Made by a program: the position numbers and the translations under genes. A stretch of 16,008 nucleotides of DNA, from positions 1 to 16,008 of the forward strand of contig NZ_LFJJ01000125.1 in the NCBI RefSeq assembly GCF_001189365.1, written 5' to 3'. The notes beneath the pieces are model-generated. The model saw only the letters and a list, made by a program, of their open reading frames with translations. It had not been told where the DNA came from and ran no database searches. This DNA comes from Candidatus Burkholderia verschuerenii. Lineage in GTDB: Bacteria; Pseudomonadota; Gammaproteobacteria; Burkholderiales; Burkholderiaceae. This document shows, one piece after another, positions 1 to 16,008 of this stretch (the first letter of the stretch is position 1; every line of letters begins with the position of its first letter).

Positions 1-50
1 AGCTCAACGTCATGCCTCAACCTCTACTCGTGCGCTGCAGACCTGGCTGA

Positions 51-449
51 GATGTGCGTTTACGTCTGCACCAGACTGCGTCGTTGGGTCCATTCCGGCA
101 AATTCAATTTTGCAGGCCAGACTACTTCATTGTGATGACGCACGATCACTCGCTGGACTTTTCGCTCACGCAACGCATCATGCGACGCGAGGACTTTGCG
201 TACTTCGGGCTGATCGGCTCGAAGACGAAGCGCGTGAAGTTCGAGCGGCGTCTGATCGAGCGCGGCGTCGCGGCGGATCGGTTGCCCGAGATCACCTGTC
301 CGATCGGCGTGGAAGGTATCGTCGATAAGGCGCCGTGGTCGATCGCGCTGGCGGTGACGGCGCAACTGCTGCGCGTGCGGGAGATGACGGCGCGGATGGG
401 TGCGCCGTCGATGAATCGCAGCCGCGTGCTTACTGCTGCTGCACGTTGA
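51..449 (+). CDS. xdhC: XdhC/CoxI-family xanthine dehydrogenase accessory protein, 3' portion; gene begins upstream of the window; in-frame TGA at 48-50
   Basis: Translation ...DYFIVMTHDHSLDFSLTQRIMRREDFAYFGLIGSKTKRVKFERRLIERGV..CPIGVEGI..KAPWSIALAVTAQLL matches the conserved XdhC C-terminal core (THDHxLD, GxIGSxxK, CPIGL). The same frame carries TGA at 48-50, so the ORF track begins at a GTG at 54. The stop is at 447-449 and overlaps the convergent SPFH gene by 20 nt. Confidence 0.6.
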   Translation, partial: DVRLRLHQTASLGPFRQIQFCRPDYFIVMTHDHSLDFSLTQRIMRREDFAYFGLIGSKTKRVKFERRLIERGVAADRLPEITCPIGVEGIVDKAPWSIALAVTAQLLRVREMTARMGAPSMNRSRVLTAAAR

Positions 450-1311
450 GGAACGGCACCGGCGCGCCCGCGCCGAGATAAGTCGGCAGCGCGCCGTTCC
501 ATTTGTTGATCGCCTGCAAGCGCAGATATTGCTCGCCGCCGTTCGTCTTCACGGCCTGCGCCTGAATCGCGATCGATTCCGCTTCGCCGCGCGCCTTTTC
601 GATCTGCTGCTCGGCTTCGAACTTCACGCGCTGCAACTCGCGCTCGGCCTGCTCCGCGCGCTGGCTCGCGGTGACTTTCGCTTCGATCGCGGCATCGAAG
701 GCCTGACTGAACTTGAAGTTCGTCATGTTGATGTCCTGAATCAACAGCCTGTAACCCTGCAGCTTCGTGCGCAATCCAGCCAGAATGCCTTCCGACACCT
801 GCTGGCGCTTCGTCACGAGTTCCTCCGCCGTGTAGTGCGCGACCACCGACTTGAAGACTTCGAACATCGCGGGCTGAACGTAGCTCGCTTCGTATTCGAG
901 CGTCGGCGAATTGCGATACAGCGCGATCACGTGCGCCGGATCGACGCGATAGTTCATCGTCAGATCGGTATGCACCGACTGCAAGTCTTTCGACGCGGCC
1001 TGCGCGCCCGTGATGCGCGCGACATCGAGCCCGACGAACACTTCATGCACTTTCGCCACCGGCGAAACCAGATGCGGGCCTTCGGCGAGCGTCTCGGCCT
1101 CGACATGTCCCCACGTCGTGACGACGCCGATCTTCGACGACGACACTTGCGTGAAGCACGCGGACAGCGCCGCGATCGCCGCGACCGCGACGCCCGTGCC
1201 GATCACCGTCGGCACATGGACCGCGTGCTTCGGCGTGCGTTTCGACATGAAGAAGACGACCGCCGCCATGGCGACGAGCGCCGGCAACGCGATGAGAACG
1301 ATCGGGCCCAT
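430..1311 (-). CDS. SPFH/band-7 (prohibitin-family) membrane protein
   Basis: ATG at 1311 is preceded by AAGGA 6 nt upstream. N-terminal hydrophobic segment MGPIVLIALPALVAMAAVVFF, then an SPFH core (KIGVVTTWGHV...LQSVHTDLTMNYRVDPAHVIALYRN...) and a coiled-coil C-terminus rich in A/E/Q/R. The gene lies inside a 652-aa stop-free ORF (430..2388) that is an artefact of GC-rich read-through. Confidence 0.8.
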   Translation of the reverse strand: MGPIVLIALPALVAMAAVVFFMSKRTPKHAVHVPTVIGTGVAVAAIAALSACFTQVSSSKIGVVTTWGHVEAETLAEGPHLVSPVAKVHEVFVGLDVARITGAQAASKDLQSVHTDLTMNYRVDPAHVIALYRNSPTLEYEASYVQPAMFEVFKSVVAHYTAEELVTKRQQVSEGILAGLRTKLQGYRLLIQDINMTNFKFSQAFDAAIEAKVTASQRAEQAERELQRVKFEAEQQIEKARGEAESIAIQAQAVKTNGGEQYLRLQAINKWNGALPTYLGAGAPVPFLNVQQQ

Positions 1312-1469
1312 TTTGATGTCCTTTTCGATTGAGGGCTGAAGCCGTTCCGGCCCCTCCGGAACGTGCGAGCGTTTATTGTGCAGCGCACTCGCGTAGGAAT
1401 GTTGGAAGTGTGGGTGCGGGAAAACGAAGGGTATGGATGCTGGCGCACGCATGCACGGCGAAGAACGGT

Positions 1470-2388
1470 TCAGGTCAGACCGTTCGCCACGCGAAACCGT
1501 CCCGGCGCGACGCCGTACAGTTCCTTGAACCGCTTGGAAAACGCCGCTTCGGATTGGTAACCGACATCCGCCGCCACATCGGCGATGCTCTTTTTGGTGT
1601 GCGTGAGCATGGTGCTGGCGAGCTGCATCCGCACATGGCCGAGCAGCGCGAGCGGCGAACTGTCGGAATGCGCGGAGAACGCCCGCATGTAGGTGGCGCA
1701 CGACATTGCCGCTTCCCTGGCGAGCAATTCCAGCCGTCCACGGTTCGGCGGGCCGCTCCAGCATCGCGATGATCGACGCGCCCAGCCACCGGTTGGCCAG
1801 CAGCGCGAGCACGCCCGCGACCGACGGCTGTTCGGCGAGCCACGCGCGCAGCACCATCGTGAAGAGCGCGGTCGATAGCGCGGTGATGATCGACGGCGCG
1901 CCGAGTTGCGCTTCGTCGGCTTCGCGACGCATCGCGCCGATCAGCGCGGCGAGATAAGGCGCCGAGGCATCCGAAAACGAGACGTGGACGACATCGGGCA
2001 GGACATCGATCAGCAAGGCGCGCGGCGCGTACAGAAAACGTCCGCAGAGCAGATCGAGTTCCGCCGCGCGGCCGTCGACGCAATTGCTTTTCAGGGTAAT
2101 CGTGCCTTGCGGCTGCTTGCGCACCGCGACCGCCTCCTCATCCGCCGATGCCGTCGCGACGCTCAGCACATGCGCATCGCCGCGCGGCAGCACGAAGATA
2201 TCGCCCGCGTTCAGCGTGAGCGTCGGCCGGCCCTTGCGCGCGACGAAGCACGTTCCGGCCAGCACGACGTGAAACACCGCTTCGCCGGCGGGCGCGTGAT
2301 CCAGTTCCAGCGGACCGCGCAACAGACAGCGCAGATCGAGCGCGCCGGAAAGATTCGCGAGTTGGAGCAGACGGTCGAGAGCGTCCAT
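1470..2388 (-). pseudogene. AraC-family transcriptional regulator (cupin N-domain + HTH), disrupted by a frameshift near 1733-1737
   Basis: The N-terminal cupin/AraC-binding domain (MDALDRLLQ...GDIFVLPRGDAHVL...) reads in the 430..2388 frame down to ...RPAEPWT. The C-terminal AraC HTH (LLAREAAMSCATYMRAFSAHSDSSPLALLGHVRMQLASTMLTHTKKSIADVAADVGYQSEAAFSKRFKELYGVAPGRF) reads in the frame of ORF 1470..1727. Removing one G from acGGctgg restores a continuous PWT-LELLAREAAMS. Confidence 0.8.
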
Positions 2389-2441
2389 CGGGCGGTCGGC
2401 TTAGGAAAAGGGTCCGTCCAGATAATAGCGGAGAACAGGCG

Positions 2442-3427
2442 CTATTCGGTGACCGTATCGACGTCGCTTTCCTCGCCCGATGCCGTGACGGCGCGCTTGC
2501 GCGTCAGCGACGCCGACACGCTCGACATCAGTTCGCGCAGCCACGCGACATCGGTCGGCTGCTCGGGCTGCGGCAGTGACAGCTGATAGCACTTGATGCG
2601 CGGAAACGGCACCAGCGAGTCCATCACCGCGAGCGGCAGCATCGACGCGTAATGCTGCGCGAAGCGGCGCGGCGCGGTGAAGATCAGATCGGATTGCAGC
2701 AGCACCTGCGGCACCAGCCCGAAGTAGGGGATCGTCGTCACGATGCGCCGTTCGATGCCCGCGCGCGCCAGCCCTACGTCGATCGGATGCCGCTTGCCGC
2801 CGCTGTACGGCGTCGGCGCGAGATGCGCGGCGCGCGCGTAGCGTTCGACCGTCAGCGGTTCGCGCGTGAGCGGATGATCGGCGCGCATCAGGCAGACGAA
2901 AACATCCGCGAACAAATCCTGCCGGTCGAAACGCGGTTCCGGCTTGGCTTGGTCCAGTTGGCGACCACCATCAGATCGATCTCGCCTTCGTCGAGCGCGC
3001 GTTCGTGATCGCGCATCGGATTCAGCGATTCGATTTCCAGACGCGCGTTCGGCGCGGCATCGCGGAAAGCGGCGACCAGCGTCGGCATGAAGAAACCATT
3101 GAGGTAATCCGGCGCGGCGACGCGGAACGTGCGGCGCGAACTGGCGGCGTCGAAATCGCCGTGCGGCGTCGCGACGAATTCGACTTCCCGCAAGGCGTGC
3201 TGGGCGGGCGCGAGCAGCGATTCGCCGTATTCGGTCGGCACCATGCCCTGTTTGCCGCGCACGAGAATGGGATCGCCGAGAATCTCGCGCAGCCGCCGCA
3301 GCGCCGTGCTGATCGCCGGTTGCGTCTGGTTCAGCCGCTGCGCCGTCTGCGTGACGCTGCTCTCGAGCAAAAGCGTCCGCAGCACGCGGATGAGCCAGAT
3401 ATCGAGTGAGTCGGCGGGGTCGGTCAT
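2442..3427 (-). pseudogene. LysR-family transcriptional regulator, disrupted by a 5-bp tandem duplication (frameshift) near 2941-2952
   Basis: The N-terminal HTH (MTDPADSLDIWLIRVLRTLLLESSVTQTAQRLNQTQPAISTALRRLREILGDPILVRGK...) is in the frame of ORF 2888..3484. The C-terminal substrate-binding domain (..EPRFDRQDLFADVFVCLMRADHPL...VTTIPYFGLVPQVLLQSDLIFTAPRRFA...) is in the frame of ORF 2442..3497. The junction sequence ggcttggcttgg (minus strand aagccaagcc) is a GGCTT x2 repeat. Deleting one copy gives W-T-K-P-E-P-R-F-D in frame. Confidence 0.8.
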
Positions 3428-3666
3428 ATCGGTCGAACGATGGAAAACGGATGGCCGCCGACCTTTGCCGACCTGCGCGCCCACATCTCACGGACACAAT
3501 GCGCGCGCGGACGAAGCGTGCGATCGCACGTCGTCCGTCAACAAATAGTCACACAGCCTGATGCGAGGTTAAACGCTTTCCGCCATCCGGCCCATAGCGC
3601 ACGCCCTATGCACGGCATTACCGGCGCGCGTCGGTCGGCTTGCCGCCACGTTTGCGCCACGTTGCG

Positions 3667-4311
3667 TCAGGTGAAATCGGCGTCGCGCGGGGCCATCGGC
3701 AGATTGCTGATGCGCTTGACCTCGGCGGCTTCCGGCCAGTTCGGCGAACGCGCGACGTACAGGACCATCGGCAAGGTGTCCTCGCCCCAGAAAATCTGCT
3801 CGTTGACGACGAAAGTCGGCACGCCGAACACGCCCAGCGAGACGGCGCGCTCGTTGTTGTCGCGCAGACGCGTCTTGATGTCGTCGTCCTCGATGCGCTG
3901 GACCGCATCCGGCAGGCCGACGCGCTGGCACAAATCGGCGAAACCTTCCACCGACGAGCAATCGCGCCCTTCGCGCCAGATATAGCGAAAAATTTCGCGC
4001 ACGACGTGGATATCGCCTTCCGCGAGCACGGCCAGGCGCAGCGCCTTGTTCGGATCGAACGGATGCACGGGCGGCATCTTGAACGGAATGCCGAGCTGTT
4101 CGGCGCGGAACAGCGCGTGCCGGTACGTGAAGATGCGTTTCGACGGAATCGTGGTGGCGTGCGGCTGGCCCCAGCGGTCGAGCAGCTTCATCAACTGGAT
4201 CGGCGTCAGCGCGAACGGCATGTCGGGCCATTTGTCGTGCTGTTCCAGCAGCAGATACGAGAACGGCGAGATGAAATCGAAAAAGAAATACGGTTAACCG
4301 GGGCCGCTCAT
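3667..4311 (-). pseudogene. 2-hydroxychromene-2-carboxylate isomerase / DsbA-like thioredoxin-fold protein with an in-frame TAA at codon 6
   Basis: ATG at 4311 is preceded by a strong RBS (AAGGGAGAAACCAAC-ATG). Translation is MSGPG*PYFFFDFISPFSYLLLEQHDKWPDMPFALTP...GVFGVPTFVVNEQIFWGEDTLPMV. It contains the conserved FDFxSPFSY N-terminal active-site motif and the C-terminal GVPTFVV..FWG.D motif of the HCCA-isomerase/DsbA family. TAA at 4294-4296 (minus) lies inside the palindrome CGGTTAACCG (4291-4300). Confidence 0.75.
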
Positions 4312-4507
4312 GTTGGTTTCTCCCTTCCCTGGGCCGCGTCTGGGCCTCATCGTGTGCTCGCCTGTCGCTGTTGGGTCGATGCCGGACGTTTCCATCCGCC
4401 GTTCTATGGATATTACGTGTTGCGCTGCTTACGTGCTGCCTTGTTCCGCTCCGGCCTTCGATCGGCTCGCTGCGTTTGTCACCGATCCCGCCGCCGATTC
4501 CGTCGCC

Positions 4508-5863
4508 GATATGTTCGCGTAGCACGTAAAACTGATCGGCGAAGGCGAGCGGCATCTTCATCCGGTTCACCGACGTTTCGATCGCGTCGATGCGCTCGAG
4601 CAGCGCGTCGCGCTGCGACGTGTCCGGGCCGCTGATGGCTTCGCGCTCGATCGCGATCAGCGCGCCGTACCAGCGATAGATCCGCGATTTCATCCGCCAT
4701 CGGTATAGCCCCGGCACCAGCCGCAAGCCCGGAATCAGCACGACGATCAGCGGCACCAGCACGACCAGCACGCGATCGGCGAGACTCGCGAGCCAGAACG
4801 GCAGCGTGCGGTACAGAAAGCTCTTGCCCGACTTGTAATAGCGCTCGGCGTTGTCGCTGATGCGGAATTCGTGGGCGAGCGGCGCGGGAAACTCGTTCGC
4901 GCGCTGCAGCAGGTTGGCGCGGCTGTGCACTTCGCGGGCGGCTTCGATCAGCAAGTCGGAGAGCGCCGGATGCAGGCTGTCGCGGGCGACGAGTTCGGCC
5001 GTCGGCGCGATCGTATGCACCGGATGCGGCGGCAGATTGCGGGCGAAGTCGAACGCGCCCATCGGGAAATCGATGGTCGTTAGATACGGGAAGCGGCGCG
5101 CGTAGGCATCGGCCTGCGCGAAATCCATGAAACGCACGCCGGGCGTGCGCAGCAGCTTGGCCATCGTCGGCGGTTGGGCGGAATCGCCGGTCAGGAACAC
5201 GGCGTCGGCCTTGTCGGTTTCCAGCGCATCGGCGGCGGCGTCGCCGGCGAGCGGCAGCAAAGGCGTATCGCCGCCCGGCTCGATGCCGTTCGCCTTCAGC
5301 AATTGCAGCGACAACACCCGCGTGCCGCTGCCTTCCGCGCCGATCGCGAGCCGCTTGCCCTTCAGTTCCGACAGACGCGTGACCGGCGCGCCGCGATAAA
5401 ACACCGCGAGCGGCACATACGACACGCTGCCGAGCGATTCGAGATGATCGTGCGGGGTGCCGGGCTGCGTCATCCCGCCCTGCACGAAGCCGACGTCGAC
5501 ATCGGAATGCGAATCTTCCAGACGCGTGAGGTTATCGAGCGAGCCTTGCGTCTCCAGCACGTTGAGCGTGACGCGGTTGCGCGCGAGGATCGCCTTGTAC
5601 TTCTGCGCGCTGTTCCAGAAGAAGCTGCCTTTCGGGCCGGCCGCGATGGTCAGCGTATCGGGCGGCGCGGGCTGGATCAGCCGCACGGCGACCCACAGCG
5701 CGACGATGCAGACGAGGAGAATCGGGCCGAAGGTAAGCGCGAGATCGCGCCAGGAGATCGCCACGAAGCGGGCGACGATCTTCGGCTGGGGCCGGCGCCG
5801 CTGGCCGTGTTCCGGACCGTCGGACGGACGCGGTTCCGGTTCGCTTCCTGAGGGCTGGGTCAT
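4508..5863 (-). CDS. TAXI-family TRAP transporter solute receptor, membrane-anchored; the homology-supported part is given and the 3' end/stop is not resolved
   Basis: ATG at 5863. Cytoplasmic N-tail, TM helix (LTFGPILLVCIVALWVAVRLI), periplasmic TAXI/Imp-like domain (TIAAGPKGSFFWNSAQKYKAIL...KRLAIGAEGSGTRVLSLQLLKANGIE...), and two C-terminal TM helices (LPFWLASLADRVLVVLVPLIVVLIPGL...). The frame stays open through 4508 (..FYVLREHI) and continues with no stop down to 3569, across the next gene. The native stop therefore appears lost or shifted. Confidence 0.7.
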
Positions 5864-6443
5864 CTCCCGCGAGCTTACCCGAACACGGCGCGCGGTCGCG
5901 GCCCGCCGCGCGCCATGCCGTCGATGGTACATGACTCGCGGCCGCCGGCTTGAGCGATGCGCGGCGCGTCGGGCGAGTATGACAGCCATGTGTTGAAGCG
6001 GCCGGCATTGTTGCGCGCATGCGGACCGATCGTCGCCGGATGTTAAAAGTTTTGCGCTAATGGCCGCGCTGGGCTAAATTGACGTTCGCCGCTTCATGTC
6101 AGGCAAGCATCACGAAACACAGGCATCGCGCCTGAAGCAGAATAAGAGACACAGAAACGAGCCGACGGGCGCAGCGCCCGGTCAAATCGGCCGATGTTTG
6201 TTCATTCGCCAGCCTCTCGCAGTACCGCATCGCAGCAACGGCCGTTTCGACAGTTCGTTTGCCGCCGCGTGCCGGGCCCATTGTGGCCGGCGCGCGACCG
6301 CGGTTGGCCCGCGCCATCGTGCCGGGTCGGCCGCCGCTGCGTGCGGTCCGTTTTGAAGTGCACAAGGAAAGCAAAAACCGAAAGTGCAAAGCGAGCGAAG
6401 TAGCAACTGTGCGAAGTCAACAAACGTATCAAAAGGAGAAACC

Positions 6444-6812
6444 ATGAAAGCCGTCGATCTGTTGAAGGCGCTGGGCCTGGCGTTGTGCGTGACGGTGGCA
6501 TCGAGTGCGTATGCCCAGTCGAGCGACGCGGCCGCCACCGATTCCACCGCTGCGCCGACCAAGGCGCAGAAATCCACGACCAAGAAGGCCGATCGCAAGC
6601 TCGGCTACGACGTTCGCCGCGCGCTGTCGAAGGCGCAGGGCTTCGATGTGTCCAATGTCTTCGTGCGCTCGCGCGGCGGTGCGGTGACCCTGACGGGCAC
6701 GGTGCCGGAAGGCGGCCAGATCGCTCAAGCGGGTGAAGTCGCCAAGGGCGTGGCGGGCGTGACGTCGGTGAGCAACAAGCTCACGCTCGGCACGCAAGGT
6801 GGCGGCCAGTAA
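6444..6812 (+). CDS. BON-domain periplasmic protein (OsmY-like), secreted
   Basis: RBS AGGAG 5 nt upstream of ATG 6444. Signal peptide MKAVDLLKALGLALCVTVASSAYA|Q, a Lys/Thr-rich linker, and a C-terminal BON domain (LGYDVRRALSKAQGFDVSNVFVRSRGGAVTLTGTVPEGGQIAQAGEVAKGVAGVTSVSNKLTL). Confidence 0.85.
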   Translation: MKAVDLLKALGLALCVTVASSAYAQSSDAAATDSTAAPTKAQKSTTKKADRKLGYDVRRALSKAQGFDVSNVFVRSRGGAVTLTGTVPEGGQIAQAGEVAKGVAGVTSVSNKLTLGTQGGGQ

Positions 6813-6927
6813 GCGAGGCCGGAGGTCCGTCCGGCCGCGCGGGTGCGGCCACGCGATCGGGTGGCCGGGTTCCGGCGTGTCCGGTGCGTGACGAGCTCGC
6901 ACATCGCCCGAATGATGCGGGTTCCTA

Positions 6928-6964
6928 AACGGGTTCCGGTTTGCGCCGGAGCCCGTTTTCGTTT
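6928..6964 (+). terminator. Rho-independent terminator downstream of the BON-domain gene
   Basis: AACGGGTTCCGG-tttgcg-CCGGAGCCCGTT forms a 12-bp stem with one mismatch. It is followed by the T-rich stretch ttcgttt. Confidence 0.55.
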
Positions 6965-7147
6965 ATCCGTTCGATTGCCCTGATTTGCCGCGCGTGCCAG
7001 CGAAACTAAGGAGTGTCGAGAAGCGACAGGCGGACGATTCGGCGCAATACTCGCTCTGCTGCGTTTGTTGTACGTTCGTAATGCATTCGATGGCGTTGGA
7101 GTTGGCGTTCGATTCGATGATTCGGCAACCGATGGCGGAGACACACA

Positions 7148-9269
7148 ATGACAAGATTCGCGCGGATCCAGACTCTCAGGCGACAGGCGACGACCCTCGC
7201 GCTGCTCGCGACAGCAGCCACCTTCGCCGGATGCCACGGCGGTGACGACAACAGCGGCCCGCCGACCAACACCCTGCCGAGCTTCGTTTCCGGCTCGGTG
7301 AAGATTCAAAGCTACGACGGCAACACCGACGACTTGCTGACCGCCGGCCTCGGCAAGAGCGGACTGGCGTCGTCGACGGCGCCGGCCATCGCCAATGCGA
7401 CGTCGCCGACGGCGGCCGAATTGCGACGCCTCGCGATCTACTCGAACTATCGCGCGCTCGTCGACATGACGGCGAACGGCGGCTACGGGCGCTTCTGGGG
7501 GCCGAACGTCGATCTGAACGGCAACGACACGCTCGGCGAAGGCAAGATCGCCGGCAAGGAATATCTCGCCTACGCCGACGATGGCAGCGGCAATCTCAAC
7601 GTCAGTCTGATGGTACAGATTCCGTCGAGCTTCAACGCGGATCAGCCGTGCATCGTCACGGCGACGTCGTCGGGCTCGCGCGGCATTTACGGCGCGATAT
7701 CGGCGGCGGGCGAATGGGGACTCAAGCGCGGCTGCGCGGTCGCCTACACCGACAAGGGCAGCGGCAACGGCGCGCAGAATCTCACGACCAATCTCGTCAC
7801 GCTGATCGACGGCACGCTGTCCAACGCGACGCTCGCGGGCAATACGGCGATCTTCAAGGCGAACGTGAGCAGCGCGGCGCTGGCGTCGTACAACGCGAGC
7901 TTGCCGGCGCGTTACGCGTTCAAGCATGCGCATTCGCAGCAGAATCCGGAGAAGGACTGGGGCAAGAACACCTTGCAGGCGATCCAGTTCGCCTACTGGG
8001 CGCTCAACGATACCTACGGCGCGCTCAACAACGGCTCGACGCATGCCGTGCGCTACGAGAAAGGCGGCATCACGACGATCGCGGCATCGGTCAGCAACGG
8101 CGGCGGGGCATCGCTGGCGGCGGCCGAGCAGGATACCGACGGCTGGATCACGGCGGTCGTGGTCGGCGAGCCGCAGATCAACCTCAATCTGCCGTCGCAG
8201 GTGGCGGTGTACGAGGGCAACACGCCGGTCGGCTCGTTCGGGCGGCCGCTCGCCGACTACATGAGCCTCGCGAATCTGCTGCAACCGTGCGCGGCGCTGG
8301 CGCCGGCGGCGGCCAACGCGCCGAATCTGAGCGCCTTGCCGGTCGCGACGACCGCGGCGATCCGCACGGCGCGATGCGCGTCGCTGGCGCTGGGCGGCGT
8401 GATCGGCGGTGGCGATACCACGACGCAGGCCAACAACGCGCTGGCGGCGCTGCATCAGGCGGGCTACGAAGCCGATTCCGACACGCTGCACGCGCCGATG
8501 TGGGACTCGCAGGCCGTTGCCCGCCGTCGCCGTGACTTACGCCGACGCGTACATGAAGGCCAGCGTCGTCGATAACCTGTGCAACTTCAGCTTCGGCACG
8601 ACCAATCCGGCGACCGGCGCGGCGGGCGTGACGCCGCTGATTTCGCCGATGCCGACGGTCTTCGGCAACGGCAACGGCGTGCCGCCGACCAACGGCATCA
8701 ATCTGGTCTACAACGCGGGAACGAGCGGCGCGGCGGATCATCGTCTGGCGACGGCCGATGCCAGTTTCACCGGCGCGGCTTGTCTGCGCGAACTATGGAC
8801 GACCGGCAATCCGACGATGGCGGCGAGCGTCAACGCGATCCGCGTGAACGCCAATCTGCGCGGCAAGCCGGCGATCATCGTGCAGGGGCGCTCGGACGCG
8901 CTCGTGCCGATCAACCATGCGTCGCGTCCGTATCTCGGCGCGAACCGGATGGCGGAGGGCAGCAAGAGCCAGTTGTCGCTCTACGAGATCATGAACGGTC
9001 AGCACTTCGACGCGTTTCTGGGCGTGGCCGGTTTCGATACGCGCTTCATTCCGGTCCACTATTACAACCTTCAGGCGCTGAACCTGATGTGGGCGCATCT
9101 GAAGAACAACGCGCCGCTGCCGCCGTCGCAGGTGGTGCGCGCGGTCGCGCGTGGCGGCTCGCCGAGTGCCGCGCCCGCGCTGACGACGGCGAATCTGCCG
9201 GCGATCGCGGCCAGTCCGGGCGCGAATGCGATTCTGGTGAATGGCGGGGTGGTGAACGTGCCGAGGTGA
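7148..9269 (+). pseudogene. D-(-)-3-hydroxybutyrate oligomer hydrolase (PhaZ2/PhaY-type), lipoprotein; frameshift near 8515-8525
   Basis: GGAG sits 7 nt upstream of ATG 7148. Lipoprotein signal with lipobox LALLATAATFAG|C. The N-terminal 475 aa (ORF 7148..8575) match 3HB-oligomer hydrolase: LLTAGLGKSGL, ELRRLAIYSNYRALVDMTANGGYG, CIVTATSSGSRGIYGAI..EWGLKRGCAVAYTDKG, and the lipase-box-like ASVSNGGG. The C-terminal 250 aa continue in ORF 8409..9269 (PAVAVTYADAYMKASVVDNLCNFSFGTT...). The frame switch sits in caggccgttgCCCgccgtcgccgtg. Deleting one C gives ..DSQAVAAVAVTYADAY.. in frame. Confidence 0.8.
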
Positions 9270-9385
9270 GGGGCGTACCTTATGCCAAAAACTGGCGCCG
9301 TTGAAGTGTTTTACGCTGATATTGGCGGACGATAAGCAACTAAAGAGGCATAGACGATGCAGGCGCGAACAACGACAATGGTCGT

Positions 9386-10150
9386 ATGGACTCACACCCA
9401 ATCACATTTTCGTTGAGCGACGAATCGCCGGGCTACGCAATCAGTCCGGCGCGCGTCCCGTTGGGCACGCTCACCGCATTCGCGAGCGACGTGCAGGAAT
9501 TTCTCCTCGGCAGCGAGAGGTCCGTAAGTGCCGAATTGGAGGTCGCCGTGGTCAACGGATCGCTGGCGATCGAAGCGCGCAATGCCGATTCGCCAGGGCT
9601 GCTGCACGATTTAAAACGACTTGCCAGCGGATTGGATCTGACAAGGATCGATCCGAAACGTCGGTCGGTCATCGAGCGATGGCAATTGACGGCACGCGAC
9701 GCAAAATCGTGGAAACTGGAAATTAGTGGTGCGGAAAGGACGACGATTGTGGTTTCAAATGTGACGGATTTTCATTTCGCCGACCACCATCAGTTGGTTA
9801 ATGTCGAGCGTTATATTCGCGGTGAAGTGGTCAAGTTGGGCGGAGCAAGGGAGCCGACTGCCCGCATCCGTTTGGCCAACGGAAAAATGCTGACCGTGCA
9901 TGCAGAGCGCGAGACCATACGCGCCGAAACTGAAAATCACCTTTATAGACACGTGCATGTCCGAATTCGAGCAAAGCTTGATATTGAAACAGGTGAATTG
10001 AGTGACGCACGACTAGTAGAGTTCGTCGATTATTCCCCTGGGTTCGATGAACAGGCATTCGAAAAATTGACTTCGGAAGGCACGGAAGCATGGAAGGATG
10101 TAGATGACCCGGCTGAATGGGTTCGAAATTTGCGGGGAACGTCTGAGTGA
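9386..10150 (+). CDS. Hypothetical 254-aa protein with no recognisable domain; first gene of a low-GC two-gene island
   Basis: First in-frame ATG after an upstream TAA. The ORF lies in a ~48% GC region against ~65% flanks. Its stop TGA (10148-10150) overlaps the GTG start of the downstream PIN gene (GTGA). Weak RBS. Acidic C-terminus. Contains the sequence RAETENH (Rx5H). Confidence 0.6.
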   Translation: MDSHPITFSLSDESPGYAISPARVPLGTLTAFASDVQEFLLGSERSVSAELEVAVVNGSLAIEARNADSPGLLHDLKRLASGLDLTRIDPKRRSVIERWQLTARDAKSWKLEISGAERTTIVVSNVTDFHFADHHQLVNVERYIRGEVVKLGGAREPTARIRLANGKMLTVHAERETIRAETENHLYRHVHVRIRAKLDIETGELSDARLVEFVDYSPGFDEQAFEKLTSEGTEAWKDVDDPAEWVRNLRGTSE

Positions 10151-10647
10151 ATTCCGTCTTGCTTGATACCAGCTTCCTGATTTGCTTGAGTGATTCGAAT
10201 CGCTCGCATCATGCTCTTGCGAAGACTTACTTTCAGCGATTTATCGCCGAAGAAATCACGATGTATTTGTCGACCATCGTCATTAGCGAGTTCGAGGTTA
10301 AACAGCGAATATCGAGTTTGGGCCTTTCGAATTTTATCGTTCTACCGTTTAATTACGAAGACGCGTTACTGACAGCCAGGCTCTTCAACGAAATGCACGG
10401 CAATCGGCAGGAATCGGACGCGCGTGTCGCCATCAAAGACGACGCCAAGATACTCGGCCAATGCGTCTTCGCGGGTATAACGCATTTTGCGACGGACGAT
10501 GATAAATGCGTCCGGCGAATGAAAGCGGTGCGTGCAGGCGGTTTAGCCACGGACTTGCCGCATGCGATAGACCTGCACGAGCCTTTCTGGGAAGGATGGT
10601 TCACGGAAAATAATCAAGGCAATCTTCCTTTTGACTCGAATGCTTAG
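10147..10647 (+). CDS. PIN-domain (VapC-like) ribonuclease
   Basis: N-terminus VNSVLLDTSFLICL (the PIN motif LDT[NS]xLI with the first catalytic Asp). Later acidic residues occur at spacings typical of PIN (ISEFEV, ATDDDKC, D near 120). GTG start overlaps the upstream stop by 4 nt. Low GC. Confidence 0.7.
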   Translation: MNSVLLDTSFLICLSDSNRSHHALAKTYFQRFIAEEITMYLSTIVISEFEVKQRISSLGLSNFIVLPFNYEDALLTARLFNEMHGNRQESDARVAIKDDAKILGQCVFAGITHFATDDDKCVRRMKAVRAGGLATDLPHAIDLHEPFWEGWFTENNQGNLPFDSNA

Positions 10648-10665
10648 CACGCCTTGAGGAAATTC

Positions 10666-11472
10666 CTAGCGAGATAGCGTCGAGGTTGCCGACCCCGAAG
10701 CCGACGCCGAAACCGGCCCCTCCGCCGGCGTCGACGGCGCGCTAGCGCCCGATGCGTTCGCGGCCGCCGCCTGCGCTTCCTTGCGCGTCTCGGCCGCTGC
10801 CGCCGATGCCTGGATCGCCGTCGCCGCGGCCGGGTTCGTCACGACGATCGGCGTCGGCGTCAGTTCCGGCGAACTCACGACGATCGACGGCGCGAGCGGC
10901 TTGCTCTTCACTTCATCGGCGGCGACGGGCGCGCTGCGTGGCACGGTGCTCAGATAGTGGCCCATCAGCCCGAAAAAGCGGTCGTAGAACTTGCCTGCCG
11001 GCACGGTCTCGCTGGTGATCTTCACCATCGCGTCGTTGTTCGAGCGGATCGGCAGCGACAGCGAGCCGAACACGCTCAGGCCGACGCTCGCCGACGTGTC
11101 GCTCTTCTTGAGCGCGTAGCCGTCCTGCACGGCGTTCACATACGCGATGCTCGTGTTGGTCGCATTTTCCCCCGGCGTACAGACGACGTGGAACGACACG
11201 ACCACGTGCTGATCGGCGGTCGGCTGGAAGTTTTTGGTCGCATCGACGGTATCGGGCTGGCCCATCGTCGTCAGGAAACCTTGCGATAGCAGGGCGCGGC
11301 GCGCGGCTTCGCAGGTTTCGTTGACGGTGGCGTCGAAGTTGTGCGCGAACGGACTCGCGCCGGAATTGAACAATTCTTGCTGATAGCTCGGCGTGGTGGC
11401 GGAGCGGCCCCCGCAGGCGGCGAGGGCGAGGAGTGCGAGGGAGGCGAAAGCGAGACGCAGCGGAGTGGGCAT
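10666..11472 (-). CDS. Putative lipoprotein with an Ala/Pro/Ser-rich low-complexity C-terminal tail
   Basis: ATG at 11472. Signal peptide with lipobox MPTPLRLAFASLALLALAA|CGG. Globular middle region, then a 90-aa A/P/S/T-rich tail. Convergent with the PIN gene, with an 18-bp gap. Confidence 0.7.
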   Translation of the reverse strand: MPTPLRLAFASLALLALAACGGRSATTPSYQQELFNSGASPFAHNFDATVNETCEAARRALLSQGFLTTMGQPDTVDATKNFQPTADQHVVVSFHVVCTPGENATNTSIAYVNAVQDGYALKKSDTSASVGLSVFGSLSLPIRSNNDAMVKITSETVPAGKFYDRFFGLMGHYLSTVPRSAPVAADEVKSKPLAPSIVVSSPELTPTPIVVTNPAAATAIQASAAAAETRKEAQAAAANASGASAPSTPAEGPVSASASGSATSTLSR

Positions 11473-11611
11473 AGGCACGGCAAATACGAGATGTGAGACG
11501 CGGCAAACGTAAATTGTAGTGCCGTCGGACCCGCCGATGAAAAAGGAGGTTCCGAAAAACATCGTCGAATCCGTGGCTTACAGCTTGATGAAAACGCCGT
11601 CGATCAATACT

Positions 11612-11637
11612 CAAAAGCCCGGCGCTCAGGCCGGGCT
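11612..11637 (-). terminator. Rho-independent terminator for the DUF4148 gene (minus strand)
   Basis: AGCCCGGC-gctcag-GCCGGGCT is a perfect 8-bp stem. On the minus strand it is followed by CTTTTG. It lies 49 nt past the TAA at 11686-11688. Confidence 0.6.
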
Positions 11638-11685
11638 TCGTTCCGAGCGGCTTTTTCAGCCGCCGCGACGCCTGCTTTCCGATGC

Positions 11686-12030
11686 TTACGGACGATCGAA
11701 ATCGACCGCGCTGACATCGTTCGACGGACGCACGATGCGGCTCAGAAACTTCGACTGCACAGCATGGCCCGATGCCGACGCGCCGTCGCTCACGCCGCCA
11801 AAGGAGGCGTCGGCTGCGGCCGGTTGTGCATCGACGCGCGCTTCGGCGGCCTGGATGTTGGCGGGGTAGGTCGTGTGATCGCTGACGGGGTTGTAGCCGG
11901 CTTGTTCGAGTTGAACCAGTTGCGCCTTCACTTCGGCGCGGGTGACGGGTGCGTTGTCGGCGGCTTGAGCGAACGCGGGAGCAGCGAGGGCGGAAGCGAT
12001 GACAAGAGCGGGAACGATTGACTTGAACAT
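11686..12030 (-). CDS. DUF4148-family small secreted protein
   Basis: GGAGG 6 nt upstream of ATG 12030. Signal peptide MFKSIVPALVIASALAAPAFA|QA. The DUF4148 motif LTRAEVKAQLVQLEQAGYNP..D.TYP is characteristic of Burkholderia. Confidence 0.8.
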   Translation of the reverse strand: MFKSIVPALVIASALAAPAFAQAADNAPVTRAEVKAQLVQLEQAGYNPVSDHTTYPANIQAAEARVDAQPAAADASFGGVSDGASASGHAVQSKFLSRIVRPSNDVSAVDFDRP

Positions 12031-12287
12031 GATGAACCTCCGAATGCTGGTTGACTGCTTGAGGGAACGTTGCGGTGGGAGAACCTGTCTCTCTGATCGC
12101 TTCGTCGTTGAGAGGCAGTCTAGGCCGCAGTGATCTAGGTAAAAACCCTCATTCGGATAAATCAGAATTCTTGGATTGACATTAATCGAGTCAATGAGCG
12201 TTGAAAGCTGATAGTTAAGTTTTCGCTTTATTGGGGGCGATGGCCCGGCCTACGGGATTCTCCGGTGATTCTCGTCGCCTCCCCTTC

Positions 12288-12316
12288 TTGAAATTGCCAA
12301 ATCCCGTCCATATAAT
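12288..12316 (+). promoter_or_regulatory. groESL promoter: -35 TTGAAA / 17-nt spacer / -10 TATAAT. The context CCCCTTCTTGAAA...CCATATAAT is also sigma32-like.
   Basis: TTGAAA at 12288-12293 and TATAAT at 12311-12316, with exact 17-nt spacing. The upstream CCCTTCTTGAAA and downstream CCATAT resemble the RpoH consensus (CTTGAAA / CCCCATNT). Confidence 0.6.
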
Positions 12317-12342
12317 TGGCACTCACCGCACGAGAGTGCTAA
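12316..12342 (+). promoter_or_regulatory. CIRCE operator (HrcA binding site)
   Basis: TTGGCACTC-accgcacga-GAGTGCTAA compared with the consensus TTAGCACTC-N9-GAGTGCTAA. It is a perfect inverted repeat with a 9-nt spacer, immediately abutting the -10 box and 81 nt upstream of groES. Confidence 0.85.
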
Positions 12343-12422
12343 CAAGACATCCGTTCCGGTGAGCTGTGCTCAATGGAACGGGAATTCCCGCGTTTTCAGT
12401 CTCAATCAAGAGAGGAGTGTGT

Positions 12423-12713
12423 ATGAACCTTCGTCCTTTGCACGATCGCGTCATCGTCAAGCGTCTGGACCAGGAAACCAAGACCGCATCGGGCATCGTG
12501 ATCCCCGAAGCCGCCGCCGAAAAGCCGGATCAAGGCGAAGTCCTGGCCATCGGCCCGGGCAAGCGCGATGACAAGGGCGCGCAAATCGCCCTCGACGTGA
12601 AGGTCGGTGACCGCGTGCTGTTCGGCAAGTACGCCGGCCAGACCGTCAAGGTCGACGGGCAAGAGCTGCTCGTCATGCGCGAAGAAGACATCATGGCCGT
12701 TCTGGTCAAGTAA
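12423..12713 (+). CDS. groES: Co-chaperonin GroES
   Basis: GAGGAG RBS 5 nt upstream of ATG 12423. Translation [52 protein letters not shown]...[15 protein letters not shown] is canonical GroES. Confidence 0.97.
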
Positions 12714-12749
12714 GCATCCTTCCTGCACGTTCCGGCTTCGTCTGCCTGA

Positions 12750-14450
<1,701 letters not shown>

Positions 14451-14512
14451 GCTGGCTTTATCGCCGGTTTTACATGGGCGCGGGTCTCGCGAGAGGCTTG
14501 CGTCGTGCCGAA

Positions 14513-14543
14513 GAAAAAAACCCGCAGCGATGCGGGTTTTTTT
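14513..14543. terminator. Bidirectional rho-independent terminator between groEL and the convergent GNAT gene
   Basis: AAAAAAA-CCCGCA-gcga-TGCGGG-TTTTTTT: a 6-bp GC stem flanked by an A7 run and a T7 run. Confidence 0.85.
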
Positions 14544-14608
14544 CGTTTGGAGCGGCCTGCGCGGCGTGGCGTCCGATTTGATCGATGTTCGTTAAATCGA
14601 TCGCTTCT

Positions 14609-15043
14609 GGCATGGACATTCCTCATCAAAGTCATCCAGTTCCCCCTCTCGCCCTGCGCGACGAAACCGTATGGTTCAAGAAAGGGGAGACACGCTTTCG
14701 GCACACGGGTGAGCAACGCCGCCCGATGCTCGTCCGCATAGGTCAGCACCGCGTCGCGCAACACTCCGAAGATGCCGGCGCCGCGTGCTTCAGGGCGCAT
14801 GTAGCCCTGAAGCAGATGAAAACGATCGCCCAATTCTTCCACGCTGATGAAGCCCAGCACCCGTGACGCTTGCGTGATTTGCGCGACAAACCAGCGATAG
14901 CGCGGTCCGTCGTCGAGGGGGTAGCCGCCACACTCTCGACGGACCGAGCGGCTGACGAAAAATCGTCCCATGTGCGCGAAGAATTTTGCCTCGTCGTCGA
15001 TGGAGCGCCATCGCGAAAAGCAGCAATCTTCCACCCGGATCAT
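14609..15043 (-). CDS. GNAT-family N-acetyltransferase; the homology-supported part is given and the stop codon is not resolved
   Basis: ATG at 15043 overlaps the TGA of the upstream IbrA-like gene (ATGA). GNAT motif A is YMRPEARGAGIFGVL. The frame stays open past the domain, straight through the groEL terminator and into groEL (ORF 14240..15043). No in-frame stop precedes the terminator. Confidence 0.65.
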
Positions 15044-16008
15044 GCGCCTGTCTCTTCAGGTGCGCCCCACGCTTGAATGTCCTGTCTGGCGAAACCGAAA
15101 GACAGCGAGCGTGCCATATCCTGTTTTAGAAGTGACAAGGCCACACGGCGCCAGGATGGTTGCGCGCGTCGATTCTCCAGCGCGGGTGTGCCTGCGTCGG
15201 GCCAGGCGTCGAGCGGATAGCCATGGCTCGCCCACCATTGGACAAAGCGTTCGATGCGACGTGCATAGCGACCCTTTGCCCCTCTGGCATGCTGCCGAGC
15301 TGGAAATGGGCATAGGCCTTCCAGGTAGCGAAGGAAGACGGTAGTCCTGTGCCACCGCGATAGCCGAGAAACCGTTGGCGACAATAGCGCGCCGCGTAGT
15401 TGGCGCCAGCAACACGGGTCACCACCCTGAACCAGGTTTCCGGCTCGATGCGATGGAACAGGTCCAACCCTTTGCGCTGGTCATCACCGTAAGGCTGGCA
15501 GATGCGCATTTGCGAAAATGCGATGCCTGCCCAATGCATGTCATCGTACAGCCGGTTGTACGCGTGATGTTTCTCATGCGTGTAGCGCCATAGATCGCCG
15601 AATTTCCAGTCATAGATCGGGAAGAAGCTGACGGCCTGGTCCTCGCTGTCGTGACGCGAACTCCATGCGATCGGCGCGGCGCGACCGGGCGGCGTCCATG
15701 CCCGCCGTTTTCCCGGCCGCCTTGGCCGGATGGCGCGGTATCGGTTCAGGGATTCATCGGCACGAATGCCCACCAGGAACGCGGTCGGAACATCACGAGC
15801 CAACCACGCATCGAAGCCGGCCACGAATTCTTCGAACTCCATGCGGAATCGGTAAAACGGGAAGACTGAAGCATCGCGTATCAAGTTGTGTGCGTCAAGT
15901 TGTGCAGAAATCGGATGCCGGTGGTTTCAGTTGATCCTTCTGTGCGACGTGCGGCGCGAAGGGCGTAGCCCGCAGCGCCGAACGCCGCGCGGCCGCTATG
16001 CAGCAGCG
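15040..16008 (-). pseudogene. PAPS-reductase-like / DUF3440 (IbrA-like) protein, 5'-truncated by the window edge, with a frameshift near 15285-15300
   Basis: The upstream frame (ORF 15126..15884, open from ~15955) carries PAPS-reductase-like motifs (FLVGIRADESLNRYRAI, FFPIYDWKFGDLWRY, TWKAYAHFQLGSMPE). The DUF3440-type C-terminus (RYARRIERFVQWWASHGYPLDAWPDAGTPALENRRAQPSWRRVALSLLKQDMARSLSFGF) is in the frame of ORF 15040..15384. The two frames overlap across 15126-15384. The upstream frame has stops at ~15955 and ~16000, so the N-terminal P-loop part is missing or also shifted. Confidence 0.6.

Follow-up and report, generated by a model that had tools for sequence, protein, structure and literature searches.

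Disrupted genes around an intact groESL operon on a contig of the leaf-nodule symbiont Candidatus Burkholderia verschuerenii

The window, by which we mean the whole 16,008-bp contig analysed here (62.6% GC), carries 16 genes, and comparison against Caballeronia and Ralstonia genomes whose orthologues are intact finds half of them (8/16) disrupted. The references were eight intact Caballeronia orthologue sets and the Ralstonia IbrA-GNAT-ParB operon, and the features are listed in Table 1. Undamaged genes encode only about 35% of the contig, and pseudogene remnants account for 48%. Five products of window open reading frames (the truncated hydrolase, GroEL, the PIN and 254-aa proteins of the cassette and the DsbA-like remnant) are identical to deposited Candidatus Burkholderia verschuerenii proteins (KND59483.1, KND59489.1, KND59485.1, KND59484.1 and KND59481.1; taxid 242163). 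This organism, a member of the Caballeronia/B. glathei clade, has not been cultured and lives as an obligate symbiont, transmitted vertically, in the leaf nodules of Psychotria verschuerenii (PMC6054270); the genome of strain UZHbot4 is 6.19 Mb in 446 contigs with 61.9% GC (PMC4896955).

Table 1. Features of the 16,008-bp contig.
Feature	Position	Strand	Basis or state
Sequence in place of the first 64 xdhC codons, left contig end	1-122	.	
xdhC remnant, residues 65-168 of 168, 5'-truncated	123-449	+	tblastn, MAFFT against 7 orthologues
SPFH/Band 7 gene, intact	433-1338	-	Pfam Band_7; single-frame alignment
AraC-family regulator pseudogene (Cupin_6 + HTH)	1473-2388	-	+1 G frameshift
LysR-family regulator pseudogene	2466-3427	-	HTH_1 and LysR_substrate (Pfam) on separate ORFs
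DsbA-like gene, 2-hydroxychromene-2-carboxylate isomerase family, TAA nonsense codon	3667-4311	-	alignment, translation against 8 references
TAXI-type solute-binding/membrane protein gene	4511-5989	-	Pfam NMT1_3; 17-nt deletion
BON-domain protein gene, intact	6444-6812	+	Pfam BON; alignment
3-Hydroxybutyrate-oligomer hydrolase pseudogene	7148-9269	+	ORFs 7148-8575 and 8409-9269
Low-GC two-gene cassette, inserted, intact	9386-10647	+	site empty in all references
254-aa OB-fold-containing protein	9386-10150	+	intact; homologues full length
166-aa PIN nuclease (predicted)	10147-10647	+	intact; PIN acidic residues conserved
DUF2242 lipoprotein gene, intact	10666-11472	-	Pfam DUF2242, profile positions 1-121 of 121
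DUF4148 gene, intact	11686-12030	-	Pfam; alignment
Promoter-like site of groESL	12288-12316		
groES, intact	12423-12713	+	100% identical to relatives
groEL, intact	12810-14450	+	98.9% identical to relatives
Bidirectional terminator hairpin 3' of groEL	14514-14545		
GNAT acetyltransferase gene, stop lost	14612-15043	-	Ralstonia homologue alignment
IbrA-like PAPS-reductase/DUF3440 pseudogene	15061-15884	-	residues 127-401 of 416 left
Last 125 nt of IS256-family insertion sequence	15884-16008	.	contig ends inside element

At the left end, homology to xdhC begins at base 123, corresponding to residue 65 of 168; the XdhC_C Pfam match spans just profile positions 44-125, and the truncation takes out the Rossmann GxGxxG motif. 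The 122 bp that precede the remnant have no similarity to xdhC, to any compared locus or in the plasmid collection, and could derive from the terminus of an IS element or a repeat. The adjacent SPFH gene aligns in one frame over 301 of 304 aa with its C. arvi orthologue (85%). Both regulator genes beyond it are broken: araC by an additional G within 1730-1739, placed by alignment with eight references at about 1734-1735 (GTGGAC[G]GCTGG), so that the reading is split into frames -1 and -2 that join at residue 219/220, and lysR by a 5-bp tandem duplication (CCAAG|CCAAG) at 2941-2952, close to which it also has an in-frame TGG duplication.

The lesions in the next two genes are of other kinds. 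In the DsbA-like gene a TAA codon at 4294-4296 (codon 6) replaces CAG/CAT, there is in addition a 15-bp in-frame deletion, and the next ATG, GTG or TTG start lies only 3' of the conserved FFFDFISPFSY motif. The remnant is 184 aa in the depositors' annotation and 201 aa in that of RefSeq; the RefSeq version would need a rarer start within the motif. The TAXI gene has lost 17 nt after 4505. Its old end, '...EQGST*', persists at 4446-4429 (stop 4431-4429) but in frame +1, and because the ancestral stop is out of frame the ORF extends to 3569; the loss is limited to the last ~45 residues.

The central part of the contig is mostly undamaged, with BON (123 of 123 residues aligned, 84.6%) and DUF2242 (91% identity) each aligning in a single frame. 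The exception is the 3-hydroxybutyrate-oligomer hydrolase, in which 1 bp inserted within 8509-8525 leaves ORFs of 475 and ~250 aa; frames +2 and +3 meet at residue 466, and the Pfam 3HBOH profile is divided at position 430/431. Among the matches listed, the hydrolase homologues are 680-716 aa long, the exceptions being five entries of 467-491 aa that are truncated or partial. The inserted two-gene cassette downstream has a GC content of ~51%, and homologue comparison finds the pairing of the 254-aa protein with the PIN protein conserved in mobile contexts; the cassette was acquired horizontally. Neither of its intact genes appeared in the gene list of the sequence-only reading.

Synteny with Caballeronia stops at ~14546, 3' of the groEL terminator. 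The GNAT gene aligns over residues 1-142 of 145 with a Ralstonia homologue (50% identity) and its domain is complete to 14612, but the ORF is without a stop until 14240, running through the groEL terminator into groEL antisense. A deletion junction between 14546 and 14612 removed the GNAT stop together with the downstream ParB/IbrB gene; tblastn found no match to the ParB-like partner within the window. The IbrA-like gene is frameshifted by ~2 additional nt at 15268-15269, and its 5' part is severed at 15884, where the IS256-family terminus starts. That terminus, at the contig end, is the one IS256-family end on the contig. It shares 92% identity with the terminus of an IS256-family copy annotated on plasmid p4 of Caballeronia grimmiae; the terminal inverted repeats of that copy are imperfect, and it has a target duplication of 8 bp. 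On Ralstonia megaplasmids the IbrA-GNAT-ParB cassette is whole, whereas here IbrA lacks residues 1-126 and is frameshifted and ParB is gone; the two genes in the window are a decayed remnant of such a cassette.

All eight genes that the sequence-only reading had listed as inactivated are indeed damaged, although its lesion types are partly in need of revision (xdhC, for example, is truncated at its 5' end and has no frameshift), and alignment to relatives and Pfam matches bear out the genes it took to be undisrupted (groES, groEL, SPFH, BON, DUF4148 and the DUF2242 lipoprotein). The eight Caballeronia references used for alignment have intact orthologues of the disrupted genes, as do almost all of 90 related loci; across those loci, Candidatus Burkholderia kirkii excluded, just 2 frameshifts occur in ~318 instances of these genes. 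By this comparison the number of lesions lies far above chance expectation.

Frameshifts and stops of this kind could arise as sequencing or assembly errors in the intact genes of a metagenome-derived assembly, and the fragmentation of the assembly into 446 contigs (PMC4896955) agrees with a draft of low quality. In most of the genes there is only one lesion, and pseudogenes with few indels are viewed with caution in the field; Danneels et al. 2018 left out those with fewer than three to guard against sequencing error (PMC6054270). Single-base insertions break araC and the hydrolase and could be the lesions most easily explained as errors, but both lie outside homopolymer runs. The other six are of more complex kinds: lysR has the tandem duplication of 5 bp, TAXI the loss of 17 nt and the DsbA-like gene a change from CAG to TAA that takes two substitutions; IbrA is cut at an IS junction, GNAT loses its stop at a deletion junction, and in xdhC the 5' part is replaced. 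The earlier view that several of the lesions are atypical of sequencing artefacts stands, six of the eight being something other than single-base indels and groESL being clean, and ~5.6 kb of intact coding sequence is free of any lesion. Non-synonymous divergence on the terminal branch is also raised in the broken genes (dN 0.070) relative to groESL (0.004), a contrast that random error cannot yield. Taken together, we regard a faulty draft as a very improbable source of the pattern.

The sequence-only reading had proposed computing dN/dS, and this was done for broken and intact genes; the ratio is raised outside groESL, significantly so in the broken genes. For the six syntenic broken genes the window has a terminal-branch dN/dS (omega) of 0.27 (0.22-0.33). 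On the branches of the seven free-living relatives in Caballeronia the value is 0.08-0.13, and on that of Ca. B. kirkii it is 0.16. For the intact BON and DUF2242 genes the value is 0.17, and for groESL 0.05, with no indel in the 1.9 kb operon. Purifying selection is thus relaxed on the symbiont lineage, while groESL is held under strong purifying selection. An omega of 0.27 is nevertheless far from 1, so that over most of the branch selection still acted on the broken genes. Since there are only one or two lesions per gene and omega is well below 1, we infer that the pseudogenes are young, neutral evolution having taken up only some 5-15% of the terminal branch.

Some of the disrupted frames might still function, through a hydrolase made as two polypeptides, programmed frameshifting or a downstream start in the DsbA-like gene. 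Conservation continues beyond the lesions (the AraC HTH is 90.7% and the C-terminal part of the hydrolase 85.9% identical) and RefSeq annotates the 201-aa DsbA-like protein; recent inactivation, however, accounts equally well for conservation 3' of the lesions. The indels have no apparent slippery-site context, the lesions are missing from all free-living orthologues, dN/dS is raised in the disrupted genes, and by alignment coverage the xdhC and IbrA remnants are without their nucleotide-binding motifs. Continued function is accordingly improbable as a general account, only marginally less so than sequencing error, and each damaged gene is probably non-functional. Confidence in this is lowest for the TAXI, GNAT and DsbA-like genes, so that as many as three of the eight may retain some function given, respectively, the loss of only ~45 residues, the complete domain and the 201-aa RefSeq protein.

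A close parallel is Candidatus Burkholderia kirkii UZHbot1, the leaf-nodule symbiont of Psychotria kirkii, whose genome was reportedly found to be eroded by Carlier and Eberl in 2012. It has in common with the window the block xdhC-araC-lysR-dsbA-TAXI-BON-3HBOH-DUF2242-DUF4148-groESL, its GroES is identical and its groEL likewise intact. Its araC, lysR, TAXI and hydrolase genes are also frameshifted, but at other positions than in the window, and these are therefore independent events. Gene calls still exist for its xdhC and DsbA-like genes, whose counterparts in the window are disrupted. It has more lesions per gene, its hydrolase matching in six pieces and three reading frames as against one or two lesions per gene here, which again suggests that the window's pseudogenes are the younger. 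The Ca. B. kirkii genome is ~4.0 Mb, that of Ca. B. verschuerenii 6.19 Mb (PMC4896955).

The breakage of the same four genes at different positions in the two symbionts could also reflect adaptive, convergent loss, with the leaf nodule selecting against the regulators, the TAXI component and the PHB-oligomer hydrolase. The overlap (4/4 against 6/11 shared genes) gives a hypergeometric P of ~0.045, a value confounded by gene length and essentiality; longer genes are larger mutational targets and groESL cannot be lost, so the test is weak. Such an overlap is in any case expected where roughly half of all genes have decayed, as in these genomes, and the intact genes BON and DUF2242 have a raised omega too, which points to relaxed selection across the lineage. 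We therefore consider it unlikely, though less so than either error or continued function, that loss of the four-gene block, for example of extracellular PHB-oligomer use and its regulation, was selected for in the leaf nodule; drift rather than selection probably lies behind the gene losses.

The reading we prefer, to which we assign a probability of about 0.93, is that the contig records genome erosion in a host-restricted leaf-nodule symbiont under relaxed selection, with groESL kept. Reductive evolution in a host-restricted Burkholderia, with the leaf-nodule Candidatus Burkholderia as the first example, was what the sequence-only reading had proposed, and the protein identities, the complex lesions, the raised dN/dS and the lesions in Ca. 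B. kirkii all support it. In such a lineage purifying selection is weakened by the small size of the effective population and by a stable niche that supplies nutrients, and inactivating mutations can then be fixed in genes that the symbiont no longer needs. Those dispensed with here would be two transcription regulators, a solute-binding transporter component, the PHB-oligomer hydrolase, the xanthine-dehydrogenase accessory protein, the DsbA-like isomerase and the mobile IbrA-GNAT-ParB cassette. The essential chaperonin operon stays strongly constrained, and insertion sequences (here of the IS256 family) and deletions break synteny and truncate genes.

The density of inactivated genes, which had been called exceptional, is so only against free-living bacteria and is typical within the leaf-nodule symbiont group. 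According to a passage of PMC6054270 that cites Pinto-Carbo 2016, coding capacity in the leaf-nodule Candidatus Burkholderia is 41.7-67.3% and every gene category has frameshift and null mutations, and leaf-nodule and leaf-endophyte Burkholderia sensu lato are described as having 41-70% coding capacity, IS proliferation and GC within the free-living range (Pinto-Carbo 2016; Danneels 2018, 2022). The strict coding fraction of the contig (35%) lies at or below the published leaf-nodule genome-wide range, a comparison of one contig with whole genomes. The contig is a single local instance of that published pattern and differs from it in nothing essential; descriptions of erosion in leaf-nodule Burkholderia go back to 2012 and the present genome was published in 2016, and the contribution is therefore one of added detail rather than new biology.

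From the letters alone, the sequence-only reading thus rightly recognised what marks the genome of a host-restricted symbiont at an early stage, and the contig is a clean local illustration of the process, in which young pseudogenes with one or two lesions each lie beside a strongly constrained chaperonin operon, and an insertion sequence and a deletion junction mark the points where synteny is lost. Sodalis glossinidius, Burkholderia mallei and Mycobacterium leprae are early-stage reductive genomes of other clades and hosts, with many pseudogenes whose free-living orthologues are intact, and as in the window they combine IS-mediated truncation or rearrangement with retention of the chaperonins. 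In B. mallei, a member of Burkholderia sensu stricto, the expansion of IS families other than IS256 dominates the reduction; the organism of the window is of the Caballeronia clade, and a single IS256-family end is all that can be seen here.

The window has a GC content of 62.6% and is a complete contig of the published Ca. B. verschuerenii draft UZHbot4 (6.19 Mb, 446 contigs, 61.9% GC; PMC4896955), with deposited proteins KND59481–KND59489 (locus tags BVER_0325x–0326x). The ORF listing and Pfam matches give, from left to right, an xdhC fragment, SPFH, AraC-type and LysR-type regulators, and DsbA-like and TAXI/NMT1_3 genes, followed by BON, a 3-hydroxybutyrate-oligomer hydrolase spread over two ORFs, and a gene for a 254-aa protein preceding one for a PIN-like protein. 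The right part contains a DUF2242 lipoprotein, DUF4148, groES, groEL, a GNAT-like ORF that extends antisense into groEL, and a PAPS-reductase/DUF3440 (IbrA-like) fragment. Five of its ORFs correspond exactly to deposited Ca. B. verschuerenii proteins: those for GroEL, the PIN protein, the 254-aa protein, a 184-aa DsbA-like remnant and the truncated hydrolase of 475 aa (100% identity). There are no notable internal repeats within the window, and it contains no Rfam family and no tRNA.

Searching species-representative genomes with the hydrolase yielded 80 syntenic loci, mostly of Caballeronia and Paraburkholderia, and a GroES protein query added ten further loci with gene calls. By blastn, collinearity between the window and Caballeronia genomes extends from xdhC as far as the groEL terminator, with nucleotide identities of about 78–93%; homology begins only at base 123 and synteny stops at about 14546. 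Among the compared loci SPFH is common to the window and C. arvi only, and one segment, containing the PIN gene, is an insertion missing in all references. The genes of the collinear block are all called full length in free-living relatives. The hydrolases of the species-representative genomes are at most 83% identical to that of the window, below the 89% identity between its N-terminal hydrolase fragment and the intact 705-aa hydrolase of a 3,905 bp JGI metagenome contig (P0002), which suggests, from sequence similarity, that environmental data include a close relative of Ca. B. verschuerenii that is free-living or less eroded.

A sequence-only reading had described eight inactivated genes, and the high density of broken genes is confirmed by placing the lesions against intact orthologues. 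Six of the eight are syntenic (xdhC, araC, lysR, the DsbA-like and TAXI genes, and the hydrolase gene). Lesions in the syntenic genes were mapped with proteins of a reference locus (L081) as queries and with MAFFT alignments to eight intact orthologues per gene.

Coordinates of lesions and other features in the window
Feature	Position	Description	Basis
xdhC	123 on	first 64 codons missing	comparison with orthologues
Frame after araC frameshift	430-2388 (-)	continuous 652-aa ORF	
araC	about 1735	one extra G, GTGGAC[G]GCTGG	MAFFT alignment
lysR	2941-2952	5-bp tandem duplication CCAAG-CCAAG, plus in-frame TGG duplication	MAFFT alignment
DsbA-like	4294-4296 (codon 6)	TAA replaces CAG/CAT; also 15-bp in-frame deletion	MAFFT alignment
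TAXI, ancestral end	4446-4429	'...EQGST' and stop, readable in other frame	
TAXI	after 4505	17-nt deletion	MAFFT alignment
Hydrolase	within 8509-8525	one extra base	MAFFT alignment
Insertion	9265-10760	missing in all references	blastn
254-aa protein gene	9386-10150 (+)	intact	
PIN gene	10147-10647 (+)	intact	
Promoter-like sequence	12288-12316 (+)	TTGAAA, 17-nt spacer, TATAAT; 11/12 matches	
GNAT ORF	14240-15043 (-)	stop-less	
groEL terminator hairpin	14514-14545	AAAAAAACCCGCAGCGATGCGGGTTTTTTT; bidirectional	
IbrA-like frame shift	15268-15269	about +2 nt	
IS256-family end	15884-16008	125 nt, 92% identical to element terminus	Caballeronia grimmiae plasmid p4

The ancestral end of TAXI is out of frame, so its ORF runs to 3569 across the DsbA-like gene, with the last 45 or so residues replaced. 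The DsbA-like gene has no ATG, GTG or TTG start 5' of its conserved FFFDFISPFSY motif, and the 201-aa product listed in RefSeq relies on a rarer start codon. The TAXI and DsbA-like genes, and the GNAT gene with its complete domain, may have kept some function. Scanning metagenomes with a 38-mer that spans the duplicated lysR site gave no independent instance of this lesion. The frame after the araC frameshift is stop-free through the intergenic region into SPFH, and could lead gene callers to a false AraC-SPFH fusion; the ATG of SPFH itself is at 1335.

Frameshifts in these genes are rare elsewhere: outside one genome, the Ca. B. kirkii UZHbot1 locus (L084), only two of the roughly 318 gene instances in the 90 related loci have one. 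In the window all six syntenic accessory genes are broken, and pseudogene remnants occupy 7,707 bp (48%), intact genes 5,625 bp (35%) and an IS end 125 bp. Random sequencing error is an unlikely source of the lesions: it cannot raise dN ten-fold in some genes and spare 1.9 kb of groESL on the same contig, and only two of the lesions, the insertions in araC and the hydrolase gene, are single-base, neither of them in a homopolymer; these two are the least secure.

Selection on the broken genes was estimated from branch-specific substitution rates fitted on a neighbor-joining topology, and then re-estimated for terminal branches by a topology-free method with 300 codon bootstraps; a plain count of window-specific replacements was set aside in favor of these because branch length confounds it. 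For the six syntenic broken genes omega is 0.27 [0.22–0.33] in the window versus 0.08–0.13 in seven free-living Caballeronia (upper limits at most 0.17), and 0.16 in the Ca. B. kirkii locus; within the window it is 0.17 for BON and DUF2242 together and 0.05 for groESL. The synonymous branch of L082, a free-living reference locus, is equal in length to that of the window. Since each gene has one or two lesions and omega is well below 1, the pseudogenes are probably young, and a simple two-component mixture, of the omega seen in free-living relatives and omega = 1, would assign roughly 5–15% of the terminal branch to neutral evolution. The raised dN/dS, in a known leaf-nodule symbiont of Psychotria verschuerenii, bears out the earlier interpretation of reductive evolution in a host-restricted Burkholderia.

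Positions 1473–9269 of the window were also compared with the Ca. B. kirkii locus (HE603796.1, 1000–8350), in which araC, lysR, TAXI and the hydrolase gene are frameshifted at other positions, and these are thus independent events in two leaf-nodule symbionts. The kirkii hydrolase gene aligns as six pieces over three reading frames, whereas that of the window has one frame change. The overlap in broken genes (hypergeometric P about 0.045) is too weak to argue for selection for loss, and is confounded by gene length and essentiality.

The window typifies a phenomenon that has already been published, and the finding is not new. Danneels et al. 2018 (PMC6054270) describe leaf-nodule Ca. Burkholderia as uncultured obligate symbionts transmitted by seed, with an 'inordinate amount of pseudogenes', a coding capacity between 41.7 and 67.3%, and frameshift or null mutations across all functional categories. 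That study applies a filter against sequencing errors that retains only pseudogenes with at least three indels, and Ca. B. verschuerenii contributes just three pseudogenes to the retained set. This small number fits a genome at an early stage, in which each gene carries few lesions, and is why the dN/dS evidence matters.

The right end of the window lies outside the syntenic block, and the groEL terminator hairpin is the last sequence in common with relatives, where DUF72, thiD and rubredoxin genes normally follow groEL. Ralstonia megaplasmids in the plasmid collection carry an intact operon encoding an IbrA-like PAPS reductase (416 aa), a GNAT protein (145 aa) and a ParB-like nuclease (209 aa). 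Relative to this operon, the window retains IbrA residues 127–326 and 333–401 in two frames and GNAT residues 1–142 with no stop after them, and ParB is missing. The terminator hairpin falls within the GNAT ORF, and GNAT transcripts would probably end without a stop codon and then undergo trans-translation. GNAT has no significant NCBIfam or PADLOC match, and a small protein downstream of groEL in relatives was rejected as a homologue, as tblastn shows no homology.

The IS256-family element annotated on plasmid p4 of Caballeronia grimmiae is bounded by imperfect terminal inverted repeats and flanked by an 8-bp target duplication. The matching end in the window adjoins the first retained IbrA codon. 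The IbrA-like gene is therefore truncated by an IS, and the contig breaks off within that IS, which is consistent with an assembly interrupted at repeated IS copies. At the other end, bases 1–122 have no blastn or tblastx match to xdhC, the plasmid collection or about 95 fetched Burkholderiaceae loci, and may represent a deletion junction or the terminus of a further repeat element.

The two genes of the insertion have about 51% GC. Burkholderiales encode about 48 full-length homologues of the 254-aa protein, which is not assigned to any family, and a 161–166-aa partner always follows it; the pair is also found in Paraburkholderia, Caballeronia and Cupriavidus, with neighbors including integrase, IS110, Rep3 and KAP NTPase genes. 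Acidic PIN residues are conserved in the 166-aa partner. For the 254-aa protein, AlphaFold (pLDDT 81) predicts an OB/IF1-like barrel at the C-terminus, and the fold matches are weak (E about 3e-3). Neither protein has a significant match in NCBIfam or PADLOC, and at the DNA level the cassette matches nothing in the plasmid collection. It resembles a mobile pair of toxin-antitoxin or defence type that persists in a decaying genome. The region upstream of groES, in which conservation with relatives is about 92%, carries a near-consensus sigma-70-like promoter.

What the first reader, a model, noticed from the sequence alone, without database searches (positions are those of the whole stretch)
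2930..2960. LysR regulator inactivated by a 5-bp tandem duplication (GGCTT x2)
The N-terminal HTH and the C-terminal effector domain are in different frames. The junction is the perfect tandem repeat ggcttggcttgg. Deleting one unit gives WTKPEPRFD in frame. A 5-bp duplication is a replication-slippage signature, not a homopolymer sequencing artefact. This looks like a genuine pseudogene.
Basis: seen in the sequence. Interest (0 to 1): 0.5.

Follow-up and report, generated by a model that had tools for sequence, protein, structure and literature searches.

The report
LysR regulator pseudogene, 5-bp duplication
A LysR-type regulator gene in a Caballeronia-lineage bacterium is broken in the middle by a 5-bp tandem duplication; it is one of at least four decaying genes in this 16-kb stretch, which is the ordinary gene erosion known from host-restricted relatives.

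Summary
GGCTTGGCTTGG sits at 2941-2952 inside a minus-strand LysR-family gene (ATG 3427, stop 2442). Removing one 5-bp unit restores a 326-aa ORF with HTH_1 and LysR_substrate domains that is 84-91% identical to intact Caballeronia orthologues.

All 23 orthologous loci aligned across the junction lack the extra 5 bp, so it is a derived insertion. It copies AAGCC between two pre-existing CC dinucleotides, as slipped-strand mispairing would. A second, in-frame 3-bp duplication (TGGTGG, 2965-2970) lies 15 bp away.

Reads were not available, but indirect evidence favours a real pseudogene over an artefact:
- Three neighbours carry their own lesions: AraC +1, 3HB-oligomer hydrolase +1, and a CAA->TAA nonsense codon in a DsbA-like gene.
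- Lineage-private substitutions in the four broken genes are 41 non-synonymous to 6 synonymous, against 184:172 in other taxa (p=1.5e-6).
- Intact neighbours, including GroEL, look normal (11:18 vs 92:163).
- The same regulator is independently degraded in six plant-associated relatives.

This matches the published pseudogene spectrum of leaf-nodule Burkholderia. It is ordinary and of low interest.

The parts
2442..3427 (-). LysR-family transcriptional regulator pseudogene, from ATG 3425-3427 to TAG 2442-2444. It is 986 nt; 981 nt (326 codons plus stop) once the 5-bp duplicate is removed.
3221..3391 (-). Winged helix-turn-helix DNA-binding domain (Pfam HTH_1, residues 13-69), intact and in the start-codon frame.
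   Evidence: coordinates computed
2941..2952 (.). The frameshifting lesion: GGCTT GGCTT GG on the + strand, CC AAGCC AAGCC on the coding strand. One 5-bp unit is extra relative to all orthologues (ACCAAGCCGG became ACCAAGCCAAGCCGG).
2965..2970 (.). A second, in-frame 3-bp tandem duplication: CCACCA on the + strand, TGGTGG on the coding strand. It adds one Val (DLMVVANW versus DLMVANW in all orthologues).
2888..2890 (-). Premature TGA that ends the N-terminal reading frame after 160 native and 19 out-of-frame residues.
2445..2944 (-). The C-terminal ~166 codons of the effector-binding domain, now out of frame with the start codon.
1473..2388 (-). Context: the adjacent AraC-family regulator gene, frameshifted by +1 C at about 1734 (CCAGCCG). 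The cupin part and the HTH part are in different frames.
3670..4311 (-). Context: the DsbA-like (2-hydroxychromene-2-carboxylate isomerase type) gene has a nonsense codon TAA at 4294-4296 (codon 6), where the orthologues have a sense codon (CAG, CAT, CAA or CGA).
7148..9269 (+). Context: the 3-hydroxybutyrate-oligomer hydrolase gene is split by +1 T at about 8518. Pfam 3HBOH positions 3-430 and 431-687 fall in two different ORFs.

Best explanation
This is a recently inactivated LysR-type transcriptional regulator gene in a Caballeronia-lineage (Burkholderia sensu lato) genome that is losing genes. A 5-bp unit (AAGCC on the coding strand) was duplicated in tandem at codon 161 of 326. The ancestral sequence CC-AAG-CC already had two CC dinucleotides 5 nt apart, so the nascent strand could re-pair one register back during replication and copy AAGCC twice (slipped-strand mispairing). 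That mechanism is inferred.

The shift puts the second half of the effector-binding domain out of frame and ends translation at a TGA 19 codons later. At most a 179-residue fragment can be made: the HTH, the linker helix and about 65 residues of the effector domain. It cannot sense a ligand or form the normal LysR tetramer, so the regulator is dead.

Shown here: the lesion, its derived state, the intact orthologues, the relaxed constraint and the decaying neighbourhood. Inferred: slippage as the mechanism, the lesion being present in the living organism rather than only in the assembly, and host restriction of the source organism.
For: - The lesion and the repaired ORF.
- Domains.
- 699 homologues, the best being intact 311-330-aa Caballeronia proteins at 80-89% identity. 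The protein alignment shows WTKPEPRF is the conserved reading.
- The DNA alignment shows both the +5 and the +3 are absent from all 16 orthologues, with CCAAGCC as the ancestral state. This is confirmed against 7 reference loci and 6 more.
- The neighbourhood is decaying: AraC +1, 3HBOH +1, a DsbA-like nonsense codon and a damaged TAXI-like 3' end.
- Relaxed constraint is specific to the broken genes. Terminal-branch omega is 0.38 for LysR (rank 1 of 34), 1.70 for AraC, 0.34 for 3HBOH and 0.48 for the DsbA-like gene. It is 0.21, 0.18 and 0.014 for the intact TAXI-like, DUF2242 and GroEL genes.
- Singleton substitutions are 41N:6S vs 184N:172S in the broken genes (OR 6.4, p=1.5e-6) and 11N:18S vs 92N:163S in the intact genes (p=0.84). 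LysR alone is 7:1 vs 25:40 (p=0.018).
- The same gene is independently degraded in Ca. B. humilis, Ca. P. calva, Ca. B. pumila and three other plant-associated Caballeronia.
- Published spectrum: leaf-nodule Ca. Burkholderia have 41.7-67.3% coding capacity, and about half of the small insertions in their pseudogenes form direct repeats (PMC6054270).
Against: - No reads or independent assembly of this genome could be found. Exact-protein look-ups failed and a metagenome scan with a junction pattern found nothing. The presence of the second GGCTT unit in the organism is therefore unverified.
- Pairwise dN/dS of the whole gene (0.12) is no higher than among functional orthologues (about 0.10-0.11). 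Any decay is recent, and the LysR-only signal rests on 8 singleton sites.
- The source organism is unidentified, so host restriction is inferred from pseudogene density and from its relatives.
- A direct repeat does not by itself distinguish slippage from other insertion mechanisms.
Confidence: 0.85

Rival explanations
1. Sequencing or assembly artefact: the organism has one GGCTT unit and an intact gene, and the extra 5 bp arose in consensus calling.
For: No reads were available. The source genome is in none of the searchable collections. Whole-gene pairwise dN/dS is normal. The window contains two single-base insertions in other genes that could in principle be consensus errors.
Against: A clean 5-bp non-homopolymer duplication is not a typical platform error. 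The single-base insertions make only 2-nt runs (C to CC, T to TT), not long homopolymers. One neighbour is inactivated by a substitution, CAA to TAA. The broken genes, and only those, show an excess of private non-synonymous changes, which indel errors cannot produce. The same gene is dead in six related genomes.
Confidence: 0.07
2. Still a pseudogene, but the mechanism differs. The 5-bp direct repeat is the footprint of something other than replication slippage: a target-site duplication left after a mobile element inserted and excised, or microhomology-mediated repair of a double-strand break.
For: Danneels et al. (PMC6054270) propose repeated IS insertion and excision as one source of short direct-repeat insertions in these genomes, and alternative end-joining for small indels. 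The same few base pairs were hit by a mobile element in Ca. B. pumila and by a +1 in L054.
Against: The element at this site in Ca. B. pumila is a group II intron, which makes no target-site duplication, and none is seen there. No IS remnant or terminal inverted repeat is present at the window junction. The ancestral CC...CC microhomology at exactly 5-nt spacing is what slippage needs. The nearby +3 and the two +1 insertions are also simple copies of the adjacent base or bases.
Confidence: 0.12
3. The gene is still functional, either through programmed ribosomal frameshifting or as a reversible (phase-variable) switch in which the number of 5-bp units toggles expression.
For: Only the bare fact that a short tandem repeat sits at the frame junction and that one unit fewer restores the frame.
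Against: The junction ACC AAG CCA AGC CGG has no X XXY YYZ slippery heptamer. None of the 23 orthologous loci aligned across this junction has the frameshift or more than one unit. Two copies of a 5-mer are far below the repeat numbers of known contingency loci. The gene shows relaxed rather than maintained constraint.
Confidence: 0.02

Closest known systems
Intact LysR-family regulators of free-living Caballeronia (e.g. C. megalochromosomata, C. temeraria, C. arvi; protein cluster P0001 'LysR family transcriptional regulator [unclassified Caballeronia]')
   Same: Same gene in the same syntenic position: DsbA-like, then LysR, then AraC, then SPFH, all on one strand. Amino-acid identity is 84-91% over the full length after repair. 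The architecture is the same, HTH_1 plus LysR_substrate.
   Different: The window copy carries +5 and +3 tandem duplications. It also has six private replacements at otherwise invariant residues: R23S, R77H, D111G, A186T, L267M and P270L. It cannot encode the full protein.
Pseudogenes of obligate leaf-nodule Candidatus Burkholderia/Caballeronia symbionts (Carlier & Eberl 2012; Pinto-Carbo et al. 2016; Danneels et al. 2018, PMC6054270)
   Same: Frameshift and nonsense lesions hit non-housekeeping genes while groES/groEL stay intact. Functional orthologues exist in close free-living relatives. Insertions that form direct repeats are common, about 50%. The orthologous LysR is itself degraded in Ca. 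B. humilis, calva and pumila.
   Different: The window's organism is unidentified. Its nearest named relative for one neighbouring gene is Ca. P. calva at 91%. Its LysR carries a single ORF-breaking lesion, so the decay is at an earlier stage than in those copies.
BsrA / LeuO / LelA-type LysR regulators (NCBIfam NF050187, NF007063, NF045905)
   Same: These are the best-scoring named LysR subfamilies, aligned end to end.
   Different: The scores are far below the curated cut-offs: 158 vs 480 bits, 91 vs 262 and 93 vs 500. The gene is not an equivalog of any named regulator, and its regulon is unknown.

Membership tests
LysR-type transcriptional regulator (LTTR) | N-terminal winged HTH (Pfam PF00126 HTH_1) | tested here: met
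   Residues 13-69, 53.5 bits against a cut-off of 26.6
LysR-type transcriptional regulator (LTTR) | C-terminal periplasmic-binding-protein-like effector domain (PF03466 LysR_substrate) | tested here: met
   Residues 96-299 of the repaired ORF, 83.5 bits against a cut-off of 28. In the actual sequence the domain is split across two frames at residue 160/161.
LysR-type transcriptional regulator (LTTR) | A single uninterrupted ORF of about 300-330 aa that is colinear with family members | tested here: not met
   The frame changes at 2941-2952 and a premature TGA lies at 2888-2890. Colinearity holds only after 5 bp are removed.
LysR-type transcriptional regulator (LTTR) | A divergently transcribed target gene next to the regulator (common but not universal) | tested here: not met
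   Both flanking genes (DsbA-like upstream, AraC downstream) are on the same strand, here and in C. arvi.
Named LysR equivalog (BsrA, LeuO, LelA ...) | Score above the curated NCBIfam cut-off | tested here: not met
   The best is BsrA at 158 bits against a cut-off of 480.
Bacterial pseudogene (criteria of Carlier/Danneels: a frameshift or premature stop affecting more than 20% of gene length relative to a functional orthologue) | An ORF-disrupting lesion affecting more than 20% of the length | tested here: met
   The frameshift is at codon 161 of 326, so about 51% of the protein is lost. The criterion is quoted from PMC6054270.
Bacterial pseudogene | Intact functional orthologues in close relatives, with the lesion derived | tested here: met
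   34 Caballeronia loci give uninterrupted ORFs of at least 290 codons. Of these, 33 end at a normal stop (316-340 codons); L021 has lost its stop (604 codons). The +5 is absent from every locus aligned across the junction.
Bacterial pseudogene | Relaxed purifying selection on the lineage | tested here: met
   Terminal-branch omega is 0.38, rank 1 of 34. Singletons are 7N:1S vs 25N:40S (p=0.018), and pooled over the broken genes p=1.5e-6, with intact genes as a negative control. The method is crude (Nei-Gojobori distances and singleton counts, not a likelihood branch model).
Bacterial pseudogene | The lesion is present in the organism (reads) and no full-length product is made | not testable with these tools
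   There are no reads, transcriptome or proteome, and the source genome was not found in any collection.
Slipped-strand mispairing insertion | The inserted bases are an exact tandem copy of adjacent sequence, with pre-existing microhomology at the unit spacing | tested here: met
   Orthologues read CC AAG CC, with the two CC dinucleotides 5 nt apart, and the window reads CC AAG CC AAG CC. This fits slippage but is not exclusive to it.
Programmed ribosomal frameshift site | A slippery motif at the junction and conservation of the frameshift among orthologues | tested here: not met
   ACCAAGCCAAGCCGG contains no slippery heptamer. No orthologue carries the +5 frameshift.
Phase-variable simple-sequence contingency locus | A multi-copy repeat tract whose copy number varies among relatives | tested here: not met
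   There are two copies here and one in every relative examined. Tandem Repeats Finder does not report the site even at a score threshold of 30.

The most novel reading that the evidence does not exclude
The CCAAGCC site at codons 159-161 may be a real mutational hotspot, or this regulator may be a target of selection for loss in plant-associated Caballeronia. Three independent lesions fall within about 5 bp: +5 in this window, +1 A in the Tri_sem endophyte (L054), and a group II intron in Ca. B. pumila (L057). The gene has been inactivated independently in at least seven lineages. If loss of this regulator is adaptive during the shift to a host-restricted life (for example by de-repressing or silencing a regulon the host cares about), it would be a case of convergent regulatory loss rather than neutral decay.
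Probability: 0.08. Interest if true: 0.4.

Novelty: already known. Interest (0 to 1): 0.15.

Why it matters
It matters mainly for annotation. The two ORFs at 2888-3484 and 2442-3497 should be called as one frameshifted LysR pseudogene, not as two genes or a fusion. The window as a whole should be read as part of an eroding genome: at least 4 of roughly a dozen genes are broken while groES/groEL are intact. It adds one more example to a well-documented pattern, in which regulators are lost early in host-restricted Burkholderia sensu lato and small insertions in their pseudogenes often form direct repeats. It opens no new question.

Tried and rejected
(1) Identifying the source genome. Exact-sequence look-ups of three window proteins found nothing: the N-terminal LysR fragment, GroEL and DUF2242. 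The genome-contig scan returned only relatives at 91% amino-acid identity or less, about 83% at the DNA level. A metagenome scan with a junction pattern allowing one or two units gave no match. A homology search with the DUF2242 neighbour gave Ca. P. calva at 91% as the best named hit, plus anonymous JGI proteins at 92-98%.

(2) IS-excision footprint idea. The homology break in Ca. B. pumila at the same site looked like an IS with a target-site duplication. Inspection showed a degraded group II intron instead: RT ORFs with a YADD motif, a 5' GTGCG end, no target-site duplication and no terminal inverted repeats. It therefore gives no support for a 5-bp footprint.

(3) Shared ancestry of the lesion with L054. 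This was rejected. L054 lacks the +3, has a +1 rather than a +5, and is no closer to the window than other taxa (about 86% identity).

(4) Whole-gene pairwise dN/dS showed no elevation. This is uninformative because the terminal branch is a small part of each pairwise distance, so I replaced it with branch and singleton analyses.

(5) The promoter and terminator scan of 2300-3750 found nothing above background.

(6) The SPFH gene could not be used as a control because too few loci covered it.

Full report
**1. What is in the sequence**

The window is 62.6% G+C. The finding lies inside a minus-strand gene that starts at ATG 3425-3427. On the + strand, 2941-2952 reads GGCTTGGCTTGG. On the coding strand this is ...GCC AAC TGG ACC AAG CCA AGC CGG AAC....

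The start-codon frame encodes 160 residues that match LysR proteins. It then gives 19 unrelated residues and a TGA at 2888-2890. The remainder of the protein (…KPEPRFDRQDLFADVFVCLMRADHPL… to TAG 2442-2444) lies in a different frame.

Deleting one 5-bp unit gives a single 326-aa ORF reading …DLMVVANWTKPEPRFDRQDLF…. Pfam finds HTH_1 at residues 13-69 and LysR_substrate at residues 96-299 of that ORF.

Period-5 runs of this length occur three times in the window, so the repeat alone is not unusual. Its exact coincidence with the frame change is what counts.

**2. Comparison with orthologues**

The repaired protein finds 699 homologues. The best are intact 311-330-aa LysR proteins of Caballeronia at 80-89% identity. 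In a 17-sequence alignment, N157, W158, P161 and F165 are invariant and the consensus reads NWxKPEPRF. This is the frame the repair restores.

A scan of one genome per species returned 59 loci, mostly Caballeronia, with 85-91% identity for the closest free-living species. At the DNA level the window is about 83% identical to these, so the source genome itself is not among them.

A nucleotide alignment of the junction against 16 orthologues shows that all of them read …GATCTGATGGTCGCCAACTGGAC(C/G)AAGCC(C/G)GA…. The window has two extra blocks. One is +3 (TGG to TGGTGG; + strand CCACCA at 2965-2970), which adds a valine. The other is the +5 (CCAAGCC to CCAAGCCAAGCC). Both were recovered again by BLAST against seven reference loci and six further loci. 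The 5 bp is thus a derived insertion on the window's lineage.

The ancestral CC-AAG-CC has two CC dinucleotides exactly 5 nt apart. Slipped-strand mispairing needs that kind of microhomology to duplicate AAGCC. This mechanistic step is an inference.

**3. Is it a real pseudogene or an artefact?**

Reads were not available. Exact-protein look-ups and a metagenome scan with a junction pattern tolerant of one or two units found no independent copy of this genome. I therefore looked for evidence that does not depend on the indel itself.

(a) Neighbouring genes, compared with C. arvi and others, are also broken:
- The adjacent AraC-family gene has a +1 C at about 1734, separating its cupin and HTH parts.
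- The 3-hydroxybutyrate-oligomer hydrolase gene has a +1 T at about 8518. Pfam 3HBOH positions 3-430 and 431-687 fall in separate ORFs.
- The DsbA-like gene has TAA at codon 6 (4294-4296), where 15 aligned loci have a sense codon (CAG, CAT, CAA or CGA). That is a base substitution, not an indel-type error.
- The TAXI-like gene has lost its conserved FVRQRLAH… tail to a 12-bp repeat array. Its native EQGST-stop is out of frame.
- groES and groEL are intact.

(b) Relaxed constraint. Whole-gene pairwise dN/dS of LysR (0.12) is no higher than among free-living pairs, which are about 0.10-0.11. Any decay is therefore recent.

A crude terminal-branch estimate gives the following values of omega:

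| Gene | State in window | Terminal-branch omega | Rank among taxa |
|---|---|---|---|
| LysR | broken | 0.38 | 1 of 34 |
| AraC | broken | 1.70 | 1 of 28 |
| 3HBOH | broken | 0.34 | 2 of 29 |
| DsbA-like | broken | 0.48 | 3 of 34 |
| TAXI-like | largely intact | 0.21 | 10 of 34 |
| DUF2242 | intact | 0.18 | 3 of 7 |
| GroEL | intact | 0.014 | 7 of 16 |

I also counted substitutions private to one taxon at otherwise invariant sites:

| Gene set | Window N:S | Other taxa N:S | Odds ratio | p |
|---|---|---|---|---|
| Four broken genes | 41:6 | 184:172 | 6.4 | 1.5e-6 |
| Three intact genes | 11:18 | 92:163 | 1.08 | 0.84 |
| LysR alone | 7:1 | 25:40 | 11.2 | 0.018 |

Six of the LysR changes replace residues that are invariant in the other 34 sequences: R23S, R77H, D111G, A186T, L267M and P270L. 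Sequencing errors in the form of indels cannot create this pattern.

(c) The same gene is independently degraded in plant-associated relatives:
- Ca. B. humilis has an in-frame stop and 2-bp indels.
- Ca. P. calva has three stops.
- L054, an endophyte genome, has at least five frameshifts.
- L055 and L056 have frameshifts and stops.
- Ca. B. pumila retains only fragments.

None of these shares the window's lesions.

**4. Context from the literature**

Leaf-nodule Candidatus Burkholderia symbionts have coding capacities of only 41.7-67.3%. Frameshift and nonsense mutations occur in all categories except housekeeping and secondary-metabolite genes. Functional orthologues survive in free-living relatives (PMC6054270).

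In their curated pseudogenes, 110 of 217 insertions (28 of 83 in Ca. B. pumila) create direct repeats. The authors raise IS insertion and excision as one possible cause.

The window's four coding insertions (+1 C to CC, +1 T to TT, +3, +5) are all copies of adjacent bases and fit this spectrum. The nearest named relative of an intact neighbour (DUF2242) is Ca. P. calva at 91%. The organism itself remains unidentified.

**5. Rivals**

Artefact: unlikely, for the reasons in section 3, but only reads can exclude it.

Another insertion mechanism: this cannot be excluded. The one mobile element found at this spot, in Ca. B. pumila, is a degraded group II intron inserted between ACCAA and GCC with no target-site duplication. 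It offers no precedent for a 5-bp footprint.

Programmed frameshifting or phase variation: there is no slippery motif, no conservation of the frameshift and only two repeat units. The gene also shows relaxed constraint.

**6. Comparison with known families**

The gene is a LysR-type regulator by both defining domains. It fails the intact-ORF criterion. It is not an equivalog of any named regulator: BsrA scores 158 bits against a cut-off of 480. It has no divergent partner gene, so its regulon is unknown. It meets the published operational definition of a pseudogene, because the frameshift affects about 51% of the length.

**7. Verdict**

The feature is an ordinary, probably recent, frameshift pseudogene in a genome undergoing gene decay. 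Its value lies in annotation and as one more data point for a known pattern.

The only mildly unusual point is that three independent lesions in different lineages fall within about 5 bp of each other. I expect about 0.17 such coincidences from roughly 18 lesions over 981 nt, which gives p of about 0.01. That estimate is mine and post hoc.

Noticed in passing
window 2965-2970: A second tandem duplication lies 15 bp from the first. TGG became TGGTGG on the coding strand, in frame, adding a Val (DLMVVANW) that every orthologue lacks. It may be a separate slippage event or part of one complex event.
   Followed up: partly
window 1473-2388 (-), lesion at about 1734: The adjacent AraC-family regulator is also frameshifted (+1 C, CCAGCCG). 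As a result the 652-aa ORF at 430-2388 is an artificial read-through from the AraC N-terminus into the SPFH/Band-7 gene. Lineage omega is about 1.7, and singletons are 14N:1S.
   Followed up: yes
window 4294-4296 (gene 3670-4311, -): The DsbA-like (2-hydroxychromene-2-carboxylate isomerase type) gene has a nonsense codon at codon 6: TAA, where the orthologues have CAG, CAT, CAA or CGA. The next start codon lies downstream of the conserved FFFDFISPFSY motif. The same gene also has lesions in L054 (ATG to ATA) and L057 (+1 T).
   Followed up: yes
window 7148-9269 (+), lesion at about 8518: The 3-hydroxybutyrate-oligomer hydrolase gene (Pfam 3HBOH) is split into two ORFs by a +1 T.
   Followed up: yes
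window 4300-4510 (gene 4505-5863, -): The TAXI/NMT1-like solute-binding protein gene has lost its conserved C-terminal FVRQRLAH... segment. In its place is a 12-bp repeat array (4478-4510). The native EQGST-stop is in another frame, so the ORF runs on for 806 aa across the DsbA-like gene. Omega on this lineage is not elevated, so the gene may be only recently or mildly affected.
   Followed up: partly
L057 7430-9996; L054 about 4417; window 2941-2952: Three independent lesions hit the same few base pairs of the LysR gene in different lineages. The window has +5. L054 has +1 A (ACCAAAGCC). Ca. B. pumila has a degraded group II intron of about 2.57 kb, on the strand opposite LysR, with a 5' GTGCG end and RT ORFs carrying YADD. 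This may be a mutational hotspot or a coincidence (rough post-hoc p of about 0.01).
   Followed up: partly
window 9264-10777: This roughly 1.5-kb segment is absent from all related loci. It has two overlapping + strand ORFs: 9386-10150 (254 aa, no family match) and 10147-10647 (166 aa, weak sub-threshold PIN/VapC-like match). It may be a lineage-specific toxin-antitoxin-like insertion.
   Followed up: partly
window 15126-15884 (-): This 252-aa ORF matches only the C-terminal part of a PAPS-reductase domain (profile positions 103-162 of 175) plus the first half of DUF3440. It looks like a truncated remnant of a larger gene.
   Followed up: no
L021 250 onwards (Ca. P. schumanniana): The orthologous LysR reads through residues 1-315, but the ORF continues to 604 aa. 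The 3' end is frameshifted and the stop is lost, relative to C. ptereochthonis.
   Followed up: partly
window about 12422-12712 and 12810-14450 (+): groES and groEL are intact. GroEL is 97% identical to C. arvi, with a very low lineage omega (0.014), in contrast to the decaying genes around them.
   Followed up: yes

Follow-up and report, generated by a model that had tools for sequence, protein, structure and literature searches.

The isomerase locus and the stop at its sixth codon

The window, by which we mean the whole 16,008-nucleotide stretch of DNA analysed here, comes from Candidatus Burkholderia verschuerenii, an uncultured obligate leaf-nodule symbiont of Psychotria. On its minus strand lies a gene of the DsbA-like isomerase type in which a TAA follows the start codon almost immediately. 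The features of this gene, given in the direction of its reading, are:

4320..4325, minus strand: Shine-Dalgarno-like AGGGAG, 8 nt 5' of the ancestral ATG.
4309..4311, minus strand: ancestral ATG start of the DsbA-like isomerase gene, kept in 14 of 15 aligned loci.
4291..4300, no strand assigned: perfect 10-bp palindrome CGGTTAACCG, which contains GTTAAC and occurs once in the window.
4294..4296, minus strand: TAA that ends the frame prematurely at codon 6, its T (4296) having replaced an ancestral C.
4255..4287, minus strand: FFFDFISPFSY, comprising strand beta-1 and, where DsbA has its CxxC, the Ser-Pro motif; the segment lies 3' of the stop, with the Ser codon TCG at 4269-4267.
4219..4221, minus strand: internal ATG (Met 31), the NCBI-annotated start of a 184-aa product and not a credible start.
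3670..4293, minus strand: rest of the isomerase gene, 208 codons in a single frame free of any further stop or frameshift.
3667..3669, minus strand: native TGA stop of the isomerase gene; the C-terminus ...APRDADFT matches that of the orthologues.

Read on the minus strand, the codons between the ATG and the TAA are AGC GGC CCC GGT, which confirms the earlier note's description of a ribosome-binding site and an ATG at 4311 followed by MSGPG and a stop. The alignment of the start region shows GGAG or GAGA at the Shine-Dalgarno position in 15 orthologous loci, and the sole locus that lacks the conserved ATG (L042, which has ATA in its place) is itself a pseudogene. Immediately 3' of the TAA the sequence continues with CCG TAT TTC TTT TTC GAT TTC ATC TCG CCG TTC TCG TAT, which encodes PYFFFDFISPFSY, a segment that is nearly invariant across the aligned loci.

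The translation of the frame beyond the stop matched the Pfam DSBA profile (PF01323) with E = 4.3e-27 and 95.6 bits against a cut-off of 25.6, covering profile positions 4-186 of 191. Protein searches recovered more than 1,000 homologues, labelled as 2-hydroxychromene-2-carboxylate (HCCA) isomerase or as members of the DsbA family, and identity to the orthologues of free-living Caballeronia is 81-83%. A scan of the isomerase against NCBIfam gave no equivalog model match; hence, a specific enzyme name is unsupported beyond the Pfam and PDB homology. When the PDB was searched with the sequence repaired to CAA at the stop, the best match was 3fz5 (E = 2e-11), a structural-genomics entry for a possible HCCA isomerase, which was aligned over query residues 9-192, including the region of its N-terminal FDFSS motif. 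Identity to this protein is low, however, and it has no established function of its own. Further matches were the isomerase NahD (2imd, E = 2e-7) and the rat mitochondrial kappa-class glutathione transferase (GST kappa, 1r4w, E = 4e-6). With NahD (PDB 2imd/2ime/2imf) and kappa GST (1r4w) the gene shares: 1) the thioredoxin fold of PF01323; 2) the N-terminal motif F-x-F-D-x-x-S-P-x-S-Y at the CxxC-equivalent position; and 3) a conserved C-terminal block of the form GVFGVPTF...FWG(E/N)D. The similarity to NahD is nevertheless distant, as its E-value indicates, and in the window the gene keeps company with a TAXI-like binding protein and with LysR and AraC regulators rather than with a naphthalene pathway.

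In these alignments the N-terminal segment FFFDFISPFSY is paired with FYFDFLSPFSY in NahD (2imd) and FYDVLSPYSW in rat GST kappa (1r4w), which places Ser15 of the repaired protein opposite Ser16 of the latter. We take Ser16, in the GSTK1 structure, to be the residue that activates GSH at the position of the DsbA CxxC. The segment is invariant in the free-living orthologues. Both the orthologue and the PDB alignments thus place the stop upstream of the conserved motif, as had been noted before. Unlike NahD and kappa GST the window gene is interrupted: in place of the uninterrupted frame of the DsbA-like/HCCA-isomerase/kappa-GST family it has a TAA that parts the start codon from the motif. On sequence grounds, it is most probably a member of this family by descent only, that is, a pseudogene.

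Origin of the stop codon and of the palindrome around it

The earlier note had offered three origins for the stop, namely a natural nonsense mutation, a small insertion or an engineered linker, and had proposed an alignment of orthologues. Of 46 orthologous loci retrieved, 14 were used for an alignment with the window over the start region. The codon at the stop position is CAA, CAG, CAT or AAG in all 14 orthologues, and TAA is unique to the window; CAA is found in Ca. B. humilis and in C. glathei. The N-terminus of the humilis gene, ATG AAC GCC CCC GGT CAA CCG TAC, is equal in length to that of the window, ATG AGC GGC CCC GGT TAA CCG TAT, and within the decamer that spans the stop the two differ by a single C>T. 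Since the orthologues carry sense codons at this position and the humilis context is identical, the TAA can be attributed to a single C>T transition in the Gln codon CAA. Transitions of the C>T/G>A type are also the largest class among the substitutions specific to the window, accounting for 17 of 48 over a syntenic locus of ~6.6 kb. The first of the three origins is hence supported by the step from CCC GGT CAA CCG, as seen in humilis, to the sequence of the window.

As a side observation, the leader that precedes PYFFF is five residues long in the window and in humilis, and 10-11 residues long in most Caballeronia, which amounts to 15 or 18 nt in the alignment. The window is otherwise nearer to brachyanthoides and calva, both of which have the longer leader, and for this reason the short leader may have had two separate origins.

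The stop does lie inside a perfect 10-bp palindrome (4291-4300) with an HpaI site, as the earlier note had it, though two properties that it ascribed to this element were not upheld. The palindrome is not AT-rich: it is 60% G+C, and only its TTAA core is AT-rich. Neither is the HpaI site compositionally odd, in that the window has one GTTAAC against 1.17 expected from dinucleotide-preserving shuffles, with at least one copy in 144 of 200 shuffles. The full 10-mer CGGTTAACCG is rare by chance, being contained in 2 of 200 shuffles. Four of its five palindromic pairs, however, are already present in humilis, where GGT (Gly) and CCG (Pro) provide them, and the fifth is completed once C>T has altered the ancestral CGGTCAACCG; the palindrome would therefore follow as an automatic by-product. 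We accordingly set aside compositional oddity of the HpaI site, which the shuffles rule out, the rare 10-mer being accounted for by descent from CGGTCAACCG. The palindrome with its HpaI site is, as judged from this comparison, probably an incidental result of the C>T substitution.

These observations bear directly on the two remaining origins, an engineered linker or a small insertion that brought in the HpaI site, either of which would explain why a perfect 10-bp palindrome with GTTAAC occurs just once in the window. No bases have been added relative to the orthologues, the leader has the length of the humilis leader, and the decamer differs from that of humilis by one nucleotide, which rejects an insertion. 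The same alignment speaks against a linker, as do the expected frequency of GTTAAC, the absence of flanking vector or transposon sequence, and the source itself, an uncultured obligate plant symbiont from a group of leaf symbionts that have not been cultured, and no library strain. We regard either as next to impossible.

Fate of the frame beyond the stop

Translation from the conserved ribosome-binding site and ATG would stop after five residues, and the remainder of the gene would then be an untranslated remnant, save for what might be initiated further downstream. The next in-frame ATG, GTG or TTG after the stop is the ATG at 4221, and an NCBI protein of 184 aa (P0002), 100% identical to the window's translation, is annotated as an ordinary CDS from this Met. 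That the 184-aa N-truncated protein is made and is functional finds some encouragement in the frame, which stays open for 184 codons from 4221 and is annotated as a CDS, and in one database protein (P0037, 187 aa) that begins at a similar place. However, the 24 nt upstream of the ATG, GAACAGCACGACAAATGGCCCGAC, contain no purine-rich Shine-Dalgarno sequence, and the Met is internal in all full-length orthologues. More than 20 Caballeronia species have an intact orthologue, with lengths of 213-220 aa; each of these contains PYFFFDFISPFSY and begins at the ATG homologous to 4311. The earlier note had allowed that orthologues might start naturally at the Met at 4221 and lack the FDFxSPFSY segment, and we found none that does. 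A natural start at this Met was hence rejected, given the upstream start of the intact orthologues and the want of a Shine-Dalgarno sequence before 4221. A restart there would also delete the motif, just as the earlier note had predicted: the 184-aa product would have neither strand beta-1 of the thioredoxin fold nor the Ser-Pro motif, which in the alignments falls on the active-site region of NahD and GST kappa. A functional product from Met 31 is, in our estimate, very unlikely. At most, translation from this Met would be poor, and its product, devoid of beta-1 and of the Ser-Pro active-site motif, would presumably be non-functional.

We also considered leaky termination or programmed recoding at the TAA, by which some full-length enzyme would still be made. 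The base 3' of the stop is a C, and TAA-C is a comparatively weak termination context in E. coli; the downstream frame, moreover, is intact. Against such read-through stand the lack of conservation of the stop in any orthologue and the palindrome itself, which is loopless and offers no useful hairpin. To our knowledge TAA is used by no bacterial recoding system, selenocysteine being inserted at TGA and pyrrolysine at TAG. Reassignment or recoding of the stop codon is excluded by the groEL gene on the same contig, which terminates with ATG TAA, together with the absence of the stop from the orthologues. A scan of positions 3400-4700 for promoters and terminators found none of either, including no terminator-like stem-loop. 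We consider synthesis of the full-length enzyme through the TAA to be highly improbable.

How long the gene has been inactive can be gauged from its substitutions. Pairwise dN/dS is 0.25 between the window and free-living relatives, against a median of 0.14 among free-living pairs, these values being averages over long branches of a short gene and not specific to the lineage. Sixteen free-living orthologues agree with one another at 139 positions, and at these invariant sites the window has 8 substitutions, L187P among them; leaving out one free-living orthologue at a time gave 0-5 changes at such positions, and the symbionts with intact copies have 5 (humilis) and 7 (the Tri_hen symbiont). 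As a weak test, dN/dS and the changes at invariant sites together fit relaxed constraint and a fairly recent knockout. An otherwise intact frame and a dN/dS far short of 1 (0.25) leave two possibilities, a recent inactivation or an erroneous base call. On the former reading the isomerase is a young pseudogene, in which indels have not yet accumulated.

Erosion of the surrounding genes and of the isomerase in sister symbionts

The genes around the isomerase allow these two readings to be weighed. Several of them are disrupted in the same 16 kb, as is evident from comparison with free-living C. turbans, which served as the reference for the LysR, AraC and TAXI-like genes, and from profile matches for the others; one intact pair of ORFs is listed with them:

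1476-2388, minus strand: AraC-family regulator with a frameshift near 1740-1750.
2442-3497, minus strand: LysR-family regulator in two frames, split near 2945; a pseudogene.
4400-5989, minus strand: TAXI/NMT1-like binding-protein gene, upstream of the isomerase; the ancestral frame is lost after ...FYVLREHIG (~4505).
7148-9269, plus strand: 3HB-oligomer hydrolase (PF10605) in two overlapping ORFs, one matching profile positions 3-430 and the other 431-687.
9386-10647, plus strand: two overlapping ORFs, both intact, with a stop/start overlap at 10147-10150.
15126-15884, minus strand: PAPS-reductase/DUF3440-like ORF, matching PF01507 over its C-terminal third only and DUF3440 over its first half only.

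In the AraC gene, residues 1-219 and 214-305 of the C. turbans protein were matched in different frames. The frameshift in the LysR gene appears to be caused by a 5-bp tandem duplication, ACCAAGCCAAGCCGG as against ACC AAG CCG G in C. turbans, and an extra Val codon lies just 5' of the duplication. The ancestral end of the TAXI-like protein, ...EQGST-TAA, persists near 4432 in a different frame; its stop is bypassed, and therefore an 806-aa ORF (3569..5989) runs across the intergenic region and the isomerase gene. Relatives differ greatly from one another in the 3' tail of the TAXI-like gene and in the intergenic spacer. The split profile match of the 3HB-oligomer hydrolase indicates a frameshift pseudogene, its putative lesion lying near 8410-8575, and the PAPS-reductase/DUF3440 gene appears to be truncated or frameshifted at both ends. 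The genes for GroES, GroEL, a BON-domain protein and a DUF2242 protein are apparently intact. Of the intact pair at 9386-10647, one ORF encodes 254 aa with no Pfam match and the other 166 aa with a weak match to PIN (E = 7e-4, below the gathering score); they may form a toxin-antitoxin-like or accessory pair.

Beyond the window, the orthologous isomerase gene of four other leaf symbionts is also damaged, each time in a different way:

Ca. B. brachyanthoides (L019): TGG to stop (DR*GQPH), a frameshift near residue 181, and Ser to Ala in the motif (FISAFSY).
Ca. P. calva (L041): a frameshift near residue 94.
Em_con symbiont (L022), a herbarium-derived Caballeronia: a frameshift near residue 58.
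Tri_sem symbiont (L042), a herbarium-derived Caballeronia: ATG to ATA, with a frameshift and a deletion.

As the lesions differ, the isomerase appears to have been lost repeatedly among plant-restricted Caballeronia/Burkholderia; undamaged copies are present in all the free-living Caballeronia examined and, among the symbionts, in Ca. B. humilis and the Tri_hen symbiont. The TAXI, LysR and AraC neighbours in the four symbionts listed have, for their part, independent frameshifts, stops or deletions.

The possibility that the TAA is a sequencing or assembly error, with CAA as the true codon and the gene intact, has to be judged against this background. The isomerase gene contains no other lesion and the contig belongs to a draft assembly of an uncultured symbiont, both of which would suit an error. 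Yet at least five other genes on the 16-kb contig are broken by independent lesions, the isomerase is likewise disrupted in four related symbionts that were assembled separately, and single-base substitution errors are rare in consensus assemblies. A search for a second copy or assembly of the locus, by exact-protein look-up and by a metagenome DNA scan with N at the mutated base, gave no match and is uninformative on this point. We consider an erroneous base quite unlikely.

The reading that we favour, at a probability of roughly 0.86, is a natural loss-of-function nonsense mutation, in which a C>T change turned the Gln codon 6 from CAA to TAA in the reductively evolving leaf-nodule symbiont Ca. 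B. verschuerenii. The loss would have been fixed by drift under relaxed selection. One might go further and ask if the independent loss of the isomerase together with the TAXI-like, LysR and AraC genes in five of seven leaf-symbiont lineages is convergent and possibly adaptive rather than pure drift. We think this unlikely; were it the case, the lost pathway would be one that is useless or harmful in the leaf, such as the catabolism of a plant-derived aromatic or quinone compound.

The public 184-aa "2-hydroxychromene-2-carboxylate isomerase" is almost certainly the remnant of a pseudogene, devoid of the active-site motif. The criteria for pseudogenes used in studies of these symbionts are that more than 20% of the length is affected or that the alignment falls below 80% (PMC6054270; bioRxiv 10.1101/2022.09.27.509721). 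The longest ORF that remains here covers 184 of 214 codons, or 86% of the length, and for this reason the isomerase pseudogene escapes such length-based criteria and is annotated as a normal CDS. As pseudogenes with an early stop pass length filters, counts of functional genes may be slightly inflated; these filters might miss such pseudogenes systematically and lead to an overestimate of symbiont coding capacity.

Pseudogenisation of this kind is routine in the erosion of these genomes. Leaf-nodule Burkholderia have rampant null and frameshift mutations, with functional proteins coded by only 41-70% of the genome (bioRxiv 10.1101/2022.09.27.509721), and pseudogenes from such genomes have served as neutral markers (PMC6054270). 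To this well-documented process the window adds one example in which the single-base cause can be cleanly reconstructed, and it matters little beyond annotation hygiene. With the known pseudogenes of leaf symbionts (Ca. B. kirkii, humilis, brachyanthoides, calva and others; PMC6054270, bioRxiv 10.1101/2022.09.27.509721) the isomerase shares a nonsense lesion in a gene whose free-living orthologues are intact, a genome of low coding capacity, disrupted neighbours and independent erosion in sister symbionts; it differs from them in that its lesion is a single early stop unaccompanied by any indel.

Follow-up and report, generated by a model that had tools for sequence, protein, structure and literature searches.

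The locus at the end of this stretch of DNA is very probably what is left of a conserved operon of three genes (ibrA, a gene for a small GNAT-fold acyltransferase, and ibrB) that was inactivated not long ago. The window, i.e., the whole stretch that was analysed, is one entire contig of 16,008 bp from 'Candidatus Burkholderia verschuerenii', an obligate leaf-nodule symbiont whose genome is known to be eroded. Three lesions mark the locus: the end of an IS256-family element replaces the 5' part of ibrA, one nucleotide is deleted within ibrA, and ibrB is cut down to a stub. We see in it a pseudogene locus of a common kind and of recent date, neither a working nor a remodelled defence module. An earlier note had suggested that it may be decaying or remodelled. 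Decay is borne out by truncation, frameshift and ibrB stub; remodelling is not, the GNAT-like gene being the standard middle gene of the operon.

The ibrA/ybdN-type remnant occupies positions 15040-15883 of the minus strand, equivalent to residues ~128-408 of 408, and comprises the C-terminal third of PAPS_reduct followed by DUF3440. When the 408-aa Pseudomonas protein P0001 is searched against the window by tblastn, the remnant is 83% identical, and the match is distributed over two frames: residues 128-331 correspond to 15884-15273 (frame -2) and residues 329-403 to 15282-15058 (frame -1), each with 83% identity. The best homologue of the reconstructed protein is far beyond chance (E 5e-153), and the record P0013, named IbrA from this same organism, is 99% identical to the fragment. 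Pfam recognises PAPS_reduct (E 3.4e-6; the match spans no more than positions 103-162 of a profile of 175) and, C-terminal to it, DUF3440 (PF11922; E 1.7e-23, 83.8 bits against a cut-off of 25). The identification as an IbrA-like PAPS-reductase/DUF3440 gene, which had been proposed from the letters and which hinged on just this similarity of the reconstructed protein, is hereby confirmed.

IbrA/YbdN proteins possess a complete PAPS_reduct domain with an N-terminal PP-loop (SGGKDS) and are encoded by a single ORF of ~400-420 aa. The window copy shows neither property. Its two frames form ORFs with lengths of 252 and 114 aa. By tblastn the window contains nothing that matches residues 1-127 of P0001, the region in which homologues carry VAFSGGKDSS. 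This 5' truncation goes beyond the account given in the earlier note. What is left is hardly altered: of 78 positions that are invariant in the family, 77 are unchanged, and in a leave-one-out comparison the homologues average one change each. The window ibrA is a family member by descent, but a pseudogene. To judge from its sequence, a functional IbrA presumably cannot be made from this locus.

At the opposite end, DNA alignments to loci L001 and L005 of relatives show that the cassette homology stops at 14603/14601. The first 11 nt of ibrB remain there as a stub at 14603-14613 of the minus strand, ATGCCAGAAGC (Met-Pro-Glu-Ala); the IbrB proteins of relatives begin MPEA. In IbrAB/YbdNM operons a ParB_N/IbrB-like gene follows directly downstream on the same strand. 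Here only the stub is left of it, and tblastn finds no ParB-like match anywhere in the window. The 150 nt beyond the stub match neither the cassette ends of relatives nor the IS256 end, with scores no higher than those of shuffled sequences. The remnant is met head-on by a 546-aa ORF at 12810-14450 on the plus strand, typical in sequence and with a GGM tail, which we take to be groEL. Behind it lies a perfect 14-nt inverted repeat (14513-14544; GAAAAAAACCCGCA/TGCGGGTTTTTTTC), a bidirectional terminator-type hairpin, which a consensus terminator scan missed because its A/T runs pair into the stem. At this locus ibrB thus breaks off behind its fourth codon and continues directly into the sequence that follows groEL, and the stop codon of the GNAT gene has been lost along with the rest of ibrB.

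The same organism has an IbrB-like protein, P0287/KND62070.1. It is N-terminally short, keeps all invariant residues of IbrB, and is encoded on a different contig of 75.5 kb which is unlinked to the locus in the assembly. Because such a protein survives elsewhere, the cassette may have been split by rearrangement rather than have lost ibrB by deletion. If an insertion and a rearrangement did split it, an 8-9 bp duplication of a CGCGTATC-like sequence is expected at the other end of the IS256 copy.

The GNAT-fold middle gene extends over 14603-15043 of the minus strand, with 147 conserved codons and its native stop lost. Its start ATG (15043-15041) overlaps the ibrA stop TGA (15042-15040) in the tetranucleotide ATGA at 15040-15043. 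An identical 4-nt overlap is present in loci L001, L005 and L008, and the ATGA coupling of the two genes, as originally noticed, stands. The protein is 64% identical to the middle protein of L001 and 71% to P0121, and all 29 residues which are invariant in the GNAT-like family are kept. Its Pfam GNAT score of 17.2 bits lies below the cut-off of 23.6, whereas the relative P0137 reaches 32.2 bits. The AlphaFold model (pLDDT 88.3, pTM 0.83) predicts the alpha/beta fold of GNAT enzymes. With this model Foldseek returns 484 PDB chains at E<=0.001; the best 50 of the 484 are all GNAT-type acetyl- or acyltransferases with TM scores up to 0.74, and the best matches are GNAT acetyltransferases with E 1e-8 and a probability of 1.00. 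An R-G-A-G stretch (EARGAGIF; conserved as EARGxGLF) may represent motif A for acetyl-CoA binding, R/Q-x-x-G-x-G/A.

Is this gene still of use? Past its conserved part the ORF does not end until 14240; it crosses the terminator and then runs on the strand opposite to groEL. Since it reads through the hairpin, at which transcripts would probably end without a stop codon, the GNAT gene is likely non-functional as well; being uninterrupted over its conserved length, it may have kept a residual function. A partial survival can be imagined in which ibrA is dead and the GNAT-like gene, expressed from the IS or from the ibrA remnant, is selected as a stand-alone acetyltransferase, with KND62070.1 perhaps retained likewise. 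The open frame, the intact invariants and the confidently predicted fold agree with this, as does the full set of invariant residues in P0287. However, the ibrA fragment is preserved equally well, and therefore the preservation of the GNAT gene shows recency only. Further, the gene lacks its native stop, and a consensus scan, the kind which also missed the obvious terminator hairpin, found no sigma-70-like promoter in 14300-16008. Finally, the GNAT family is always accompanied by ibrA and ibrB and once is fused to IbrA, which suggests that it has no role alone. We consider such a survival unlikely.

A ParB-like gene is located downstream of ibrA in all 27 comparison loci, ybdN-ybdM of E. coli among them. 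The close relatives, i.e., the IbrA subfamily to which the window copy belongs, are represented by 24 loci, and 22 of these have a homologous GNAT-like gene positioned between ibrA and ibrB; hence the GNAT is a regular partner, although it had been taken for an unusual one. This order prevails in Pseudomonas, Paraburkholderia, Caballeronia, Ralstonia and Lysobacter as well as in 18 of 20 further species, and an IbrA-GNAT fusion was seen once (P0139). The cassettes of Ralstonia, Achromobacter, Bordetella, Pseudomonas, Paraburkholderia, Lysobacteraceae and others are gene-for-gene homologous to the window locus (IbrA 65-83%, GNAT 45-71%) and share its ATGA coupling. They are complete, with proteins of ~408, 146-185 and 208-211 aa, whereas the window retains two thirds of gene 1, gene 2 without a stop and 11 nt of gene 3. 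In some genomes YadA-type adhesin genes adjoin the intact cassette, e.g., at the locus on the megaplasmid of Ralstonia pseudosolanacearum GMI1000.

A model in line with the earlier note would be a defence or DNA-modification module with its ParB-like partner just upstream, beyond 16008, and with a newly recruited GNAT as the sign of a remodelled locus. To be sure, the domain similarity is real and an IbrB-like gene is present elsewhere in the genome. Yet the sequence upstream is the end of an IS256-family element, the comparison of gene order places the ParB-like gene on the downstream side without exception, the start of ibrB sits at the expected downstream place, and the supposed recruit is the standard middle gene. 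We regard this model as very improbable. That the partner is out of view is correct in so far as KND62070.1 is encoded on an unlinked contig; its expected place is downstream and in view, where the 11-nt stub is found.

The last 125 bp of the window (15884-16008, minus strand) are the terminal part of an IS256-family element, and the contig ends within it. An annotated IS256-family element on plasmid p4 of Caballeronia grimmiae ends in a sequence with 92% identity to them, and Burkholderia sp. SFA1 p3 matches them at 89%. The IS homology begins exactly at 15884, and the ibrA homology switches at 15883/15884. The segment comprises the very end of a transposase gene, three codons plus the stop (GCT GCT GCA TAG, 16007-15996), and the transposase of the matched element ends in ...RAAA* and is of the Mutator type (Pfam Transposase_mut, PF00872, E 6.8e-148). 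The assignment to the IS256 family, by transposase and terminal sequence, is made via this matched element. Elements of the IS256 family are marked by imperfect terminal inverted repeats and by a target duplication of 8-9 bp. The C. grimmiae copy has an imperfect inverted repeat of ~44 bp; of the window's element only the one end is in the contig, the other lies beyond it. The element abuts ibrA at the equivalent of codon 128. As it replaces the first 127 codons, the PP-loop (SGGKDS), the start and any native promoter are gone here. The junction may reflect a simple insertion, with codons 1-127 beyond the IS, or an IS-mediated deletion.

These data also settle what had been described as decay within the 5' part of ibrA. 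Two in-frame stops had been placed there, at ~15955 and ~16000. The latter exists (15998-15996), but it is the transposase's own in a region, 15884-16008, which is IS256 throughout; none of the minus-strand frames has a stop at ~15955, and the other stop in the ibrA frame is found at 15929-15927. The 10-bp direct repeat reported beside these stops is present as TCAAGTTGTG at 15881-15890 and 15895-15904. Seven of its ten bases, AGTTGTG, are in both copies intrinsic to the IS terminus and occur also in the C. grimmiae element; the extra TCA stems from the junction. As most of the repeat belongs to the IS terminus itself, where it recurs internally, we do not read it as a target-site duplication or as a trace of slippage. 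Positions 14568-14579 match the IS end at 15908-15919 in inverted orientation over 12 nt; this was judged to be chance, since by our own estimate ~3 such pairs are expected in 1.6 kb; 12 pairs were reported.

The frameshift is a net deletion of one nucleotide at 15268-15275 of the minus strand, where the window has 8 nt (AGGGTCGC) and relatives have 9 (CGG ACG GTG, R-T-V). The DNA alignment to L001 and the frame switch in tblastn both indicate it. It interrupts the DUF3440 domain and breaks this part of the protein. A frameshift near 15285-15300 had been proposed; homology does require one, but ~15-25 nt further 3'. Twenty species-representative loci (L011-L029, L031) align to the 408-aa protein from residue 1 to ~396-408 with no change of frame. 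The deletion may be a sequencing error because it is seen in one draft assembly only; the IS junction and the loss of ibrB are independent of it.

Could the entire picture be an artefact, i.e., an intact gene with a sequencing error and a contig that is broken at a repeat or chimeric to an IS end? The symbiont was sequenced from plant tissue, its assembly is a draft, and the contig does end 125 bp into a repeat. The ibrA/IS junction, however, is internal to the contig and sharp at 15883/15884, the ibrB breakpoint is likewise contig-internal, and three independent lesions together with a further frameshifted gene in the window match the documented erosion of such genomes. We deem an artefact highly unlikely. 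A programmed -1 ribosomal frameshift joining both ibrA frames, for which one might invoke the short A/G-rich run CAAAGGG at the shift site, has a negligible probability: in the zero frame the heptamer does not fall into the register X XXY YYZ, slippery triplets are not usually GGG, a single frame encodes the protein in the species-representative relatives while the ibrA of a Caballeronia MAG is multiply frameshifted, a conserved shift with downstream structure was not seen in related symbionts, and the N-terminal catalytic part is missing regardless.

A recently inactivated operon fits what is known of this type of organism. The genomes of leaf symbionts have a low coding capacity, and in some Psychotria symbionts IS elements make up as much as ~10% of the assembly (bioRxiv 10.1101/2022.09.27.509721). 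The lesions would reflect the IS expansion and relaxed selection recorded in leaf-nodule Burkholderia symbionts. Judged by the sequence they appear to be young, because the surviving codons are nearly undegraded. Elsewhere in the window a 3HB-oligomer hydrolase gene is frameshifted and split at ~8520. The related Caballeronia MAG (locus L005) carries the same cassette with its multiply frameshifted ibrA and an adjoining IS21 gene. Scans of the window for tRNAs and Rfam families were both empty, so that an att-like tRNA site is absent.

IbrA/IbrB of E. coli ECOR-9 and the K-12 paralogues YbdN/YbdM belong to the same two families, a PAPS_reduct+DUF3440 protein followed by a start-overlapping ParB_N-like protein. 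K-12 YbdN and YbdM are 37% and 52% identical, respectively, to the relatives used here. The order ybdN-ybdM is the same, without the middle GNAT gene. Unlike the E. coli pair, the window copy lacks residues 1-127, changes frame and has no ibrB gene linked to it. IbrAB is known by its effect on the expression of genes nearby or on prophages, e.g., those of the YadA-type eib adhesins; Sandt et al. reportedly described in 2002 that prophage eib genes are activated by IbrAB. The ybdNM operon is itself regulated, being repressed by CitR/YbdO (PMC9068703).

PAPS-reductase-like PP-loop enzymes are also found in DNA phosphorothioation (DndB-DndC) and in type 4 BREX (BrxP), and IbrA has weak sequence similarity to the DndC and BrxP models. 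DndB is the ParB/Srx-like DNA-binding partner. DUF3440 is absent from DndC, and with 12.6 bits against a cut-off of 290.4 for the DndC equivalog TIGR03183 the protein is not a Dnd member. Beside the cassettes of relatives there are no dnd genes (neither DndA/D/E nor DndB) and no restriction or PglZ genes. In PADLOC-DB 2.0 the GNAT-like and IbrB-like proteins have no hits and IbrA has only weak ones to DndC/BrxP (DndC E 1e-5, no stretch passing), i.e., the cassette belongs to none of the anti-phage defence systems known there. BrxP and DndC are discussed in PMC12839542, as is DpdB of the Dpd 7-deazaguanine DNA modification, a ParB-like NTPase which works with a DNA-modifying enzyme. The likeness to Dpd is one of logic only; the cassette has no TGT-like DpdA and no DpdC.

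What might the intact cassette do? By analogy with DndB-DndC, a ParB/Srx-type DNA-binding NTPase would target a PP-loop adenylating enzyme, which would act on DNA or on a substrate bound to it, and the GNAT would add an acyl group. This combination of targeted adenylation and acylation is put forward tentatively, as a proposal with somewhat less than even chances. PDB sequence searches with IbrA and IbrB gave no close homologue with a solved structure. A more far-reaching proposition is that the cassette was remodelled and not only destroyed: the GNAT-like gene and the unlinked KND62070.1 would be selected without IbrA, and the intact operon would be an undescribed acyl-transferring variant of IbrAB/YbdNM, which may modify DNA or a DNA-bound factor and in this way control the genes next to it. 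We think this improbable.

For the organism, the window provides one further datable case in which IS elements have driven the loss of genes from a leaf-nodule symbiont, and what the databases list as 'IbrA' (KND59490.1, 238 aa) is a pseudogene fragment. For the family there are two general by-products: the ParB-like partner is located downstream of the PAPS-reductase gene, and a large proteobacterial IbrAB subfamily has a dedicated GNAT-fold gene between ibrA and ibrB. The acyltransferase concerns the intact system, and nothing in it makes the remnant functional. To our knowledge IbrAB/YbdNM have no known biochemical function, and therefore the conserved acyltransferase partner is a concrete clue to what the intact system does.

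The GC-rich minus strand from 15884 to 15040 carries two overlapping ORFs, of 252 aa (15126..15884) and 114 aa (15040..15384), which make up the remnant of an ibrA gene. When the two are joined over the frame change, the resulting protein of 279 aa matches the Pfam families DUF3440 (profile 1-104 of 182, E 1.7e-23) and PAPS_reduct, the latter over its C-terminal third (profile 103-162 of 175, E 3.4e-6). Among 5.8 billion proteins searched, thousands of homologues with a length near 408 aa turned up; the best match, P0001 from Pseudomonas sp. RW10S2, is 83% identical (E 5e-153). A 238-aa database entry from Ca. B. verschuerenii itself, with 99% identity, bears the name 'Co-activator of prophage gene expression IbrA'. 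The IbrA-like similarity claimed in the earlier note is thus far above chance. With intact relatives as tblastn queries, IbrA residues 128-331 map to 15884..15273; residues 329-403 follow in a different frame, at 15282..15058. In a nucleotide alignment the window has 8 nt, AGGGTCGC, at 15275-15268 versus 9 in the Pseudomonas locus (CGG ACG GTG), a net deletion of 1 nt. Its site is slightly 3' of the place proposed in the earlier note. The same queries found no match for residues 1-127 in the whole window; in homologues this stretch holds the PP-loop motif VAFSGGKDSS.

The segment 15884-16008, previously taken for a stop-ridden 5' part of ibrA, is the end of an IS256-family element. Plasmid p4 of Caballeronia grimmiae carries an annotated IS256-family element whose end matches this segment at 92% identity; a copy in Burkholderia sp. 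SFA1 matches at 89%. In the three-way alignment the homology sets in at exactly 15884, so that the IS joins ibrA at a point corresponding to its codon 128. The C. grimmiae transposase, of the Mutator type (PF00872, E 7e-148), has the C-terminus ...RAAA*, and the minus strand of the window opens with AAA-stop. The contig therefore terminates 125 bp into an IS, repeats being where draft assemblies break. The 10-bp direct repeat described near the stops is present; its AGTTGTG...AGTTGTG is also found in the C. grimmiae IS terminus, and the junction adds TCA only.

Gene order was compared in the neighbourhoods of Pseudomonas (L001), Paraburkholderia (L002), an uncultured Caballeronia MAG (L005), Ralstonia (L006/L007) and Lysobacter/Solilutibacter (L008), and in a tblastn-scored census of 24 species-representative genomes. 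A ParB_N-like gene, ibrB, follows ibrA on the same strand in all 27 loci having downstream sequence, including ybdN-ybdM of E. coli K-12. In the close subfamily (at least 65% identity) 22 of 24 loci have a gene of 146-185 aa between the two, which overlaps both neighbours: the ibrA stop at its start, frequently in the form ATGA, and the ibrB start at its end. The 'GNAT' of the window, 64% identical to the middle protein of L001 and 71% to P0121, another middle protein, is the homologue of this gene. Hence the GNAT, which the earlier note considered an unusual partner, is the regular one. Further, the order ibrA-GNAT-ibrB places the expected ParB-like gene at about 14610 and leftwards, i.e., downstream and within the window, not upstream and out of view. 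In Achromobacter sp. Marseille-Q4962 (L016) and Bordetella trematum (L018), with 71-72% IbrA identity, ibrB starts only about 65-130 nt after ibrA without a GNAT-like gene; loss or gain of the middle gene has therefore occurred inside the subfamily. The neighbour of the cassette in Pseudomonas and Paraburkholderia is a DUF3363 gene or a gene for a TraI_2-type relaxase (L001 7017-8999; L002 8392-10275), a hint that it moves with integrative conjugative elements.

The window's middle protein does not reach the Pfam threshold for GNAT (17 bits). When 16 members of the family are aligned, the stretch EARGxGLF is seen to be conserved. The confident AlphaFold model from this alignment (pLDDT 88.3, pTM 0.83) retrieves GNAT acetyltransferases from the PDB by Foldseek with probability 1.00, E down to 1e-8 and TM up to 0.74. 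Thus the predicted GNAT fold holds, and in this respect the original assignment is borne out. A profile search of 1.84 billion representatives gave 384 relatives, some above the Pfam GNAT threshold. One metagenomic protein of 588 aa, P0139, combines PAPS_reduct, part of DUF3440 and, at residues 449-586, the cassette's GNAT-like domain. Whether this is a natural IbrA-GNAT fusion or a gene call that reads through a stop, it speaks for a link in function.

Homology to L001 and L005 ends at 14603/14601, just past ATGCCAGAAGC, which encodes Met-Pro-Glu-Ala, the IbrB start. The break took the native stop of the middle gene, and its ORF therefore runs on to 14240, antisense to groEL. The 150 nt past the ibrB stub resemble neither the relatives' cassettes nor the IS; about 58 nt past the stub, 63 nt after the groEL stop codon, lies an inverted repeat of 14 nt without mismatches, bordered by runs of A and T. 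With the Caballeronia IbrB as query, a ParB_N protein of 185 aa annotated as IbrB of Ca. B. verschuerenii, KND62070.1, was found on another contig of 75,536 bp. Its two nearest IbrB relatives share 82% and 78% identity with it. None of the residues invariant in the family is missing from it, but its annotated form is short of the first ~27 residues. The IbrA and GNAT-like protein searches returned no second homologue of either from this organism. A rearrangement with a breakpoint in ibrB may have divided the cassette; otherwise the genome has another, partial copy. KND62070.1 does not rescue the locus; ibrB is absent from this locus, which is not to say deleted.

Of 78 positions conserved to at least 97% among 90 full-length homologues, the ibrA fragment keeps 77, about as many as intact homologues usually do, and the GNAT gene keeps 29 of 29 invariant residues. 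This argues that the lesions are recent. The view of a decaying locus is supported, with pseudogenisation of recent date.

Other ORFs of the window are odd as well. The PF10605 match of a 3HB-oligomer hydrolase gene on the plus strand is split over two frames (7148-8575, profile 3-430; 8409-9269, profile 431-687), so that the frame must shift near 8520 and the window has a second pseudogene. At 430-2388 (minus strand) a single 652-aa ORF joins an AraC-type Cupin_6 domain (aa 2-185), with the AraC HTH absent, to SPFH/Band_7 (aa 414-596); it looks like two genes fused via a deletion or stop loss. In the LysR-type ORF at 2442-3497 (minus strand) the match is confined to the substrate-binding domain and begins at profile position 65, with no HTH_1 match; it may be another damaged gene. 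The ORF at 10147-10647 (plus strand), with a weak, sub-threshold PIN-domain match (E 7e-4), may form a toxin-antitoxin-like pair with the preceding 254-aa ORF, which has no family match.

The uncultured Caballeronia MAG (GCA_940590075.1) carries the same cassette at L005 1843-4132 with 79% DNA identity to the window. There ibrA is interrupted by several stops and changes frame at least four times, ibrB is undamaged, and the adjoining gene is IS21 IstB. A related lineage thus seems to have undergone decay in parallel. Ca. B. verschuerenii is an obligate leaf-nodule symbiont. Genomes of leaf-nodule Burkholderia have low coding capacity, and in some Psychotria symbionts the IS load is as high as ~10% (bioRxiv 10.1101/2022.09.27.509721).

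The remnant cannot make IbrA because the PP-loop and the start are absent and DUF3440 is broken. The GNAT ORF is left with neither its stop nor its partner, and a promoter scan of 14300-16008 detected no sigma-70-like promoter. The whole locus is very probably non-functional.

IbrAB is known only for reportedly activating prophage eib genes (attributed to Sandt and colleagues, 2002). The eib genes encode YadA-type adhesins. YadA-type trimeric autotransporter genes lie directly upstream of the cassette in Ralstonia (L006/L007 3068-6499) and directly downstream in two Bordetella species (L028 7725-8414; L029 7684-8370), a suggestive echo of this link. In E. coli ybdNM is an operon repressed by CitR (PMC9068703). 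PDB sequence searches found no solved structure of a close homologue for IbrA or IbrB, and PADLOC and NCBIfam gave only sub-threshold similarity to DndC/BrxP. For the intact cassette our guess, by analogy with DndB-DndC and with DpdB of Dpd systems (PMC12839542), is that ParB/Srx would guide the PP-loop enzyme onto DNA or a DNA-bound factor and that the GNAT would add an acyl group.

The earlier observation is thus confirmed in part; of its interpretation decay stands, the unusual GNAT partner and the upstream ParB do not. In sum, a member of a known family has become a pseudogene here in recent times, which is nothing out of the ordinary for a genome with a record of such decay.
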